Origin: an uncultured Acidobacteriota bacterium
GTDB lineage: Bacteria > Acidobacteriota > Thermoanaerobaculia > Multivoradales > JAHEKO01
Length of the DNA: 64,000 nucleotides
Direction: 5' to 3'
Assembly: GCA_963713825.1 (NCBI GenBank)
Contig: CAVQNG010000014.1
Coordinates: 128,001-192,000, forward strand
Below the pieces are notes generated by a model. The model ran no database searches. It had not been told where the DNA came from and worked only from the letters and a program-made list of their open reading frames with translations. Within the stretch, counting starts at the first letter, position 1; the number at the start of each line of letters is the position of its first letter. Made by a program: the position numbers and the translations under genes. Below, in pieces: positions 1 through 64,000 of the stretch.

Positions 1-1
1 C

Positions 2-328
2 GCCGCGGTCGTCTGCTTGCCGATGGCGTTCCCAGTGGCCGCCAGCACTTCCACCAACTGGCTGCTGATCAGCTACCTCGGAGTCGTTCAGGTCGGTCTG
101 GCCTACGTGATTTTCACTCGTGCCTTGGGGAGACTCCCCGCCCTGGAGGTCTCGCTGCTGCTGTTGATCGAGCCTGTGCTCAATCCGCTGTGGGCCTGGT
201 TGCTTCACGGCGAAACCCCAGGACTCGGTGCGCGCCTGGGGGGACTGTTGATTCTGCTGGCTACGGCAGCGGCGAGCCTGCTGGGAGCTCGTCAGTCTGG
301 AGTGTCATCTTCGACGACCGGGCAGTGA
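2..328 (+). CDS. DMT/EamA family transporter, C-terminal part (5' truncated)
   Basis: Frame is open from the window edge. Hydrophobic helices and the LIEPVLNPLWAWLLHGE motif are typical of the EamA C-terminus. Confidence 0.85.
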   Translation, partial: AAVVCLPMAFPVAASTSTNWLLISYLGVVQVGLAYVIFTRALGRLPALEVSLLLLIEPVLNPLWAWLLHGETPGLGARLGGLLILLATAAASLLGARQSGVSSSTTGQ

Positions 329-996
329 CGATCTCTTCTTGCAGAGAGATCCTGCTTGACGTGATGTTTGAATTCCTGCGGGTCGGCATTACATTCGAAG
401 CTCGCCCTATAGGTGGGGATGTCCACTTCTTCGAGATTCATCCGTAGGGTCTGGAATGGGCGGGGCAAGTGCTGACCCGGCACTTGGACGTGATGCAGTC
501 CACCGCTGTAGGCGATGAGCATCTTGCCTTCGGGAATCGCAGCGAGGATGTCAGCGATACCTCCCCTGACGGTCATCGGATTGCCGTGCCGGTCGAGACC
601 GTCGGCTCGTTTCATTCGACCCTCGGGAAGAATGATGATCATGACGTCTTCAGTGACCCTGTCCAGAACCGCCTTCCAGGTGTGATCCGCCTGACGGGTG
701 ATAGGCAACATGTGCGGGGCCAACAGCCTGAAGAACCGACCTACCAATGGTCGATTGATGGTCTTCTCGGCGATTGGCACCATGGCATGCCCCGAGATTC
801 TCCACAGGAAGCTGAGTGGGACCCCGCCTGCATACAACCATTCGAAAAGGCTTGTGTGATTGAGCATCGTGAGCACCTTGTAGGGCCCCCATGGGTGCTC
901 GGGAACGGGCTCGATCCAGCGAAAATCGAAGCGGTAGAAGATCCGGGTACCGACCCAGATCAGGAAGAGGACAAAGAAATTGAAGATCCTTCGCAC
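292..996 (-). CDS. Lysophospholipid/PlsC-like acyltransferase
   Basis: NHTSLFE (HxxxxD/E) and ILPEGRM motifs, with an N-terminal hydrophobic segment. Confidence 0.75.
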   Translation of the reverse strand: MRRIFNFFVLFLIWVGTRIFYRFDFRWIEPVPEHPWGPYKVLTMLNHTSLFEWLYAGGVPLSFLWRISGHAMVPIAEKTINRPLVGRFFRLLAPHMLPITRQADHTWKAVLDRVTEDVMIIILPEGRMKRADGLDRHGNPMTVRGGIADILAAIPEGKMLIAYSGGLHHVQVPGQHLPRPFQTLRMNLEEVDIPTYRASFECNADPQEFKHHVKQDLSARRDRHCPVVEDDTPD

Positions 997-1146
997 GTCG
1001 GAAAGAGTTCTAGTGGTCAGTCCATTGGAGTTGGTGCGGTTGACAGAGCACTCCCGAAGCCGGTTGTCGAATCTCGGAAGTTTCTCACATCTTGGGTATA
1101 GCTCCTGAATGGAGCCGTGCCATCGTGCGGTAGGATACCGCCTGCC

Positions 1147-1935
1147 ATGATCAAGATCGATCTTTCAGGAAAACGCTACCTGGTGATGGGTGTCGCCAAC
1201 AAACGCAGCCTCGGCTGGGCGATCGCCGACCAACTTCGAGAGGCCGGCGCAGAGCTGGCATTCACCTATCAGGCCGAACGGCTGCGCGGTGAGCTCGAGA
1301 AGCTGACCGCCGACATGCCTGGGACGCTGCTGTATCAGTGCGATGTGACCGACGAGGCGGAGCTCGACGCGGCCTTCTCGTCGCTCGAGGGGAGCTGGGG
1401 AGGCCTGGACGGCATCGTCCATGCGATCGCCTTCGCGCCGCGAGCCGCCATGGAGGGGCGATACATCGACACCTCTCGGGACGACTGGTTGATGGCACTG
1501 GAGATCTCTGCGTTTTCGCTGGTCTCAGTGGCCAGGAAGGCGGAGCCTCTACTGGGGGAGGGAGCCGGAATCGTCACGTTGAGTTACTACGCAGCCGAAA
1601 AAGTGGTCCCCAAGTACAACGTGATGGCGATCGCCAAGAGTGCCCTGGAGGCCAGTGTCCGCTACCTGGCTTACGAGCTGGGGCCCAAAGGCGTGCGTGT
1701 CAACGCAGTCTCGGCGGGACCGGTCCGAACCGTGGCGGCGCGTAGCATCCCGGGCTTCGTGAAGCTCTTCAACCGCTTCGCCGAAGTGGCGCCGCTAGGT
1801 CGCAATATCACTCACGAGGAAGTGGGGCAGCTCGGTCTCTTCTTGCTGTCGCCGATGTCGTCCGGCATTACTGGAGAGGTCGTTTACGTCGACGCTGGTT
1901 TCCACACCATGGGGATGGAAATCCCCAGCGAGTAG
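1147..1935 (+). CDS. fabI: Enoyl-ACP reductase
   Basis: GVANKRSLGWAIA, HAIAFAP, catalytic YNVMAIAK and VNAVSAGPVRT motifs. ATG at 1147 chosen as start. Confidence 0.95.
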   Translation: MIKIDLSGKRYLVMGVANKRSLGWAIADQLREAGAELAFTYQAERLRGELEKLTADMPGTLLYQCDVTDEAELDAAFSSLEGSWGGLDGIVHAIAFAPRAAMEGRYIDTSRDDWLMALEISAFSLVSVARKAEPLLGEGAGIVTLSYYAAEKVVPKYNVMAIAKSALEASVRYLAYELGPKGVRVNAVSAGPVRTVAARSIPGFVKLFNRFAEVAPLGRNITHEEVGQLGLFLLSPMSSGITGEVVYVDAGFHTMGMEIPSE

Positions 1936-1947
1936 CCGGAACCGAAG

Positions 1948-3042
1948 CTACTCTTTTCGACGCAGCGCTTCGTAGTGCTCGATGCGTTTGGAGAGCAGGT
2001 TCTTCTCCATCGCCAGACCGGCCTGGAGGATGAGAAGCTCCAGTTCCTCCAGCCAACCGCTACTGGCACCCTCTGCAAGCTGGTCCCCGTACAAGACGAG
2101 CAAGACCTGATCGTTGACGGTCAGCGGTACCGCAAGGGACTCGCCGTCCGCTGACCCTCCGAGCGCAGCCAGAATGCTGTGGTTCCATTCGGTGTCGGAG
2201 AGAATCTCGAGGACGGCCTCTTTGCGTTCCGCCGCCTCGCTCAAAATCGAGGCCTGATCTAGCGGAATCATCAACTGGCGCAGACGTGTTTCGGCCTGCT
2301 CGTCACTCGAGTCCATACCGAATTGGCCCATGACCCCAAAGCCGTCCAGACGCACGACGAAGAAGATGCCGCGGCCAAAAAGGTCCTGGGCGAAGCTGAG
2401 GATCTTCTGAGTTATCTCGCCAGTGAACTCGGGTGAACGGATCTCTCCCATGATGGACTTCAGGGAAGTGAGATCGCGATTCGAAGGCTCGGCCCCGATG
2501 GAAGCGAGCTCGATTTCGCCCGTTTCCGCGAGATCTGCTTCCTCCAAACGTGCTGCGAGCTCCGACAAGACTGCGTCGGTTTCGAGGCCTTCCCTGATTA
2601 GAAAATCAGCGGCATCGACTTCGATCTCACCGTAGTCGGAGAGCTTGACCGGGTCGAACTTGAAGAAGCCGCTCTTCCAGGTCATGAACTCGAGAATGAC
2701 CTTCTCGGTCTGCTGGTGGACGATGCGCTCCAGGGTCGCTTCATCGACAGCGTCCATTTCTCGCAGGATACTGCCGAGGCGCTGTTCGTGATCAGCGAGG
2801 TGCTGGAGCTCCAGGGCCGAGGTGAGTTGAGTCTCGTCGATGATGCGTTGGAGCAGCAGGAGGTTGCCTAGCGTCTGCCGTGCCGAACTGGAGGCTGCGT
2901 AGACGATCATTCCCTCGCGGAAGACGATGATCCCTTCGCGATCTCGCCGCGTCAGCTTCAATTTGCCGGTTTTCTTGGCGTCGGCAATGGCATGCAGAAG
3001 CTCGGGTAGCTCGACTTCATCCAGCTTTCCGACAAGGCTCAT
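1948..3042 (-). CDS. DUF4388 domain protein with C-terminal GAF-like domain
   Basis: N-terminal MSLVGKLDEVELPELL...KTGKL...G.IVFREG and W.SG.F.F; C-terminal AVPLTVNDQVLLVLYGD. Confidence 0.75.
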   Translation of the reverse strand: MSLVGKLDEVELPELLHAIADAKKTGKLKLTRRDREGIIVFREGMIVYAASSSARQTLGNLLLLQRIIDETQLTSALELQHLADHEQRLGSILREMDAVDEATLERIVHQQTEKVILEFMTWKSGFFKFDPVKLSDYGEIEVDAADFLIREGLETDAVLSELAARLEEADLAETGEIELASIGAEPSNRDLTSLKSIMGEIRSPEFTGEITQKILSFAQDLFGRGIFFVVRLDGFGVMGQFGMDSSDEQAETRLRQLMIPLDQASILSEAAERKEAVLEILSDTEWNHSILAALGGSADGESLAVPLTVNDQVLLVLYGDQLAEGASSGWLEELELLILQAGLAMEKNLLSKRIEHYEALRRKE

Positions 3043-3214
3043 GGTGTCTTCGACTCTCGAGGGTGCGTTGGAGCGGGGCAACGCCCGATTCCGGCTCCAG
3101 ATCGCCGGCAGCATACCATCGGAGATCGTAGACTTCCGTGAATTGGTTCACTGGTAGAGGTCACGAGCCCTTTGAGCCTGGGACTGTGCTGATCAGCACT
3201 ATCTGCGGGAGGTA

Positions 3215-3365
3215 CGTCCGGGTGGTCCGCCGGGGGACGGCGTCGGCTACTCAGACTGCGACGGTGGGCCGCCACCTCGTCTCGTCATCGCGCCCCATCT
3301 GCTGTGCTCTATGAAAGACCTTGCGCCGCGCTCGACTCGGCGCCCCCTGTCGAACCACCCGGACG
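3215..3365. repeat. Imperfect long inverted repeat (intergenic hairpin, REP/MITE-like)
   Basis: CGTCCGGGTGGTCCGCCGGGGG (3215-3236) is nearly complementary to CCCCCTGTCGAACCACCCGGACG (3343-3365). The outer 12 bp pair perfectly. Confidence 0.6.
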
Positions 3366-3616
3366 GCCCTCTGGCACCGGTGAGGGTGGTAGGGGCTTAG
3401 GGGCTTGAGGGCGTAGGGGTGAGTCAGCAATCCGATTCTTGCTGTGTCTCGAAGGTGGTAGATCGGGCCATGGGTCTCCCTCGTCGGAGGGGCATGGTCG
3501 GGTGAGGCCGCAGACGGGGGAGATCCCTGGTTCGATCGGCCGTCTCGACCCCCAAGCCCTCAGAGTACTCCCGGCGGAGAGCCGGGCGCCTCAACCCAGG
3601 GCGGGTGGTTGGGGTT

Positions 3617-6600
3617 TCATCGAAAGTCATGGCTGGGGGCCTCGGCGAGGTCGGGAAGGCGCCAGAGCCTGTCGGCCTTGACGGAAAGGGTCCCATCCCG
3701 TTTCTGTAGCACGCCCTCGACAACGAGGCCGGGGGAGCGCACGATGAGCTGCCGGTGCTCTTGGAGCAGAGCGGGCATGACGATGGCCTGGGACATGCCG
3801 CTCTCGTCCTCGAGCGTGAGGAACAGAATGCCTTTGGCTGTTCCCGGCCTTTGGCGCACGGTAACAGCCCCCGCCGTCCGCACCCGTTGACCATTGGGAA
3901 CGCAGTGCAGATCGGCAGCAGGGGTGACTCCCTGTCGGTTCAGGCTCGCACGTAGATGCTCCAGCGGATGGGGCCCGGTCGTCATCCCGGTTCCGGCGTA
4001 GTCGGAGAGGGTCTCGTCGTAGGGGGACATTTCTGGAAGGGGAGAGGCTCTGCCTTCTCCCTCCCGACTCGGGTCCTGGGTCCTGGGTGGGTGGGGGAGC
4101 CCAAGCCCCGGGTCCCACTGCCCAGGACCATTTCCCTCGAAGAGGGGACCGGCGGGGCGGGCTGCGCGGGCTACCTGCCATAGAGCGCCGCGTCGGGTGG
4201 CGCCCAGAGAGGCCAAAGCCCCGATCTCTGCCAGGACATCCAACTCCTCGCGCCGCAGTCGGCAGCGTCGCACCAGATCGTCGGCGTTGGAGAAGGTTCT
4301 ACGCTCCTGGGCCCACTCGATGGCTTCACCGGACTCCTTGCGGAGGCCCCTGACGAAGCGCAGACCGAGTCGGGCAGCACCGACAGGGTCCTGGGTCCTG
4401 GGCCCTGGGTCCTGGGTTCGTGGTGGAGCCCAAGCCCCGAGCCCCAAGCCCGGGTGGGAGGAAGGCGAGGCCCCTTCCTCCCACCGACACTTCCACCCCG
4501 AGTGGTTCACGTCGATGGGGCGAACCTCGACACCGTGACGCTGCGCATCCTTGATCAGCGTGGCGGGGTAATAGAACCCCATGGGCCAGGCATTGAGCAA
4601 CGCGATCAGGAAGGCGGTCGGGTGGTGGGCCTTGAGATAGGCGCTGGCGTAGGCGATCAGTGCGAAGCTGGCGGCGTGGGATTCGGGGAAGCCGTAGAGA
4701 GCAAAGGCGGTGATGGCCTGAACGACCTGCTCCTGAGCCTCGCCGACGATGCCCTTCTTCGTCATGCCACGACGCAGCTTGGCTTCGAGGTCCTGCATCC
4801 TTTCGGCAGAACGCTTGAACCCCATGGCCCGGCGCAGGTCCTCGGCTTCGCCGCCAGTGAACCCGGCGGCCACCATGGCAACACGCAGGATCTGTTCCTG
4901 AAAGAGCAACACTCCCAACGTGCGTTCCAGGATCGGCTGCAAGCTCGGGTGGGCGTAGGTCACCTCCTGGCGCCCCATCCGGCGCTCGAAGTAGGGGTGC
5001 ACCATGCCGCCAACGATGGGTCCAGGTCGAATGATGGCGACCTGGATCACCAGATCGTAGAAGCGGGTAGGAGCGTTGCGGGGTAGAGAGGCCATCTGGG
5101 CGCGGCTTTCTACCTGGAACACGCCAACCGTGTCGGCCCTGCGAAGCATCTCGAAGGTGGTGGGGTCCTCGGGCGGTAGGTGAGCGAGGTCGATCGCGAC
5201 CTTCTCGTGCTGGCGGATGAGCGGGATCGCCTCCTCCAGAGCCTGCAGCATTCCGAGGCCCAGTAGATCGACTTTGATGATCCCCAAATCAGCGCAGTCG
5301 TCTTTGTCCCACTGCACGACCACCCGGTCCTGCATGGCGGCAGGCTCCAGGGGTACGACCTCGTCGAGCCGCCCGGCGGCCATCACCATGCCTCCCGAAT
5401 GCTGCCCCAGGTGCCGTGGCAGGTTCTGGATCTTGCGCCACATCTCGGCGAAGAGCCGAATGCGCGACTCCTCAGGATCGAAGCCGGCGGCCGAAAGCTC
5501 GGTGGAGAGCGATTTGGGGTCGCCACGGCTGGTGTCGTAGCGCCACGTCCCGAGCTGCTTGGCGAGGCGATTCACCTGCTCCGCCGAGTAACCCAGCGCC
5601 TTGGCCACTTCCCGCGCCGCCGAGCGGTCCCGGTAGGTGATGACATTGGCGGTCATGGCGGCACCGTGGGGCCCATAACGCCGATAGACGTACTGGATGA
5701 CCTTCTCCCTCTGATCCCCGGAGGGCAGATCGAGATCGATGTCGGGCCACTCGCCCCGCTCTTCGGACAGGAAACGTTCGAACAACAGTTCCATCTTCAC
5801 CGGGTCGACGGCGGTGATCGACAGGGCATAGCAGACGGCGCTATTCGCCGCCGAGCCCCGCCCCTGAGACAGGATTCCCTCCCGCTTGCAGAACTGCACG
5901 ATGTCCCAGACGATCAGGAAGTAGCCGGCGAGATCGAGCTTGTCGATCATGGCGAGCTCTTTGCCGATCTGGTCCTGACTGCGGCCTGTGAGTGGGCGAA
6001 AGCGACTGCGAGCACTGTTCCAGGTGATGTGCCGCAGGTAGGACATGGGCGTTTCGCCGGGTGGAACGGGGTAGTCGGGAAAGCGATAGCCGAGATCGGC
6101 CAGGGTGAAGTCGAGCTGCTGGGCCAACTCATAGCTGCCGACGAGAGCCTCTGGGTGATCGGCGAACAGTCGATGCATCTCCGCCGCGCCTTTCAGGTGT
6201 CGCTCCCGGTTGGCGGCAAGCCGTTGTCCGGCGGCATCGAGGTAGGTGTGGTGACGGATGCAGGTGAGGATGTCGTGCAGCCTCTTGTCTTCGTCTCGGG
6301 CGTAGCGCACTGCGTTGGTGGCGACGAGGGGGAGGTCGAGCTGTCGTGCCAGGTCAACGAGTGCCTGGTTGCGATGCTCCTCGTGCCGCAGTCGGTGTCG
6401 TTGGAGCTCGATGTGGACCCGCCCCTCGAAAAGACGAGACAGGTTGAGGAGCTCGCGCCGGGCCGAGTCGGCGCCACTGGTTTCCAAGGTGTGGGCCAGC
6501 AGCGCCTCGTCTCCGCCGGTGAGGCAGTGGAGCCCGGCGCTGTGCTGCTCGAGGTCCTGCCAAGCGACGCGAGCCTCACCCTTGGGTCGGTCTCGAGCTG

Positions 6601-7252
6601 CAGCGGTCAGCAAACGGCAGAGATTGCGGTAGCCGGTGCGATTGCCGACGAGCAGGGAGAGACGGACTTCAGGGCCTGGGTCCTGGGTCCTGGGCCCTGG
6701 GGGGGTGGGGGAGCCCAAGCCCCGAGCCCCAAGCCCTGGTGGGGTGAGGGGGGACACGACCACCTCCGCGCCGACGATGGCCTTGATCCCTGCTTGGCGG
6801 GCTGCCTGGTAGAAGCGGGGTGCGCCGTAGACACCGTTGCGGTCCAGCAGAGCGACGGCGTCGAGATTCAGGTCGCAGGCTCTCTGAATCAGGTCCTCGG
6901 GCAGCGAGGCGCCATCCAGGAACGAGAAGGCGGAAGCGGTGCGAAGCTCGGCGTAAGGCAGCGGCGCGCTCGCCCTCTTGCTACCGCTCGAGGATGTCGC
7001 GCCTGAAGGTCTTGGGTCCTGGGTCCTGGGTCCTGGGTGGGAGGGGGAGCCCGAGCCCCGGGTCCCAAGCCGGGATGGGTGGGTGGGAGTGTAGTTCCTT
7101 TGTCGCAGTTTCTCCTTGCGGGCTCCGGGGGACAGGTATCCGGGTGTCCGCTGGTTCGCCAGGCTGGCGAAATCGATGGTAGGAGCCGTGGTTTCCCGGC
7201 TCTTCTCGGGGCTCGGGGATTCGGTCGGTTTGGCAGGTGGCTTGTCAGTCAT
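3617..7252 (-). CDS. dnaE2: Error-prone DNA polymerase DnaE2 (ImuC)
   Basis: PHP-like start YAELRTASAFSFLDGAS, GRGSAANS, catalytic PDIDLD and KVDLLGL, YGFPESHAASFA, an OB domain, and the C-terminal SHDFR signature. ATG at 7252 overlaps the imuB stop (ATGACTGA). Confidence 0.95.
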   Translation of the reverse strand: MTDKPPAKPTESPSPEKSRETTAPTIDFASLANQRTPGYLSPGARKEKLRQRNYTPTHPSRLGTRGSGSPSHPGPRTQDPRPSGATSSSGSKRASAPLPYAELRTASAFSFLDGASLPEDLIQRACDLNLDAVALLDRNGVYGAPRFYQAARQAGIKAIVGAEVVVSPLTPPGLGARGLGSPTPPGPRTQDPGPEVRLSLLVGNRTGYRNLCRLLTAAARDRPKGEARVAWQDLEQHSAGLHCLTGGDEALLAHTLETSGADSARRELLNLSRLFEGRVHIELQRHRLRHEEHRNQALVDLARQLDLPLVATNAVRYARDEDKRLHDILTCIRHHTYLDAAGQRLAANRERHLKGAAEMHRLFADHPEALVGSYELAQQLDFTLADLGYRFPDYPVPPGETPMSYLRHITWNSARSRFRPLTGRSQDQIGKELAMIDKLDLAGYFLIVWDIVQFCKREGILSQGRGSAANSAVCYALSITAVDPVKMELLFERFLSEERGEWPDIDLDLPSGDQREKVIQYVYRRYGPHGAAMTANVITYRDRSAAREVAKALGYSAEQVNRLAKQLGTWRYDTSRGDPKSLSTELSAAGFDPEESRIRLFAEMWRKIQNLPRHLGQHSGGMVMAAGRLDEVVPLEPAAMQDRVVVQWDKDDCADLGIIKVDLLGLGMLQALEEAIPLIRQHEKVAIDLAHLPPEDPTTFEMLRRADTVGVFQVESRAQMASLPRNAPTRFYDLVIQVAIIRPGPIVGGMVHPYFERRMGRQEVTYAHPSLQPILERTLGVLLFQEQILRVAMVAAGFTGGEAEDLRRAMGFKRSAERMQDLEAKLRRGMTKKGIVGEAQEQVVQAITAFALYGFPESHAASFALIAYASAYLKAHHPTAFLIALLNAWPMGFYYPATLIKDAQRHGVEVRPIDVNHSGWKCRWEEGASPSSHPGLGLGAWAPPRTQDPGPRTQDPVGAARLGLRFVRGLRKESGEAIEWAQERRTFSNADDLVRRCRLRREELDVLAEIGALASLGATRRGALWQVARAARPAGPLFEGNGPGQWDPGLGLPHPPRTQDPSREGEGRASPLPEMSPYDETLSDYAGTGMTTGPHPLEHLRASLNRQGVTPAADLHCVPNGQRVRTAGAVTVRQRPGTAKGILFLTLEDESGMSQAIVMPALLQEHRQLIVRSPGLVVEGVLQKRDGTLSVKADRLWRLPDLAEAPSHDFR
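4071..4129. repeat. Heptamer-built hairpin element, copy D (inside dnaE2)
   Basis: (GGGTCCT)2-GGGTGGGTGGGGGAG-CCCAAGC-CCCGGGT-CCCACTG-CCCAGGA. Confidence 0.85.
4386..4460. repeat. Heptamer-built hairpin element, copy C (inside dnaE2)
   Basis: GGGTCCT GGGTCCT GGGCCCT GGGTCCT GGG...GGAG-CCCAAGC-CCCGAGC-CCCAAGC-CCGGGTGGGAG. Confidence 0.9.
6672..6753. repeat. Heptamer-built hairpin element, copy B (inside dnaE2)
   Basis: GGGCCT GGGTCCT GGGTCCT GGGCCCT GGGGGGGTGGGGGAG-CCCAAGC-CCCGAGC-CCCAAGC-CCTGGTGGGG. Confidence 0.9.
7008..7088. repeat. Heptamer-built hairpin element, copy A (inside the dnaE2 N-terminal extension)
   Basis: GGTCTT (GGGTCCT)3 GGGTGGGAGGGGGAG-CCCGAGC-CCCGGGT-CCCAAGC-CGGGATGGG. 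Confidence 0.9.
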
Positions 7253-8762
7253 AAATACCGTCGGCGTACCACTCGCCGGTGGCGCGCTGGAAGAAGATTC
7301 GGAAGATGCCGCCATCGGCGAGCTCGACATCCCAGTAGTCGCGTTCCACGGGTTTCTCCGACCACCACTCTTCCTCCATGCTCCATGGCCCCGAGGCCAC
7401 CTTCACGCGTCCCTGGATGCGGGGCCTCTTGGCCGAGCTCTCGCTGAGGATGGAGAGGATCTCCCGGGGAGAGGCGAGATGGGAGATCACCTCGAGGGGT
7501 ACCGGGGGTCGCAGCGTGCGTATGGCGAGCAGGCCCCGCCCCACTTGTTGTTCAGGGCGCACCTCGGGAGGAGGAGGGGGGGCGTACTCCACAAGGGCAG
7601 AACGCTCGGGACGGTGGCCGTTTACTGTCCGAGGTGAGCCGACGCGCTCGGGGCCGAGCAGAGCGAAGAGACGTGCCAGCGTTGTGGCCAGCTTGTCGGG
7701 AGACAGGGCGGGAGGACCGAAGAGGGAAAGCTGAGCCTCTCTTGGTCGATCGGGGTGGGCGACGATCGTGAATCCGGTGACTGGCGCAGCAGGTGACTCT
7801 GCCTCCAGATCGAGGCGAATCAGTGTCAGTAGGGTCTTGGCCTCTCGGGTAGGGGCCGGCAGCTGGATGGTGCGGAGGTGGTGACCATCGGGCTCGAGGC
7901 GCAGCGATGTGTCGAGGCGCGCACAGGCCAACCCCCGACTTTCGAGTCGTTGGCAGAGACGCTTCAAGGCCGCACCGGCCACGAAGAGAAAGGGCTCCAG
8001 GTTGACCAATGGCCACTCGAGCTCCATGCCCTCGGCAAAGTGTGGCGGCGGTTGATAGGGAACGAGGGGGCGAGAGTCCAACCCGCGGGCCTTCTCATGC
8101 AGCTGTCGGCCTGTCTCTCCGAGACGGCTGGCGACCTCGTTCTTGGGCAGCCGGGCGAAGTCACCGACAGAGCGGATTCCCCAGCGCTCGAGGGTGTCGA
8201 GTATTTCGAACTCGGCGGCGAGGCTGCGCAGGGGCAAGGGGGCGAGAAAGCTCGCTTCTTCACCTGCGGGCACCCGGTTGGGTGAGTCTGGAAGCTCTGC
8301 CGCCACCCGTGCCGCCAGCTTGCTCGAGGCGATGCCCACCCAGGTGGTCAAGCCAGCCTTGTCGGTCGTTATTGTCAGGGCATGTCCGAGGTCCTGTTCG
8401 GGAGAGTCTCCCGGGAAATGGCGATCGAGGCCGTCCAGCTCGAGGTAGGCAATACCGTCTCCTGCGTCCTCGACTCGGGGAGAAAAACTCTCGGCGATCT
8501 CCAACAGGCTTTCCTGAGTCGCTTTTTCACAGGACATGTCGCGAGCTCGAACGGTGAGATTGGGCAGCAGGGCCCGAGCCTGGGGAAGGGACATCCCGGG
8601 GCGAATGCCGACCTGGCGAGCCCTGCGAGCGGCAGCGACAACCCGGGCAGCATTGCTGTTGCCTTGAAAGATGGCTACGGCCTCTCCTCGCAGCTCGGGT
8701 TCACTGCGTAGACGAGCGGCGAGAGGGAACAGGGGGGTGAAGAGGCAGGCGATTCGGGGCAT
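7245..8762 (-). CDS. imuB: ImuB, catalytically inactive Y-family polymerase
   Basis: Y-family pattern (GIRPGMSLPQARAL, FSPRVE), beta-clamp motif QLSLF, C-terminal GPW..EEEWW...RDYWDV. Lies directly upstream of dnaE2. Confidence 0.92.
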   Translation of the reverse strand: MPRIACLFTPLFPLAARLRSEPELRGEAVAIFQGNSNAARVVAAARRARQVGIRPGMSLPQARALLPNLTVRARDMSCEKATQESLLEIAESFSPRVEDAGDGIAYLELDGLDRHFPGDSPEQDLGHALTITTDKAGLTTWVGIASSKLAARVAAELPDSPNRVPAGEEASFLAPLPLRSLAAEFEILDTLERWGIRSVGDFARLPKNEVASRLGETGRQLHEKARGLDSRPLVPYQPPPHFAEGMELEWPLVNLEPFLFVAGAALKRLCQRLESRGLACARLDTSLRLEPDGHHLRTIQLPAPTREAKTLLTLIRLDLEAESPAAPVTGFTIVAHPDRPREAQLSLFGPPALSPDKLATTLARLFALLGPERVGSPRTVNGHRPERSALVEYAPPPPPEVRPEQQVGRGLLAIRTLRPPVPLEVISHLASPREILSILSESSAKRPRIQGRVKVASGPWSMEEEWWSEKPVERDYWDVELADGGIFRIFFQRATGEWYADGIYD

Positions 8763-8781
8763 GTTCTTTCAGGGCCTCGAT

Positions 8782-9600
8782 TCACCCCCCGATGGATGCC
8801 GTTGCAGTGCCGTAGATCAGCGCGGCAGGTGGCTGCAGTCGGAGGACCTCGGTTCGGTTGCCCTGTTGTCGGCGCATTTTCTGCAGAGTGAGGCGGGAAG
8901 AGAGCCCCACCAGAAGTTTGGGCCCCGGAGCAACTCCGGACCACAGAGCCCGACCGTAGTCGGCTTTCACCACACCGGCTGCTGCCGTGCCACTCACCCG
9001 GTAGGGGCTCGAGACGAGAAGTGCCGCCTGATGGCTCTGTGCCGCTTTTGCCAATCGCAGCCAAGAGGCTTCGACACCTCGCCCCCCAGGTACGGGTGGG
9101 TTGCCCAGGTCGACGATGACGAGTGGAAAGCCGCCGGCAAGCAGCACCTCGGCGCTGATCAGGGTCTGTTTCAGATGCCCGGGGCGGGCCCAGAGCAGTC
9201 GCTCGAGATCGACTCCTGCGGTCGCGGCTAGCTGAGGGTCGAAAGCGTCCCCCAGGTCTACCAATGCCGCCGCTTCTCCAGCCCGGGTGGCACTGGCGAG
9301 GGATGCGAGTATGGTGGAGAAGCGGCCGCTCGATTGGCGCCCGATGAGCTCGACGAGCTGCCCCTGCGGTAGCCCACCGACGAGCAGCTGGTCGAGAGCC
9401 GTGGCGGTGGGAAAGGGGGAGGGGAGGGGGGTCGCCGTGCGTTGCTGCACCCACTCGCGGCCACTGTTGAGATGGCTTTGCAGGTGGTGGGGAAGCTTCG
9501 AACGGAAGGTGCCGATCGTCGCAGAAGATCGCCTGGTAGTGGGTTCTGGTTCCTCGAAGGCTTTCTGTGGAGTCGTTGTCAGGGCTTGCGACAATGCCAT
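8782..9600 (-). CDS. imuA: ImuA / RecA-like mutagenesis protein
   Basis: LDQLLVGGLPQGQLVELIG, degenerate Walker A (GRQSSGRFS), AGVDLERLLWARP. First gene of the cassette. Confidence 0.88.
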   Translation of the reverse strand: MALSQALTTTPQKAFEEPEPTTRRSSATIGTFRSKLPHHLQSHLNSGREWVQQRTATPLPSPFPTATALDQLLVGGLPQGQLVELIGRQSSGRFSTILASLASATRAGEAAALVDLGDAFDPQLAATAGVDLERLLWARPGHLKQTLISAEVLLAGGFPLVIVDLGNPPVPGGRGVEASWLRLAKAAQSHQAALLVSSPYRVSGTAAAGVVKADYGRALWSGVAPGPKLLVGLSSRLTLQKMRRQQGNRTEVLRLQPPAALIYGTATASIGG

Positions 9601-9657
9601 GTTCCATTCCGTTTCCGGCTCGGAGAGCCGTGGGAGCGGGTGTTTTGCCAGACAAAC

Positions 9658-9686
9658 ATGCTAGGCGTAAATAAGGCGTAAGTCAA
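9658..9686 (-). promoter_or_regulatory. sigma70 promoter of imuA-imuB-dnaE2 with an embedded direct-repeat operator (candidate SOS box)
   Basis: The minus strand reads TTGACT-17 bp-TAGCAT. TTACGCCT occurs twice at an 11-bp offset across the spacer. Confidence 0.75.
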
Positions 9687-9794
9687 GGTGAAAAGGCATC
9701 CATTCCCCCGCATGATTCCTGACCGCGCCAGCAGGCTAGAACTTGCTAGACTTTCTGTCAGTCGAAACGACCCTACCTTGGCAATCAGGAGGCC

Positions 9795-10409
9795 TTGAAC
9801 ATGCGCTCGAGGACTCGGCAAGTTCCCCGTAGAACCTCCAGAGCCTCTGTCTGTCTTGCTTTTCTACTGGCGATCCTGAGCGGGCTGGTTGCCTCTCCAT
9901 CCGTCACCTCGCAGACTGAAGGAGCAGCCGAAATGACCTTGACGCTGACCTCTACCCGTTTCGAAAACGGCGCCGAGATTCCCCGCCGCTACACCTGTGA
10001 GGGCGAAGACCTCTCACCACCACTGGCATGGTCAGGAGCTCCCGAGGGCACGGTGGGCCTGGCTCTCATCGTCGACGACCCGGATGCACCCGACCCCGCT
10101 GCACCGAAGATGACCTGGGTTCATTGGGTGGTGTACAACCTGCCGGTCGCTGCTGGCAGCCTTGCGGAAGGCATCGCCTTCGAAGAGCTACCAGCAGCGA
10201 CCGGAATAGGACTGAACGACTGGCAGCGCGCCGAGTACGGGGGCCCCTGTCCTCCCATCGGCCGCCACCGCTACTTTTTCAAGCTCTACGCTCTCGATAC
10301 CCGATTACCCGATGGGTGGCAACCGACCAAAGCCCAACTCGAGATGGCCATCCAAGGGCACATCCTGGCCCAGACCGAGTTGATGGGTACCTACCAGAAA
10401 CAGCGCTGA
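9795..10409 (+). CDS. YbhB/YbcL (PEBP/Raf kinase inhibitor-like) protein
   Basis: SPPLAW, DDPDAP, WVHW and YGGPCPPIGRHRYFFKLYALD motifs. Start is uncertain (about 9801 with a signal peptide, or 9933). Confidence 0.9.
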   Translation: MNMRSRTRQVPRRTSRASVCLAFLLAILSGLVASPSVTSQTEGAAEMTLTLTSTRFENGAEIPRRYTCEGEDLSPPLAWSGAPEGTVGLALIVDDPDAPDPAAPKMTWVHWVVYNLPVAAGSLAEGIAFEELPAATGIGLNDWQRAEYGGPCPPIGRHRYFFKLYALDTRLPDGWQPTKAQLEMAIQGHILAQTELMGTYQKQR

Positions 10410-10428
10410 GCGATCTAGGAAAAGGCGA

Positions 10429-10755
10429 CTACCTGCCGCCCTCTTCTTCCTGGAGCTTTTCGCCTTCTTCCTTGAGCTTCTCGCCGGCGTCTTCCATCAC
10501 CTCGCCGGTGGCTTTTTTGGCGTCATCGACCATCTCGCCGGTGGCTTCGGCAGCCTCTTCGCCCATCTCCTTGGCGCCTTCAGCCATCTCACCGGCAGTG
10601 TCCTTGACCTCTTCGGCGCTCTCCTTGACGGCGTCGCCGGCAGCGTCGACGGCCTCGCCCGCTGATTCACGAGCTTCTTTGCCACAGGCTGTGGCAGAGA
10701 GTGTCAACGCTCCGACAGCAGCTACGATCAACAATACCCAAAGTACCTTCTTCAT
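10429..10755 (-). CDS. Small acidic Ala/Glu-rich lipoprotein
   Basis: MKK plus a hydrophobic stretch and lipobox-like SATAC, followed by a repetitive helical body; GGAG RBS. Confidence 0.8.
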   Translation of the reverse strand: MKKVLWVLLIVAAVGALTLSATACGKEARESAGEAVDAAGDAVKESAEEVKDTAGEMAEGAKEMGEEAAEATGEMVDDAKKATGEVMEDAGEKLKEEGEKLQEEEGGR

Positions 10756-10852
10756 TTCCGAGCTCCTCCCTTTTCCCTGGTGATTTCAGTCAATACGGGC
10801 TGACGATCCCGGTCAGTGCCTTTGCCACGAGATTGTCGTGCCGTAGAAGAGA

Positions 10853-10880
10853 ATCCTAGCGCTTTGGGAGTGGAAGTCAA
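10853..10880 (-). promoter_or_regulatory. Possible sigma70 promoter of the lipoprotein gene
   Basis: The minus strand reads TTGACT-16 bp-TAGGAT. Confidence 0.4.
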
Positions 10881-10982
10881 CTAGGCTTGGGGAACCGGGC
10901 CCAGGACGAGCGGTTGGAGGTCTGGCTGGGCGAGAGGAAGGACGCCTGGTCGCCGCTATAATCGCTGCGTCGGACAGGAGTC

Positions 10983-12344
10983 ATGATCTACACAAATTCG
11001 GGAGGAACCATGGATAGGCCGATCCACCGTGTGGTCGATTTAATCGACGAGGATAGTCAGCAGATCTTCAACATGGATCTAGAGGAAGCGCGCGCGCTTC
11101 TCTTGCACGAAGACGCGACTGCATTGATGCAGTTGCTGGGGTCGTTTGCACTCACAACACGACAGGGTGAAGTCATCCGGATGGCCAGGAGCCTCGACCG
11201 GCCGATGCGCTACTTCCTGGCCAAACAGGAGAGTGGGCCTCTGCTCGTGGTGGCCGACCGCATCGACGAGATCAAGGAGTTTCTCGAGGCGGAAGGATAT
11301 GGCGACCAGTTTCACCCGAGCTATACCCGCATGGTGCCTGCCCATCATGTGACTTCGATTCGACTGATCGGCTGTCCCGACCCCAACCCGCTCTACCAGC
11401 GATTTCTGGAGCCTGCGGCCGACACCTTGCAGGCCGACGTCGATCTGATTGGCGAGCGCTATGTCAGGGCACTCTGGGAGGCTCTGGATGCCTGGCTACA
11501 GGTTGTGCCTCGACGAGAGCCCATCGGAGTTCTGTTCTCCGGCGGTCTCGACAGCGGTTCGGTGCTGCTGTGCCTGTACAAGCTCTTGCTCGAACGCGGT
11601 CAGAGTCCATCGCGATTGAAGGCGTTCACACTGGCCGTCGATGGTCTCGGCTCGGATGCGACGCAGGCCCGCGAGTTTCTGCGTCGAACAGATCTCGAGG
11701 TGCTGGGCGAGCCGGTGGAAGTCGATTCCGGGAGCCTCGACCCCTTCCAGGCAGTCGATGTGATCGAGGACTACAAGCCCCTGGACGTCGAGTGCGCGAC
11801 CGTCAACCTGGCCCTGGTCGAGGAGCTGCGTCGGCGCTATCCCGATTGGCTGTATCTGGCCGATGGCGATGGGGGCGATGAGAATCTCAAGGACTATCCG
11901 ATCGAAGAGAATCGCGAGCTGACGATTCGTAGCGTGGTCAATAACCCGTTGTTGTATCAAGAAGGATGGGGAGTCGATCGAATCAAGCACTCGCTGACGT
12001 ACAGCGGCGGGCAGAGCCGTGGATGCGTCAGGGTTCACGCCCCGCTGCGAAAGTACGGCTTTCTGGGCTTCAGTCCCTTCACGCATCCAAGTCTGGTATC
12101 CCTGGCTGCCGCCATTCCCTTTGACGAGCTCACCAGGGGATCGATCGAAACGCTCTATTCGCTGAAGGGTGAGATCTTGCGGCGCGGCGTCAAGGCTGTC
12201 ACTGGAATGGAGCTACCGGTCTTCCCAAAGCGGAGGTTTCAAGAGGGTGCCGGACCCGAGTCGGTCTTGGCGAAGTGCTTTCCGGCGGATCCCGAGGCCT
12301 ACCGGAATCACTATCTGGATCTCTACCGGCACGACCACAGGTGA
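10983..12344 (+). CDS. Asparagine synthase-related PP-loop protein
   Basis: VLFSGGLDSGS PP-loop, DGDGGDE motif and C-terminal PKRRFQEG. No N-terminal catalytic Cys. TATAAT at 10957-10962. Alternative start at 11010. Confidence 0.85.
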   Translation: MIYTNSGGTMDRPIHRVVDLIDEDSQQIFNMDLEEARALLLHEDATALMQLLGSFALTTRQGEVIRMARSLDRPMRYFLAKQESGPLLVVADRIDEIKEFLEAEGYGDQFHPSYTRMVPAHHVTSIRLIGCPDPNPLYQRFLEPAADTLQADVDLIGERYVRALWEALDAWLQVVPRREPIGVLFSGGLDSGSVLLCLYKLLLERGQSPSRLKAFTLAVDGLGSDATQAREFLRRTDLEVLGEPVEVDSGSLDPFQAVDVIEDYKPLDVECATVNLALVEELRRRYPDWLYLADGDGGDENLKDYPIEENRELTIRSVVNNPLLYQEGWGVDRIKHSLTYSGGQSRGCVRVHAPLRKYGFLGFSPFTHPSLVSLAAAIPFDELTRGSIETLYSLKGEILRRGVKAVTGMELPVFPKRRFQEGAGPESVLAKCFPADPEAYRNHYLDLYRHDHR

Positions 12345-13300
12345 ACCGCAGCTCGGAAGACCTGCGGATCCGAAAGCTCCGTCCTGCCAAGCGTCCATTG
12401 GACCCCTGGCGCCCGATCGGTGTCCAGCAAGAAGAGGAGCGCAACGCCGAGGGCGACCTCGTTCCATGCCAGACGATCTTCCTGACCGGGCGAGAGTGTC
12501 CCTTTACGTGCGTGTTTTGCGATCTGTGGCAATACACGCTGGACGATCCGACGCCTTCCGGGGCGATACCAGCCCAGATCTCGCGCGCGTTCGAAGAGTT
12601 CGGACGGCCCCCTGACGGGGCCACGATCAAGCTGTACAACGCCAGCAATTTCTGCGATGACAAAGCCGTGCCTCGGGCGGATTGGCCGGCCATTGCCGAG
12701 CTGCTGAGCTCTTTCTCACGGATCGTCGTCGAATGTCATCCACGACTGGTAAATGAGAGGTGCGTTGAGTTCGCTGAGCGGCTCGAGGGGCGGCTCGAGA
12801 TTGCCATGGGCCTCGAGACGGTGCACCCAGTGTCGCTGCCGAGGCTCAACAAGAAACTGACGCTGGAGTCGTTCGGCCGCGCCGCGTCACTTTTGCGATC
12901 GTTCGGTGTCGGTATCCGATCCTTTGTCCTGGTCGGGGCGCCCTACATCCCGGCGGTAGAGACTGTCGAGTGGGCTGTTCGCTCGGTGGACCACGCACTC
13001 GAATGCGGCTCGGAGGTCGTCAGTCTCATTCCGGTCCGCGGTGGCATTGGAGAACTGCAGAGGTTGGCCGACCTGGGTGCCTTTTGTCCGCCAACCGCGC
13101 AGCAACTCGAAGCAGCCCTCGACGGCGCCCTCCGACTGAATCGAGGCATCGTCCTGGCCGACCTCTGGGATGCGCAGAGCCTGGCTGGCTGCACCACCTG
13201 CCGGAGCGCCCGTATCGAGCGCATGGAGCAACTCAATCGGGTCGGTGGTTGTCTCCCACCGGTTGCTTGTCCAGTCTGCGACCACGGCGACCCGCTCTAG
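12341..13300 (+). CDS. Radical SAM protein, RaSEA/archaeal Elp3-like family
   Basis: CPFTCVFC (Cx3Cx2C), IKLYNASNF, VECHP, EIAMGLET and LNKK motifs; C-terminal CTTC and CPVC. The GTG start overlaps the upstream stop (GTGA). Confidence 0.85.
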   Translation: MNRSSEDLRIRKLRPAKRPLDPWRPIGVQQEEERNAEGDLVPCQTIFLTGRECPFTCVFCDLWQYTLDDPTPSGAIPAQISRAFEEFGRPPDGATIKLYNASNFCDDKAVPRADWPAIAELLSSFSRIVVECHPRLVNERCVEFAERLEGRLEIAMGLETVHPVSLPRLNKKLTLESFGRAASLLRSFGVGIRSFVLVGAPYIPAVETVEWAVRSVDHALECGSEVVSLIPVRGGIGELQRLADLGAFCPPTAQQLEAALDGALRLNRGIVLADLWDAQSLAGCTTCRSARIERMEQLNRVGGCLPPVACPVCDHGDPL

Positions 13301-13329
13301 GGCCGGCGCCGTGGTAGATCACGCGCCCT

Positions 13330-16239
13330 TCAGTCGGTGTCTGAGACAGCTGCCTGCATGGCGTAACTCTCGACGGGATCACAGGTGCAGATCAGGTTGC
13401 GGTCTCCCCAGACGTTGTCGATGCGTCCCACAGGTGGCCAGAACTTCCTCTCCTTGACCCAGTCGGCGGGATAGGCGGCGGTTTCCCGGCTGTAGCCGTG
13501 GGGCCAGGTGTCAGAAGTCACGAAGCCTGCTGTATGGGGTGCGTTGCGCAGCAGGTTGTCCTCCCGGTCGCCGCGGCCCTCTTCCAGATCACGGATCTCC
13601 GCTCGGATCGCGATGAGGGCGTCACAGAGCCTGTCGAGCTCGGCTTTAGCCTCGCTTTCGGTCGGCTCGACCATCATCGTTCCCGCCACCGGCCAGGACA
13701 TGGTCGGGGCGTGGAAGCCGTAGTCCATGAGGCGCTTGGCGACATCGTCCACCGTAATGCCCGCGGTTTCCTTGAACTGGCGGAAATCGATGATGAACTC
13801 GTGAGCCACGAAGCCGCGCATCCCGGTGTAAACAACCGGATAGTGCTCGATGAGTCGCTTGGCCATGTAGTTGGCGTTCAGAATGGCAACTTGACTGGCT
13901 CTCTTCAGGCCGTCGGGCCCCATCATCGCGATGTACATCCAGGAGATGGGCAAGACGCCGGGACTGCCGAAGGGCGCTGCCGAAACTGGTCCGATCGCCT
14001 TTTCGCCGCCGGTCCCCACGACCGGGTGACCTGGCAGGAACGGCGCGAGATGTTCGGCGACACAGATCGGCCCCACGCCCGGACCACCACCGCCGTGCGG
14101 AATGGCGAAGGTCTTGTGGAGGTTCAGGTGACAGACGTCAGCGCCGATGTCGGAGAGGTGGCAAAGGCCTACCTGAGCGTTCATGTTGGCCCCGTCGAGA
14201 TAGACCAGGCCGCCGTTCTCGTGCACGATCTCGCAGACCTCGCGCACATGCTCTTCAAAGACTCCGTGGGTCGAGGGGTAGGTGATCATGGCCGCGGCGA
14301 GCCGGTCCTTGTGTCCTTCGGCCTTGGATCGGAGGTCGTCCAGGTCGAAGTCGCCCCGCTCATCGGAGGCGACCGGCACGACTTTGTAGCCAGCCATTAC
14401 CGAGCTCGCCGGATTGGTGCCATGCGCGGAAGTCGGAATCAGGCAGACATCTCTGCCCACATCGTCGCGATCCTGGTGGTAGGCGCGAATCACCATCAGG
14501 CCCGTGAACTCGCCCTGCGAGCCGGCGTTGGGCTGCAGAGAGGTGGCGCTGAAGCCGGTGATCTCGGCCAACCAGCCTTCCAGTTGCGCGAACAGTTGGT
14601 AGTAGCCCTCCGCCTGCTCGGGTGGAGCAAACGGATGCAGGCCGCCAAACTCGGGCCACGTGATGGGTACCATCTCGGCTGTTGCATTGAGCTTCATCGT
14701 GCAAGAGCCCAGGGAGATCATGGAATGGGCGAGGGATAGGTCCCTCTCCTGCAGCTGCTGCATGTAGCGCAGCATTCCGTGCTCCGAGTGGTAGCGCTTG
14801 AAAACGGCTTGCGTCAGGTATTCGGTCTGGCGGGCAAAATCCTCCGGGTAGCCGCCCTCCGCTTCTTTCACGAGGTCCTCGAGCGTGAAGGGCAGCTTGT
14901 GCCCCTGCGAGAAGACCTTCAGGAGCTGTTCCAAGTCCTTACGTGTCGTTGTTTCGTCCAGGGAAATGCCGATTCCGCCGTCCGGGTAATGGCGCAGGTT
15001 GAGACACCGGCTGCGAGCCGCGGTCAGGATCGGCCCATCCTCGCCAGGCGCGAGCTTGACTTTCAGTGTGTCGAAGTAGAGACCGTCACCAAGATCGAAG
15101 TTTAGACGTCGCAGTCCAGCGGCCATCACTCGAGTGAGAGCGTGGACCCGCTCGCCGATGCGGCGCAGACCCCGGGGGCCGTGATAGACCGCGTACATCG
15201 AGGCCATGACGGCCAGAAGGACCTGAGCAGTACAGATGTTGCTTGTCGCCTTCTCGCGGCGAATATGCTGTTCGCGAGTCTGGCGGGCGAGGCGGAAGGC
15301 CGGGTTGCCATTGGCATCCTTCGACAGACCGACGATGCGTCCGGGCAGTTGTCGCTCCAGGGCCTGGCTCGTGGAGAGGAAGGCGGCGTGAGGGCCGCCG
15401 TAGCCCATCGGCACTCCGAACCTCTGGCTCGAGCCGACGGCGATATCGGCGCCAAACTCGCCCGGTGGCTTGAGAAGGGTCAGCGCCAGCAGGTCGGTGG
15501 CGACGATGAGATAGGCACCCGCCGCGTGTAGGCGGTCGGCGACCTTGGAGTAGTCCTCGACCCGCCCGTCGGTGGTCGGATACTGGACCAGCGCCGCGAA
15601 GAGGTCCATTCCTTCCGCGTCGATGCTCTCGGGTGTGCCGACATGGACCTCGATGCCGAGCGGTCGACAGCGGGTCTGGATCACGGCGATGGTTTGAGGG
15701 TGACAGTCTTCGGCGACGAAGAACCCCTTCTTCTTGCCCCGTGTGGCCGCCAGAGTCATGCTCATGGCTTCCGCTCCGGCCGTGCCCTCATCGAGCAGTG
15801 AGGCGTTGGCCAGTGGCAAGCCGGTGAGATCGGCCACCATGGTCTGGAAGTTCATCAGAGCTTCCAAGCGACCCTGGGCGATCTCGGCCTGATAGGGCGT
15901 GTACTGGGTGTACCAGCCCGGGTTCTCCAGGATATTGCGCTGAATCACCGGCGGAGTGAAGCAGTTGTAGTAGCCCATACCGATGAAGGACCGGTAGACC
16001 TGATTGCGATGGGCGATCTCTCTCAGATCGGCAAGCGCTTCGTGCTCACTTCTGGCCGGCGGCAGGTCCAGGGGCTCCTGGAGGCGAATCGATTCTGGCA
16101 CCACGGCTGCAACCAGCTCATCGAGGGATTCGAATCCGAGGCTCTCGAGCATCTCTGGAATCGCGGCTCGGCTTGGTCCCAGGTGGCGATCCTCGAACCG
16201 ATCGGTTGGCGCAAAGGGGTCTGGTGTGGTCATGGACAT
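13330..16239 (-). CDS. gcvP: Glycine dehydrogenase (glycine cleavage P protein)
   Basis: [35 protein letters not shown] and the PLP lysine in HLNLHKTF; 969 aa. Confidence 0.98.
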
Positions 16240-16416
16240 CTCCCTTTTTCACAGGTGACGAACGAAACGCCGGACGGCGCGTGTTGTTTCGCGTTGTCGT
16301 ACCGCCGGGGTGGCACACCTGAACAAACTCGGCCCATACGGCACGACCCAAAAATTGTAGCAGGAGAGTGTTCGATTCGGGATGCTTGTTGTGCGGCGAT
16401 TTGCAGCGACAGACAA

Positions 16417-16443
16417 CCCCTCACCCGAATACCAGGTGAGGGG
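16417..16443 (-). terminator. Hairpin downstream of the DUF4097 gene
   Basis: CCCCTCACC/GGTGAGGGG 9-bp stem with a weak U tail. Confidence 0.5.
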
Positions 16444-16488
16444 CTCTTGTCGACTTGCTGTCAGAGCCTGCGGGGCAGCCCGTCGGAC

Positions 16489-17271
16489 TCAGAGTTCTTC
16501 GATATGAATGCTGCCGTTGGTCGTTCGCAGCTCGATCGACCCACCACCGCCGTTGAGCTCGCCCTCGAGTCGATTCCGACTGAAAGTGCCCTGCACCGTG
16601 ATCGGGAAATCGGTCTTGATCGATCCGTTGGTGGTGCGAGCCGTCAGGTTGGCCTGGGTCGCGGCTGGAATGGAGAGTGTGATTCCTCCATTCGTCGTGC
16701 GAAAGACCATGTCTTCCCCCATGACGACAGCACTGAGCTCAGCGTTGATCGAGCCGTTCGTGGTCCGTGCACTGAGCCGACCTCCCGCTTCGGACACGGC
16801 GACATTGCCATTGGTCGTGCCGACTTCCAGGTCACCACTGATGTTGCCGATCTTCACGTTGCCGTTTACGGTGCTGACGTCGAGATCGGCGGAAGCAGGA
16901 ATCTTGATCTCGTAGCGGACGCTAGAGGACTCGCTCGAAAACCAGCGGTCCTTGTTCCGGGGGTAGTGGGTATCTACCCGGATGCGACCGGAGGCAGGCT
17001 CGACCTCGATCTGCAGATCCTGCATCGCGGCTTCGGCCTTGGCGCTGCTACTGGCTTTGATCTTCTTGGTGGCCAGAATGTGGATCTCTTGGCGGTCCCA
17101 GGCCTCGATATGGACATTGCCGTTCGTGTTGTCGAGCTCCAAAAGATCTCCGGGAGCGAAGGCGTAGGTCTGATCGAAGGTCTCTTCGAGGGTCGTCGCA
17201 GTGACGGCGCCAGCCAGCAAGAGGCCAACAGCCAGGGCCCAGACGACGTGCTTTCGGGTGTTCGGGTTCAT
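16489..17271 (-). CDS. DUF4097 beta-strand repeat protein (secreted)
   Basis: Signal peptide, repeated T(T/V)NG(S/N)(I/V) motifs, GGAGG RBS. Confidence 0.9.
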   Translation of the reverse strand: MNPNTRKHVVWALAVGLLLAGAVTATTLEETFDQTYAFAPGDLLELDNTNGNVHIEAWDRQEIHILATKKIKASSSAKAEAAMQDLQIEVEPASGRIRVDTHYPRNKDRWFSSESSSVRYEIKIPASADLDVSTVNGNVKIGNISGDLEVGTTNGNVAVSEAGGRLSARTTNGSINAELSAVVMGEDMVFRTTNGGITLSIPAATQANLTARTTNGSIKTDFPITVQGTFSRNRLEGELNGGGGSIELRTTNGSIHIEEL

Positions 17272-17355
17272 CCTTACGGTCCTCCTCGGTTGGTCGGCAA
17301 ACTCAGGGCATGGGTGAGGGCTATTTCAATCCGGAAAATCTCGGGTTCAGATTCT

Positions 17356-17383
17356 TAGACGCTCTCCATGGGTGTGGGGTTTA
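17356..17383 (-). promoter_or_regulatory. Possible ECF-sigma promoter
   Basis: The minus strand reads TAAAC-17 bp-CGTCTA upstream of the DUF4097 gene. Confidence 0.45.
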
Positions 17384-17553
17384 GTCCACGGTTGCGGTCG
17401 ATTGTGTGTCGCCTATGTACCCCTACTACGAGCATTCTCCGGAGGAGTTTCGAGGACTTTGGGCCCCCTGTCAGTGTGCCATCGAGATGGGACACTGACG
17501 CGAATTCTCTGTGCTATTGTGAAATTCTCAGAGTCGAGGCGGATGCCGCGAGA

Positions 17554-17913
17554 ATGTCCAAGAACGAGCCCCAGTGCGTCTACAAGATCATCTTCCACAA
17601 CCAGGGAGAGGTGTTCGAGATCTACGCCAAGAACGTGAACCAGGGGCACCTCTACGGTTTCGTGGAAGTCGAGGAGATTCTCTACGGCGAGCGCTCCCAA
17701 GTGGTGGTGGATCCTTCCGAAGAGCGCATGAAGAGCGAGTTCCGGGGCGTCAAGAGGATCTTCCTACCCATGCACGCCGTGGTGCGAATCGACGAGGTGG
17801 AGAAGGAAGGAGTTCCACGCATCACCACCCAGGAGGGTGCCGGAAACATCTCGGAGTTCCCAAGCCCGATCTACCCGCCACAGCCACCCCGAGGTGATTC
17901 CGGCAAATCATGA
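17554..17913 (+). CDS. DUF1820 family protein
   Basis: YKIIFHNQGEVFEIYA...VVDPSEERMKSEF.GVKR..LPMHAVVRIDEVEKEG. Confidence 0.85.
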   Translation: MSKNEPQCVYKIIFHNQGEVFEIYAKNVNQGHLYGFVEVEEILYGERSQVVVDPSEERMKSEFRGVKRIFLPMHAVVRIDEVEKEGVPRITTQEGAGNISEFPSPIYPPQPPRGDSGKS

Positions 17914-18782
17914 AGGTCCCGAGGATGGTATGGGTCCTGGGCGTCGTTGCCTTGGCGCCGACCTCCGGTATTCACGCCTGGCACGCCCAAGGGCATCGCA
18001 TCACGACGTACGAAGCTGTGACTCTCCTGTCGGAGGAGCTACCTCGATTCCTGCAAGCCGGTCGTGAACAGATGGCCGCGGACTCGGTCGATCCCGATCT
18101 GATGCGGAACCGCGACCTACCGCAGTTACGGGACCGAGAGGCACCGAATCACTACCTCGATCTCGAGCTCTTGCCTCTCGGAGTGCTGCCTGATGCACGC
18201 AGCGAATTCCTCCAGTACCTAGCCTCGCGAGAGGTCTACCTGGGAGTCGAGGATGTCGGTACCTTGCCCTATGCGGTGGTCGAAGCGACGCAGCGTCTGA
18301 CGCTCGCCTTCGCTCAGGTCCGGAGTCAGCCGAAGAATGAGCATCTGCAGGCCAAAGCCATGCTGTTCGCTGCATATTTGGCTCACTATGCTCAAGATCT
18401 CTGTCAGCCGCTGCACACCACGATCCATCATGATGGGCGAGCCTTGGAGGACCAGTCCTCACCGCATACCGGAATTCACCATCGAGTGGACGCTCTGATC
18501 GAGCGCTTGAAGCCGCAGGAGTCCGGCGAGGACGGGCTCTTCGAGCCGCAGGCTCTGAAGCCGATTCTTCCTGCGGTTTTCGAGGAGTTGAAGCGTAGTC
18601 ATTCCCACGTCGAGAGGGTGTATCGCCTGGCAGCCGATCTCGAGGCCCTGGAAGGAGGCGCCCAGCCTTCCGCCGAATTGCGAGCCCTCACCGAAGAGCG
18701 CTATCGGGCCGCGATTCGTTTTACGGCGAACCTCATCCTGACGGCCTGGCGTGACTCGGCAGATCTGCGCCCGACCGATTGA
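17910..18782 (+). CDS. Secreted Zn-dependent S1/P1 nuclease / phospholipase C-like protein
   Basis: Signal peptide followed by W-x3-GH, PD, HYLD, HYAQDLCQPLH and IHHRVD. ATGA overlap with the DUF1820 gene. Confidence 0.8.
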   Translation: MKVPRMVWVLGVVALAPTSGIHAWHAQGHRITTYEAVTLLSEELPRFLQAGREQMAADSVDPDLMRNRDLPQLRDREAPNHYLDLELLPLGVLPDARSEFLQYLASREVYLGVEDVGTLPYAVVEATQRLTLAFAQVRSQPKNEHLQAKAMLFAAYLAHYAQDLCQPLHTTIHHDGRALEDQSSPHTGIHHRVDALIERLKPQESGEDGLFEPQALKPILPAVFEELKRSHSHVERVYRLAADLEALEGGAQPSAELRALTEERYRAAIRFTANLILTAWRDSADLRPTD

Positions 18783-18808
18783 GGCGCTGCCAGTCAGCCA
18801 CCGAACAA

Positions 18809-19777
18809 CTAGGTGCCGCTCCGGTAGAGCTCCCGGACCCAGAGTGCATCTTCCGAAGTGAGAGGTGAGCCTGCCAGCGCGGCGGCGTCCACGTGGTGGG
18901 GACGCCGAAGTCCGAGCAGCACGCAGGCGGAGGGCGCGTCTTCGAGCAACGCCCCGACCAGAGACGACAGAACGGGGTTCGGAAGCGACGGGAAACGGGC
19001 CTCGACGGCCTTGCGACAGTCTCGATAGTGCGCCAGTTGTTCGGTATCGCTGAAGCCCGGAACGCGGGTTCTGTGATCTCCGGTACCCAGTGCTGGAGGC
19101 TCTCGATAGTTGCCGAGCAGTAGGCCGTGCTTGAGGGGAGAAAAGAAAGCGACACCGATGTCGTTCGCCTCGACCCAGGTTGCGAGGCCACTGACCTCCC
19201 ACGAGTCATCCACGACATTGCGATAAGGCTGAACGACGTCCGGGTCGACCTGCTGGGCGTAGTGGAGGATCTTCTCCGACTTCCAGTCGGACAGGCCGAT
19301 GAAGCGAATCTTGCCCTCGTCTCGAAATCGTCGAATCCGATCTACAGCGTCATCGAGGAACTCATCGTCGGGGCCGAAATCGCAGTGGTGCAGGTAGTAC
19401 AAGTCGATGTGATCGGTGTGCAGATTGCCGAGCGACAGCTCCAACTGGCGTCGCATTTGATCGGGGTGGTAGAAGTGGCTGTGATCGCCGGCATCCCAGC
19501 CGACCTTGCTGGCCAGGAAGATCTGCTGTCGCGGCACGGTGTCCCAGAGACTCCCGATGGAGCGCTCGGCGCTGCCATCACCATAGACGTCGGCGGTGTC
19601 CCAATGCGTCAGACCTCGCTCGTACGCCAGGAGCAGAGCGGCTTGCGCTGCCTCGGCGTCGTAGCCGGACCAGCCGACCGGGTGCTTGCCGACCAGCTTT
19701 GGTCCGCCATGGCCCCATGTTCCCAGAGAGACTCGCGGCACCTCGATTCCGGTTCTTCCCAGACGGACGCTCTCCAC
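18809..19777 (-). CDS. Aldo/keto reductase
   Basis: LGTWG, DTADVYGDG, SKVG, IDLYYLH and GKIRFIGLS motifs. Confidence 0.93.
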   Translation of the reverse strand: MESVRLGRTGIEVPRVSLGTWGHGGPKLVGKHPVGWSGYDAEAAQAALLLAYERGLTHWDTADVYGDGSAERSIGSLWDTVPRQQIFLASKVGWDAGDHSHFYHPDQMRRQLELSLGNLHTDHIDLYYLHHCDFGPDDEFLDDAVDRIRRFRDEGKIRFIGLSDWKSEKILHYAQQVDPDVVQPYRNVVDDSWEVSGLATWVEANDIGVAFFSPLKHGLLLGNYREPPALGTGDHRTRVPGFSDTEQLAHYRDCRKAVEARFPSLPNPVLSSLVGALLEDAPSACVLLGLRRPHHVDAAALAGSPLTSEDALWVRELYRSGT

Positions 19778-19960
19778 ACCAGGTCTCCTCTCAGATTCGA
19801 CGATGCTGTCGAATCCGAATCCTAGCTCACTGCTGTCGGACGCTGAGGCAGTGAGGAAGAGTGGCAGCCAGGGCTCGAGAGAAGGGATCGGACTACAATG
19901 TAGGGCACGGGGTGCGGAGCTCCAATCCAGGAGGCGCGCCCGCCATGGAGTGACCGAACA

Positions 19961-20785
19961 ATGAGTGAGCTCGAAGATTTCGAGAAAGAGCCGACACTAG
20001 AGACCGAGACCTCGGATCTTCCCCGTTGGCCTTACTGGGTAGGAGCGTTGGTGTTGGTGGCCGTCATCGTCGCAGTCGTCATGCTCAGGAACCGACCCGA
20101 AGAGGTGATGGAGGCTCCGGCGCCGTCGGCGCCACCCGTCGCTGCAGCGGCACCCTCGACGGATACGAGCGCACCCTTGGAGATCGGGGCACTGCCGGAG
20201 CTGGATGACAGCGATGCCTGGCTTCGGGACCTGATCGGGCAGCTTTCTGCCCATCCCGAGCTGGCGGAGTGGCTGGTCACGGACGAGATGGCTCGCCGAT
20301 TCGTGGCCATCGTCGACAATCTCGCTGAGGGTACGAGTCCCAGAAGTCACTTGCCCTTCATGGAGCCCGACGAAGCGTTCAAGGTCGTCGAGAGAGACGG
20401 TCGCACCTTTGTGGATCCAGCGAGCTATCAGCGGTACGACACGGCGGTCGAGGTGGTGACATCGATCGACAGCGCGGGAGCCGCGCAGCTCTACACCGCA
20501 CTGTTGCCACTATTTCGAGAGGCTTATCGCGATCTGGGCTACCCGGGGCAGAGCTTCGACGACGCCATGCAATTGGCGTTGGGGCGGTTGATGGAGACGC
20601 CTGTGGTGCGAGGCGACGTCGAGGTCGTGCCCAAGATCTCCTCGTATGAGCTGGCCGACCCGACCCTCGAAGAGCTGCCCTCCGCCTGCAAGAACTTCCT
20701 GCGCTTTGGTCCGAAGAACCTACGGCAGCTGCAGGCGAAGGCCCAGGAGATTGCGACCCTGGCCCGTCTCGAGTTGGACGGATAG
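19961..20785 (+). CDS. DUF3014 domain membrane-anchored protein
   Basis: N-terminal TM helix, LPELDDSD, RRFVAIVDNLAEG, YQRYD, AYRDLGYP and LRFGPKN. Confidence 0.85.
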   Translation: MSELEDFEKEPTLETETSDLPRWPYWVGALVLVAVIVAVVMLRNRPEEVMEAPAPSAPPVAAAAPSTDTSAPLEIGALPELDDSDAWLRDLIGQLSAHPELAEWLVTDEMARRFVAIVDNLAEGTSPRSHLPFMEPDEAFKVVERDGRTFVDPASYQRYDTAVEVVTSIDSAGAAQLYTALLPLFREAYRDLGYPGQSFDDAMQLALGRLMETPVVRGDVEVVPKISSYELADPTLEELPSACKNFLRFGPKNLRQLQAKAQEIATLARLELDG

Positions 20786-20801
20786 GGGCCGGCCGAATGG
20801 G

Positions 20802-21164
20802 TCAGTCGCACTGGCGCTCCCACAGTTCATGGCAGACGCGGGATACGGTCTTGTAGGTTCGGGCCTGGCCCAAGCGAAATCCGGAATGCATGGCAACGGC
20901 AAGGACACCAAGCGTAAACACCGAGTCGGTAGAGGCGCCCAGCGGCAGGAAAGGTCGCGGTCCTGAGTGGAAGGCCAGCAGGATGCCGATGGCGATCCAG
21001 TCGACCAGGGCGACGAGGAGGGCTCTTTTCCGAGCTTTGGTCAGGACTTCACTCTCGGGTCTTTCTGACCCTCGCTCGTCGACAGGGCCGTCGGGTAGGC
21101 CGACGTTTCGCAGCTCGGCCACATCTTCGATCAGCATCGAGGTCACCGCTTTGGTACGCCACAT
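20802..21164 (-). CDS. Small hypothetical membrane protein
   Basis: Two hydrophobic helices and a GGAG RBS; fills the gap between neighbouring genes. Confidence 0.6.
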   Translation of the reverse strand: MWRTKAVTSMLIEDVAELRNVGLPDGPVDERGSERPESEVLTKARKRALLVALVDWIAIGILLAFHSGPRPFLPLGASTDSVFTLGVLAVAMHSGFRLGQARTYKTVSRVCHELWERQCD

Positions 21165-21313
21165 GAAGTCTCCCGTCCTCTCTCTCCAACTCGCGGAGCG
21201 TGCAGGGCCATCGCGACCAGGTTCATGCTACTTCAGGACGCCTGCGCGCAGTGCCTTGCGAGGATCGGTTCGATTGGTATCAATCGTCTCGAGGTCGTCG
21301 AAAGGAGCTCAGG

Positions 21314-22144
21314 GTGCCAGTGACCTTCAAGCTTGTAGCCGCTAGCTGTCTGCTGATCTTCTCGGTTTTACCGCTGCCGGTGACGGCTGAGACCCTCTCC
21401 GTCGCACCTGGCGGAGTCGTACGCTGGCCGGGGGTAGAGGGTGACCGATGTGGGCGAGCGGACCGTACCTGGGAGTCGGTGACGGGCGATTGTTGGTACC
21501 CGATCGACCTGCTGGCAGGGGAAGGAGATGTGCAACTGTGGCGCTGGCGACAAGGTCGGAAGGAAACAGCGACCGTCCGCGTGTCGCCCTATCCGTACGA
21601 GGTTCAGCACATCACCCTGAAGGACGATTCGCAGGTCAATCTGTCGGCGGCCGATCTGGCCAGGGTCAGAGAGGAGAACGGGCGAATCGGTGCTCTTTGG
21701 GCTCTCGATACACCCCGGCGATTCGAGTTGCCACTGTCGGCCCCTCTCGAACCGCTGCCGGCGGGCGGGCGGTTCGGATCCAGGCGTTTCTTCAACAACC
21801 AGCCCCGCAACCCTCACACCGGGGCCGACTATTCCGCAGCTGAAGGAACGCCGGTTCTCTCGATCGGGGACGGAAGTGTAGCCCTGGCCGGCGATTTCTT
21901 CTTCTCCGGGGGAAGTGTCTTCCTCGACCACGGGGATGGCTTGATCTCGATGTACTTCCACCTGAAGGAGCTCTCGGTCGAGCCAGGTCGAGAGGTCGAG
22001 AGAGGCCAGGTGATCGGCACTGTTGGGCAAACGGGGCGGGCTACTGGGCCGCACCTCCACATGGGATTGCGCTGGCGCGGTGCCAGGGTGGATCCCGCAC
22101 TCCTGATGGAGCAAATAGAGCAGATTCCAACGATTCCAGAGTAG
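21314..22144 (+). CDS. M23 family metallopeptidase
   Basis: HTGAD and TGPHLH motifs, a signal peptide, and AAGGAG before GTG 21314. Confidence 0.92.
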   Translation: MPVTFKLVAASCLLIFSVLPLPVTAETLSVAPGGVVRWPGVEGDRCGRADRTWESVTGDCWYPIDLLAGEGDVQLWRWRQGRKETATVRVSPYPYEVQHITLKDDSQVNLSAADLARVREENGRIGALWALDTPRRFELPLSAPLEPLPAGGRFGSRRFFNNQPRNPHTGADYSAAEGTPVLSIGDGSVALAGDFFFSGGSVFLDHGDGLISMYFHLKELSVEPGREVERGQVIGTVGQTGRATGPHLHMGLRWRGARVDPALLMEQIEQIPTIPE

Positions 22145-22145
22145 G

Positions 22146-22181
22146 GAAGGGGCTTCGTTTCCTGCCGCGGTTGGCCCCTTC
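22146..22181. terminator. Hairpin between convergent M23 and M16 genes
   Basis: GAAGGGGC/GCCCCTTC 8-bp stem with a 20-nt loop. Confidence 0.4.
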
Positions 22182-22189
22182 AGACCCTC

Positions 22190-25059
22190 TTACTCCTCTG
22201 TCGTCTCGGCGTTGGCTCCGCCCTGCACCGGCGCCTCCGGAAGGAGAATAGCCTGCATCCTATTGTCGCTACTCAGGTACTTCTGGGCCGTCGCTTTGAA
22301 ATTCTCCGGCGTGACCCGCGCCAGTAGAGCGTCATAATCCAGCACCAGCCTGGGGTCCATGCCCCGGGTGTAGTAGGTCCTCAGAACCGAGACCCAGAAG
22401 CCGTTCTCTTTGAGGCTGACCTCACGTCGTCGACGCTGTGCCTCTTGTACTTTCTCGGCGTAGCTCTGGTCGAGGCCGCTCTGCTGAACGATCTCGAGCT
22501 CTTTTTTGACAGCCGTGATCATCTCCTCGACATTCTCCGGAGCACAGCCAAATCCGATCGTAAAGAGGTAGCGCTCCTTGGGCCGATCGACGAGGATGCC
22601 ATTCACTCCGACACCGTAGGTAGCACCCATGTCCTCTCTCAGGACCTCCCGAAGGCGAATCCGCAACGCCGCCGCCAAGGACTGGAGGTCATGCAGATTC
22701 TCTCGACTCCACTCGGCTGGTCCGCGGAGAAGAAGTTGGACTCGGCTCTTGGGCTCGAGTCCACGATGCATGGTGATTTCGAGCTTCCCCTCGACGGGAT
22801 CGGCACCGACATCACGCCAGGTCTCCTGGCGATCGGTGCTGGGAAGTCCGCCCAGGTAGCGCTCGACGAGTGGGCGAACGCCTTCGAGCTCGAAGCTCCC
22901 GACGATGAGAAACGTGAAGTCGCTGGTATCAGCAAAGCGATCTTGGAAGACTTCCAACGCCGTCGCAAGATCGATGTCCTGCAGGACATCGATGGAAATC
23001 GGACGTCTTCGGAGATGACCTCCGTAGGTTACGGTCTGCACTTCGTCACTGAACGCAAGCTCGGGACGGGACTCGCGATTCTCGATGAAGGATTCCATCC
23101 TGGTCATGAAGGCCTGATAGGCGTCTGGGTCGGCCCTGGGAGCTGTTAGCGAAAGGTAGATCAGCTGGAAGAGCGTCTCGAGATCCTGTGGCGATGCGCT
23201 CGCTGAAACACCCTCCTCGAGCTCGCCGATGAAGGGACTGACGCTGACCAGCTTTCCCGCCATGGCCTTCTCCAGCTCGATGGCGTCGAATTCTCCGGCG
23301 CCACCTTCCGCCACCAGGGTGTCGGCGAAAGACCGCGGAGTTGTAATGGGGATCGGGAACAAGAGAATGACCTCCCGGGCTGAATCCCGTCAAGAGCACC
23401 TGATCGTTCTTGAAGTCCGTAGGCTTCAATACGACTCGAATTCCGTTCTCTAGTCGCCATTCGGTGACACCGATCTCCTCGATGCTGCGCTCCTCGACGA
23501 CTGGCGATGCCGTCGGGTTCGTTTTCGAGCAGCGGCTTGTCACGAGTGCGGTCGACGAAGGCCGCCACATCGCGGGCGGCAACGCTCTCGAAGGCGGCAG
23601 CAAGCGCCTGTTCGTCAGGCAGAGTTTGATCTGCCTTCTCGGGTCCGCTCAACAGCACCACTCTGTTGGATTGTTGAATCGCTTTGTCGGCCAGTTCGTT
23701 GAGCTCATCGAGAGAGATCGTCGGCAGAAACTCGCGTACGATCTCGAGCTCCATTTCGATCCCTGGGATGGGCTCTTGCTCGAGAAAATGACGCATGTAC
23801 TCCGCAGCGAGGGAGCCCGATTCACGCTTGTCCCTTTCGACGTAGGCCTGTTCGTACGCTCGTAGGAGATCGGCCTTGAGCCGATCCAGCTCGGTCTGTG
23901 TGAAGCCATGGCGGTCGGCTCGCTCGGCTTCCGTCAAAAGAGCCTCCAGACCGCGGATCACCTGGCCTTCGCGCACACCTGCGGCCTGGATGTAGAAATC
24001 TCTCGATCGGACGATCCCCGCCGAAGCCGACACCCCGTACAGAAACGGCGGGTCGGCCTCCTGGGTCAGCTCGCTGAGCCGGGCATTGACCATGCCGTGA
24101 TAGAGCTGTTCCACCAGCTGGTCTCTGTAATCCCCGACGGTGCCCCGAGTCTGCTTCGGCATCTTCGAGTAGACGCCTACCGAGGTCATGGCGGCCTCCG
24201 GATCAGTAGTGATGGCGAACAAGTCTCCCTCGTGATCCGGTACCGGGTAGGTCTCTCGTGGTCGTACTTCCTCCGGCATCTCGAGGCCCGAGAAGTGCTG
24301 TCGGATGAGCTTCTGAATCGATTCTGGATCGAAGTCACCGACTGCGATGACCGCCATGAGGTCGGGTCGGTACCAGTCTCGGTAGAATCTCCGGAGTGCT
24401 TCGTGCGGTGCAGATTCGAGGATTTCCACCTTGCCGATCGGTAGGCGCTCGGCGTATCTGGAACCCTCGAAGAGGACTGGGAACTGCTTGTCCCGGATGC
24501 GAGCCTCCGCGCCCCGCCCGAGGCGCCACTCCTCGACGACGACACCTCGTTCCTTGTCGATCTCCTCGCCTTCGAAGGCCAAGCCATGGGCCCAGTCTTC
24601 GAGAATCTGAAAGGCAGTCGCCACCGTCTCGACGTCGTCGGTTGGGATCGTCAGGTTGTAAACCGTCTCATCGAAGCTGGTGAAGGCATTGATGTCAGGC
24701 CCGAACGTCATGCCGATGCTCTCGAGGTAGTTCACCAGCTCCTGCTTGGCGAAGTTGCGGGTACCGTTGAATGCCATGTGCTCGACGAAGTGGGCAAGAC
24801 CCTGCTGATCGTCGTCTTCCTGGATGGAGCCAGCATTGACCACGAGCCAGAGCTCGGCACGGTTCTCCGGCTTCTGGTTGGTGCGGATGAGGTAGGTGAG
24901 CCCGTTGTCGAGCTGGCCCTTCACGATCGCGTCTTCGACGCTCAGTACAGTCGAGAGCTCGAGCCCGGGTTCCGGCTGCAGCGCTGGTTCCTGAGCTGAA
25001 GCCAGGCAGGCTGCCAGGATTCCGATGCTCAGTAGGAGGTAGGGTCTTGTGCTTCGCAT
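22190..25059 (-). pseudogene. M16 (PqqL-like) zinc protease split by two +1 frameshifts (possibly sequencing errors)
   Basis: Signal peptide and HFVEHMAFNGT. Homology continues across three frames, switching at about 23516 and about 23329. Confidence 0.85.
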
Positions 25060-25145
25060 GTCGTTGTCCTCGAAAGTCGGTGTTCTGGGCCAGCCGAATG
25101 TGCTGGAGGCCTACTATATCCGTCGCTGGGTGCAATTCAGATGGG

Positions 25146-25173
25146 TGAAACTTTTTGGCTCGGTCTCCGTCAT
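25146..25173 (+). promoter_or_regulatory. ECF-sigma (sigmaW/X-like) promoter
   Basis: TGAAAC-16 bp-CGTCAT, about 57 bp upstream of ORF 25230. Confidence 0.6.
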
Positions 25174-25229
25174 ATGGAGTAGTTGACGATTTCGCTGGCA
25201 GTTGAAAGAACCTGAAGGAGAGATCGAAC

Positions 25230-25796
25230 ATGAGACAGAAAGCACTCCGAATCGCAGGCCTTGCATCCGTGCTCCTCCTGGCTGCTGGCGGCGCCATGGC
25301 GGCCGACCTCTGGCTCCACGTCCGAGTTGAAGAGAAAGACGGTGCGACGGTCAAAGTCAACCTGCCTGTCTCCATGCTCGAGAAGGCGGTTGGCATGATC
25401 CCGGAAGAGCACTTCCACGATGGTCGGATCGAGATCGATGACTGGCACACCAGCACGGCCGATCTTCGCGAGCTCTGGTCCGAGCTCAAGAACAGTCCTG
25501 ATATGACTTTCGTGACGGTCCAGGAGGATGACGAGTTCGTCAGGGTCTGGAAGGAATCCGGCTACTTGAAGGTCAATGTTCGAGAGGGCGGAGAGGAAGG
25601 CGAGGGTGGTGACAATGTCGACGTCAGCCTACCCCTGTCGGTGGTCGATGCGCTCCTTTCGGGCGACGACAGCGAGCTGAATATCACCGCCGCCATCGAG
25701 GCCCTGGTCGAAGAGGGCGAGGGCCAGCTGGTTACGGTCAGTGGTGACGACGAGAAGGTCCGGGTCTGGGTCGACCGCGTCGCCGAAGCCGACTAA
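25230..25796 (+). CDS. Secreted acidic hypothetical protein
   Basis: Signal peptide ending AMA, AAGGAG RBS, and an internal repeat of V.V.LP(V/L)S. Confidence 0.8.
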   Translation: MRQKALRIAGLASVLLLAAGGAMAADLWLHVRVEEKDGATVKVNLPVSMLEKAVGMIPEEHFHDGRIEIDDWHTSTADLRELWSELKNSPDMTFVTVQEDDEFVRVWKESGYLKVNVREGGEEGEGGDNVDVSLPLSVVDALLSGDDSELNITAAIEALVEEGEGQLVTVSGDDEKVRVWVDRVAEAD

Positions 25797-25817
25797 CGCG
25801 AAGGGAGCTCGAGAATC

Positions 25818-26270
25818 ATGAAGAAATTCCTGACGTTTCTGGCCGCTGGCTTCGCCGTCCTGATTCTCAGCTGGGTGGTGCTCATCGGTGCCGTCTACGC
25901 CTGGGGCGGGGTGATGACCGTACACGTCGAAGACCGCAACGAAGGATTCAATCTCTACCTGCCCGTGCCTGTAGCGGTGGTCGATGCGGCTGTGGCAACC
26001 GGAGGATTGGTCCTGCCCCGCGAAGAGCTGCTCGATATCGATGTCGACCTGGGAGAGTGGGAGCCCATGCTGCGCGGAATTGTCGAGGCCCTGGATGATT
26101 GTCCCGACGTAACGCTGGTCGAGGTCGAGCATGGTTCGGAGCACGTCAGGGTTTACAAAGAGCACGGAGTTCTGAAGATCGACGTCGATGAGGACGACGT
26201 CAGGATTCGTGTCGCGGTGCCTACTCGAGCGGTTGAACGCAACGCGAAGCGGCTGGCGCGCTGGATCTAG
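25818..26270 (+). CDS. Membrane-anchored hypothetical protein, paralog of the upstream gene
   Basis: N-terminal hydrophobic helix; shares PD.T.V.V...E.VRV.KE.G.LK..V with ORF 25230. Confidence 0.8.
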   Translation: MKKFLTFLAAGFAVLILSWVVLIGAVYAWGGVMTVHVEDRNEGFNLYLPVPVAVVDAAVATGGLVLPREELLDIDVDLGEWEPMLRGIVEALDDCPDVTLVEVEHGSEHVRVYKEHGVLKIDVDEDDVRIRVAVPTRAVERNAKRLARWI

Positions 26271-26307
26271 GGCAGCCGACCACCATCCTTGGAGTCCAGT
26301 AGATACT

Positions 26308-26346
26308 GCCCGATCCGCCTTTTTGGCGGGTCGGGCTTTCCTTTTT
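26308..26346 (+). terminator. Rho-independent terminator
   Basis: GCCCGATCCGCC-TTTTT-GGCGGGTCGGGC followed by TTTCCTTTTT. Confidence 0.9.
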
Positions 26347-26368
26347 CGAGCTTCGGGTGGGGTCTGGG

Positions 26369-26863
26369 TCAGGATTCCATCAGCTGGCGATAGAGGCTGG
26401 ATTCGCGCTGAAAGAAGCCCTGGGTGTGAAAGCTCTCGCGTAGCTCATACAACTCGTAGTCGAGGTGGTGGCAGACCTCGTGGACGAAAGTGCGGAGAAA
26501 AGTCCGAAAGGCCACGACCTGACGCCGCTGGGCGGTCCGCATCCAGACTGAAAGGCGGGCCCGCTGGCCGGGTGGACCTGGTTCGTAGAGGCCGTGCAGC
26601 TCGCTGCGAGCGGCCCGCGGACGAGTGAGTTGAACAATGACCTCGACTGCCTCGACTTTTAACGATTGGGTCAGTGCATCGGCAAGGGCCTGAGTGGCAG
26701 TGGATACGGCCCTTCGATCTTCTGACCGCAGTGCCTTGTCCAGATTCCGGACGAGCGGTCGCAGCTCTTCGAGACCGGGCAGATCCACCGACTCGATGGC
26801 GTCACTGCGTCGATAGATACGCTGCCTTCCAGCACTCAGTCGGTGATAGTAGGCGTATGGCAC
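26369..26863 (-). CDS. Small HExxH (SprT/zincin-like) protein
   Basis: ELHGLY and TFVHEVCHHLD...SFHTQGF motifs. Confidence 0.7.
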   Translation of the reverse strand: MPYAYYHRLSAGRQRIYRRSDAIESVDLPGLEELRPLVRNLDKALRSEDRRAVSTATQALADALTQSLKVEAVEVIVQLTRPRAARSELHGLYEPGPPGQRARLSVWMRTAQRRQVVAFRTFLRTFVHEVCHHLDYELYELRESFHTQGFFQRESSLYRQLMES

Positions 26864-26915
26864 GTGTCCCGAATCGCGGAATGGGAGCGCTGGGAGGAAC
26901 TCGAAAGGCGGACCG

Positions 26916-28907
26916 CTACTCGAGACTCGCCTCGATAGCTCCCTTGCGGAGCACCTCGATGATCAGCGTCCGCGTCTCGCCAGCCGAGAGATCGGTCGAG
27001 ACCGTGGTGAGCTTGGATTCTCCATCGACGAGAAGGTAGATCCTCAAGCTTTGAATGTCAGAGGAGATCTTGCGAGTCGTCTCGAACCCTCCCAGCGGTC
27101 GCTTCGGTCGCAGGAGACGGGACTTCTTCTCGTAGCGGAATTGCTCCTTGAGGATCTGTTCCTCGTTGGCGTACAGGGTCAAGACACCATCGGGAACTCG
27201 GCTCGTGAACTGAATGTTGAGAAATACCGCCCCGGCGGTGGTCTCAAGGGGTACTGAATCGACCTGGGCAGCGGCTTCGCCGGGTACATTGCTGCCATCA
27301 GAGGCATCGCCACCGGGCGGCGAATCGGCTGATTGCTGAGACCCGGAGGAGCTGGGTCCTCCGGCGATTGTGGTCGACTGGATTGGCTCCGCTTCTGGAA
27401 CCGGCAGGGCGACCTCATGATCCTCCAGGAGGGCCTGGAGAACCTCCTCTCCCTCCCAGCCCAGGATGGACATACCCACTTGCCGGACCACCGCTCCGGC
27501 GATCTCGGACTGGACTTCCAGGGGCTCTGCGGCCGACCGGTCGAAACTCTCGGACCAGATCTGGATGTCGTCGGCGACCCGCACGAGTCGAGGAGTGATG
27601 CGGACCTGAGGATTGCGAGTCTCCCGATCGTCCCACTGGACGGAACCGAGCACCACATGGGTCGCGCCCAGCCGTTGGCCGATTTGCTGAGTGCCTGTTT
27701 CGGCCTGGGCATGGCGGGCCGCAGTGGCACTGGAGACCACTTGGATATCGTCGAGAGCGGTCAGTTTGCTGGTGATCTCGACCGCCAGGCCAGCGGTCAG
27801 CTCATCGCTACCCGCGCTGCCGAGACTCTTGAACGGAAGAACGGCGATGGTTTCAATGGAGGGTGGCGGTAGGGCGGCGGTCTCCGGTCCTGGCACGATT
27901 GCGGCTTCCCGACCACGCATGAGGACAAGGGCGGCGACAGCGACAAGGGCCACGACTGCCAAGAGAGCCAGCAGCGGCTTGGTTCTGGATTTCGATGGCT
28001 TCTGCTCTGTGACGATGGCGGTTCTCGCCTTGGTTTCGAACATCTGACCGGTCTCGATCTCCCGCTTGAGCTCCTCGAGCTCATTTCGCAGATCAGCGGA
28101 GGACTGGTACCGGCGGGTGACGTCCTTTTCGAGACAGCGTTTGACGATCCTGCCGAGGTGAGGCGGCAGGTCCATCTTCAGATCGGTGACAGGGGGAGGG
28201 CTATCCCGCAAGATGGAACTGATGACCTCAGCCGACGTGGCGCCCTTGAAAGGTCGGCGACCGCTGACCATCTGGTAGAGGACGATGCCGAGAGAGAATA
28301 TGTCGGAGCGGGGATCGGGGCCGGTACCCTTGAGCTGCTCTGGCGCCATATAGGGGACAGTTCCCAGAACGCTGCCCTCTTTGGTCAATGCCTGGGTAGA
28401 AAGGGTGTCGGCCATGTCCTTGTCGGGTTCTTCGAGGAGCTTGGCCAATCCGAAGTCGAGGACCTTCACCCGGCCATCGGCCGTCATCATGATGTTGCCG
28501 GGCTTGAGATCGCGATGAGTGATGCCGCTGGCGTGAGCAGCAGCCAAGGCATCCGTCATCGGAATCGCGATCTCGAAGAAGCGGTCGACCTCCATGCCAC
28601 CCTCGGCGATGATCTCACCGAGTGGCTTGCCCTCGACCAGCTCCATGACCAGGAACGGGATTCCCTCGTGTTCCTCGACGGCGAAGAGGGTGACGATATT
28701 GGGATGATTGAGGCTGGCTACCGTCTTGGCTTCCCGTTCGAACCGCTTCAATCGCTTGGGGTCTGTAGCCATTGCCGCGGGTAGGAACTTGACCGCGACG
28801 TTGCGATTGAGCTTGGTGTCTTCGGCAAGATACACCGTTCCCATACCGCCTTCGCCGAGCTTCTTCAGAATTCGGTAGTGCAGGATGGTCTTGCCGACTT
28901 GACTCAT
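26916..28907 (-). CDS. Hanks-type Ser/Thr kinase with a TM helix and TolB-N-like extracytoplasmic domain
   Basis: LGEGGMG, VAVKFL, HRDLKPGN, DFGLAK and GTVPYMAPEQ; TM helix; IAVLPF motif. The real start is MSQVGKTI, and the upstream extension is antisense to the GATase gene. Confidence 0.93.
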   Translation of the reverse strand: MSQVGKTILHYRILKKLGEGGMGTVYLAEDTKLNRNVAVKFLPAAMATDPKRLKRFEREAKTVASLNHPNIVTLFAVEEHEGIPFLVMELVEGKPLGEIIAEGGMEVDRFFEIAIPMTDALAAAHASGITHRDLKPGNIMMTADGRVKVLDFGLAKLLEEPDKDMADTLSTQALTKEGSVLGTVPYMAPEQLKGTGPDPRSDIFSLGIVLYQMVSGRRPFKGATSAEVISSILRDSPPPVTDLKMDLPPHLGRIVKRCLEKDVTRRYQSSADLRNELEELKREIETGQMFETKARTAIVTEQKPSKSRTKPLLALLAVVALVAVAALVLMRGREAAIVPGPETAALPPPSIETIAVLPFKSLGSAGSDELTAGLAVEITSKLTALDDIQVVSSATAARHAQAETGTQQIGQRLGATHVVLGSVQWDDRETRNPQVRITPRLVRVADDIQIWSESFDRSAAEPLEVQSEIAGAVVRQVGMSILGWEGEEVLQALLEDHEVALPVPEAEPIQSTTIAGGPSSSGSQQSADSPPGGDASDGSNVPGEAAAQVDSVPLETTAGAVFLNIQFTSRVPDGVLTLYANEEQILKEQFRYEKKSRLLRPKRPLGGFETTRKISSDIQSLRIYLLVDGESKLTTVSTDLSAGETRTLIIEVLRKGAIEASLE

Positions 28908-29015
28908 TTTCAGGATCGCCTTCTGCTTCCAGTTGGGCGAGTGTAACAATTTTCCGATCCACGTTCTCTTCGTTGTTGGTCGCGACAGGGACGTTTTCGT
29001 ACTAGGATCCGCCGA

Positions 29016-29741
29016 ATGACGCTGAGAATACTCCTGCTGCAGGCCAGGAACGATGACGACCCGATGCGACTCGCCGAGCGGCGCTCGTTTGCGGCAAAGA
29101 CGGGCCTGAGCCTGAACCAGATCGTTCCACACGATCTTCTGGAGGGCCCCCCGGGACTGAGTGCCCTCGAGTCGAATGATGCTCTCATGGTTGGTGGAAG
29201 TGGCGACTACTACGTCTCGAACCAGACGCTGCCCCACTTCGCTGCGCAATTGGAGTTCCTGCAGGAAGTCGTAGAACGCGGCCATCCCATGTTCGCTTCC
29301 TGCTTTGGATTTCAGATCCTGGTTGCGGCCCTGGGTGGCGAAGTGATCTACGACCCGCAAAGCATGGAGGTCGGAACCTACCGTTTGACGGTGTCTGAGG
29401 AGGGCAGAGAAGACCCTCTCATGCAGCGCCTGCCTGATTCGTTCGAGGCGCAGATGGGGCGCAAGGACAGAGCACTTCGGTTGCCGGAGGGGGTCGTGAA
29501 CCTCGCCAGCAGCGAGCGCAATCCGTATCAAGCCCTTCGCGTGCCAGGAAAGCCCATCTGGGCGACCCAGTTCCACCCGGAGCTCGACCTGGAGACCAAC
29601 CTCGAGCGCTTCTTTCGGTACCTGGAGGGTTATGCCGAGGTGCTGTCTCCCGAAGAGCAACGACTCGCTTCCGAGAACTTCCGGGAGAGCCCTCACACCG
29701 AGGCGCTCTTGCCTGGATTCTTGGAACTGGTCTTCGGCTGA
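29016..29741 (+). CDS. Type 1 glutamine amidotransferase (GMP-synthase-like)
   Basis: SCFGFQ nucleophile and QFHPE. Confidence 0.9.
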   Translation: MTLRILLLQARNDDDPMRLAERRSFAAKTGLSLNQIVPHDLLEGPPGLSALESNDALMVGGSGDYYVSNQTLPHFAAQLEFLQEVVERGHPMFASCFGFQILVAALGGEVIYDPQSMEVGTYRLTVSEEGREDPLMQRLPDSFEAQMGRKDRALRLPEGVVNLASSERNPYQALRVPGKPIWATQFHPELDLETNLERFFRYLEGYAEVLSPEEQRLASENFRESPHTEALLPGFLELVFG

Positions 29742-29819
29742 GTTGTCAGCAGGGATTCCAACTGGTCATCAGGACTGCATCAGTATCGCGTCTCAATCGC
29801 TGGCCCAGAAATGACAAAT

Positions 29820-29852
29820 CCCCGTTGCGGGGCTCGATGCTCCGCAACGGGG
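29820..29852. terminator. Hairpin between convergent GATase and HU genes
   Basis: CCCCGTTGCGG/CCGCAACGGGG 11-bp stem. Confidence 0.75.
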
Positions 29853-29897
29853 AATCCTGAACTTGCGTCGGTGCCGATAGAGGCCTATAGAGGCTTC

Positions 29898-30191
29898 TTA
29901 GTCGGCCACCCGGTCCTTCAGACCCTTGCCAGGCTTGAAGAACGGATAGTTCTTGGCAGCGATGGTAATGGTCTGTCCGGTGGCTGGGTTGCGTCCCTGC
30001 CGTGCAGCGCGGTTCTTGGTGCCGAAGGTCCCAAAGCCAGGAATCTGAACCTTGCCGCCGCCATCCAGCTCGATAGCGATGATGCCGGTTCCAGGCTTGG
30101 TGTCGAAGATCATGGAGACAATCTCCAGGGCCTTCGCCTGCGACAGGTCACACTTCTTGGCGAGCTTCTCAGCCATTTCCGTCTTGTTCAT
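29898..30191 (-). CDS. hup: HU family DNA-binding protein
   Basis: MNKTE, VQIPGFGTF, GRNPATG and FKPGKGLKDRV motifs. Confidence 0.95.
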   Translation of the reverse strand: MNKTEMAEKLAKKCDLSQAKALEIVSMIFDTKPGTGIIAIELDGGGKVQIPGFGTFGTKNRAARQGRNPATGQTITIAAKNYPFFKPGKGLKDRVAD

Positions 30192-30473
30192 TTCCACTCC
30201 TCAGGTTCTTGATCGGGAAGAGGTCTCTGTCTGAGCCTTTTTCCCCCCAGGTCAAAGATTTGCCGGCATTCTCGATGCCAACGGTGTCCGAGTGACTACT
30301 GTTTTGGTCGATCGACCTCTTACGTTCAAGAGGGTCTCTCAACCCTCGAGTTGGAGCACTGCCGTTCAAGTGAATTCGAAAGTCCTCGTTGGGCGTACTC
30401 CTGATCCTTCGAGATGGCGAGATTCTAGCATGATCCGACTCGAAAAACTCAAGGATTTACTGGATTCTGTTGG

Positions 30474-31154
30474 TCACGAGATCTTGGAGTCCACGATCCT
30501 GCATGCCTGTTCGAGCGTCTTCTTCGGAATATTCGGCACCTGGGCATCGGTTTTCGGATAGCCAACAACGAGAATCAGGTAAGGCTTTTCGTTGGGGGGG
30601 CGGCCTGATATTTCGTTCAGGAATCGCATCGGGGCCGGCGTGTGGGTCAAGCTCGCGAGACCAGCGTGGTGTAGGGCTGTGATCAACATTCCGGTGGCGA
30701 TGCCCACCGACTCGTTCACATAGTAGTGCTTGACCCTGGTGCCATCTGCCTCGAGGCCGTAGAGCTGAGCAAAGATGAGAATCAGATAGGGAGCGGTTTC
30801 GAGAAAGGGCTTCTTGTCGTCAGTGCCGAGCGGTGCGAGGGCTTCCAGCCACTCGTCGGGCGCTCGGCCTGCATAGAAGGTTCGCTCCTCCTCTTCGGCG
30901 GCGACCCGAATCCTCCGTTTGACCTCCGGGTCGCCGATCAACTCGAAGTGCCATGGCTGCCGATTGGCGCCGCTCGGAGCGGACATTGCGATGCGAATGC
31001 AGTCCTCGACGATGTCGCGTGGTACGGCCCTGGAGGAGAAGTGGCGGACAGACCGGCGTCGTCGCATCTCAGCCAGCATCTCGGTCGTACGGTGGCGCAT
31101 CTCGTCGATCGGGTACTCGCGGTAGCCGCTCAGCGGCACGAGTCGTTGCGACAT
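30474..31154 (-). CDS. Iodotyrosine deiodinase-like nitroreductase
   Basis: [47 protein letters not shown] and LTHTP. Confidence 0.88.
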
Positions 31155-31230
31155 CAGGGGTTCCTCTCTGGAATCGGTGATCTGAGAATCCGCCCAAGGG
31201 CGGCAGGACCACCACGGTCACGCCAGGCGC

Positions 31231-32313
31231 TCAATGATCCGACGCCGGAGTCTGGTGCAGGTAGATGTCTCTCTTGGGATACGGGATCTCGATACTCTCG
31301 GTGCCGAAGCGCTTGTAGATCTCGGTAATGAGGGCGTCGATCACCCGCCCGCGGAGAACCGGTTCGTGGATCCAGCCGAGCAACTCGACGTCGAGACCCG
31401 ATTCACCAAAGGAACGAAATCGAACTCTCGGCTCCGGGTAGTCGTCGATCGCGTCATGGGAATGAGCCACCTCCATGAGGATCTCCCGGACCCGATCGAC
31501 ATCGCTGCCATAGGCTACCGTCACTGGCACACGGACCCGTTCCTTTTCCGAGGGCCCGCCGCTCTCGTTGGTGATCTTGGCGTTCGCGATGACGGAGTTG
31601 GGCACCGTGATCTCGATGTCGTCCCTGGTCAGCAGACGCGTGCTGCGCAGCCCGATCTGTGAGACTCGACCCCGTTCACCGCTGTCGAGCACGATGAAGT
31701 CCCCGACCTGGTAGGGGGCGTCGGCGACGATGAAGACACCCGCAAACAGGTTGGCAAGGGAGTCCTTCGCCGCGAAACCGACCGCGATGCCCACAATCCC
31801 GGCGCCGGCGAGCCAGGCGCCTACATCGACACCCCAGATCAAGAAAAGGAAGTAGACCGTGCCGCCGGCTACCAGAATCTTGGTGACATTGTTGAACAGA
31901 GGAACGGTTCTGGGTTCAACAGCGGCGAAGCGCCGTTCCATTTGACTGAACAAATCGAGAAGTATGGAACAGCCTTTGAAGGCGAAACCCGCCCAGACAA
32001 TCAAGACGATGGTCTTCAAGGATCTCGTCAGAAAGACGATCAGACTCTCGCGCAGCGGGATCTGATCCAAAGCGAGAGCGAGTCCGAAAAGCAGAACACT
32101 GAGAAAGAGGGGTCTGTGCAGGTTCCCGACGATCCGGTCGTCGATGTCGGTGCTGCTCTTCTTGGCCCACCGCGCCACCAACCGGGTGACCACGAGGTCA
32201 ACGATCTTTGCTGCCAACAGAGAGAGGACCACAAGGATGGCGGCGTGGATGTAGCGATTGTCTCCAAAGGCCTGGAGAAATCGGTCGAGGAGAACTTGGC
32301 TTTCGGCTGTCAT
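31231..32313 (-). CDS. MscS family mechanosensitive channel
   Basis: AGIVGIAVGFAAKDSLANLFAG, VGDFI, IGLRST and IEIPYP. Confidence 0.93.
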   Translation of the reverse strand: MTAESQVLLDRFLQAFGDNRYIHAAILVVLSLLAAKIVDLVVTRLVARWAKKSSTDIDDRIVGNLHRPLFLSVLLFGLALALDQIPLRESLIVFLTRSLKTIVLIVWAGFAFKGCSILLDLFSQMERRFAAVEPRTVPLFNNVTKILVAGGTVYFLFLIWGVDVGAWLAGAGIVGIAVGFAAKDSLANLFAGVFIVADAPYQVGDFIVLDSGERGRVSQIGLRSTRLLTRDDIEITVPNSVIANAKITNESGGPSEKERVRVPVTVAYGSDVDRVREILMEVAHSHDAIDDYPEPRVRFRSFGESGLDVELLGWIHEPVLRGRVIDALITEIYKRFGTESIEIPYPKRDIYLHQTPASDH

Positions 32314-32357
32314 GGCTGTTGGCTTCCCCGCGGGTCAGAGGCAAGGATACCGCAGGC

Positions 32358-33707
32358 TCAGGGAGCGCTGATCTGGCCCGGCTGGCTCGTGTCGGGCTTT
32401 CCGAGCAGCCGCTTGGCCACAGGACCGGCGAGCAGCACCACCGCCACGAGGTTGGGGATGGCCATCACACCGTTGAGCAGGTCGGCCCAGGCCCAGATCG
32501 CTCGAGCCCCAGCAGCGCCACCGCCCAGGATGGCCAGACAGTAGAGCAGTCGATAGGGTCCGCGAGCCCTTGGTCCGAGGAGGTAGGCCGCACACTGTTC
32601 GCCATAGAAGGCCCAGGTTATGAGCGTCGAGAGGCCGAAGAGCAGGGATGCCGCCAGGACCACTGTGCCGCCCATGGGGCCGAGACCTGCTGAGAAGGCC
32701 TGTGCCGTGAGCGTGGTGGATTCCAGACCGGAGCGCCAGGTTCCGCTCGCCAGTAGGACAAGGCCCGTGGCACTGGACACCACCAGGGTGTCGAGGAACA
32801 CCCCGAGCATGGCAATCCTGCCCTGGGCAATCGGATCGTCGGTTCGGGCAGAGGCGTGGGCAATGGGCACCGAGCCGGTTCCCGCCTCGTTGGAGTAAAC
32901 ACCTCGGGCGACGCCGAATCGAAAGGCCTGCTTGACACTGGCTCCGAGAAAGCCACCGCCGGCCGCAATGGGGGTGAACGCGTGTTCGATTACCAAGGCG
33001 AGCGACGCCACCAGCTCAGACCGGAAGACCCACAGCACCCCAACGGCTCCGGCGAGGTAGAGCAACCCCATGAACGGAGACAGGATCTCGGAGACCCTGG
33101 CGATGGAGCGAACACCGCCGATGATGGCAACGCCGGTGACCACAGCCGCCAGAGCACAGGTGAAGCCCGGGCTCCAGCCGAGCTCACTGGCCGCCACGAG
33201 GGACATCGAGTTGCTTTGCACGGTGGTGGTCGCGAGCAGGGTCTTCAAGGCCATTCCTATGGCAAAGAAGGAGGCTACGCCTGGCCAGCCGAGACCATCC
33301 TCGAGGTAGAACATGGGTCCACCCAGATAGAGACCATCCTCGCCCTTGCGACGGTAGATGATTCCCAAGACAGACTCGGCGAACATCGTCCCCATTCCAA
33401 CCAGGCCGCTGACCCACATCCAGAACAGAGCCCCGGGGCCGCCTGAAGTGATCGCAGTGGCGACGCCGGCGATGTTGCCGTTGCCGACGATGCCGCCCAC
33501 AGCGGTCATCAGAGCCGCGAAGGGAGTGATATCACCCGAGGAGGAAGCTGCCGCCGGGGGGCGTAGAAGGTCTCGCAGAGCTCGGCCGAACTGTCGAATC
33601 TGCACAGCGTGGAGACGAACCAGCAGGTACGTTCCGACTCCGAGAACGAGGCTCAGCATGGGGAGTCCCCATAGGAAATCGCTGGCGCTCTGAATCCACT
33701 GACTCAT
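32358..33707 (-). CDS. Alanine/glycine:cation symporter (AGCS)
   Basis: VGNGNIAGVATAI..GGPGALFWMW, GGPMFYL, RGVYSNEAG and MAIPNL. Confidence 0.93.
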   Translation of the reverse strand: MSQWIQSASDFLWGLPMLSLVLGVGTYLLVRLHAVQIRQFGRALRDLLRPPAAASSSGDITPFAALMTAVGGIVGNGNIAGVATAITSGGPGALFWMWVSGLVGMGTMFAESVLGIIYRRKGEDGLYLGGPMFYLEDGLGWPGVASFFAIGMALKTLLATTTVQSNSMSLVAASELGWSPGFTCALAAVVTGVAIIGGVRSIARVSEILSPFMGLLYLAGAVGVLWVFRSELVASLALVIEHAFTPIAAGGGFLGASVKQAFRFGVARGVYSNEAGTGSVPIAHASARTDDPIAQGRIAMLGVFLDTLVVSSATGLVLLASGTWRSGLESTTLTAQAFSAGLGPMGGTVVLAASLLFGLSTLITWAFYGEQCAAYLLGPRARGPYRLLYCLAILGGGAAGARAIWAWADLLNGVMAIPNLVAVVLLAGPVAKRLLGKPDTSQPGQISAP

Positions 33708-33867
33708 GACGGGTGCCGTCTCGACGCGGGGATCTTACCTGGTACGGCGGTCTGGCCGGTGGTCCGGCCCGACACTCCAATCGACCGAGAAAGATTGATG
33801 TGTAGGGTCGCTGCCCGTACAATGACTCGACTGCAGGGGGCACGAGTTGTGAGGGGCCCTTGCCGGC

Positions 33868-36006
33868 ATGAGTAACCTTCACCAATCATCCATGAAGCTT
33901 GTGCTGCGGATGGCGCGCCAACTGGGCGTCGGGTTGTGCCTGGTCTGGTGCTGCGTGGCACCCGGGCCAGTGTTCGGTCAGGAAGTCGAGGCCAGCCCCG
34001 AGCTCCAGCGCCCGTCGTTTCCTTCCCTCCGCAACGCGAACTACACGATCGAGGTCCGACTCGACCCTGACGAGAAGATTCTCGAGGGGCGACAGACCGT
34101 GGTCTGGCGCAACACCCAGAGCGCGGCCACGGACGAGCTGTGGTTCCATCTCTACTGGAATGGCTGGCGCAATAGCCGCAGCACCTGGATGCTGGAGGAC
34201 CAGATCCGCGGCCGCAGCAGCCTCGACTCGAAAGAGGAGGCCGAGGACTGGAGTTATCTGGAAGTGGACTCTATCCTTCTCTTGTCCGCTGGCGAGTTTG
34301 CAGGCGCTGATCTCGAGCCAACCACGAGATTCGCTGCTCCCGACGACGGCAATCCCGATGACCGCACAGTGATGGTCGTGTCATTGCCATTCTCGGTCGC
34401 GCCCGATGAGGAAGTCTCTCTCGAGCTCACCTGGCGGGCGAAGGTTCCTCGGACCTTTGCGAGAACTGGATTCCGCGGCAATTACTTCTTCATTGCCCAC
34501 TGGTTCCCGAAGCTCGGCGTATTCGAAGGCGATGGCTGGAACTGCCACCAGTACCATTCGGGTACCGAATACTTCTCCGACTACGGTGTCTACGATGTGT
34601 CGATCACGTTGCCGAGCGACTTTGTCCTGGGGGCGACCGGACGGCTGGTCGACTCGCTGGACAACAGCGACGGCAGCGTAACTCACCGACATGTCCAGGA
34701 AGATGTCCACTCGTTCACCTGGACCACCAGTCCTGACTACCTGGTTCTGACCGATCGCTTCGAGCACGAAGGCCTGCCGTCGGTAGATCTTCGCTTGTTG
34801 ATCCAGCCGGAACACGCCGGACAGGCCGAGCGTCATTTCCACGCCACGAAGGCCGCTCTTCAGTATTACGGCACCTGGTACGGCCCGTACCCCTACGGTC
34901 ACGTCACCGTGGTGGATCCCGCCTATGGCAGTGGAGCCGGAGGAATGGAGTATCCGACCCTCTTCACCGCCGGCAGCCGCCTCTTCAATCCCTTTGGAGG
35001 CGGTTCACCGGAGGGTGTGACCATTCATGAAGCGGGGCACCAGTTTTGGTACGCACTGGTCGGCAACAACGAGTTCGAGGACGCCTGGTTGGATGAAGGT
35101 CTCAATACCTTCTCGACAACCCGCACCTACGACCAGGCTTACCCGCCGAAGAAGCCTGTCCGTCGGTACTTCACGCCACCGGGAACCGAATTACGGGGCT
35201 TCTTTCCACTGCTGCTGGAGGGCTTTGGCTATACGGGCGGCATCTTCGACGAGCGGCTCGGTGGATACCGAGAGTTGGCCACCATCGATCGGCAGAGCAC
35301 GCCCTCGTATCTCTACTATCCGTCTGCCGGTGGGGCACTCAGCTACTCCAAGACAGCACTCTGGCTGGCCACCTTGGAACGCTACCTGGGTTGGGATGTC
35401 CTACAGCCCGCCATGTCGAACTTCTTCCACGAATGGAAGTACCGACACCCGGGTCCCGACGACTTCTTCGACGCCATCAGCCAGGAGGCTGGTCGAGACC
35501 TCTCCTGGTTCTTCGAGCAGGTGTACCACAGCTCAGAGGAGTTCGACTACGGTGTGCTCACGGTCTCCAGCCGACCTGCTGCTGTCGAAGGCTGGATTTC
35601 AGAGGAAGGTGAGCTCACGATGGCCACAGTGGTCGCTGAGGAGGATGGCGAGGACGGATCGTCAACCGACGATAGCGACTCCGAGACCCTCTATCGATCG
35701 GAAGTTGTCGTGCGGCGATTCGGTGGTGGTGTCTTTCCGGTCGAAGTGCTCATGGTCTTCGAAGATGGAGAAGAGGTTCGCTACCGTTGGGATGGTCGAG
35801 ATCGGTGGAAGCGGATCGTGGTCGAGCAGACTTCGAAGCTGGCCTACGCCGTTGTGGATCCCGACAGAGTCCTGCTGCTCGATGTTCGCCCTTCGAACAA
35901 CAGCCTCATGTTGGAGGCTCCAGATCGTACTCCGGCCATCAAGTGGTCGGCTCGTTGGCTGATCTGGCTGCAGGATCTGCTGACCAACTTCGCCTACTTT
36001 GGATAG
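33868..36006 (+). CDS. M1 family aminopeptidase (exported)
   Basis: GGMEYP and HEAGHQFW...AWLDEG; signal-like N-terminus (start uncertain). Confidence 0.92.
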   Translation: MSNLHQSSMKLVLRMARQLGVGLCLVWCCVAPGPVFGQEVEASPELQRPSFPSLRNANYTIEVRLDPDEKILEGRQTVVWRNTQSAATDELWFHLYWNGWRNSRSTWMLEDQIRGRSSLDSKEEAEDWSYLEVDSILLLSAGEFAGADLEPTTRFAAPDDGNPDDRTVMVVSLPFSVAPDEEVSLELTWRAKVPRTFARTGFRGNYFFIAHWFPKLGVFEGDGWNCHQYHSGTEYFSDYGVYDVSITLPSDFVLGATGRLVDSLDNSDGSVTHRHVQEDVHSFTWTTSPDYLVLTDRFEHEGLPSVDLRLLIQPEHAGQAERHFHATKAALQYYGTWYGPYPYGHVTVVDPAYGSGAGGMEYPTLFTAGSRLFNPFGGGSPEGVTIHEAGHQFWYALVGNNEFEDAWLDEGLNTFSTTRTYDQAYPPKKPVRRYFTPPGTELRGFFPLLLEGFGYTGGIFDERLGGYRELATIDRQSTPSYLYYPSAGGALSYSKTALWLATLERYLGWDVLQPAMSNFFHEWKYRHPGPDDFFDAISQEAGRDLSWFFEQVYHSSEEFDYGVLTVSSRPAAVEGWISEEGELTMATVVAEEDGEDGSSTDDSDSETLYRSEVVVRRFGGGVFPVEVLMVFEDGEEVRYRWDGRDRWKRIVVEQTSKLAYAVVDPDRVLLLDVRPSNNSLMLEAPDRTPAIKWSARWLIWLQDLLTNFAYFG

Positions 36007-36016
36007 GGATAGCGCC

Positions 36017-36985
36017 ATGAGCCTGCTCAATGCCCTCCGTGGCGGACTCGCAATGGGACTCAAGTCCTGGAGGATCGCTGCGCTTCTGTGGCTGATGGGC
36101 CTGCTGTTCGCCCTACCAGCGGCGATCTTCATTGAAGAGGCTGTTCACGAGTACATCGGCTCGAGCTTGGCGCACGAAAGCCTGCGAGGTCCCATGGACC
36201 TGGCCTGGTACGAGGAGTTCAAGGCCGAAGCTGGAGGCGTGAGCTCCATGGTCACGATCTCCAGGCTGAGCCCAGCCGCCGTCCTCGACAATCTGGAGCT
36301 TTGGTTCTCCGGCGCCCTGTTCAAAGAGAACGCGGGGGTCGCTGCACTGGGGATTCTCTTCGCCCTCCTATGGACCCTGATGAGTGGAGGCGTGCTGGCT
36401 CATCTGACCACGTCAGGGGATCAACCGGACTCGGATTCGTTCCTGGTGTCCTCGAGCCGATACTTCCTCAGATTCCTACGGCTCGCCATTGCTGCTGGGC
36501 TGGCCTACTACTTGATCTACAGGTTCAGCCAGTGGCTATTTCCTGAGATCGAACGGGCGACTCGCGATGTCACCGTCGAGCGCACCGTCCTGTTGTACAA
36601 CCTTGTCGCTGCGGCCTTCGTCCTGTTCCTACTCGTGGTGGTGAAAGTCAGCGTCGACTACGCCAAGATCAGCACCGTCGTCGAAGAGCGTCGCAGCATG
36701 GTCCTGGCGGCGCTTCGCGGAGCTCAGTTTGTAGTGACCCACCCCGTTCGAGCTCTGGGCATCTACGTCGTAATGGGAGTCCTGGGCCTGCTGTTGGCGA
36801 TCGTCTACTACTTCGCAACGCCCGGAGTAGGCGGGGAGGGTAGTGCGTTCATCGTCCTGGCGCTGGTGGTGGGCCAGGTCTATCTCCTGGTCCGCTGGGT
36901 CCTGCGAATCAGCCTTCTTGGCGCGGAGTCCCTTCTGTACCGATCGGTGCAGGGTTACCTGCGCCGAGACTCTTCTCGACTCTGA
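36017..36985 (+). CDS. Multi-pass membrane protein, downstream partner of the M1 peptidase
   Basis: About 6 TM helices; begins 10 bp after the M1 stop. Confidence 0.8.
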   Translation: MSLLNALRGGLAMGLKSWRIAALLWLMGLLFALPAAIFIEEAVHEYIGSSLAHESLRGPMDLAWYEEFKAEAGGVSSMVTISRLSPAAVLDNLELWFSGALFKENAGVAALGILFALLWTLMSGGVLAHLTTSGDQPDSDSFLVSSSRYFLRFLRLAIAAGLAYYLIYRFSQWLFPEIERATRDVTVERTVLLYNLVAAAFVLFLLVVVKVSVDYAKISTVVEERRSMVLAALRGAQFVVTHPVRALGIYVVMGVLGLLLAIVYYFATPGVGGEGSAFIVLALVVGQVYLLVRWVLRISLLGAESLLYRSVQGYLRRDSSRL

Positions 36986-37022
36986 TGGTCTCTGGCGCTC
37001 GCTTCGGTAGCGACAGGGGTGC

Positions 37023-38069
37023 TCAGGGGATGAGTATCACCTTGGTGCACCCATCGAGTTTCTCGGCGAATGTCCGGTAGGCTTCGACGCCAGCCTCGAG
37101 TGGCAGTCGGTGGGAGATGACCCTGGCGAGGGGAAAGCGCTCCGATCTGGCCAGGGCCAGGGAGCGCTCCATGTAGTGCCGGGCCGAGCACCTGCCGGTC
37201 TTGAATGTGAGGTTCTTGTCGTAGGCCGCCATGGGCGTAAAGGGAAAATCCGGCTCGGTATGAACCCCCGCTGCCATGATCGTGCCCCCAGGGCGTACGA
37301 GGCTCATGGCCAAATGGCCGGCGGCGGAGTTACCGACCGCCTCGAGCACAGCATCGACCCCTCGTCCGTCCGTTGCCTCATGGACGACTGAGGAGGGTTC
37401 CACATCGTGGAAGTTGACCGGCACCGCTCCGAAGTCGGCCGCCAGGTCGAGTCGCTCGCCAATCCAGTCGATCGCGAAGACCAGGCGGGCGCCGAGCGAG
37501 AGGGCTGCGGCCACGGCCATCAGACCGACAGGTCCACAACCAACGATCCCGACTACACACCCAGGTCCAATGTCAGCGGTCTCGGCGGAGAAGAGGCCTG
37601 TCGAGAGAACGTCCCCTGCCAGGAGAGCCACCTCGGGCGGGAGGTCTTCGGGAGCGAGAACCAGCGTCGAATCGGCCAGGGGTACTCGAACATATTCGGC
37701 CTGAGCACCATGCAGGCCAGAACCGTCCTCTCGCCAACCAAATAGCTGCCCCCTGGCGCATCGCGCCGTGAGACCTCTCTCACAATAGAAACAGGCTCCG
37801 CAGCTGGTCGAGAATGGACTGACGATTCGATCGCCGACTCGGAATCGCTCGACGGCGGTGCCGACTTCGACAATCTCACCGACAAACTCATGGCCCAGAA
37901 CTGTTCCCAAGTCGAGACCGGTCTCCCTGCCGTGGTAGACATGCAGGTCGGATCCGCAAATCGCCGTCATTCCCGTCCGGACGACGACGTCGCCGGATTC
38001 TTCGATGAGCGGATCGGGGAGAGTTCCAAGTCGAACTTCCTCTACGCCTTGAAACGTCAGTGCTCGCAT
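37023..38069 (-). CDS. Zn-dependent alcohol/aldehyde dehydrogenase (MDR)
   Basis: ICGSDLH, GHEFVG, CGACFYC...C and GCGPVG. Confidence 0.93.
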   Translation of the reverse strand: MRALTFQGVEEVRLGTLPDPLIEESGDVVVRTGMTAICGSDLHVYHGRETGLDLGTVLGHEFVGEIVEVGTAVERFRVGDRIVSPFSTSCGACFYCERGLTARCARGQLFGWREDGSGLHGAQAEYVRVPLADSTLVLAPEDLPPEVALLAGDVLSTGLFSAETADIGPGCVVGIVGCGPVGLMAVAAALSLGARLVFAIDWIGERLDLAADFGAVPVNFHDVEPSSVVHEATDGRGVDAVLEAVGNSAAGHLAMSLVRPGGTIMAAGVHTEPDFPFTPMAAYDKNLTFKTGRCSARHYMERSLALARSERFPLARVISHRLPLEAGVEAYRTFAEKLDGCTKVILIP

Positions 38070-38154
38070 AGCGGCTGGAAGCTCCTGGGTGCGGAGGATC
38101 AGATCGTCTTGTCAGTGTTCGCTAGTCGCGGTCGCCACAACTTGGCTGCGTAGG

Positions 38155-40056
38155 TCAGGCCGGGCTTTCGGAGCTGTCTGAGCCGACAGAGCTTTCGTCG
38201 CTGACCGAGCCCTCCGCGGGCTTGCGCTTCCGACCGCCCCGCCTCGAGCGGCCTCTTCCTCCCCGACGCCTTCTTCCCGAACTGGATTTCTCGGCAGTGC
38301 TCTTCTCAGAAGCACCCTGTTCTGCGCCTTCACCCTCGCTTCTCGGCAGCTGTGCGCTACCTTCAGGGGTCGCTGCGGCGGCCTTGGTGTCCTGCGAAGC
38401 GGAGTCCTGACCTGCTGGCGGTTTCTGGGTGCCCTTGGAAGGACGTCGTCGTCGCCTTCGGGAAGTCGTCTTCTTGGCGCCGGAAACGGCGTCAGCAGGG
38501 GTCGCGGCGTCTTGGATGCTCAGCGAAGTCGTCTCGGCTGCGCTCGCTTTGCGAGGCGATGCCGGTCTTCGAGCTTCGACCTGCGGTGACTCGATCCAAT
38601 CGATTTCCTGCTCCGATCGATGCAGTCGATTCGAGGCGATGAACTCGACTCGGCAACCAAACTCGTCTTCGAGGTCGGCGATCTCGCGGCGTCGCTTGTT
38701 CTGGACCGAGTCGGCCAGCTCGGGGTGCAGGGAGATTCTGGCAGTGCCGGTGAAACCGGAGGCGGCCCGCGCCTCGATCTTGCGGAAGAGCTTCAGGCCG
38801 ACCATCTCGGAGCTGGCAATACGGCCGGTTCCCGAACAGGTCGGGCAGGCACGATGCGTGCGCAGATGAAGCGCCTGCTGAATTCTCTGACGATTGACTT
38901 CGAGCAGACCGTTGGGGCTGATTCGGCCCACCGTGAACCGAGCTTTGTCGGTCTTCATGGCGTCGCGCAGGCCCTTTTCGACTGCTTTGCGGTTCTTCCA
39001 GGCCTGCATATCGATGAAGTCGATGATGATGAGGCCGCCGATATCTCGCAGGCGAAGCTGTCTGGCGACTTCTGCTCCGGCCTCGAGATTGGTGTGGAGA
39101 GCCGTCTCTTCCTGGCTCGAGGCTCGCGTCGATCGCCCGGAATTGACGTCGATGGCAACCAGTGCCTCCGTACGGTCGATGACGATCGAGCCCCCGCTGG
39201 GCAATGCGACCTGCCGGTCGTAGATCCTCTCGATCTGGGGCTCGAGCTCGAATCGGGCGAAGAGGGGAGTCCTCTCCGAGTAGCGCACGAGTTTCGTCTT
39301 GGTTCTGGGCATGAAGGCCCGCATGTACTGCAGGGTCTTCTCGTAGGCGGCATCGTCGTCAATGAGGACTTCTTGAATCGAGCTGTCCAGGTAGTCCCTC
39401 AGAGTCCTCAGGATGATGTCCTGATCGCTGTAGAGCAGCTGGATGCCTTTACCCCTCCTGGCTTCACTGCCGACGCTCTTCCAGAGACGCAGAAGCGCGT
39501 TCATGTCGCGATTCAGGGCCATCTTGTTCTGGTCCAGGGCATTGGTCCGAACGATGATTCCCGCCCCGGATGGCTTGTTCAATTTGGCGACCTGATCCTT
39601 GAGGCGCTTGCGGGTTTCGTCGTCCTCGACCTTTCTCGACACTCCCTGGGTATCGTCGAACGGTGTCAGTACGAGATACCGGCCGGCCAGGCTGAGGTTC
39701 GTCGTCAGAGCGGCTCCCTTGTTGCCTTCCGGCTCCCGGGTCACCTGCACGACGATGGGTTTGCCCTTTTCCAGGACTTCATCGATGCGAGCCCGACTCT
39801 TGTTCTTCGGCTCGCGATAGTAGGCTGCCGAGACCACATCCTGGATGGCCAAGAAGCCGTGTCTCTCGGCGCCGTAGTCGATGAAGGCGGCGTTCAGGCT
39901 CGGTTGCACCGAGGCGATGATGCCGCGATAGATGTTGCCGCGGGTGAGGTCTCTGTCCGCGACCTCGACCTGGTAGTTTTCGAGGACGCCGTCGTCCACG
40001 ATGGCGATGCGCAGCTCTTCTGGAGCTCGCGCGTTGATCAACATTTTGCGTGTCAA
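38155..40056 (-). CDS. rne: Ribonuclease E (Rne/Rng family)
   Basis: S1 domain (AAFIDYGAERHGFL), IDVNSGR, LRDIGGLIIIDFIDM, Zn link CPTC, and an Arg-rich disordered tail. Confidence 0.95.
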   Translation of the reverse strand: MTRKMLINARAPEELRIAIVDDGVLENYQVEVADRDLTRGNIYRGIIASVQPSLNAAFIDYGAERHGFLAIQDVVSAAYYREPKNKSRARIDEVLEKGKPIVVQVTREPEGNKGAALTTNLSLAGRYLVLTPFDDTQGVSRKVEDDETRKRLKDQVAKLNKPSGAGIIVRTNALDQNKMALNRDMNALLRLWKSVGSEARRGKGIQLLYSDQDIILRTLRDYLDSSIQEVLIDDDAAYEKTLQYMRAFMPRTKTKLVRYSERTPLFARFELEPQIERIYDRQVALPSGGSIVIDRTEALVAIDVNSGRSTRASSQEETALHTNLEAGAEVARQLRLRDIGGLIIIDFIDMQAWKNRKAVEKGLRDAMKTDKARFTVGRISPNGLLEVNRQRIQQALHLRTHRACPTCSGTGRIASSEMVGLKLFRKIEARAASGFTGTARISLHPELADSVQNKRRREIADLEDEFGCRVEFIASNRLHRSEQEIDWIESPQVEARRPASPRKASAAETTSLSIQDAATPADAVSGAKKTTSRRRRRRPSKGTQKPPAGQDSASQDTKAAAATPEGSAQLPRSEGEGAEQGASEKSTAEKSSSGRRRRGGRGRSRRGGRKRKPAEGSVSDESSVGSDSSESPA

Positions 40057-40333
40057 ACCATCTCCGTTCTTTTGCTTTGAAATTCTGTCAAGTCGCTGAC
40101 TGGCCTACGCCGAGTCCGTGCAAGTTGAATGCGAAGGGGGCAACGAGAGCTGCTCCGGCGGGCGGTGATCACGGTTGTCGAGAGAAGAATGGGTGGGCCC
40201 TTTGCTGCTCCTCACCGCAAGATCGGTGGAAGTGTAGCAGATTCAGTGGATTGGCGATTCGCAGGAGGCAGGAAACGAGGCATTCGAGTGGGCGCGAAGT
40301 CGAGTTTGCTTGGTAACATGAAGCCTCCGTTCT

Positions 40334-41479
40334 GTGATGGAAGAGGACTCCATGGCCACGCTACAACCCTACCAGTGGATTGAGGATGGCAGCGGCCTTC
40401 AGGCACTCGCGGCGGAGGTCCGCTCCTGCGAGTGGGTGGCCCTGGACAGTGAGTCCAATTCTGGATTCGTCTATCAGGAACGGCTTTGTCTGCTGCAGCT
40501 CAATGTTGCCGACCAGTTGTGGGTCGTGGACCTGCTGGCCTTGGCTGGTGGGCGAGAGGCCCTCGACCTCCTGCGCGAACCTCTCGAGAATCCGTCGACC
40601 ACGGTGATTCTGCACGGTGGTGAGTTCGATGTGGGCTGCTTGAAGCGGGACTACGAGATCTCTCTGGGTGGAGTATGGGACACGCAGCAGGCTGCATCCT
40701 TCCTGGGTTGGGAAAAGACCGGGTATGGAGCCGTAGTCGAGGCGGTCTGTGGAGTGAAACTACCGAAGGGCTTCGCCCATTACGACTGGGGGAAGCGGCC
40801 TTTGGACCGCGCTCCCTTGCAGTACGCGATCGATGACGTTCACTATCTACCCCTGGTCTGGCGAGATTTGTTGCGACGGGTGCAAGAAGCCGACCTCATG
40901 GAGGAAGTCGAGATCGCCAACCGGGTCGTCGAGACGGCGACGTGGAATGGCGGCTTTCAGGCTGACGCGGTCTGGACCATCAAAGGTGCCCGTCAACTTG
41001 CACCGGAGAGCCAGGCGGTCCTGTGGTCTCTATACACATGGCGTGACTCGACAGCTCGGAGCTTGAACCTTCCACCGGGCAGAGTCATCAACAACGCGAA
41101 CTTGGTGGCACTGAGTCGCAATCCGCCGGCCACTCTCCAGGGGTTGAAGAGGCTCGGGCTGTCCGGGAGAGTGCGGTCGCGCTTTGCCGGTGAGCTCCTG
41201 CAGAGAATCGCGGAGGCACGGCGGCAACAGCCGCCCGCAATGGAGCCAGTACAGCGACAGAAGCGGGACCCGGCCGTAGAGAAGCGAGGCGACCGGCTGA
41301 AGATCTGGCGGCGGCAGGAGGCAGCCAGACGAGGCGTTCCCTTGCAGGTTGTGCTTCCCGTGGTGGCGATGCGTCATCTGCAGCGGCACGGCTCTCGAGA
41401 CCTGCCCTCGGTACCACAGCTCGGTTCCAAGCGCATCGAGCTTTATGGCCGGAAGCTCGAGGAAGTGTGTCGGCCCTGA
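40334..41479 (+). CDS. rnd: Ribonuclease D (DEDDy exonuclease plus HRDC)
   Basis: ALDSE, LCLLQL, DTQQAA, W.KRPL and YAIDDVHYL; HRDC domains. Start may be 40352. Confidence 0.88.
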   Translation: MMEEDSMATLQPYQWIEDGSGLQALAAEVRSCEWVALDSESNSGFVYQERLCLLQLNVADQLWVVDLLALAGGREALDLLREPLENPSTTVILHGGEFDVGCLKRDYEISLGGVWDTQQAASFLGWEKTGYGAVVEAVCGVKLPKGFAHYDWGKRPLDRAPLQYAIDDVHYLPLVWRDLLRRVQEADLMEEVEIANRVVETATWNGGFQADAVWTIKGARQLAPESQAVLWSLYTWRDSTARSLNLPPGRVINNANLVALSRNPPATLQGLKRLGLSGRVRSRFAGELLQRIAEARRQQPPAMEPVQRQKRDPAVEKRGDRLKIWRRQEAARRGVPLQVVLPVVAMRHLQRHGSRDLPSVPQLGSKRIELYGRKLEEVCRP

Positions 41480-41680
41480 ACCTCTGAGGAGGCTTTTTTC
41501 ACGAGTCTCCAGCTCGACGACGGTGAGGTTTTGGTTCGGTTCCGGAAGCGGCCCCTAGGTAGAGCTCGCTGGTTTGATTCACGATAAGATCCCCGACTCA
41601 TCGACCGACTTCCCCGCACGAAGCCGGTCGGCTTCGGAGAATCCAAGATATCAGCTTCAACTCGAGACAACAGGTGATAG

Positions 41681-44146
41681 ATGAGTAGCGCTGAGACAGC
41701 AGTGGCCCCTTACGATCCAACCGAGGTAGAGCCCAAGTGGCAGCGGCGGTGGGAGGCGGACGGTCTCTACGACTCGAATGTGGATTCCGATCGACCCAAG
41801 CACTACGCCCTGACGATGCTGCCCTATCCCTCAGGGGATTTTCACATCGGTCATTGGTATGCGATGGCGCCGCCGGATGCGAGGGCGAGGTACATGCGCC
41901 AGCAAGGCTTCAATGTGCTCTTCCCGATGGGGTTCGACGCCTTCGGGCTGCCAGCTGAGAACGCCGCGATCCAGCACAGGATCCACCCTCGCCAATGGAC
42001 CTACGCGAACATCGAACGGATGCGTGGCCAGTTCAAGAGCATGGGCACCATGATCGACTGGCGTCGTGAGGCGGTTTCCGCCGATCGCGAGTACTACCGT
42101 TGGACGCAGTGGTTCTTCCTCAAGCTCCTCGAGCATGACCTGGCCTACCGCAAGCGAGCTCGGGTCGACTGGTGTCCGAGCTGCAATACCACTCTCGCTC
42201 GCGAGCAGGTTTGGGGTGACGAGCGTCGTTGTGAGCGCTGCAAGACGCCTGTCGTGCGCAAGGAACTGGAGCAGTGGTTCTTTCGTACGACCCGTTTCGC
42301 TGAACAGCTGCTCGATTTTTCCGCCATCGATTGGCCAGAAAGAGTTCAGGTCCTCGAAAAGAACTGGATCGGTCGCTCCGAGGGTGCCGATGTCGTGTTC
42401 GAGACCGAGAGTGGTGACTCGTTGGAGGTATTCACGACGCGACCCGATACACTCTGGGGAGCCACCTTCATGGTACTGGCACCAGAACATCCTCTGGTAG
42501 GAAAGCTCACCACCGAGGACCAGGAACCGGCCGTCGAAGACTACATCGCTCAGGCCGAGCGCCAGACCGACATCCAACGAGAAGCGGCCGATCGGCCGAA
42601 GACGGGGGTCTTTACTGGGGCCTATGCCATCAATCCGGTTACAGAGGAGCGGATTCCGATCTGGATTGCCGATTACGTCCTGATGACCTACGGAACCGGG
42701 GCGATCATGGCGGTGCCGGCTCACGATCAGCGCGACTTCGAGTTCGCGCGTCAGTTCGACCTCGAAGTGCGGCCGGTGATCCTGGCACCTGGCGAAGCCG
42801 TGCCGAATGGCGACGAGATGGCGGCGGCGACGATCCAGGAAGGCGTCATGGTCAATTCGGGACCTCTGACGGGTACTCCGGCGGACGAGGCGGTGCAGGC
42901 GGCCATCGAGTTCCTCGAGGCAAGGGGCACCGGCACTGGCGCTGTTCGTTATCGCTTGCGAGATTGGTTGATTTCCCGCCAGCGCTATTGGGGGGCACCC
43001 ATCCCTGTGGTCTATTGCGAGAGCTGTGGTGCCGTTCCTGTGCCGGAAGCCGACTTGCCCATTACTCTGCCCGAGGACGTCGAGTGGACACCGACCGGTG
43101 AAAGCCCCCTCAAGCTGCATCCGACTTGGCGGCATACGAGTTGCCCCGAGTGCGGTGCGCCGGCCGAGCGGGAAACCGACACCATGGACACCTTCATGTG
43201 TTCCTCCTGGTACCACCTGCGGTATCTGAGCCCGCACTACGAAGACGGTCCTTTCGATCCCGAGGAGTATGAGTACTGGATGCCCGTGGATAGCTATACG
43301 GGGGGGATCGAGCACGCGACGATGCACCTCATCTACACGCGTTTCTTCCACAAGGCTTGTCACGAGATGGGAATTCTCGAGGGCACCGAGCCCATGCTGC
43401 AGCTCCGCAATCAGGGCATCGTGCTGGGTGAGGACTCGGAGAAGATGTCGAAGAGCCGAGGCAACGTGGTCTCGCCCGACGACCTGGTGCAACGGTACGG
43501 CGCCGATACGGTGCGCAGTTACATGATGTTCTTTGCCCGCTGGGAGCAGGGAGGCCCCTGGAACAGTCGAGGCATCGAAGGGACCTGGCGCTGGCTCAAG
43601 AAGCTCTGGATGCTCCTCCTCGAGGAGGGTGAGGGTGCCACGCCGCAGCCGGGAGTTGAGCGCCGCCTGCGGCGCAAGGTGCATCAGACGCTGCGGCAGG
43701 TTGGTGATGACTTCGAGAGCTACCAGTTCAACACCATCGTGGCAGCTCTCATGGAGTTGGCGAACGAGATGCAAGAGGCGCGCGCCGAAGGTGCCGTTGG
43801 AACGGCCGCCTGGGACGAGGCGTGTGATATCTACCTGCGTATGTTGGCTCCCGTAGCGCCCCATATTGCCGAGGAGCTCTGGGAGCGTTTGGGGAAGGAG
43901 TACTCAGTCCATGCGGGAGCCTGGCCAGAGGTCGATGAGGCCGCTGCCGCCGAGGACGAGGTCACCTTGGTGGTGCAAGTCAACGGCAAGGTAAGAGACC
44001 GTCTGGTAGTGCCGGCCGACATCGACGATGAGGCCGCCCGTGAGATGGCACTCGCCAGCGACGGAGCACGTCGGTTCACGGACGGCAAGACGGTTCGCAA
44101 GGTCATTGTGGTTCCGGGTCGACTGGTCAACATCGTGGCGAATTGA
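41681..44146 (+). CDS. leuS: Leucine--tRNA ligase
   Basis: MLPYPSG..HIGH, FTTRPDT, GTGAIMAVPAHD, KMSKS and VQVNGKVR. Confidence 0.98.
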   Translation: MSSAETAVAPYDPTEVEPKWQRRWEADGLYDSNVDSDRPKHYALTMLPYPSGDFHIGHWYAMAPPDARARYMRQQGFNVLFPMGFDAFGLPAENAAIQHRIHPRQWTYANIERMRGQFKSMGTMIDWRREAVSADREYYRWTQWFFLKLLEHDLAYRKRARVDWCPSCNTTLAREQVWGDERRCERCKTPVVRKELEQWFFRTTRFAEQLLDFSAIDWPERVQVLEKNWIGRSEGADVVFETESGDSLEVFTTRPDTLWGATFMVLAPEHPLVGKLTTEDQEPAVEDYIAQAERQTDIQREAADRPKTGVFTGAYAINPVTEERIPIWIADYVLMTYGTGAIMAVPAHDQRDFEFARQFDLEVRPVILAPGEAVPNGDEMAAATIQEGVMVNSGPLTGTPADEAVQAAIEFLEARGTGTGAVRYRLRDWLISRQRYWGAPIPVVYCESCGAVPVPEADLPITLPEDVEWTPTGESPLKLHPTWRHTSCPECGAPAERETDTMDTFMCSSWYHLRYLSPHYEDGPFDPEEYEYWMPVDSYTGGIEHATMHLIYTRFFHKACHEMGILEGTEPMLQLRNQGIVLGEDSEKMSKSRGNVVSPDDLVQRYGADTVRSYMMFFARWEQGGPWNSRGIEGTWRWLKKLWMLLLEEGEGATPQPGVERRLRRKVHQTLRQVGDDFESYQFNTIVAALMELANEMQEARAEGAVGTAAWDEACDIYLRMLAPVAPHIAEELWERLGKEYSVHAGAWPEVDEAAAAEDEVTLVVQVNGKVRDRLVVPADIDDEAAREMALASDGARRFTDGKTVRKVIVVPGRLVNIVAN

Positions 44147-44161
44147 GGGGGTTTTCTGGGT

Positions 44162-44641
44162 ATGGGAATGGAACTCAGCTTGCAGGAGCGATTCGCTCCG
44201 CGTAACGCCTGCTTCGGATGCGGACCTGCCAATCCCGAGGGCCTTCGTATTCGTAGCTTTCCAACCGGCGGTTCCGTCGACGCTGAAGTGGTAGCGGAAT
44301 GGACACCAAGGCCTTGCCACGAGGCTTTTGACAACGTTCTCAATGGTGGGATCATCGGTACGTTGATGGACTGTCACAGCAACTGGACCGCGATCTGGCA
44401 CCTGATCAACCGGGACGGTCTCGAGGCGGCCCCTCCCATGGTGACCGCCGATTTTCACGTCACGATGAAGAGGCCGACCCCCACCGATGGGCCGGTTCAT
44501 TTGACGGCGCGAGCGGTCTCTTCGGACGGTCCGCGGGTCAGAGTTGAGGCCACTCTCTCCGGCGGTGGGCGAGTCACCGCCACGTGTGTCGGGCACTTCG
44601 TCGCGGTCGAGCCTGGCCACCCTGCGCACTACCGCTGGTAG
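44162..44641 (+). CDS. PaaI family thioesterase
   Basis: CFGCGPANPEGL and LNGGIIGTLMDCH hot-dog fold motifs. Confidence 0.85.
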   Translation: MGMELSLQERFAPRNACFGCGPANPEGLRIRSFPTGGSVDAEVVAEWTPRPCHEAFDNVLNGGIIGTLMDCHSNWTAIWHLINRDGLEAAPPMVTADFHVTMKRPTPTDGPVHLTARAVSSDGPRVRVEATLSGGGRVTATCVGHFVAVEPGHPAHYRW

Positions 44642-44650
44642 AAGAGCCCA

Positions 44651-45289
44651 TCAGTCGCCAGCGTCCTCCAGAAGACGGCCGCCGCGATAGAGAAGCCAAA
44701 GGGCGAGCAACTGAATGACATGGAAAATGTCGTTGTGGTTGAAGTGTTGATGCAGTGCGAATTCGCTTTGCTGGATGAGTGAGGCGACGAAGGAGACGAG
44801 GATGCCACCGACGACCCAGGGAGCGCTGGGCGCGCGTCGCGCCCACCATTGCCAGATCTGCAACAGAAGAACGACAACCATGGTGGAACCGTAGTCGTTG
44901 ATCACGAAGCGGAAGTCGTCGTGAGATGCCATCCACCAGATATAGCCTCCCAGTTTCACGACCGCCAGGAGCAGCAACGGTCGTTTCCATGGCCCGGAGA
45001 CAGAGGCGTAGAGAGCTCCCGCGAGCAGTAGAAAACTGGCTGCGCCGATGGCGTAGACGGTGACCTTCCATAGGATTAACCAACCCTGGTCTCCCAGTTG
45101 CTGAATGAAGCCGTGGGAGGTTCCCCCAGCGAACGCTCCCAAAGCCGTGGCCAGAAACGCCCAACCCCAAAGGGCCTCGGATCGAGTGCTTCTGGCTCGT
45201 CCTTCGATAAGCAGGTGAATTCCGAGAGTGGCGGCCAGGAGGGTCACCAGATAGTCGGTGAACATGGTCATGGGCTCACTGATCGTCAT
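44651..45289 (-). CDS. DUF6962-like membrane protein
   Basis: EPMTMFTDY, GGTSHG and FNHNDIFHVIQ; about 7 TM helices. Confidence 0.7.
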   Translation of the reverse strand: MTISEPMTMFTDYLVTLLAATLGIHLLIEGRARSTRSEALWGWAFLATALGAFAGGTSHGFIQQLGDQGWLILWKVTVYAIGAASFLLLAGALYASVSGPWKRPLLLLAVVKLGGYIWWMASHDDFRFVINDYGSTMVVVLLLQIWQWWARRAPSAPWVVGGILVSFVASLIQQSEFALHQHFNHNDIFHVIQLLALWLLYRGGRLLEDAGD

Positions 45290-45337
45290 GGAGTGCTGCC
45301 CTCCTTGGGGGGGCCGAGCCCGCATTCGTGCGGCATG

Positions 45338-45793
45338 CTATTGCTCGTGGCTCGTGGAGGTCTCGATCCGGTCTGAGAGGGATTCCGGCATCGAGATCGA
45401 TTCCAGTCCCTCGCCGTCATTCATGATGCAGCAGACAGACGACATGCGACCCCGAGCGACGACCCGGCTGTCCGTCGATATCGTCATGGCGTAGGTCAGG
45501 GAGCTCTGGCCCTTTCTCGCGATGCGCAGGTGAATGTCCAGCACATCGCCGTAGTGTGCGGGGCTCAGATATTGGCAGGACACCTCGACTCGCGGCCAGC
45601 CGATGGTTCTGCCGTCCCGCGTGGCGAATGCGTCGGATCCCAGGCTGCGAAGGAACTCGTGCTCGGCGGTCTCCATGAACACCAGATAGCGGGCGAAGTG
45701 GACGATGCCACCCATGTCTGCGTCCGCGAACTCGACTCGCCGGGTGGTGCGGAACTCACTGACGGGCTGCGAGTTTCGATCGCGATTGTCCAT
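45338..45793 (-). CDS. Acyl-CoA thioesterase (YbgC/4HBT family)
   Basis: RRVEFADADMGGIVHFARY. Confidence 0.88.
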   Translation of the reverse strand: MDNRDRNSQPVSEFRTTRRVEFADADMGGIVHFARYLVFMETAEHEFLRSLGSDAFATRDGRTIGWPRVEVSCQYLSPAHYGDVLDIHLRIARKGQSSLTYAMTISTDSRVVARGRMSSVCCIMNDGEGLESISMPESLSDRIETSTSHEQ

Positions 45794-45806
45794 TCGTATG
45801 CGCTCC

Positions 45807-47303
45807 TCAACTCTTGGCCTTCGCTTTGCGGATCTCCTGATCGACGATCAGTGAGTAGGCCAGGTAGTACTTGAAAATATTGCTGACGTACTGCACTGTT
45901 TCGCGCCCGATCTCCCGCGCGGCCACGACCTCGACGTTGCCGAACCAACGATTGGGATCCAGGCCCTTCTGAGCGGCCTTCTGACGGAGCGAAGAGATGC
46001 GACTGGGGCCGGCATTGTAGGCGGCGACAGCGAAGAGCCCCCGATTGAGCGTATCGATGCCTTCTTCGGCGAAGTATCGATCGGAGAGGAACCTTAGGTA
46101 CTTGACCCCGGCGTGAATGTTGTGCTCCAGCACTTCGATCTCTGGGATATTCACGTTCGGGTCGCTGGCGGTGCTCTTGAGCAGTTGCATCACACCGATG
46201 GCGCCAGCCCTGCTCCGCACGCTCTGGTCGATGCGGGACTCCTGATAGGCCTGAGCGGCCACTAGCAGGTAGTCGAACCCATATTCGTCGCCGTATTGCT
46301 GGAACAGGTCTACGGCCTCCTCGAAGCGCTGCATCTCCTCCCGTCCGGCAGGATTCTGGACCCAATCCGTAGTCCCGAAATAGCGATTGATCAGGATGTT
46401 GCCTAGCAAGGTTCCTTTCTTCCGACTTTTCATGAAACGGTTCAGAGTCGCCTCGAGCTGGGGACTGTTCTGGCGAAACGCCCACGCGATCTGACCGCCC
46501 TGTCGAATGGCGAGGTCAGGATGGAGGGTCAGGCCCTCGAAAACCTGGGTCCAGAACTGGGCCAGATAGGAATCGGCGACGGTGATGTCGATCAGGCCCG
46601 CGTTGACCATCTCCAGAATGTCCTCGGTCTCGAGCAACTCGTTGGCCGCCTCGAGGCGAATCTTCTTCAGGCCTTTGGCATCGAGCTCCTGGTTGAGAGC
46701 TTCGAGACTCTGCCAGTAGCTGCTCGATCGTCGGACGTGGATCTTCTTGCCTGCGAGGTCTTCCAATGAAGTCAACTCGGACACCCCGGGGGCGGTGACG
46801 ATGATCTCGTCAACGGCGATGAGGGGTTCTGCGAAATCCACGCTTTCCTGGCGCTCAGGGGTGATGGTGAGGTTGGAGGCAGCGATATCGCCACGACCTT
46901 CCAGCAGATCAGGGAGGAGGCGGTCTCTCGTCGTGGGAACAATCAGGACGTGGACCTGGATAGATTTGTTTCCCAGCTTCTTGTTGATCTCCTCCTCGAG
47001 TTGCTTCAGGAGCTCGAAGGCCGTTCCCTTTTGCTCGGCACCGTCGAGAAAATACTGGGTTCGGTTGGGCGTCACGAGGGCACGCACGTAGCGCCGTTCG
47101 ATCATCCCATCGAGATCGCCCTTCCACGGCTTCAGCGCCGCCTCGAGCACCACTTGGATCTGGGAGTTTTCGGAATCGAAAACTGAGACCGGCCCGTCAC
47201 CAGCAAGGGTTGGGAGCTCTGTGTCAGAGGACCTGGAGCATCCCGTGGTGATGAGCAGTGCTGTGACGACCAGTGCGCTACTGGCAAGAATCGGGGCTCT
47301 CAT
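45807..47303 (-). CDS. MltF-like lytic transglycosylase with an SBP domain (lipoprotein)
   Basis: Lipobox TTGC; SBP_bac_3-like region; AYQES, GVMQL and AAYNAGP SLT motifs. Confidence 0.9.
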   Translation of the reverse strand: MRAPILASSALVVTALLITTGCSRSSDTELPTLAGDGPVSVFDSENSQIQVVLEAALKPWKGDLDGMIERRYVRALVTPNRTQYFLDGAEQKGTAFELLKQLEEEINKKLGNKSIQVHVLIVPTTRDRLLPDLLEGRGDIAASNLTITPERQESVDFAEPLIAVDEIIVTAPGVSELTSLEDLAGKKIHVRRSSSYWQSLEALNQELDAKGLKKIRLEAANELLETEDILEMVNAGLIDITVADSYLAQFWTQVFEGLTLHPDLAIRQGGQIAWAFRQNSPQLEATLNRFMKSRKKGTLLGNILINRYFGTTDWVQNPAGREEMQRFEEAVDLFQQYGDEYGFDYLLVAAQAYQESRIDQSVRSRAGAIGVMQLLKSTASDPNVNIPEIEVLEHNIHAGVKYLRFLSDRYFAEEGIDTLNRGLFAVAAYNAGPSRISSLRQKAAQKGLDPNRWFGNVEVVAAREIGRETVQYVSNIFKYYLAYSLIVDQEIRKAKAKS

Positions 47304-47465
47304 GGCTCCCCCTTCTGAAGAGATTCGATTCGCTGTCGAGAGGAGTATAGTCCCTGTTCCGGTCGACGATCCGGTGGGTCGGGTCGTCGACGTACCTGGA
47401 TGGCTCAGGGAAGCCTGAGGAGAGTGGGGGTTCCCGGACCGCATTCTCCGCGGAGAACGATAGAG

Positions 47466-48254
47466 ATGTCGGAGGAGATTCTGGAACTGGACGTCACTGG
47501 AGCAGATGCCGCAGAGGCGAGTCTCGTAGTCAGACTGACGGAGCCGCTAGAGGGGCCGGGCACAGCTCCAATGGTGCTGTACCTGCATGGATTCGGCTCG
47601 GACCAATGGGGTGAGAAGGCCTCCTACTTTCGGCAGAAGATTTTGACTGCGGGGTGGGGCTGCTGCTCCCTCGATTTTCAGGGACATGGTCGGTCTGGTG
47701 GAGCAATGGTGGATCTGACCCTGTCTCGCCAGCTCGCCGATGTCCAGATCGTCACGGAGATGCTCGAGAGTCGAGGCTATCCTCGATACCTTCTTATCGG
47801 CTCTTCGATGGGCGGCTTGACAGGCCTGTGGCACGCTGCTCTGTGCCCAGACAGAGTCCTGGCCAGTGCTTGCATCGCACCGGCTCTCAGCCTGGAGTCC
47901 AATTTGAGTGAATGGGCGGGTGTGGATGGAATGAGGCGATGGCGCCAGGAGGGGACGATTCGGGTGGACAACGAGATCGGGTCCTGGGAGCTGGGATGGA
48001 ACTTTGTCGCCGATTTGGGCGACTATCCCGTATCGCGCCTGCAAGAGCTCTCTTGTCGCCCATCTCTGATCCTGCAGGGCAAGCTCGACGATCGGGTCGA
48101 TTGGAGACAGGTGATGGATTTCGTCGTCGGATGCGAGTTCGAAGACCTGGAGCTCCATCTGTTCGCCGACGGTGATCATCGGCTCGTAGACCGCAAGGAA
48201 AGGCTCTGGCAGCTGATTCGAGACTACCTGCAGGGCAAGAATTTGCTGCGTTGA
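47466..48254 (+). CDS. Alpha/beta hydrolase
   Basis: HGFGS, GSSMGG, DDRV and GDHRL. Confidence 0.9.
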   Translation: MSEEILELDVTGADAAEASLVVRLTEPLEGPGTAPMVLYLHGFGSDQWGEKASYFRQKILTAGWGCCSLDFQGHGRSGGAMVDLTLSRQLADVQIVTEMLESRGYPRYLLIGSSMGGLTGLWHAALCPDRVLASACIAPALSLESNLSEWAGVDGMRRWRQEGTIRVDNEIGSWELGWNFVADLGDYPVSRLQELSCRPSLILQGKLDDRVDWRQVMDFVVGCEFEDLELHLFADGDHRLVDRKERLWQLIRDYLQGKNLLR

Positions 48255-48292
48255 AGGAAATAGACCTTTTGCCTGGGGCTGCCGTCTCGGTG

Positions 48293-49114
48293 CTATTCGA
48301 GCCGAATGAGGATGGCTCCGTCGCTGCCTTCCAGCTCGACTTCCTGCGGTGCGATTCGGGTCACCATATAGCCGTGAATGGTCTCACCAAGGCCAACGAC
48401 ACGCTCGTCCAGGAGGGCGTAGGGACCGGTTTCGGACCATGCGATTCCTCCCAACGCGAGCTCGTCACCGTTAGCCAGGATCGCTGTCTCGATGAAGACA
48501 CGGGGCTGCGACGACGAGTCGCCTACCGAGCTTTCGGGGCGAGTACCCCTTGGCTCCGCAGCCAGACTGACTCCCTGCATGGGTGGAGGTGCGACCTCGG
48601 TCGGCGATGGGGAAGGCGCGACCGGGCCATTCTCGACGGGCAATGGAACCGGTCGGGAGTCGAGCGATTCGGCTGGCGGGTTGGACTCCTGCTTCGAATC
48701 TGGCTGCCGATTCGCCGACCCCGGAGGTGGGGTCTTCGAACCAGCAACAGGAGCCACGATCTCAGCAGCGCTACCCGGAGAGTCGGGCAGCGAGGCGGTG
48801 GCCTCACTCTCCTCGATGGGCCGAGCCGGACTGGGATTGGGCGCGGACTCTGCAGACCGACTGAGGCCTTCCAGCGGATCCAAAACCGCTGTACCAGCGC
48901 CGGTCGAGCTCGGGTGGTCCTCGGTGGCCAGACGGGCGATCGTCACCAGGCTGACGAGCAGTGCCAGGGCCATCGCGACAACGGCCGCCACCAACCAGGA
49001 GCGATGCGAAACCGACCGTGGGGGGGGTGGTGCGAGGGGCAGTCCCTTGGCCAGCGCCTCTCGGCGGCGCGACTCCTGGCGGGCTCGTTTGAGCGCCTCG
49101 TTGATCAGGCTCAC
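48293..49114 (-). CDS. ExeB/GspB-like protein
   Basis: Starts (M)SLINEALKRA, then a TM helix, a Pro-rich linker and a C-terminal beta domain (LGGIAWS...ALLD). GTGA overlap with the ExeA-like gene. Confidence 0.7.
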   Translation of the reverse strand: MSLINEALKRARQESRRREALAKGLPLAPPPPRSVSHRSWLVAAVVAMALALLVSLVTIARLATEDHPSSTGAGTAVLDPLEGLSRSAESAPNPSPARPIEESEATASLPDSPGSAAEIVAPVAGSKTPPPGSANRQPDSKQESNPPAESLDSRPVPLPVENGPVAPSPSPTEVAPPPMQGVSLAAEPRGTRPESSVGDSSSQPRVFIETAILANGDELALGGIAWSETGPYALLDERVVGLGETIHGYMVTRIAPQEVELEGSDGAILIRLE

Positions 49115-49923
49115 GAAAAACGGCCCTCGAGCTCTCGAATGGCGCGGCCGACATGCCTGCCCGTCAAGTTGTCCACCCCCAGAACGTAGCCACAGAGCAG
49201 GGTCTTGTCGCAGATGGCGTTGACCAGACGTGGCACACCTTTGGAGTAGCCATGGATTCTGCGCATGGCCCACGTCGTGAATGTGGGCTTGCCGTTGCTA
49301 CCCGCGACTTCCAACCGATGTCTGATGTACTCGCTGGTCTCTTCGAGAGACAGCGGCTCGATGTGATAGCGGATCGTGATCCGCTGCCGCAGTTGGCGCA
49401 GGGCTCGGGCGTCCAGCATCTCTCGCAGCTCGGGCTGGCCGATGAGGACAATCTGGAGAAGTTTCTGCTGGTCGGTTTCCAGGTTCGACAGCAAGCGAAC
49501 CTGTTCCATGAGGTCGGGGCTCAAGTCCTGGGCCTCATCGATCACCAAAACGACGTCATTGCCTTCGTGAACCTGGTCCAGGAGAAACCGATTGAGGGCC
49601 TCGAGCCAGGCGACCCGGTCGTTGCGAGGCAGCTTCTGCTTGAGCTCGGTGAGGATCGTTCGGAGCATCTGAGGCCCGGTCATGCACGGGTTCAGAATCA
49701 ACGCCGTCTGGTATCCCGGGCCGAGCTCCTCGAGCAGCGCCCTGCAGATTGTCGTCTTGCCGGTGCCAACTTCGCCGGTGATCTGGATGAAGCCCTTGCG
49801 CTGTTGAACCCCGAAGAGCAGATGGTCCAGAGCTTCGCGATGCTTCGAGCTCAGGAACAGGAAGCGCGGATCCGGTGTGATGTTGAACGGCGACTCGTAG
49901 AACCCGTAGAACTGCTCGTACAT
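49111..49923 (-). CDS. ExeA/GspA family AAA ATPase
   Basis: MYEQFYGF..SPF.ITPDPRF, GEVGTGKT, IDEAQ, LIGQPEL and LRQRI. Confidence 0.92.
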   Translation of the reverse strand: MYEQFYGFYESPFNITPDPRFLFLSSKHREALDHLLFGVQQRKGFIQITGEVGTGKTTICRALLEELGPGYQTALILNPCMTGPQMLRTILTELKQKLPRNDRVAWLEALNRFLLDQVHEGNDVVLVIDEAQDLSPDLMEQVRLLSNLETDQQKLLQIVLIGQPELREMLDARALRQLRQRITIRYHIEPLSLEETSEYIRHRLEVAGSNGKPTFTTWAMRRIHGYSKGVPRLVNAICDKTLLCGYVLGVDNLTGRHVGRAIRELEGRFS

Positions 49924-50033
49924 TCTGTATTCCGATGGAGAGTGACCCTTAACGCTGCCGGGTAGTCTAGCACTGAGGCCTGGCGTGTTACGCTCCCGAT
50001 CTCGGAGGGCCAGAGACGTGACTGGCCTCGGCG

Positions 50034-50690
50034 ATGGGTCCCATCAACGCAAGAAAGAGGGGTGCACTCGTGTCGTCATCGAACGTGGCGCAGGGGCGCC
50101 GGAGCTGCCGATTTGTCAAAGGAACGGTGCTGGTGATGGCAACGGTGATCGTTGCCTGCATTGGGCCTGGAGGCGCGTTCGGCGGATCGCAGAGCTCGGC
50201 GACGAATGCCGACGACGTGGGCGAGGCCGATCCGGAAGCAAGGCTCGCCGAGCTGGGCATCGTATTGCCGGAGCCGAGCGTGCCCGTTGCCAACTACGTC
50301 AAGGCAGTCCGCTCTGGCAATCTGATCTTCCTGTCCGGGCATGGCCCGTATCGAAGCGACGGAACCCTGGTCAAGGGCAAGCTCGGGAAGGATCTTTCCA
50401 TCGAAGAGGGTTACGAGGCTGCGAGACTCACAGGTATCGCCTTGCTGTCCTCGTTGAAAAGCGAGATCGGAGATCTGAGCAAGGTGCGGCGGATCGTCAA
50501 GGTCTTTGGCATGGTGAATGCGGATCCGTTGTTTACTGATCAACCCAAAGTCATCAACGGCTGTTCCGATCTCTTGGTGGAGGTCTTCGGTGACAGAGGA
50601 CGCCACGCGAGGGCCGCAGTTGGCATGGCATCGCTGCCGGTCGGCATCGCCGTTGAGATCGATATGGTTGTCGAGATCGAAGAAGATTAG
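50034..50690 (+). CDS. RidA/YjgF family protein with a possible signal peptide
   Basis: PVANYV, LSGHGP, VINGCSDLL and GRHARAAVG. Start uncertain. Confidence 0.88.
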   Translation: MGPINARKRGALVSSSNVAQGRRSCRFVKGTVLVMATVIVACIGPGGAFGGSQSSATNADDVGEADPEARLAELGIVLPEPSVPVANYVKAVRSGNLIFLSGHGPYRSDGTLVKGKLGKDLSIEEGYEAARLTGIALLSSLKSEIGDLSKVRRIVKVFGMVNADPLFTDQPKVINGCSDLLVEVFGDRGRHARAAVGMASLPVGIAVEIDMVVEIEED

Positions 50691-50731
50691 CGAAGATTTG
50701 TTGGCTCGTAACTGGAGGGAGGACAGTTTCC

Positions 50732-52120
50732 ATGAAAAGCAGGGTTTGCCGGAGAGTGATGATCGGGTGCGCCTTGAGCGCTGTCGCAATCGTAGCTGTT
50801 GCGCCAGTTGTAGCTGCGGCGCAAGGGGTGGGCGAGCAGGGCCGCTGGGTCGATGGGCCCGGTGCGGTCTTGAGGCAGCGTCAGAGGGTCGAGCCAGTCA
50901 ATCGGGCGTTGGAGGAGCGCTTGACGGAGCTCTTGCCTCGTCTCATGCGAGAAGTCGGACTGGATATGTGGGTGGTGATCAATCGGGAGTACGCCGAAGA
51001 CCCCGTCTACCTGACACTGGTTCCGGACCCGGTCTTTGCGGCTCGTCGCACGACTATGCTGGTGTTTCATGACCGCGGCGACGGGGCCGGGATCGATCGC
51101 CTGACGGTCAGTCGCTATCCGTTGGGCGAGCTCTACGAAGCGGTCTGGGAGGGTGGCGATCTCGACGAGCAGTGGGCTCGCCTGGCCGAAGTCATTGCAG
51201 AGCGCAATCCCCAGCGGATCGGCATCAATGTGAGTCGCCACTGGCCGGTGGCCGACGGCCTCACAGCCTCTCTTCGAGACCGACTCGAGGAGTCGATTGG
51301 CACCGACCTTGCCCTGAAGTTGGTGAGTGCCGAAGATTTGGCGATTCGCTGGCTCGAGACACGCTCGGCTCTCGAACAGGAGAGTTATCCGCATATCGTG
51401 GCCCTCGCCCGCGGCGTCATTTCGGAGGCTTTTTCGAATCAAGTGATCACACCGGGTGTGACCACCACGGAGGACGTCGGCTGGTACATCCGGCAGCGCT
51501 TCGCGGATCTCGACTTGCCGGTGTGGTTCATGCCCGACGTCGACGTGCAGCGACAGGGGACCGAGTGCGAGGAGGGAGCGCCTTTCTGCGGTGAGACCAA
51601 TGTCGTGATTCAGAGGGGAGACCTTCTGCACACCGACGTCGGAATCTGCTATCTGCGGCTGTGCACCGACACTCAGGAAATGGGGTACGTGTTGCGCCGC
51701 GGGGAGACCGACGTCCCAGCGGAGCTGCGCAGCGCTCTGGAACAAGGCAACCGCTGGCAGGATCTGTTGACGGACGAGTTCGAGGAAGGTCGGACGGGGA
51801 ACGAGATCTTGGCCGCAGCGCGGGCCGCCGCGGAGCAGGCCGGAATCACGGTCAGTATCTACAGTCATGCAGTCGGCTTCTTCGGACATGCGCCAGGCCC
51901 CACGATCGGTATGTGGGACAACCAGGGTGAGACGCCCGTCAGGGGTGACTGGAAGTTGTATGCCGACACGGCCTACGCGATCGAAGGCAACAGTATGGTT
52001 CAGTTCTCCGAGTGGGGCGATCAGTGGCTGCAGATCAAGTTGGAGCAAAGTGCGCTCTTCGACGGAGAGAAGGTTCACTTCCTGGCTGGTCGCCAGACCC
52101 GCTGGCATCTGGTTTACTAG
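50732..52120 (+). CDS. M24 (Xaa-Pro aminopeptidase-like) exported peptidase
   Basis: Signal peptide and metal-ligand motifs HTDVG...TDTQ, YSHAVG..GH, AIE and LEQ. Confidence 0.88.
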   Translation: MKSRVCRRVMIGCALSAVAIVAVAPVVAAAQGVGEQGRWVDGPGAVLRQRQRVEPVNRALEERLTELLPRLMREVGLDMWVVINREYAEDPVYLTLVPDPVFAARRTTMLVFHDRGDGAGIDRLTVSRYPLGELYEAVWEGGDLDEQWARLAEVIAERNPQRIGINVSRHWPVADGLTASLRDRLEESIGTDLALKLVSAEDLAIRWLETRSALEQESYPHIVALARGVISEAFSNQVITPGVTTTEDVGWYIRQRFADLDLPVWFMPDVDVQRQGTECEEGAPFCGETNVVIQRGDLLHTDVGICYLRLCTDTQEMGYVLRRGETDVPAELRSALEQGNRWQDLLTDEFEEGRTGNEILAAARAAAEQAGITVSIYSHAVGFFGHAPGPTIGMWDNQGETPVRGDWKLYADTAYAIEGNSMVQFSEWGDQWLQIKLEQSALFDGEKVHFLAGRQTRWHLVY

Positions 52121-52196
52121 ACTAGGACGCTCTGCAGCGACAGCTTCAATGAGGGCCTGTCGGTAACATCGGGGGGAGAATAGAGCTCCTACTTTC

Positions 52197-54428
52197 ATGA
52201 CCGACGAACGATCATCGGGCGACAACGCTGGCACGCGGCGTCCCCGGGAAATGTGGGATCTGCCCCTTCGGGGTGATGAACGACCACCCCCCGGGCTGGG
52301 CTTGACCAAGGAGGAGCACACCGCCCCTCGGGAAGCCGAGCCGCCGCCCCGCCGACGTAGATCCGTTCAGGAGCGGCAGACGCTGCGGCGCAGATTCTTG
52401 CTGGGTGCGACTCTGGTGTTGCTCCTCGGCGCGATCGGCTTGCTGCTTTTCTGGCCGTCACCGCCGAAGGCTGTCTTTCACCCCGACCCGATGAACATGG
52501 GACAGCAGCGGGTGGGATCGTCCAGCGAAGTTCAGGTTCTCTCCATCGCCAATGAGGGTGAACGACCCATGCCGGTGTCGGGCCTCCTTCTCAGGGGCCC
52601 TGCGGCCGGAGAGTTCGAGCTCATTTCCGAGGACTGCAGTGCGCGCGAGCTGGCAGCTCTGGAAACCTGCAAGGCCGAGCTGAGAATGACACCGAGTGCT
52701 GTCGGCTCTCGGGAGGCCATCGTCGAATTGCAGGGCGACTTCCGACAAGCACCTGTGAGTGTGGCGCTGGCCGGAATTGGCATCGCTCCGATGCTCCAGG
52801 TCAGCACCGAAGAGGTCGATTTCGGCAAGCGTGATGTGGGCACCTCGAGCTCGGCATCGACCGTGACGGTCACGAACGCAGGCACATCTCCCCTGAGCAT
52901 CGAGGCCGTCGAATTGCAGGGCGCCTCTAGAGGTGATTTCCGGCGCCAACGCGATCGATGTACCTCCAGCTCGCTCCAGCCCGGAGAAGAGTGCAGTCTG
53001 CAGGTCCTGTTTTCGCCACGGGCCGCTGGGCGCCGCTCGGCGGAGGTATCCTTCAAGAGCGATTCCCTGGGTACAGCATCGGTCGTTCGCCTCGAGGGCA
53101 GGGGCGAATGGAGCGGTCCAGCTCTCGCCTTGAGTCGAGATTCCCTGGACTTTGGTGATCGATTGGTGGGTAGCCCGGCGGCGAGCCTCTCCGTCGACGT
53201 GACCAATCGCCATGGAGCGGCGGTCTCCGGGCTGTCGGTGAAGCTTCTCGAAGGGGCGAACACCTTCTCGATTGTCCGTCAAACCTGCAGCGGTCGGTCG
53301 ATATCGCCTGGGGAAGCGTGCACGATCGAAGTGAGCTTTCACGTTGGCGAAGAGGGTCCGTCCGCCTCGACTCTGGCTATCGGGCAAGAGGCAGGGACCC
53401 TACAAGTGGAGTTGACCGGAACAGGAGTGGTGCCTCGGCTGACGACAGATGCCGAGGCGATGGAATTCGGGTCTCTGATCGTCGGCGCAGAGCCTGGGCG
53501 CCAACGGATCGTGGTTTCCAATGAAGGAACGGCCGCAGCCAACTTGCGCAGCATCGAGATCGAGGGCCAGGATGCCCCAGCCTTCAGCAAACAGGGTGAC
53601 GGATGTTCGAAGAAGGTCCTGCGCCAAGGCGATCGTTGCGCGTTGGAGGTCGAGTTTCGCCCCAATCGGGAAGGGCGGCATCAGGCGGCGCTGGCAATCG
53701 CCGCCTCGGAGTTGGCCGATGTCGAGAGGATTCAGCTGATGGGGCTGGGAGCCGCCCCGCGATTGACCATGAATCTCGAAATGGTGGAGTTCGGTAACGT
53801 CCGGAGATCGACCTCCAGAGATGTTCATCTGACCGCTTCGAATCCCGGCACCGCCGACCTCAGATTCCGCGGTGCCAAGGTGGCGACGGAGGTGGCGAGC
53901 GATTTTCGAATTCTCGGTGGCTCTTGTCTGCCGCAGGCAGTGTTGCAGCCCGGCACGACTTGTACCGTCAGCCTTCGGTTTTCCCCTGGTACGGAGGGCC
54001 GTTTGACGGGGACCCTCGAGCTCGACCACGATGGTCTCACCGGTCCTCGCCGCGTGCCCTTGGGAGGGGTCGGACTGCCGCCACCAACCCCGCAGATTCG
54101 AGTCAGTCCTCCACGGCTCGATTTCGGGCCCCAGCCGGTGGGCCAGCGTTCGACCATCTTCACGGTGACGATCAGGAACACGGGAACCGGAGGATTGAAG
54201 TTCACAGACTTCGCCCTCTCCGGACCGGCGCGAGGTGACTTTCAAATCGTGCCGGCCACCTGTCAGGCAGTCCCGACGATTCTCGCCGATAGCGATTGCA
54301 CCGTTGGTGTGCGCTTTCTTCCTTCGACCGCCGGAGAAAGACGGGGGAGGTTGGAAGTCAAGAGCAACGCGTTTGCTGGTGAAAACAGTGTGGAGCTGAT
54401 CGGCAGCGGCTTGGGCGGCGGGGGATAG
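52197..54428 (+). CDS. Membrane-anchored protein with six tandem ASH/choice-of-anchor-D Ig-like domains
   Basis: One TM helix, then about 107-aa repeats of the form (D/E)FG...N.G...F....C....L.PG..C...V.F.P...G. Confidence 0.85.
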   Translation: MTDERSSGDNAGTRRPREMWDLPLRGDERPPPGLGLTKEEHTAPREAEPPPRRRRSVQERQTLRRRFLLGATLVLLLGAIGLLLFWPSPPKAVFHPDPMNMGQQRVGSSSEVQVLSIANEGERPMPVSGLLLRGPAAGEFELISEDCSARELAALETCKAELRMTPSAVGSREAIVELQGDFRQAPVSVALAGIGIAPMLQVSTEEVDFGKRDVGTSSSASTVTVTNAGTSPLSIEAVELQGASRGDFRRQRDRCTSSSLQPGEECSLQVLFSPRAAGRRSAEVSFKSDSLGTASVVRLEGRGEWSGPALALSRDSLDFGDRLVGSPAASLSVDVTNRHGAAVSGLSVKLLEGANTFSIVRQTCSGRSISPGEACTIEVSFHVGEEGPSASTLAIGQEAGTLQVELTGTGVVPRLTTDAEAMEFGSLIVGAEPGRQRIVVSNEGTAAANLRSIEIEGQDAPAFSKQGDGCSKKVLRQGDRCALEVEFRPNREGRHQAALAIAASELADVERIQLMGLGAAPRLTMNLEMVEFGNVRRSTSRDVHLTASNPGTADLRFRGAKVATEVASDFRILGGSCLPQAVLQPGTTCTVSLRFSPGTEGRLTGTLELDHDGLTGPRRVPLGGVGLPPPTPQIRVSPPRLDFGPQPVGQRSTIFTVTIRNTGTGGLKFTDFALSGPARGDFQIVPATCQAVPTILADSDCTVGVRFLPSTAGERRGRLEVKSNAFAGENSVELIGSGLGGGG

Positions 54429-54441
54429 CGCATCCCTGTCA

Positions 54442-55527
54442 TCACGGGAGCAGACTCAGGATCAGGCCAGCCGCTTCCTGAGAGCCGGTGACCTCTGGTG
54501 CTTTTGGACTCCGCACAGCCTGCAAATCGCGCCGCTGCTCCGGCCAGTTTGCGGCCTCGAATTCGTCCTCTGTGAGTTCCCCGCAGACCAAGTTCCGCTC
54601 GGCGAATCGAGCCAAAGCTGGCGACTCCGGGAATCTCCGACGTTGCATGAAGAGGTAGGGAGTTGCAGCTTGGTAGACCTCGGCAAGGGTGCTGTAGCCC
54701 AGCTTGCCAACCACCAGGCTGGCAGCAGCTACGAGATCCGCGTGCTGGAAACTGGTTCGGTGGGGGAGGAGGATCAGATTCTGCTGCCGGATGAAGCTGT
54801 CGGCCCCGCCAGGGATCACAAAATGCAAGTCGGAATAGCGATGAAGCCGGTCGAGGAACTCGAAGCTGGCTGGGAATCCTCCCATGGTCAATAACACGAA
54901 CGGCGATCCTTCCGGGAGCTGCAACCTCGCGAGGATTTCGGGCCTCGACTGCCGGATTGGACGACTGATCGGCGGAACCGAAAGGGCACCTGAGACCGGT
55001 TGACAGAACGGCCTGGCCTGAATCCTCAGGTGCACCGTGGAGTAGAGGCTGTGCAGCTCATCGATAAAGGCTGAGAACCGCGGCTCGACCGAGAGATAGG
55101 CGCCATAGATCCAGTCCCAGGTGAAGTTCTCGACCAACACGCAGGGCAGGCCCAACGAGGACGCCACGGCGATTCCGAGGGGCGAAATGTCGCTCACCAC
55201 GAGGCTGCATCCAAGTCGACTCACCGTATCCGCTGCTTTGTCGACGGCCTCGGGTCGCAGGGGCAGGAAGTCGGAGAGCTCGCGGATCGTAGCCGAGAGG
55301 TCCTCCTCCATGGGAGTCGATTGCACAAGCCCGACGTCGGTATGGCCCGGGAGATGGTCGAAGGATGCGGTCATCGAATCCTCGAAGAACCACTTTGGGA
55401 CGCCGGTGAACAGCGCAAACCGGGTCCCGGGACGCTGATCGTGGATCGCCTCCATGACAGCGGCACTGCGGGCAGCGTGCCCGAAGCCATGAGAGGAAAC
55501 GAAGTAGGCGATGTGAGGTGGGGACAT
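54442..55527 (-). CDS. GT-B glycosyltransferase-like protein (arabinokinase N-terminal-like)
   Basis: YFVSSHGFGHAAR, DVGLVQ, NFTWDWIY and KLGYSTLAE. Confidence 0.75.
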   Translation of the reverse strand: MSPPHIAYFVSSHGFGHAARSAAVMEAIHDQRPGTRFALFTGVPKWFFEDSMTASFDHLPGHTDVGLVQSTPMEEDLSATIRELSDFLPLRPEAVDKAADTVSRLGCSLVVSDISPLGIAVASSLGLPCVLVENFTWDWIYGAYLSVEPRFSAFIDELHSLYSTVHLRIQARPFCQPVSGALSVPPISRPIRQSRPEILARLQLPEGSPFVLLTMGGFPASFEFLDRLHRYSDLHFVIPGGADSFIRQQNLILLPHRTSFQHADLVAAASLVVGKLGYSTLAEVYQAATPYLFMQRRRFPESPALARFAERNLVCGELTEDEFEAANWPEQRRDLQAVRSPKAPEVTGSQEAAGLILSLLP

Positions 55528-55625
55528 ATCGATGTTCGGAGAGCTGGAGTTGGGAGGGCAGAAAGATCGAGGGCCACCCCGGTTCACGAGGTGGCCCCGA
55601 TTCGACATTGTCTTGGCTGCGGGAC

Positions 55626-55838
55626 TCAGTCGCCGACTCGAAGCACGTTTCTCGCCGCCGGTCCCTTCTCTCCTTCGACGATTTCGAACTGAACTCTCTC
55701 TCCCTCGACGAGAGTACGAAATCCCTCGGAGCTGATAGCAGTATGGTGCACGAAGCAATCATCCTGCCCATCTTCGGGTGTGATGAAACCGAAACCCTTC
55801 GCGTCGTTGAACCACTTCACTTTTCCGTAGATTGTCAC
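55626..55838 (-). CDS. csp: Cold shock protein
   Basis: [22 protein letters not shown] and KGPAA; GAGGAG RBS. Confidence 0.97.
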
Positions 55839-56210
55839 TTACCAACTCCTCTTGAGAAATGCCGCTCCGATGAATCTGTCGGATTCGGTTCGTGGCGGCG
55901 AGCTCTGCTCGAGCCGACGTTGGCCTGAGCCCTCCTTCCTCTGTTGACCTGGAAAGACGAGTCTCCGGTCTACCAGAGGAGCCTTCTGGAAAAAGAATAC
56001 TGCTCGTAGTTGCTGTGGTCCTCGGTCTTGGGTACTGGGGATAGGTGCTGTTGAAGTCGCTCGCTCTTGCCTGGCGACAATACCAGACGGCGAGTCGCCA
56101 GTCGATGCTCCCAACCTGTCAGCGATGGTGGAGTGATGTTACGCCGCTAGAGGGTGCTCTGGTACTCTGCCCAGAGAGGGTTTACGGCTAGTCGTGGCGC
56201 AATTCAGATC

Positions 56211-58445
56211 ATGAGAATCGAGGACTTGCAGGTGTTGGCGGCGAGAGCCGTCGAAGAGGGACGGCATCAGCTGCTCGAGCCTGAAGGCTTCGAGTTGCTG
56301 CGAGCTCTTGGGATCCAGTGCCCGTCTTTCGAGGTCGTCTCCAGGCCGGACAAAATCGATGAGGCTCTTCTGGCCAGGCTGCCAGGAGACAGGGTGGTTG
56401 TGAAGGTAATCGCCGCTGAGCTGCTCCACAAAAGCGATGCTGGGGGTGTCGAGATCGTAGCGAAGCGTCCCCGACAGGTTGTTGCGGCCGCGACTGAGAT
56501 GGCCAGCTCGATAGGTCAATTCGATCTGCGAGGGATCCTCCTTCAGGAGTGGATTGACTACGAAGCCGGATTGGGCAGCGAGGCTCTCCTCAGCCTCCGA
56601 TGGGACAGGGAGTTCGGCGCTGTTGTGACTTTTGGAGTCGGCGGAATTCATGCCGAGAAGGTGACTTCGGCCTTGAGGGAAGATGCAGCCTTGGGAATCT
56701 TCTCGGCCGAGACTGCAAGTGGAAACCGCTTTGGACAGGACGTCTCGGGTTTGCTGATTACGGAACTGATGACGCAATCCCAGCGCGGCAAACCGCCCCG
56801 ACTTTCGATCGAGCGGCTAGGCGAGGTGGTTGGTCGGTTCGCAGCCGCGGCACCGTTGCTCATGCCTGAGCTTTTCGTTGAGATCGAGTTGAATCCCCTG
56901 GTCGCGGCAGCCGGCGATCTGGTCGCCCTCGATGTCGCCGCCAAGGTTTCGACTGAGCAGCCACAGCCTGCGACTGCGCGGCCACTCGATAAGCTCGATC
57001 GTCTCCTACGACCTGACTCGATTGCCATCATCGGGGTGGCAAAGCGTCTCAATCCCGGGCGTCTGATCCTCAAGAACCTGCTCAGGCAGGGCTTCGACCC
57101 CGAAAGTGTGGCCGTGGTCAAGCCCGGGCTCGATTCCATCGAGGGCTGCAAGTGCTGCGCAGACATCGCTTCGCTGCCCGGAGTTGTAGATCTTCTGATC
57201 GTCAGCGTGGGTGCCGAGCAGGTGCCTCGCGTCGTGCAGGAGGTGATCGAGCATCGGAAGGCCGAGACGATGATCTTGATTCCGGGCGGGCTCGGGGAGA
57301 CGAGAGGCTCGGGAATGATCAGCGACTCGATCCGGCAGAGTCTCGCCGAGTCGCGAACATCCCAGTGGCGTGGGCCCTTGGTCAACGGTGGAAACTGTCT
57401 GGGAATCCGATCTCAGCCTGGAAGGTACGACACTTTCTTCATGCCGGATTACAAGATGCCTCCAATCGGGTGGGAAGAGGGCAATGTGGCACTCTTGGCC
57501 CAAAGCGGCGCCTTTCTCGCTTCGAAGTCGAGCAAGCTGGAGCAGCTACGCGTGCGATACGCAGTTTCCGTTGGCAACCAGATCGACCTTGCCCTCGGTG
57601 ATTACCTCTCCTACTTGCGGCAGGACGCGGCAGTCGACCTGATCGGGGTGTATGTCGAGGGTTTTCAGGATCTCGACGGGAGAGAGTTTCTCGAGGCAGC
57701 TCGACAGATTACAGCGGAAGGGCGGCGAATCGTACTCTATCGCGCGGGTCGCAGTCGATCAGGAGTCGCGGCTGCTGCGAGTCACACAGCAGCCTTGGCC
57801 GGCAGCTATCGGGTTACCAAAGCCCTTGCACAGTCAGCAGGAGTGCAGGTGGTGGACACCCTGGAGGACTTCGAAGGTCTGTTGCTACTGAACTCGGCCT
57901 TCGACGGCAGGTCGGTGGAAGGGACGAAGATTGGAGCTGTCTCCAATGCCGGTTACGAGTGCGTCGCCTTCTGGGACGGCCTCGCAGACATGCAGCCAGC
58001 CCAATTCGGTTCGCAGACCTGCCAGGACCTGTCGGAGATCTTTCGGAAGGCTGGAGTCGAAGGTGTCGTGGATGTCCGAAACCCGCTCGATCTGACTCCC
58101 ATCGCCCAAGATGCTCAGTTCGAGATGGCGGTTCGAATCGTGCTGCAGGATCCTGGGGTTGACATCGGGATCGTCGGTTGCGTTCCGTTGACGGGAGCCC
58201 TGAATACCCTGTCCGAGTCGGTGGCGCATGACGAGAATGTCGAATCCCAGACGTCCATCGCCTCGAGATTGGTGCAGGTCTGGGAAGAGACAAGCAAGCC
58301 CTGGGTAGCGGTTGTTGATGCCGGTGCGGCCTATGACGCCATGGACAGAGTACTGAGCGAGGGCGGTGTTCCGGTCTTTCGCACTGCCGATCGGGCGATC
58401 CGCCTCCTGGATCGGTACTGTGCCAGCAGCGTCGACACAGCATGA
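56211..58445 (+). CDS. NDP-forming acyl-CoA synthetase (acetate--CoA ligase family) with N-terminal ATP-grasp
   Basis: HKSDAGGV, ELNPL, GGNCLG, QSGA, phospho-His ASHTAAL, SNAG and NPLDLT. Confidence 0.88.
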   Translation: MRIEDLQVLAARAVEEGRHQLLEPEGFELLRALGIQCPSFEVVSRPDKIDEALLARLPGDRVVVKVIAAELLHKSDAGGVEIVAKRPRQVVAAATEMASSIGQFDLRGILLQEWIDYEAGLGSEALLSLRWDREFGAVVTFGVGGIHAEKVTSALREDAALGIFSAETASGNRFGQDVSGLLITELMTQSQRGKPPRLSIERLGEVVGRFAAAAPLLMPELFVEIELNPLVAAAGDLVALDVAAKVSTEQPQPATARPLDKLDRLLRPDSIAIIGVAKRLNPGRLILKNLLRQGFDPESVAVVKPGLDSIEGCKCCADIASLPGVVDLLIVSVGAEQVPRVVQEVIEHRKAETMILIPGGLGETRGSGMISDSIRQSLAESRTSQWRGPLVNGGNCLGIRSQPGRYDTFFMPDYKMPPIGWEEGNVALLAQSGAFLASKSSKLEQLRVRYAVSVGNQIDLALGDYLSYLRQDAAVDLIGVYVEGFQDLDGREFLEAARQITAEGRRIVLYRAGRSRSGVAAAASHTAALAGSYRVTKALAQSAGVQVVDTLEDFEGLLLLNSAFDGRSVEGTKIGAVSNAGYECVAFWDGLADMQPAQFGSQTCQDLSEIFRKAGVEGVVDVRNPLDLTPIAQDAQFEMAVRIVLQDPGVDIGIVGCVPLTGALNTLSESVAHDENVESQTSIASRLVQVWEETSKPWVAVVDAGAAYDAMDRVLSEGGVPVFRTADRAIRLLDRYCASSVDTA

Positions 58446-58524
58446 CTTCTGTCGGCTCGGATGTCGGACAACAGCCGACACTTTACCCCAAGTCTTGACT
58501 CGGGAGTCCCCAGGTCCATGGCGC

Positions 58525-59112
58525 TCAAGGGTAGAGGCGCTGCTCTCTCCATTCGCCGTCATCCTGACGCTCGTAGAGGAACCGGTCGTGAAGTCGGTAA
58601 AGCTGGTTGTGCCAGATCTCGACGCGGTCAGCCAGGACTTTGAAACCACCCCAGGAAGGGGGTCGGAGGACGGGTTTCCCAGCGAACCTGGCCTGAGTCC
58701 TCAGGAATCTTCCCACCAATTCACGTCGTGAGGCGAGCGGCTCGCTTTGTCGAGAGGCCCAGGCGCCGATCTGACTGCCGCGCGGCCTGGAAGCGAAGTA
58801 GTCGTCCGCTGTTGCCTCGCTGACCGCCTCGACCCTGCCCTCGATCCGGATCTGTTTGTGGAGTGTGGGCCAGTAGATGCACAGGGCGGCATAGGGGTTG
58901 ACCTGCAGGTCGTGCGCTTTGCGGCTTTGCAGATTCGTGTAGAAGGTGACGCCGACGGCGTCGATGTCTTTGATGAGGACGATCCGGGCGGAAGGACGCC
59001 CCCCGGCATCTGCGGTGGCCAGTGTGGCGGCGGTGGCGTCGTGACTTTCTTCGCTGTGGGCGCGAGACAGGAGGCGCGAGGCTTCTGCAAGAGGATCGGC
59101 AGGTCTGGTCAT
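58525..59112 (-). CDS. pdxH: Pyridoxamine 5'-phosphate oxidase
   Basis: PSARIVLIK, FYTNLQSRK, YFASRPRGSQIGAWAS and RLHDR. Confidence 0.96.
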   Translation of the reverse strand: MTRPADPLAEASRLLSRAHSEESHDATAATLATADAGGRPSARIVLIKDIDAVGVTFYTNLQSRKAHDLQVNPYAALCIYWPTLHKQIRIEGRVEAVSEATADDYFASRPRGSQIGAWASRQSEPLASRRELVGRFLRTQARFAGKPVLRPPSWGGFKVLADRVEIWHNQLYRLHDRFLYERQDDGEWREQRLYP

Positions 59113-59219
59113 AGGACGGCTATTGTAGCCGGGCACCAGTCGTCGGTGCGGCGGTTCACGCCGACTCTACAGGGGTGCCGCGGCGGTACGAGTTGCCCTG
59201 TGGTTCTTCGGCTCGAGTC

Positions 59220-59687
59220 TCAGTCGGCCGCGGAGAAGCGGCTCACTTTCGGGTCGACGAGCTGCGCGAAGTCCGTGAAGGAGAGCTTCACCAGTTCGGT
59301 GTGGGAGCCGGCGTTGAAGGCGATCTCCTCGTCTTCGGCCAGGGTCTCGCAGACGAATACGGGCATGTCCCAGAGATTTCCAAACGGGGGCATAGCGCCG
59401 GGCTCACAGCCGGGAAACAGGCCCTTGAATTCCTGTTCTGTCGCCAGCTCGACGACCCGGGCTCCAGCGGCGGAGCCGAGGTGCTCGAGGTCGACCTTGA
59501 ACGAGGCCGGCAGAACCGCCATGGCCATTTGGCCGTCGAGCTTGACCATGACCGTCTTGGCTAGCTCCTGACCTGGTATATGGGCCGAGGCGGCGACTTC
59601 CTGGGCGGTGTAGGCGGGCGAGTGGCTGATACTGACGTACTTGACGCTGTTCTGGTCCAGAAACTCTCGCAGCTTCTGCAATGGCAT
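59220..59687 (-). CDS. YbaK/EbsC family aminoacyl-tRNA deacylase
   Basis: LAKTV, GCEPGAMPPFG and FNAGSH. Confidence 0.92.
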   Translation of the reverse strand: MPLQKLREFLDQNSVKYVSISHSPAYTAQEVAASAHIPGQELAKTVMVKLDGQMAMAVLPASFKVDLEHLGSAAGARVVELATEQEFKGLFPGCEPGAMPPFGNLWDMPVFVCETLAEDEEIAFNAGSHTELVKLSFTDFAQLVDPKVSRFSAAD

Positions 59688-59689
59688 GA

Positions 59690-60652
59690 CTACCTCCTGT
59701 CGATATCGTCAGGTGCAGGCTCGCCGATGGACCGACGAACCGTGAGTACCGGACAGTGGGCCTTTTGAATGACCCTCTCTGCCGTGCTGCCCAATAGGAC
59801 ATGGGCCAAGCCCGTTCTGCCGTGGGTCCCCAAGGCAATCCAGTCGACTGCCGCTTCGGCCGCTTGCTGAACAATGACCTGTGGCGGATATCCACCCTGG
59901 CTCAGCGGCTCGACCCTGACCTCCAATTCGGCCTCGATTGATTGCGCATGTCTTTCGAGCCGGTCGCTGACTTCCCGGGCAACCGCTTCCCAGACCGAGG
60001 CGTCTGGCGCCGCGGGACCGTAGATGCTGTCCATGCTGAACTCGTAGGGAACGTGGTAGACATGGAGCAGCAGCACTTCGGGTGGGTTCGAATCGGCGCC
60101 ATTCAGGAGCTCGATCGAGGTCGTGAGAGCCCACTTCGATGCGGCTGAGAAATCCGTCGCCACGAGAAGTTTGCGAATCTGTCTGCCAGGTGGTCGATCT
60201 CCAGGGTGGACCGTTAGGACAGGGCAGGTTGCCCTCTGCACGACCCGTTCGGCCGTGCTGCCGAGAAGGGGAGCCTCGACGGGACGATGGCCGCTCGTAC
60301 CGATGGTTACAAGCTCGGCCTCGAGCCGTCGCGCCTCCTCGACGATGATCTCAGATGGTTGTCCGATCCTGACCTGCCAGGTTGTGGCGACTCCGAGTTG
60401 CTGCGTCTCGCGAGCGATTCGATCGAGGTGTTGCCTGGCGGCATCCTCCAGCTGGACCGGGACCTTGGCTGCGAGCTCGCCGTAGTCCATGGCCCACCCA
60501 GCCAGGTTGAGGGCATGGATCAAGTGGAGCTCGAGACCCTTGTCGCGGGCGACGTGAACGGCCCAGCGAACTCCCGCATTCGCGGTCTCGGAGAGATCGG
60601 TAGCGGCGACGACCGTCCCCGGTCGGGACGGCAAGGAATCGGAACCAGCCAT
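59690..60652 (-). CDS. Tandem-domain universal stress protein
   Basis: Two copies of ATD.S...LGSTAERV...CPVLTV. Confidence 0.93.
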   Translation of the reverse strand: MAGSDSLPSRPGTVVAATDLSETANAGVRWAVHVARDKGLELHLIHALNLAGWAMDYGELAAKVPVQLEDAARQHLDRIARETQQLGVATTWQVRIGQPSEIIVEEARRLEAELVTIGTSGHRPVEAPLLGSTAERVVQRATCPVLTVHPGDRPPGRQIRKLLVATDFSAASKWALTTSIELLNGADSNPPEVLLLHVYHVPYEFSMDSIYGPAAPDASVWEAVAREVSDRLERHAQSIEAELEVRVEPLSQGGYPPQVIVQQAAEAAVDWIALGTHGRTGLAHVLLGSTAERVIQKAHCPVLTVRRSIGEPAPDDIDRR

Positions 60653-60846
60653 GGCAACTCCGGGGTCCCGGCGGAGTACATCCCGAGGATGTCTCCCTGA
60701 TGAACATAGTAACGGTTGCAATCAGGCTCTGCAAAGCCGGGTGGGGGTGATCGGACATGGACGAGGGCGGAGCGAGCCCTCCATTGGACATGGAGGGCTC
60801 GCTGCAGTTGGCTCTGCGTCGGCAAGTGCGCTCGCTTCGAAGTGCG

Positions 60847-61356
60847 TCAGTTGCCGCCACCCGAGTCGGGTCTCGCGTCGCGATGCGGGCGACCCTTCTG
60901 ACCTCGAGGGCGAACGGTTTCTCTCGCGGTCTTGAGCGCCTCGAACTTCTCGACCTGGTCGGGTGAGAGGATCGACGCTAGCTCGCGATCGAGACTCGAG
61001 CGCCTGTCGTGCATCGTTTCGGAACCACGGTGCAGGGTCAAAGCGAGAGCTCCCAGCTCGGAGAGATCTGGATTGTCGGTATCAGCCAGCGTACGAAACT
61101 GCTGACGGATCTCAGCCAGCTCCTGCCATTCCTGGCGTACGGTCTCTCGGTGATGGTCGAGAATCTGCTCCCACTCGATCCGTTGTCCGTCGGTCAGCTC
61201 CAGGTAGTCAGCCGCTGCTTCCAGCCGACGCTCGGCGCCGGGGAGCCGGCCCTCTTCTTCACCGGGAAAGCGCTCCCGTCCAGAAGGTTGGGCATTCAGG
61301 GTCATCGGTAGAGCCATCAATGCGATGGCGGCGACGATCAAAGTTCGATTTGTCAC
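60847..61356 (-). CDS. Spy/CpxP (LTxxQ) family periplasmic protein
   Basis: Signal peptide, LELTDGQ and ILSPDQ motifs. Confidence 0.8.
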   Translation of the reverse strand: MTNRTLIVAAIALMALPMTLNAQPSGRERFPGEEEGRLPGAERRLEAAADYLELTDGQRIEWEQILDHHRETVRQEWQELAEIRQQFRTLADTDNPDLSELGALALTLHRGSETMHDRRSSLDRELASILSPDQVEKFEALKTARETVRPRGQKGRPHRDARPDSGGGN

Positions 61357-61546
61357 TGTAGTGTCTCCCGTAGTTCGTGGGGATTTGTTGGTCTTTGATT
61401 ATCCGGTTTCAATTTGGCGCCTGCTGATGAAACACGGTAGTTGTGGAAATCCTGCGATGCGGTGGTTGACTGGATCGATGTCGTGCGGCCATGCCTTTTC
61501 GCTAAACTAGTTTCGAGAGAGCACTCCGATCCGCGGAGGTCGAGTC

Positions 61547-62941
61547 ATGAGCCGAGTCCAAGTGGCCACAGAGAAGATGAGATCGGTGGACCACGCCTGG
61601 CTGCGCATGGATGAACCGGCCAACCTGATGATGATCAACGGTGTGCTGTTCTTCGATCGCCCGTTGGTCCTGGATGAGGTGAAGAGGGTGCTGGGAGAAC
61701 GCCTTCTCGAGATCCCACGGTTCCAGCAAAGAGTCGTGGCCACGACGCGGGGTCAGAGATTCTCGTGGGAGCAGGACCCAACCTTCGACCTCGACTCGCA
61801 TGTCGTAGAAGAGACGTTGGCGTCACCGGGAGACGACGGTGCGCTGCAGAATCTCGTCAGCCATTGGATGAGCACCCCTCTCGACCGCGAGCGACCGCTT
61901 TGGATGTGTCATCTACTCCAGAACTACAAGGGTGGCTGTGCGCTCCTTTGGCGCATTCACCACTGCATGGGCGATGGTTTGGCTCTGATGCTGGTTCTTC
62001 TCTCGGTTACGGAGACGGAACCGCCTGATCCTGAGACCGCCAAAGAAGCCGTCAACCCACTCAGAGCCCTGTTCAGCGCGAACCCTCCGGGAAGGGAGGA
62101 GGCCCGTCGCTATCTCGAGCAGGTAATGCCAGCCGCGGTAGGGCTGCTGACGGGCCCGGCCGAAAAATTGGCAGCAGCGAGCAAGTGGATCAAGAGTGGG
62201 GTCTTTATGCCAACTTTCGGCCGCATGGCGGTGCGGCTTCCGGACCCGCGAACCGTGTTCAAAGGTCGTTTGGGTATTGCGAAGAGAGCGACATGGACCG
62301 AGCCTATCTCTCTGGATGACGTGCAGCGTGTGCGGCAAGCAATCGGTGGAACCCTGAATGACGTTCTGACGAATGCCGTTGCCGGCGGACTGAGGCGCTA
62401 TCTGGTCCGTCGTGGGGAGGTCAAGCACGAGCTGAGCTTTCGAGCCATCGTTCCGGTGAGCCTGCGGCCGCTGGAGCAGATGGCTCGGCTCGGCAACCAG
62501 TTCGGGCTCGTTTTTCTCTCTCTGCCGATCGGAATCGAGGATCCCAGAGAGCGCTTGGCGGAGCTGCAGCGCCGAATGGGGCGCCTGAAGCGCTCCTTCG
62601 AGCCGGTTGTGGTCTTGCAGGTCCTAGGGGCGCTAGGAGCTTCGCCGAACGCGATTCAGAAGCTGGTGGTGAAGATCTTCGGCACCAAGGGAACCGCTGT
62701 TCTGACCAATGTCCCAGGTCCTGAACGGACCTTGTACTTCACCGGCGAGCCCTTGAAGAGCTTCGTAATCTGGGTGCCTCAGTCGGCGAGGCTGGGCATG
62801 GGCATCGCCATCGTGAGCTACGCCGGCCAGGTACGGGTCGGCATTGCTACCGATCAGGGTTTGGTGGCCGATCCCGAGTCCATCGTGGCTGGATTTCACG
62901 AGGAGTTCTCGGCCATGTTGGACCTGGCAGAGCGAAGCTGA
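61547..62941 (+). CDS. Wax ester synthase / diacylglycerol acyltransferase
   Basis: PLDRERPLW, catalytic HHCMGDG, TLNDV, LGNQFG and TNVPGP. Confidence 0.93.
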   Translation: MSRVQVATEKMRSVDHAWLRMDEPANLMMINGVLFFDRPLVLDEVKRVLGERLLEIPRFQQRVVATTRGQRFSWEQDPTFDLDSHVVEETLASPGDDGALQNLVSHWMSTPLDRERPLWMCHLLQNYKGGCALLWRIHHCMGDGLALMLVLLSVTETEPPDPETAKEAVNPLRALFSANPPGREEARRYLEQVMPAAVGLLTGPAEKLAAASKWIKSGVFMPTFGRMAVRLPDPRTVFKGRLGIAKRATWTEPISLDDVQRVRQAIGGTLNDVLTNAVAGGLRRYLVRRGEVKHELSFRAIVPVSLRPLEQMARLGNQFGLVFLSLPIGIEDPRERLAELQRRMGRLKRSFEPVVVLQVLGALGASPNAIQKLVVKIFGTKGTAVLTNVPGPERTLYFTGEPLKSFVIWVPQSARLGMGIAIVSYAGQVRVGIATDQGLVADPESIVAGFHEEFSAMLDLAERS

Positions 62942-62971
62942 CTCCTGAGGCTCGGCCCGGGGCGCAATTTC

Positions 62972-64000
62972 ATGGATCTTCTTCGCAATCTCGATTTCTG
63001 GAAGCATGTCTCGATTCCTTTTGTGGCGGGTATCGTGGGCTGGGCCACCAACTGGGTGGCGATCAAGCTCACCTTCCTGCCGCTGGAGTTCCGCGGCTGG
63101 CGGCCTTGGCTCGGTTGGCAGGGGATCATCCCGTCCAAGGCAGGGAAGATGGCCGGGATCTTCGCGGAATCGACGATGTTTCGTCTCGGGACGCTGGGTG
63201 AGATCTTCCAGCACATGGACCCGGGTGCAATGGCGGATCACATCGCTGCCGTCGTCGAGCCGCGAATCGAAGAGTACACCGATGAAGTCATGTTCTATGG
63301 CGGGAACGGGACTCTCTGGCGCTCCTTGCCAAACCTCGTGAAGGGTCGAATCTACTCGAGAGTGCGTGAGGAAATGCCAACTCTGGTGCATGAGCTGATG
63401 CGGGAGGTGAGTGACGAGATCGAGGATCTGGTGGATTTCAAGCACATGCTGGTGACTCGACTCGAGGGGGACAAGGATCTGCTGAACCGCTTGTTCATCG
63501 AGTCGGGCGAGGAGGAGTTCCGGTTCATCGTTCGGTCCGGGCTCTACTTCGGCTTCCTGTTCGGTCTCGTTCAGCTGGCCGTCTGGATCTTCTACCAAGG
63601 CTGGTGGGTTCTACCGTTTTTCGGTGGGCTCGTTGGCTATGCAACCAACTGGATTGCCATCAATCTCATTTTCCGACCGCTGCATCCGAAGAAGCTCGGG
63701 CCCTGGACTGTGCAGGGTCTTTTTCTGAAGCGACAGCGGGAAGTGGCCGCAGTCTGGACCCATTTGGTGACCAGGGAAGTGGTGACCCTGCGGCAGATCA
63801 TCGAGGCGATGTTGGTCGGGCCCAGATCCGACAAGGTCGAGGCGCTGATCAAGAAGCACGTCGAGCCCATAGCGGACGAGGCCTTGGGGAGCTTTCTCCC
63901 AGCCGCGGAGCTCACGGCGGGCTCCCGGCTGGAGACCATTCGGGAGTCCGTCGGAGACAAGGCGATCGAAGTGTTGATCGAGCCCTTCAATCACTGGGGA
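62972..64000 (+). CDS. DUF445-family membrane protein (3' truncated; absent from the ORF track)
   Basis: My translation: MDLLRNLDFWKHVSIPFVAGIVGWATNWVAIKLTFLP...GWQGIIPSKAGKMA, with a second repeat VGYATNWIAINLIFRP...QGLFLKRQ. The frame stays open to the window end. Confidence 0.85.
   Translation, partial: MDLLRNLDFWKHVSIPFVAGIVGWATNWVAIKLTFLPLEFRGWRPWLGWQGIIPSKAGKMAGIFAESTMFRLGTLGEIFQHMDPGAMADHIAAVVEPRIEEYTDEVMFYGGNGTLWRSLPNLVKGRIYSRVREEMPTLVHELMREVSDEIEDLVDFKHMLVTRLEGDKDLLNRLFIESGEEEFRFIVRSGLYFGFLFGLVQLAVWIFYQGWWVLPFFGGLVGYATNWIAINLIFRPLHPKKLGPWTVQGLFLKRQREVAAVWTHLVTREVVTLRQIIEAMLVGPRSDKVEALIKKHVEPIADEALGSFLPAAELTAGSRLETIRESVGDKAIEVLIEPFNHWG

Follow-up and report, generated by a model that had tools for sequence, protein, structure and literature searches.

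Four repeated elements of 59-82 bp, all in frame within the dnaE2/imuC gene of a sediment Acidobacteriota bacterium (genome, 5.4 Mb), appear to be cargo-less "array hairpins" that resemble the intervening sequences (IVSs) of 23S rRNA and are tolerated as disordered loops of a functional ImuC/DnaE2; we put the probability of this reading at about 0.6. In an array hairpin, two runs of stop-free 7-nt units, opposed and quasi-complementary, would flank a short spacer. The elements, their host gene, and its neighbors lie as follows in the window, i.e., the whole stretch of 64,000 nt that was analyzed:

3200..3420, plus strand: non-coding repeat, one copy of a 68-copy family, just downstream of dnaE2
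3617..7330, minus strand: dnaE2/imuC, error-prone DNA polymerase; ORF as listed, 1237 aa
4071..4129, minus strand: element 4, in the linker preceding the OB fold; peptide WDPGLGLPHPPRTQDPS
4386..4460, minus strand: element 3, in the loop from CRWEE to AARLGLRF at the start of the HhH region; peptide SSHPGLGLGAWAPPRTQDPGPRTQDP
6672..6753, minus strand: element 2, in the PHP-domain loop from GAEVVV to RLSLLVGN; peptide LTPPGLGARGLGSPTPPGPRTQDPGP
7008..7088, minus strand: element 1, in the N-terminal extension (P0001 residues ~82-108); peptide HPSRLGTRGSGSPSHPGPRTQDPRP
7245..8762, minus strand: imuB-like Y-family polymerase homolog, directly upstream of dnaE2; Pfam IMS, 1.8e-22
8782..9600, minus strand: RecA-fold, imuA-like gene, a weak match; NCBIfam ImuA_translesion below its cut-off (36.5 vs 150 bits); RecA model, 2.7e-15

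The repeat copy at 3200..3420, with inverted termini (GTCCGGGTGGTCCG and CGAACCACCCGGAC) and a terminal octamer array (TAGGGGCT, 3390-3419), is context and is separate from the four dnaE2 elements.

Judged from its sequence, the host gene is functional and under purifying selection. Its product matches the NCBIfam model NF004225, "error-prone DNA polymerase," with 1258.8 bits (cut-off, 939; profile positions 4-1047 of 1047), contains the Pfam domains PHP, DNA_pol3_alpha, finger, HHH_6, and OB, and, outside the loops, shows a dN/dS of 0.076-0.11 at a dS of 0.46-0.51 in comparisons with four congeners. The start is likely the ATG at 7252, based on the window sequence and a conserved M in the alignment; this ATG overlaps the stop of the imuB-like gene, which matches NCBIfam Pol IV models solely below their cut-offs.

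On the plus strand, each element reads (GGGTCCT)2-4, a G-rich spacer with a GGAG end, and CCCAAGC/CCCGAGC units. An earlier note on this DNA had placed four elements of this layout at these positions, and both the sequence and TRF agree with it; the correction needed is that dnaE2 itself lies on the minus strand, so that the coding strand reads (GGGGCTY)n, a C-rich spacer, and (AGGACCC)n, giving GLG...PRTQDP peptides. By TRF, the tracts hold 2-4.6 units, and the period-7 arrays of the window are the four elements and one 2.1-copy GCTCGTG row at 45343. Allowing ≤1 mismatch, GGGTCCTGGGTCCT matched eight times in the window, always within dnaE2 (8/8), against an expectation of 0.07, and none of 100 shuffles reached eight matches. 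When anchored on GAGCCC, the 50-nt cores of the four elements align without gaps at 82-90% identity, and the spacer common to the four copies is non-repetitive (14-15 nt). Since the shared core GGGCTCC occurs in codon phases 2, 2, 1, and 0 in elements 1, 2, 3, and 4, respectively, and is thus read in all three phases, the elements are repeats of DNA and not of protein, as had been proposed in calling them coding-neutral. The heptamers are stop-free in every one of the six frames, as follows from the unit sequences, and the dnaE2 translation is continuous through all four elements, none of which interrupts the ORF, as claimed.

Logan contigs from three DNA runs of different studies (X16, X9, and X1) span the elements with 0 gaps, and no indels relative to the window are listed in them:

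X16 record 11, 4182-4696: element 3, 0 differences
X16 record 16, 6647-7083: element 2, and element 1 up to 7083; 0 gaps
X9 record 28, 6049-6964: element 2, 0 gaps
X9 record 24, 3890-4309: element 4, 0 gaps
X1 record 2, 3773-4454: element 4, 0 gaps

An assembly artifact is ruled out by this gapless coverage in independent metagenome contigs of three DNA runs. The unit length, indivisible by three, and the tracts of 2-4.6 units could suggest a phase-variable switch, whereby a tract that gained or lost a single unit of 7 nt would put the gene out of frame or back into it and so toggle the mutator polymerase. However, the tracts are short and positioned mid-gene, the contigs of the three runs carry no indel, the reading frame is intact in 5/5 congeners and in 23/23 array-bearing orthologs kept in the set, and dN/dS is 0.08-0.11, all of which make such a switch extremely improbable.

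Alignments of 24 and of 97 orthologs map all of the elements to variable loops, and translation, domains, and alignments agree with the four positions named earlier, i.e., the N-terminal extension, the PHP loop, the loop that precedes RLGLRFVRG, and the linker ahead of the OB fold. Median lengths of these loops in the 97 orthologs are 9, 13, 7, and 9 aa, compared to 43, 30, 32, and 31 aa in this dnaE2, which supports their interpretation as lineage-specific expansions of otherwise short loops. The site of element 2 is a gapped loop in the alignment to Taq Pol III alpha. The structure model shows low-confidence loops at sites 2-4, with element 2 predicted between two strands and element 4 in a linker between two helices (pLDDT <50 for each). 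The element 3 loop is empty (CRWEE-GAxRLGL) in ~8 of 23 readable orthologs, and distant dnaE2 orthologs exist without any insert.

The composite is private to dnaE2. At ≤3 mismatches, its 21-nt spacer core had four matches in dnaE2 and one unrelated match elsewhere in the whole genome, and no spacer-bearing composite was found outside dnaE2 in the 5.4-Mb genome. Such privacy is at odds with the transposing, non-autonomous family that had been suggested, i.e., a MITE, REP, or RPE-type mobile element inserted four times independently with a transposase acting in trans. In-frame palindromic REPs do occur in the dnaE2 of four species (PMC3733652), a GTAG-type REP is present at sites 2 and 4 in the closest congener, L002, and this genome has 80 matches to the GTAG REP family and four weak Y1_Tnp matches. 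However, the composite has no copies beyond dnaE2 and no GTAG or CGTC tag by its sequence, no target duplication is visible against congeners, and there is no transposase close to the elements, none of the Y1_Tnp matches being on their contig (C14). Mobility of this type is therefore very unlikely.

The genome contains 122 arrays of the two heptamers and 178 merged period-7/8 loci, mostly intergenic. A home-made codon-score classifier, the first form of which missed three dnaE2 arrays, crudely called 30 of the 178 loci in frame and the majority of arrays non-coding. Heptamer arrays often adjoin start codons, upstream and on the antisense strand (e.g., at ruvA). With five period-7/8 loci, compared to ~0.12 expected per 3.7 kb by simple arithmetic, dnaE2 is the 4-kb bin of highest density and is strongly enriched; the claimed concentration in the mutator polymerase is borne out. 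Enrichment does not extend to DNA-repair genes generally, the other in-frame array hosts in this genome being Ser/Thr kinase paralogs. Membership of the units in a genome-wide family, and the reported rank of heptamers as the most frequent class of long SSRs in prokaryotes (Mrazek, 2007, per PMC4679880), would fit passive coding microsatellites, in which stop-free 7-nt units grew by slipped-strand events in four permissive loops, no stem being involved and the opposed layout and likeness of the four copies being incidental. We consider this conceivable but unlikely, since slippage leaves unexplained the shared, non-repetitive 14-15-nt spacer that is absent elsewhere in the genome, the joint change of arms between congeners and lineages, and the same bracket around PF05635 genes.

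At the same four loops, congeners carry different 7/8-mer arrays, usually in opposed, quasi-complementary pairs: (GGGGTCCT)n..(AAGACCTC)n, (TGGGGCAR)n..(CACTGCCT)n, and (TAAGGGCT)n..(CCCTATGC)n. L002 lacks most of element 1. Another congener, L005, shares the element 2 composite with three differences in ~86 nt (~96% conserved), a count far below that predicted from a dS of 0.46. Among 96 distinct dnaE2 genes, 23 have period-7/8 arrays in these loops; with the genus set aside, the figure is 18 of 91. Of the 102 arrays in the dnaE2 sample, 79 lie inside loops, which account for 5.2% of ORF length. No such arrays were found in dnaE1 controls (16 loci, 62 kb), and five other array-bearing genomes, picked for possessing dnaE2 arrays, had three arrays at dnaE1 loci vs 31 at dnaE2 loci.

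The arms of the present elements are complementary at 5/7 positions per unit (0.71). Among 22 adjacent same-period array pairs, 13 of which come from one genus so that kinship affects the test, the unit of one array matched the reverse complement of the other at ≥0.71 identity in 16, compared to four in direct orientation, and mean unit identity was 0.70 inverted vs 0.50 direct. None of 2000 shuffles reached the observed arm identity (null, 0.574 ± 0.026, pooled over genomes differing in base composition). Outside the genus (n = 9), five pairs matched better inverted, one better direct, and three were tied.

The analogy to arrays flanking TIGR02436 genes, drawn earlier, proved apt: the single PF05635 gene of this genome sits between opposed arrays, and such brackets surround 5/5 complete PF05635 genes found in 41 genomes. 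The arms of the syntenic PF05635 cassette are TAGGGGCG in two genomes (G000 and G001) and GGGGTCTT in a third (G004). In a deltaproteobacterial MAG (L077), dnaE2 loop 4 contains a nested gene that is a full match to PF05635 and TIGR02436 (6.3e-35 and 7.6e-35, respectively) and lies in the +1 frame; this is one case in 96 dnaE2 genes and has an array on one side only. No cargo-bearing copy of the dnaE2 composite was found in this genome, and its 23S rRNA was without a 7/8-mer array, so there is no direct tie to rRNA IVSs. Since the same opposed-array bracket encloses the lineage's four-helix-bundle genes (PF05635/TIGR02436, "23S rRNA IVS protein"), the dnaE2 elements look like an empty IVS-like cassette.

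The imperfect fold-back that had been described was recovered in part. Elements 1-3 form an in-register hairpin when the sense-strand RNA is folded to minimum energy, but in none of the four does folding surpass that of dinucleotide shuffles (z, -0.19 to -0.98 sense; +0.44 to -1.29 antisense), a result that also favors passive microsatellites. Unexceptional folds likewise weaken the proposal that the elements are regulatory, either as RNase III targets like those of rRNA IVSs or as G-quadruplex roadblocks, and that they would curb expression of the mutator polymerase from within the dnaE2 transcript or template. For such a role speak the persistence of arm complementarity despite unit change, the cleavage by RNase III of IVS stems in PF05635-carrying elements (PMC4990558), an RNase III encoded in this genome, and the conservation of element 2 (~96% between species at dS 0.46). 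Moreover, dnaE2 has nine G3N1-7 x4 motifs (six on the template and three on the coding strand), compared to 365, or 0.067 per kb, genome-wide, and G-rich heptamer repeats of Xanthomonas and Nostoc form G4 in vitro (PMC4692102). However, the sole RNA-library contig on dnaE2 (X20 record 17, 4170-4392) ends at element 3, as DNA contigs do too, and distant orthologs work without the insert; a regulatory role is thus doubtful.

Array hairpins of the IVS-like kind would take their units from the G-rich 7/8-nt tandem arrays that the genome already contains, and the four near-identical copies most likely arose, to judge by their sequences, through duplication or gene conversion between loops of dnaE2. 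Across species, other units take the place of the arrays at these fixed sites with arm complementarity retained, and the stem may have a role in RNA or single-stranded DNA. Tolerance of the elements would follow from their lack of stops in any frame and their translation into disordered loop peptides rich in Pro and Gly, which are presumably harmless. The interpretation offered in the earlier note is, as a whole, partly supported.

REPs within dnaE2 genes were already published in 2013 (PMC3733652). In the available part of that report, Di Nocera et al. describe GTAG-/CGTC-tagged palindromic REPs inside ORFs, including dnaE2 (O. terrae, residues 934-971 of 1116; S. wittichii, 166-246 of 1196; R. 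palustris, 128-157 of 1153; E. litoralis, 175-203 of 1262); replication and repair genes hold many intragenic REPs, and some such ORFs are the sole REP-modified ORF of their species. The present elements are likewise short, stem-loop-capable repeated DNA in frame in an error-prone polymerase gene, and L002 bears a GTAG-type REP at two of the four sites; judged by relative position, the published inserts resemble those at sites 2 and 4. Unlike the REPs described there, however, the present elements are built of tandem 7-nt units, have no GTAG/CGTC tag, and are undispersed, filling four sites of one gene.

With the G-rich heptamer repeats GGGNATC of Xanthomonas and Nostoc (Rehm et al., 2015; PMC4692102) and the long SSRs with 5-11-nt units (Mrazek, 2007, per PMC4679880), the arrays share tandem G3N4 units in two to several copies, dispersed and mostly intergenic. 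Also in common are a frequent antisense-strand location close upstream of start codons and a match to the four-G-tract quadruplex motif. Such repeats are reported to be under-represented in ORFs, and in the accessible parts of these sources we met no description of opposed pairs or of a tie to a particular gene, whereas the dnaE2 units are in frame, oppositely paired, and concentrated in one gene (PMC4692102, PMC4679880). RPEs, as far as the available accounts go, are ~150 bp, occur in tens of dispersed copies in many unrelated genes, and each encode a conserved peptide (PMC10969869, PMC3733652); the likeness lies in palindromic repeats in frame whose extra peptide segments are compatible with protein function. 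Unlike RPEs, the present elements span 59-82 bp, occur in three reading frames, and are limited to one gene.

Intervening sequences of 23S rRNA were reportedly treated by Ralph and McClelland in 1993. In the part available to us, Warrier et al. (2016; PMC4990558) describe a 23S rRNA IVS carrying an ORF for the PF05635/S23p four-helix bundle. Unlike that IVS, the dnaE2 elements lie in a protein-coding host, so that the insert must remain translated, and their arms are tandem arrays rather than unique inverted repeats; the dnaE2 copies have no ORF, their processing by RNase III would be hypothetical, and this genome's own 23S rRNA is without such an array. The likeness is that complementary sequences at the ends surround, or are able to surround, a PF05635 gene and that both lie at an expansion site of a functional macromolecule (PMC4990558). 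In the lineage, 5/5 complete PF05635 genes lie within opposed 7/8-mer arrays, and one PF05635 gene lies in a dnaE2 loop.

The four heptamer elements lie within one minus-strand reading frame at the positions that the earlier note had given, and, as it had claimed, the translation of that frame runs through all of them uninterrupted. The gene, its elements and the repeat next to it are as follows.

3617-7330, minus strand: dnaE2 (imuC) reading frame, 1237 aa, from the ORF list, translation, NCBIfam and Pfam
7008-7088: element 1, in the N-terminal extension (loop 1)
6672-6753: element 2, in the PHP-domain loop (loop 2)
4386-4460: element 3, in the loop before RLGLRFVRG (loop 3)
4071-4129: element 4, in the linker before the OB fold (loop 4)
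3115-3616: copy of a 68-copy repeat (core about 3200-3420), just downstream of dnaE2

In an NCBIfam profile search, the product matched NF004225 (error-prone DNA polymerase) with 1258.8 bits (cut-off, 939) over profile positions 4-1047 of 1047, and its Pfam domains comprised PHP, Pol III alpha, finger, HhH and OB. The likely start codon is the ATG at 7252, whose methionine is conserved in congeners. An IMS (Y-family) gene lies directly upstream, its stop overlapping this ATG, and farther upstream is a RecA-fold gene that matched the ImuA model weakly (36.5 bits, below the cut-off of 150). Outside its loops, dnaE2 is under strong purifying selection, with dN/dS of 0.076-0.11 and dS of 0.46-0.51 against four congeners.

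Read on the coding strand, each element consists of a C-rich lead-in, (GGGGCTY)2-4, a spacer and (AGGACCC)2-4. The spacer is GCTCCCCC(A/T)CCCACC, more diverged in element 3, and the arms stand about 11-13 nt apart in elements 2 and 3 and equally close in elements 1 and 4. When anchored on GAGCCC, the 50-nt cores of the four elements were 82-90% identical and ungapped. Since GGGCTCC falls at codon phases 2, 2, 1 and 0 in the four copies, one DNA sequence is read in all three frames, giving GSPSHPGP, GSPTPPGP, AWAPP and GLPHPP; the rest of the peptide is similar among the copies. A repeat maintained at the protein level, which the earlier note had set against its own reading, is ruled out by this use of three frames together with the differing peptides of congeners; the repetition is one of DNA. 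Within the 64-kb window, period-7 arrays found by TRF were confined to the element sites and one 2.1-copy GCTCGTG row at 45343, and all eight matches to the double heptamer fell in dnaE2 (0.07 expected). Across the 5.42-Mb assembly, the 21-nt spacer core (up to three mismatches) matched four times in dnaE2 and once, at an unrelated place, on contig C3, and a spacer-bearing composite was found nowhere in the assembly outside dnaE2. The ends of the four elements carry no GTAG/CTAC or CGTC/GACG tag, no PF05635 ORF lies between the arms of elements 1-4, and the whole window gave no Rfam match at gathering scores. The four-G3-tract quadruplex motif occurs, as sequence, in each element on the plus strand, and in three of the elements on the coding strand as well.

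The dnaE2 gene was present in 19 DNA runs from about 12 sediment-metagenome studies. Contigs from three runs, each of a different study, covered every element ungapped, with a few substitutions at most, and alignment rows with an indel were absent from the listing; such gap-free, independent contigs rule out the assembly artefact that the earlier note had considered. Contigs frequently ended at the elements, an effect that repeats should have on de Bruijn assembly. One contig of DNA run X9 joined 4378 to 4476, skipping 97 letters, as a strain devoid of element 3 might; we rejected this candidate as too weak, the joint resting on a single contig with only 28 letters on one side. Evidence for a phase-variable frame shift was absent, with no indels in the contigs of the three DNA runs, although such contigs drop rare variants, and all congeners were in frame across dnaE2. 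In RNA run X20, none of six contigs bridged an element, one of them (4170-4392) ending at element 3.

We compared the loops with those of orthologues. Among 23 readable orthologues from the same family and order (a 24th row, L023, was left out as a wrong-frame ORF), site 3 was empty (CRWEE-GAxRLGL) in about eight, sites 1 and 4 were short, and site 2 was variable. In 97 orthologues, representing 96 distinct genes, the median lengths of loops 1-4 were 9, 13, 7 and 9 aa, compared with 43, 30, 32 and 31 aa here; judged by these alignments, each of the four sites is a short loop that has been expanded. Site 2 corresponds to a gapped loop in the alignment to Taq Pol III alpha. In an AlphaFold2 model of residues 115-1237, used for the secondary-structure context of the loops only (mean pLDDT 60, with large parts of the core below 50), sites 2, 3 and 4 had pLDDT below 50 and were placed between two strands, two strands and two helices, respectively.

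The same four sites hold other short-period repeats in four congeners with 85-89% protein identity. These repeats include (GGGGTCCT)n..(AAGACCTC)n, which fills as many as three sites of one gene, (TGGGGCAR)n..(CACTGCCT)n, (TAAGGGCT)n..(CCCTATGC)n, and long runs of (CACTGCCY)n. In the congener locus L002, octamers and (CCCAGGA)2 flank a GTAG-type REP hairpin at sites 2 and 4, and most of the insert is absent from sites 1 and 3. Site 2 of a second congener, L005, holds the same composite as element 2, differing at 3 of about 86 nt, a divergence much below the synonymous divergence of dnaE2. The earlier note had looked to orthologue alignment for empty sites and a target duplication, and neither emerged among congeners: we saw no target-site duplication at the element boundaries and no clean empty site, the shortest (L002 site 1) still containing repeat remnants.

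The assembly comprises 38 contigs (5.42 Mb, 61% G+C, 96% completeness), and the public relatives of its dnaE2 are MAGs of Thermoanaerobaculia and other Acidobacteriota. Here, the two heptamers of the elements formed 122 arrays of at least two units, and TRF gave 178 merged period-7/8 loci (at least 2.8 copies), the commonest units being AGGACCC (29 rows), AAGCCCCT (26) and ACGCCCCT (21). In 4-kb bins, the density of these loci along the genome peaked at dnaE2, with 5 loci against about 0.12 expected per 3.7 kb, a concentration that upholds the suggestion of an enrichment in this gene over a uniform density. The majority of the arrays are non-coding, many of them just upstream of start codons (e.g., ruvA), and a home-made and crude codon-score test flagged 30 of the 178 loci as in frame. 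The dnaE2 units fit a genome-wide, mostly intergenic family of head-to-tail simple sequence repeats. On contig C3, (AGGACCC)n arrays at 747083-747110, 1080927-1080961 and 1081636-1081663 end a few bases before the start codons of a ruvA-like gene (MIGFLHGKV) and others, so that the array supplies AGGA in the Shine-Dalgarno position; the triple-unit AGGACCC matches listed on C3 were on one strand throughout. Triple AGGACCC arrays occurred in five of the six genomes of the genus, a tally that counts the unpublished G006, with a single match among the other 35 genomes searched; reversing the pattern was uninformative as a control for this search, because it merely rotates the repeat.

Besides dnaE2, the in-frame hosts were paralogous Ser/Thr kinases, in which the Pkinase domain spanned the array in all eight cases tested and the arrays occupied two loops, one before (I/L)HFL(V/T)(M/L)EL and one after DFGLAKALD. 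These kinases have PD40 or TPR tails, their units vary among paralogues, and in some of the kinases a GTAG-type REP hairpin (GGGAGGGGGCAAGCCCCTCCCCTACA) is present as well. Opposed array pairs were rare in the genome: the four in dnaE2, one at an MreB-like gene, one intergenic pair and the bracket of a PF05635 gene. The pair at the MreB-like gene has its arms oriented as in dnaE2 around a different spacer.

C3:309943-312123: kinase paralogue with in-frame array
C3:1773771-1776584: kinase paralogue with in-frame array
C5:12431-15178: kinase paralogue with in-frame array
C5:39499-42279: kinase paralogue with in-frame array
C5:44861-47752: kinase paralogue with in-frame array
C5:54746-57565: kinase paralogue with in-frame array
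C5:70990-73809: kinase paralogue with in-frame array
C25:231928-234405: kinase paralogue with in-frame array
C25:405208-405306 (405231-405306 in the tally of opposed pairs): opposed heptamer pair, (GGGGCTT)2..(AGGACCC)6, beginning immediately past the TGA stop codon of an MreB/actin-like gene
C3:55561-55687: intergenic opposed array pair

Two further repeat families were observed. The 68-copy repeat is non-coding, about 190 nt or more in length, and has the inverted termini GTCCGGGTGGTCCG and CGAACCACCCGGAC. As a rule, heptamers accompany one side of it and TAGGGGCK octamers the opposite side, the G-rich strand being the same for both, and the ORFs across its copies are in differing frames. 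A GTAG-type REP or REP-doublet family (..GTAGGGGAGCCCCTTGCGGGCTCCC.. with GGGAGGGGGCAAGCCCCTCCCCTACA) had 80 matches in the genome, for example at C3:73531 and C3:1863494; it is mostly intergenic, with some copies inserted within the 68-copy repeat and others in frame within kinase genes. As to a mobiliser, linkage to which had been proposed for checking, a search for RAYT-type genes returned four weak Y1_Tnp matches on C3 and C5, none of them linked to the elements.

Arrays in dnaE2 loops extend well beyond the genus. At least one period-7/8 array was present in a dnaE2 loop in 23 of 96 distinct genes (18 of 91 outside the genus), and 79 of 102 dnaE2 arrays fell in the four loops, which account for 5.2% of ORF length. 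Judged by record title, members of several Acidobacteriota classes are among the carriers, as is one MAG each of Acidimicrobiia, 'Deltaproteobacteria' and Binataceae. In contrast, 16 dnaE1 loci (62 kb, four of them from the genus) contained no period-7/8 array, and in five further genomes the dnaE1 loci had 0, 1, 2, 0 and 0 arrays versus 6, 4, 5, 4 and 12 in the dnaE2 loci, the dnaE2 side of this comparison being biased because the genomes were chosen for an array-bearing dnaE2. The array effect is thus specific to dnaE2 and not shared by its paralogue dnaE1. In two Bryobacterales loci, L073 and L092, dnaE2 loops 2-4 measured 70-108 aa and held clusters of GTAG-type REPs (GTAGGGACCGGCAATCCTGCCGGTCC..) along with 7/8-mers, which suggests that dnaE2 loops gather several kinds of small repeats.

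At the best rotation, a unit was at least 0.71 identical to the reverse complement of its partner in 16 of 22 adjacent same-period pairs from dnaE2 loops, versus 4 of 22 for the direct comparison, and mean arm identity was 0.70 inverted versus 0.50 direct. A partner-shuffle null gave 0.574 +/- 0.026, and none of 2000 shuffles reached the observed mean, though 13 of the 22 pairs come from one genus and the null mixes genomes of different base composition. The nine pairs from outside the genus divided into five better inverted, one better direct and three tied. In elements 1-4, the arms are opposed and 5/7 complementary at the unit level; in one gene, L075, site 4 has nested mirrored arms of two unit types. 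The earlier note had proposed that the arms can fold back on each other. This stands as far as the fold itself is concerned, the in-register hairpin being the minimum-energy fold of the sense strand in elements 1-3, but its energy was no better than that of shuffles, and excess hairpin stability was seen on neither strand, with the proviso that shuffles of half G-rich, half C-rich sequence are a generous null. This lack of excess stability counts against a strongly selected stem.

Genes of the family PF05635/TIGR02436, a four-helix-bundle '23S rRNA IVS protein', are said to be flanked by heptamers in the TIGR02436 description, and the earlier note had drawn an analogy to such arrays. The analogy fits. 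All five complete PF05635 genes above the cut-off in 41 related genomes were bracketed by opposed arrays. The sole PF05635 gene of the present genome (C3:1082949-1083263, in a cassette at C3:1082850-1083492) has a bracket of opposed 8-mer arrays, its G-rich flank comprising GGGTCCT and TAGGGGCK arrays and its opposite flank (CCCCTACG)n, and the syntenic cassette loci of two congeners, L131 and L133, have the same layout. The arms of the syntenic cassette are of the TAGGGGCG type in this genome and the related G001 and of the GGGGTCTT type in G004; as both arms differ, both have changed together. In L077, from a 'Deltaproteobacteria' MAG, a full-length gene for this family (2743-3342; PF05635, 6.3e-35; TIGR02436, 7.6e-35; weak Avd match) is nested in the +1 frame within loop 4 of dnaE2 (192-3863). 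The dnaE2 frame (1224 aa) remains open through the nested gene, and an octamer array is present on its 3' side only. L077 was the only such case, 1 of 30 alternative-frame ORFs in 12 loops of at least 60 aa having a Pfam match. At 1840-2064 of a further locus (L129, G019:C1), a PF05635 gene is immediately succeeded by 19 copies of (CAGTTGG), the longest array seen, and then by opposed (CACTGYC) units. The 23S rRNA of the present genome (C3:45830-48838) contains no 7/8-mer array.

The main reading, rated as more likely than not, is that the elements studied here are empty array hairpins of the kind that brackets PF05635 genes; they sit in frame within a functional ImuC, whose four host loops are permissive, and are homogenised within dnaE2 and replaced between species. 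A further-reaching proposal, with a probability of only about one in five, is that opposed 7/8-nt array pairs are the stems of widespread, undescribed IVS-like selfish elements, the full form of which carries a PF05635/TIGR02436 gene, and that these colonise expansion sites of essential macromolecules, DnaE2/ImuC loops being a preferred landing site across phyla. The two arms of such elements would be kept complementary for use of the stem in RNA (e.g., as an RNase III target), placing the mutator polymerase under a post-transcriptional brake renewed in each lineage. If used at all, the stem could serve in RNase III processing, form a quadruplex or template repair as a hairpin; an RNase III gene is encoded in the genome. 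If the stems act in RNA, they would add a new layer of control to SOS mutagenesis. One 50-nt core read in three frames within one enzyme also illustrates a route from non-coding repeat DNA to protein, and since the repeats that refill its four defined loops differ from one species to the next, dnaE2 is a natural test bed. The PF05635 family, which is function-less, gains a testable genomic signature, namely an opposed-array bracket whose arms change together.

In the openly accessible papers searched, we found no description of tandem-array hairpins in dnaE2 or of opposed arrays around PF05635 genes. A MITE needs terminal inverted repeats and a target-site duplication, and the elements show no duplication in alignment with congeners. 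In the accessible text of PMC4990558, IVSs have a PF05635 ORF and are excised by RNase III; a 23S rRNA IVS sits with that ORF in a 23S rRNA helix, whereas the elements are ORF-less and lie in a protein-coding gene. RPEs are palindromic repeats in frame within genes, as summarised in the available part of PMC10969869, and REPs are reported inside ORFs, many in replication and repair genes and four dnaE2 among them, in that of Di Nocera et al. (2013, PMC3733652). As far as these sources describe them, both share in-frame insertion with our elements, which differ in having neither a GTAG/CGTC tag nor dispersed copies. Long simple sequence repeats consist of head-to-tail copies of a 5-11-nt unit (Mrazek, 2007, via the accessible text of PMC4679880), and G-rich heptamer repeats, according to the portions available of Rehm et al. 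(2015, PMC4692102), are mostly intergenic, under-represented in ORFs, form quadruplexes in vitro, and occur on the antisense strand a short distance upstream of ORFs. On those accounts, the elements resemble the long simple sequence repeat/G-rich heptamer family in unit type and in having genome-wide, mostly intergenic arrays, and the 2013 observation of REPs in dnaE2 is here extended to tandem-array hairpins.

Follow-up and report, generated by a model that had tools for sequence, protein, structure and literature searches.

An asparagine-synthetase-like PP-loop enzyme paired with a distant RaSEA relative: the conserved core of an accessory bacterial cassette

ArcS is a TGT-like, PUA-bearing enzyme that transfers lysine to preQ0-tRNA, and beta-lactam synthetase is an intramolecular amide former. 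As described in the accessible part of PMC11298593, the radical SAM enzyme RaSEA converts preQ0-Lys into archaeosine, removing the lysine skeleton and leaving the nitrogen behind. Two further radical SAM reactions are comparable: YhcC/MnmL turns cmnm5s2U into nm5s2U (accessible part of bioRxiv 10.64898/2026.05.18.725915), and QueL regenerates preQ1 from queuine (accessible part of PMC11130926).

In the window, i.e. the whole 64,000-nucleotide stretch of DNA that was analysed, a member of the asparagine synthase superfamily (gene 1) is encoded next to a radical SAM enzyme (gene 2). Both superfamilies are well studied; as judged by profile searches, the pair stands above no curated Pfam or NCBIfam cut-off save that of the generic Asn_synthase domain of gene 1. 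A search of an open-access library gave no description of the pair, and there the terms "TIGR01210" and "RaSEA-like" were likewise without papers. In the analysis presented below, this obligate enzyme pair emerges as the conserved part of a cassette that is accessory, occurring in a minority of genomes of several phyla.

Gene organization and features of the two enzymes

The two genes are located on the forward strand and form one operon. Gene 1 (11010..12344, in an ORF open from 10983) encodes an Asn-synthetase/beta-lactam-synthetase-like PP-loop ATP enzyme of 444 residues, and gene 2 (12341..13300) a radical SAM enzyme of 319 residues. The GTGA start/stop overlap (12341..12344, +) noticed in the first-pass annotation is real: the ORF 10983..12344 runs into the GTG-started ORF 12341..13300, an arrangement for translational coupling, and the N-terminus of gene 2 read from this GTG aligns with its homologues. 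By sequence comparison both genes are intact and real, far beyond chance, with homologues down to E values of about 1e-200 and lower. The TATAAT hexamer noted upstream (10957..10962, +), a candidate -10 element read from the sequence, is present, but a consensus scan of the + strand upstream of gene 1 yielded neither a -35 to go with it nor a full -35/-10 promoter call. An Rfam search of positions 9500-14000 gave no riboswitch 5' of gene 1; the sole signals, noise from miRNA models below threshold, fell within the PEBP-like ORF upstream. The start of gene 1, first placed at 10983, has been revised: ATG 11010 is the likely start, since nearly all homologues (among the best 120 listed) have 434-456 residues, with one of 467, and begin in alignment A1 at the residue matching Met10 of the ORF from 10983. 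The Shine-Dalgarno-like GGGAGGA (11000..11006, +), situated 3 nt 5' of ATG 11010, is consistent with the start used by the homologues.

Pfam, alignment A1 and the predicted fold agree with the original assignment of gene 1 to the PP-loop enzymes of the Asn-synthase superfamily, the cysteine of the glutaminase being absent. The translation has characteristic features: (i) the ATP pyrophosphatase PP-loop SGGLDSG at residues 177-183 of the 444-residue form (11538..11558, +), in which S177, G178, G179, D181, S182 and G183 are invariant in A1; (ii) a DGDGGDE motif (11862..11882, +), invariant or nearly so in A1, with which the most conserved stretch (residues 285-337) opens; (iii) no N-terminal catalytic Cys, residue 2 being Asp from ATG 11010 or Ile from 10983, and none being conserved in A1. 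The two motifs had thus been read correctly as SGGLDS and GDGGDE, and an SGGxDS PP-loop with an acidic GxGxDE motif is kept in 26/26 gene 1 sequences of A1. Column identity averages 66% over these 26 sequences from several phyla, and homologues across phyla are 54-92% identical to the window protein. The Pfam domain PF00733 covers only the ATP-pyrophosphatase core (residues 178-309, E 2.7e-8), and TIGR01536, the glutamine-hydrolysing asparagine synthase, scores 26.5 bits, below its membership cut-off of 267.1. A separate true asnB is encoded elsewhere in the same genome (423.8 bits), which rules out gene 1 as the housekeeping asparagine synthetase. In an hhalign alignment with that AsnB (E 1.5e-6), SGGLDSG falls on SGGIDS and DGDGGDE on GEGGDE.

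In the AF2 model of gene 1 (pLDDT 83) residues 290-333 are the sole low-confidence part, which suggests a mobile active-site loop. Foldseek on this model recovers an AsnB-like fold of two domains, of which the N-terminal one is inactive. The top match is beta-lactam synthetase 1mbz_A (E 3.2e-13, TMq 0.65, 463 aligned columns), and the top ten are beta-lactam synthetase chains throughout (E 3e-13 to 1e-11, TM 0.58-0.65), followed further down by human and E. coli asparagine synthetase (TM 0.59-0.64) and CarA 1q19 (E 8.6e-10). Searched by sequence, the PDB returned weak asparagine synthetase matches only (E 0.0075).

A Cx3Cx2C motif and a partial TIM-barrel fold mark gene 2 as a radical SAM enzyme. 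The motif, CPFTCVFC (12497..12520, +), holds the three cysteines for the [4Fe-4S] cluster (C53, C57, C60), all invariant in 30/30 sequences of alignment A2. It was confirmed together with the other motifs listed in the first reading: TIFLTG, IKLYNASNF, VECHP, EIAMGLET, LNKK and the C-terminal CTTC and CPVC. The latter form a CxxC...CxxC arrangement (C284, C287, C310, C313; 13190..13279, +), a candidate Zn or auxiliary Fe-S site, which occurs in most A2 sequences and is gone in L026, L028, L037, L038 and L039. In all of these five the gene-1 orthologue is unlinked.

The resemblance of gene 2 to RaSEA, originally drawn from motifs, stands in part. RaSEA (TIGR01210) is the closest curated family (E 9.1e-19) and gene 2 does not cluster with an unrelated characterised one; the score of 67.8 bits, however, is far under the cut-off of 212.15, and the match spans residues 33-232 (model positions 5-210 of 313), leaving the last third unmatched. 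Gene 2 is therefore a distant relative of RaSEA, MnmL and Elp3 rather than a RaSEA family member. The second NCBIfam match, TIGR01212 (MnmL/YhcC), is weak (18.3 bits, E 0.001), PF04055 lies slightly below its gathering score (24.7 bits against 29.5, E 2.9e-5), and no SPASM-type family of Pfam or NCBIfam matched. For the AF2 model (pLDDT 94) the best Foldseek match is the radical SAM domain of Elp3, and VIA-align puts queuine lyase 6p78 first (Z 17.2, rmsd 3.4, 218 aligned), with a margin of less than 2 over the next row (Z 15.5) and many radical SAM structures at Z 13-17. The likeness to queuine lyase is confined to structure, since neither profile A2 (at E <= 0.1) nor gene 2 alone retrieved any sequence from the PDB. 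The family of gene 2 is not rare, comprising 557 clusters at 50% identity (E <= 1e-30). A search of the ESM Atlas with both proteins returned their own families only, and the predicted complex of gene 1 and gene 2 (A1 + A2) scored 0.00, a value uninformative either way.

Distribution of the pair and the halogenase-like third gene

The pairing is strongly conserved, as seen from both adjacency and strict co-occurrence. Gene 1 lies directly 5' of gene 2 on the same strand in 34/41 loci from about seven phyla, the adjacent loci belonging to Acidobacteriota, Myxococcota/"Deltaproteobacteria", Planctomycetota, Gemmatimonadota, Rhodothermales and others. A cultured carrier is Allorhodopirellula solitaria CA85 (locus L031). 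Among 151 Acidobacteriota genomes, gene 1 occurs in 12 (the unpublished genome G024 included) and gene 2 in the same 12, both being absent from the other 139. Where the radical SAM gene is unlinked, one gene-1 orthologue was found elsewhere in the genome in 6/6 genomes tested. Carriers of gene 1 in three phyla amount to 12/151, 5/121 and 13/121 genomes, or 4-11% per phylum, the latter two counts including the centre genome, picked for having gene 1. Among 12 longer homologues, PF00733 is present in five (in four of them with PF04055) and halogenase domains in two (in one with PF04055), so that these look like fusions. Since the cassette is patchy yet highly conserved, it has probably spread horizontally. 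A tblastn search of a plasmid collection with gene 1 gave no match at E <= 1e-20, and PADLOC assigned none of the three cassette proteins to a defence system.

A flavin-dependent halogenase-like gene is located directly 3' of the pair in 24/41 loci. It is found in 9/12 pair-bearing Acidobacteriota genomes (G024 again included), whereas the 139 genomes of this phylum without the pair yielded a single, weaker match. The gene is absent from the window and was not found in the window's genome. Ancestrally the unit comprises three genes, which most carriers still have: ligase, radical SAM enzyme and PltM/CtcP-like halogenase-like flavoprotein. The lineage of the window has lost the third gene. Beyond it the cassette has no other conserved neighbours, the flanks being unrelated housekeeping or mobile genes.

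The profile of the halogenase-like protein matches PltM (E 2.8e-76) and the tetracycline 7-halogenase CtcP (E 2.3e-73) over the full length, and the GxGxxG and FxDPxFSxG-type segments are conserved. Its alignment contains the flavin-binding GxGxxG, with G11, G13, G16 and K88 invariant, and a lysine is aligned with that in the GIKLGFSF segment of PltM, which we take to be the catalytic lysine. The WxWxIP motif, characteristic of flavin-dependent halogenases, is missing: the consensus reads GWxYxLRF where PltM has GWLWVIPF. Judged from this motif, the protein may not halogenate, with hydroxylation as the alternative. Solved members of its halogenase clade act on free phenolic compounds. Weak NCBIfam matches were obtained to the protein-maturing flavoenzymes QhpG (50.6 bits) and GoxB (38.3 bits), both far below the cut-off.

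With respect to queuosine and archaeosine genes, the earlier observation that no tgt or que genes accompany the pair is correct. The genome of the window contains tgt (481.5 bits) and a QueD-like gene (87.8 bits, slightly under its cut-off); QueC is not over the cut-off there, with generic PP-loop fragments only, and QueF was not found. A consistent relation to queC did not emerge: it is present in 8/12 pair-bearing Acidobacteriota genomes versus 139/151 overall, so the pair neither needs nor replaces it. The idea of a replaced QueC was rejected on the same count of carriers. The pair-bearing genomes without queC (G000, G119, G131 and G005) all belong to the order of the window.

Proposed chemistry and competing explanations

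The best explanation as a whole, with a probability of about 0.35, is that the obligate pair of this accessory cassette would follow a ligate-then-C-N-cleave route to a small molecule. The chemical steps and the substrate class are plausible by analogy throughout. The PP-loop of gene 1 would adenylate a carboxylate and, since a glutaminase nucleophile is lacking, would couple it to a donor of amino-acid type through the donor's amino group, giving an N-substituted amide. The 5'-deoxyadenosyl radical of gene 2 would cut the N-C bond of this adduct, the nitrogen being kept on the product. The net result would be amidation or amination without glutamine hydrolysis, following the ArcS/RaSEA logic. 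The substrate would more likely be a common small metabolite with an aromatic or heteroaromatic ring than tRNA, and the third enzyme, where present, would halogenate or oxygenate this ring.

The analogy for C-N cleavage is somewhat stronger than RaSEA alone would make it, since breakage of a C-N bond with retention of the nitrogen is also the reaction of MnmL/YhcC and of queuine lyase; RaSEA is related to gene 2 by sequence, MnmL/YhcC by a weak match and queuine lyase by fold. The sub-cut-off RaSEA match, the halogenase-like third gene, the patchiness and the lack of a consistent queC link indicate that the pair probably makes a small molecule rather than modifying tRNA. A more specific proposal is tentative: an Asn-synthetase-fold ligase and a RaSEA/QueL-like lyase might together install nitrogen in bacteria with no need of a glutaminase or of free ammonia, yielding an often halogenated amide of aromatic or deazapurine type in at least six phyla.

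Beta-lactam synthetase, whose fold gene 1 matches best, needs no donor, and free ammonia is possible too; both points tell against the ligate-then-cleave route. A first rival is a lactam or amide natural-product pathway, in which gene 1 would act alone like a beta-lactam or carbapenam synthetase, gene 2 would be an unrelated radical tailoring enzyme (C-C bond formation, epimerisation, dehydrogenation or methylation) and the flavoprotein, if present, would halogenate. This is the closest competitor, although in itself unlikely. It agrees with the Foldseek ranking of gene 1, where carbapenam synthetase is found as well, with the PltM/CtcP-like third gene and with the patchy, accessory distribution; moreover, the accessible part of PMC13060819 describes Asn-synthetase-like enzymes that form beta-lactams, lasso cycles, peptide C-terminal amides and nitriles. 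The fold of gene 1 does not discriminate, however, because the human and E. coli asparagine synthetases score nearly equally. The neighbour survey found no conserved PKS, NRPS or precursor-supply genes near the cassette, and gene 2 has only C-N lyases as its nearest characterised relatives.

The same relatives speak for a tRNA or rRNA nucleoside modification, in which the pair would put an amide, amidine or amine on a base in the manner of ArcS/RaSEA, MnmL or Elp3. RaSEA, MnmL/YhcC and Elp3, the closest by sequence and Foldseek, are all tRNA-acting and the substrate of queuine lyase is a 7-deazapurine base, and this counts against the small-molecule route. So do the RNA-modification-type genes beside two of the four unlinked gene-1 orthologues, namely a TrmA/RlmD-like gene of the U5-methyltransferase family (L043) and, at L044, an ORF with a weak DTW-domain match. 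The high conservation of gene 1 would likewise be expected for a fixed macromolecular substrate. Nevertheless, a role on RNA is improbable, less favoured than the lactam pathway, because carriers are a small minority in each of the three phyla, both proteins are acidic (median pI 5.3 for gene 1 and 5.5 for gene 2), Pfam detects no PUA, THUMP or other RNA-binding domain in either, and queC shows no consistent link; the free phenolic substrates of the halogenase clade argue in the same direction.

Peptide or protein modification has a still smaller probability and would imply that a ribosomal peptide or a cellular protein, encoded elsewhere, is amidated or turned into a nitrile at its C-terminus, cyclised in the lasso manner or cross-linked by radical chemistry. 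It could draw on the peptide-amidating, nitrile-forming and cyclising Asn-synthetase-like enzymes in the accessible part of PMC13060819 and on the weak QhpG and GoxB matches. However, no small ORF is conserved across phyla beside the cassette, the recurring ones being shadows of larger neighbours, which upholds the earlier remark that no precursor peptide was seen; the neighbour survey showed no conserved leader-peptidase, RRE or transporter, and gene 2 lacks a SPASM-type family match. Finally, a meaningless pairing of an ordinary asparagine synthetase with an unrelated radical SAM gene, as the source label "asparagine synthase (glutamine-hydrolysing)" of gene-1 homologues would have it, is already contradicted by the TIGR01536 score, the missing Cys nucleophile, the genuine asnB elsewhere and the identical presence and absence of both genes in 151 genomes, and retains a negligible probability.

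If the ligate-then-cleave route is true, radical N-dealkylation of the RaSEA/MnmL/QueL type would be a strategy of biosynthesis in general, beyond tRNA metabolism, the archaeal ArcS/RaSEA logic would have been transferred to carboxylate chemistry, and thousands of genes labelled "asparagine synthase" or "archaeosine synthase beta-subunit" would gain a function. The halogenase-like partner offers a practical handle, since a halogen isotope pattern would ease product detection by mass spectrometry.

Comparison with known systems

The sponge halogenase cluster, as presented in the accessible part of bioRxiv 10.64898/2026.08.03.742642, combines an A-domain, halogenase, radical SAM enzyme and P450, an architecture unlike that of the cassette. 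Beta-lactam and carbapenam synthetases are the best full-length fold match of gene 1, N-terminal domain included, at 15-17% sequence identity, and gene 1 likewise possesses a PP-loop and lacks the catalytic Cys. In contrast to these enzymes of about 500 residues, gene 1 has 444 and an obligate radical SAM partner, and no clavam or carbapenem genes were seen near the pair in the neighbour survey.

MnmL/YhcC and QueL, to which gene 2 is likened by a weak match and by fold, respectively, perform radical SAM C-N cleavage in which the base retains an amine, according to the accessible parts of the papers cited above. Unlike gene 2, neither has an Asn-synthetase-like partner. In the ArcS-RaSEA system of Euryarchaeota, a group-transfer enzyme is coupled with a radical SAM enzyme, as it is here. 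The differences relate to the partner, which is the TGT/PUA-type ArcS in archaea and an Asn-synthetase-fold ATP enzyme without a TGT or PUA Pfam match in the present pair, and to the setting: in contrast to the archaeal system, the cassette is bacterial, patchy, not tied to queC and often extended by a halogenase-like third gene.

Conservation of the gene pair

When a single genome was scanned per species, 41 loci with a gene 2 relative were recovered, distributed among Acidobacteriota/Thermoanaerobaculia/Vicinamibacterales, 'Deltaproteobacteria'/Polyangiaceae, Planctomycetota, Gemmatimonadota, Rhodothermales, Verrucomicrobiota and Kapaibacteria. At 34 of them gene 1 lies immediately 5' of gene 2 in the same orientation. 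Among the seven others, the upstream flank is shorter than 1.1 kb in four, and loci L028, L037 and L038 carry unrelated neighbours; the genomes of six of the seven (L032 left out) hold one gene 2 orthologue (locus) and one gene 1 orthologue on another contig. Of 151 evenly sampled Acidobacteriota genomes, the unpublished G024 among them, gene 1 was detected in 12 and gene 2 in those 12 only, always adjacent, with a 1-kb gap in G011. Five of 12 longer homologues contain an Asn_synthase domain, four of these together with a radical SAM domain, and two contain halogenase-type domains, one with a radical SAM domain; they look like fusions, although as single-contig gene calls some may be frameshift artefacts. 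Very probably, the two genes act together in one accessory pathway.

In the window the gene 1 frame (10983-12344, +, 453 codons) and gene 2 (12341-13300, +, GTG start, 319 codons) share GTGA, in agreement with the overlapping unit proposed by the first-pass annotation, whose quoted motifs were likewise all found in the translations. Homologues of gene 1 have 434-456 residues nearly throughout (one has 467; best 120 listed), their N-termini align with Met10 of the frame (26 sequences), and GGGAGGA precedes ATG 11010 at 11000-11006 (+); this ATG is therefore taken as the start. The reported upstream TATAAT is present at 10957-10962 (+), but a consensus scan called no complete plus-strand promoter near it. 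The flanking ORFs are unrelated to the pair: judging by translation, we take 9795-10409 (+) to be PEBP-like, 10429-10755 (-) a small Glu/Ala-rich lipoprotein-like protein, and the convergent 13330-16239 (-) glycine-dehydrogenase-like (gcvP). The second of these combines a lipoprotein-like signal with a Glu/Ala/Gly-rich body derived from a 33-nt internal repeat (three copies, 10486-10605), and is kept beside the pair in the closest relatives only. A GC-rich repeat of about 79 nt occurs four times (4058-4136, 4387-4465, 6672-6750, 7008-7086; 61-86% identity to the reference copy) inside the 1237-codon ORF 3617-7330 (-), giving in-frame ...PGPRTQDPGP... inserts. From their translations this ORF is presumably polymerase-like (DnaE2/ImuC-like), and ORFs 7245-8762 (-) and 8782-9600 (-) presumably ImuB-like and ImuA-like, respectively.

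Features of the encoded proteins

Pfam detects Asn_synthase (PF00733, E 2.7e-8) in gene 1 at residues 178-309, the ATP-pyrophosphatase core only; NCBIfam TIGR01536 scores 26.5 bits versus a cut-off of 267. The AlphaFold model (pLDDT 83, pTM 0.86) best matches full-length beta-lactam synthetase (1mbz, E 3.2e-13, TM 0.65), then human and E. coli asparagine synthetase, carbapenam synthetase and TsnB9, and these full-length matches indicate both domains of the AsnB architecture. The Cys nucleophile is absent, so the description of an asparagine-synthetase-like protein lacking the glutaminase Cys holds. A real asnB is located elsewhere in the genome (423.8 bits, above its cut-off). Mean column identity is 66% (26 sequences) and orthologues are 54-92% identical to the window protein across phyla, unusually high conservation for so patchily spread a gene. 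Invariant segments are the PP-loop, DGDGGDENLKDY, GCPDPNP and KRRFQ. Residues 290-333, the sole low-confidence part of the model yet the most conserved stretch, may be a mobile active-site loop.

In gene 2, C53, C57 and C60 (CPFTCVFC) are invariant in all 30 aligned sequences, and PF04055 scores 24.7 bits, slightly below gathering. The likeness to RaSEA noted earlier is real, since TIGR01210 is the top curated family (67.8 bits, E 9.1e-19; residues 33-232 aligned with model positions 5-210 of 313), but membership is not, given a cut-off of 212.15 and a differing C-terminal third, which has CxxC...CxxC in most relatives. The second NCBIfam match is MnmL/YtqA (TIGR01212, 18.3 bits). With the confident structure model (pLDDT 94), the top Foldseek match was the Elp3 radical SAM domain (8pty_C, E 6.8e-8), and that of an independent structure search was queuine lyase (6p78, Z 17.2, rmsd 3.4 over 218 residues; the runner-up has Z 15.5). 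The gene 2 family profile matched none of the PDB sequences. Both C-terminal CxxC pairs are lost in L026, L028, L037, L038 and L039, all unlinked to gene 1, so that loss of the Cys4 site tracks loss of linkage (Planctomycetota, Verrucomicrobiota, Kapaibacteria); L009, also unlinked, keeps some of these cysteines. In genome G005 the match to the gene 2 orthologue (C86:151631-152602) is split in two, at model positions 7-149 and 150-305, so that a frameshift or pseudogene is suspected; gene 1 and the halogenase-like gene of this genome appear intact.

Clustering of neighbouring ORFs revealed a third gene, encoding a flavoprotein of about 520 residues, which at 24 of the 41 loci lies immediately 3' of gene 2. 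Full-length PltM (E 2.8e-76) and full-length tetracycline 7-halogenase (E 2.3e-73) head the matches of its profile, followed by CmlS and other flavin-dependent halogenases. The dinucleotide-binding glycines, the lysine aligned to that of PltM and an FxDPLFSTG segment are kept; however, PltM has GWLWVIPF where the third gene has GWxYxLRF, and the product may therefore halogenate or only oxygenate. The gene lies directly downstream in nine of the 12 pair-bearing Acidobacteriota genomes (G024 counted) and was not found in the other carriers, namely the window's genome, its congener G119 and G011; the 139 pair-less genomes gave one weaker match (G034, E 2.1e-77). Its presence in G131, of the same family, indicates loss in the window's lineage, where gcvP directly abuts gene 2.

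Predicted chemistry and alternative functions

The system is an obligate pair of a radical SAM enzyme and a glutaminase-less AsnB/BLS-fold enzyme predicted to adenylate a carboxylate, with a halogenase-like flavoprotein usually encoded next in line. Gene 1 would join a nitrogen donor to the carboxylate of a common metabolite; gene 2 would then use radical chemistry to break the C-N bond of the donor, the nitrogen staying behind. This proposal draws on RaSEA, MnmL and QueL, the nearest characterised relatives of gene 2, the MnmL match being weak and the QueL match structural only. To this mechanism as a whole, whose two steps are those suggested in the first-pass annotation, we assign a probability of roughly 0.35. 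The halogenase clade (phloroglucinol and tetracycline are substrates of solved members by entry names), the patchy distribution and the missing RNA-binding domains point to an electron-rich aromatic small molecule as the substrate.

Somewhat less probable is a lactam-type pathway, with gene 1, resembling beta-lactam synthetase most in fold, working without a donor and gene 2 performing another radical tailoring step. Modification of an RNA nucleoside, which the substrates of all known relatives favour, is unlikely in view of the cassette's distribution, its halogenase partner and the acidic proteins (median pI 5.3, 5.5 and 6.2 for gene 1, gene 2 and the third gene). Two RNA-enzyme genes adjoin unlinked Planctomycetota gene 1 copies, a tRNA (uracil-5)-methyltransferase-family gene (L043, 3690-4835; PF05958, E 8.6e-19) and a weak DTW-domain ORF (L044, 6377-6835; E 8.7e-7, below cut-off), and may be a faint hint towards it. 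The cassette occurs in 12/151 Acidobacteriota, 5/121 Planctomycetota and 13/121 Gemmatimonadota genomes, the latter two samples including a centre genome picked for having gene 1. A search of 1.84 billion representatives puts 557 clusters (50% identity, E <= 1e-30) in the gene 2 family.

QueC exceeds its cut-off in eight of 12 pair-bearing genomes and matches in 139 of 151 overall (unpublished G024 and G049 included), so the pair neither needs nor replaces QueC, a result that bears on the co-occurrence with que/tgt genes raised by the first-pass annotation; the pair as a QueC replacement was rejected. The carriers lacking QueC (G000, the window's genome, G119, G131 and G005) all belong to the window's own order. 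G000 encodes tgt (481.5 bits) and a QueD-like gene (87.8 bits, narrowly below cut-off), with only short PP-loop fragments for QueC and no QueF found. This gene set, with QueC absent across the order's four sampled genomes, suggests salvage of queuosine precursors in this lineage.

Peptide or protein modification is improbable; no small ORF beside the cassette is conserved across phyla, and the first-pass annotation likewise saw no precursor peptide in the window. With neighbourhood conservation borne out at the 34 loci and in the same 12 Acidobacteriota genomes, an adjacency without meaning can practically be dismissed. The remaining neighbours are unrelated (e.g. IMP dehydrogenase, UvrD, thymidylate kinase, transposases, peptidases), no Rfam elements were found near the pair, a defence-system search with the three proteins gave no match, and no plasmid copy was found. 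The cassette is accessory and mobile-looking, with no dedicated substrate-supply genes alongside.

Comparison with known systems

Apart from the generic Asn_synthase match of gene 1, no curated Pfam or NCBIfam family exceeds its own cut-off for either protein, and in the source records the proteins carry generic or borrowed names ('asparagine synthase', 'radical SAM enzyme (TIGR01210 family)', 'archaeosine synthase beta-subunit'). A full-text search of the main texts of open-access literature returned nothing on the pair. RaSEA converts preQ0-Lys-tRNA to archaeosine and forms a complex with ArcS, which is active only within that complex (PMC11298593). YhcC/MnmL is described as demodifying cmnm5s2U to nm5s2U (bioRxiv 10.64898/2026.05.18.725915), and QueL as regenerating preQ1 from queuine (PMC11130926). 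The superfamilies and the chemical logic are already known; what is new is the partnership and its setting.
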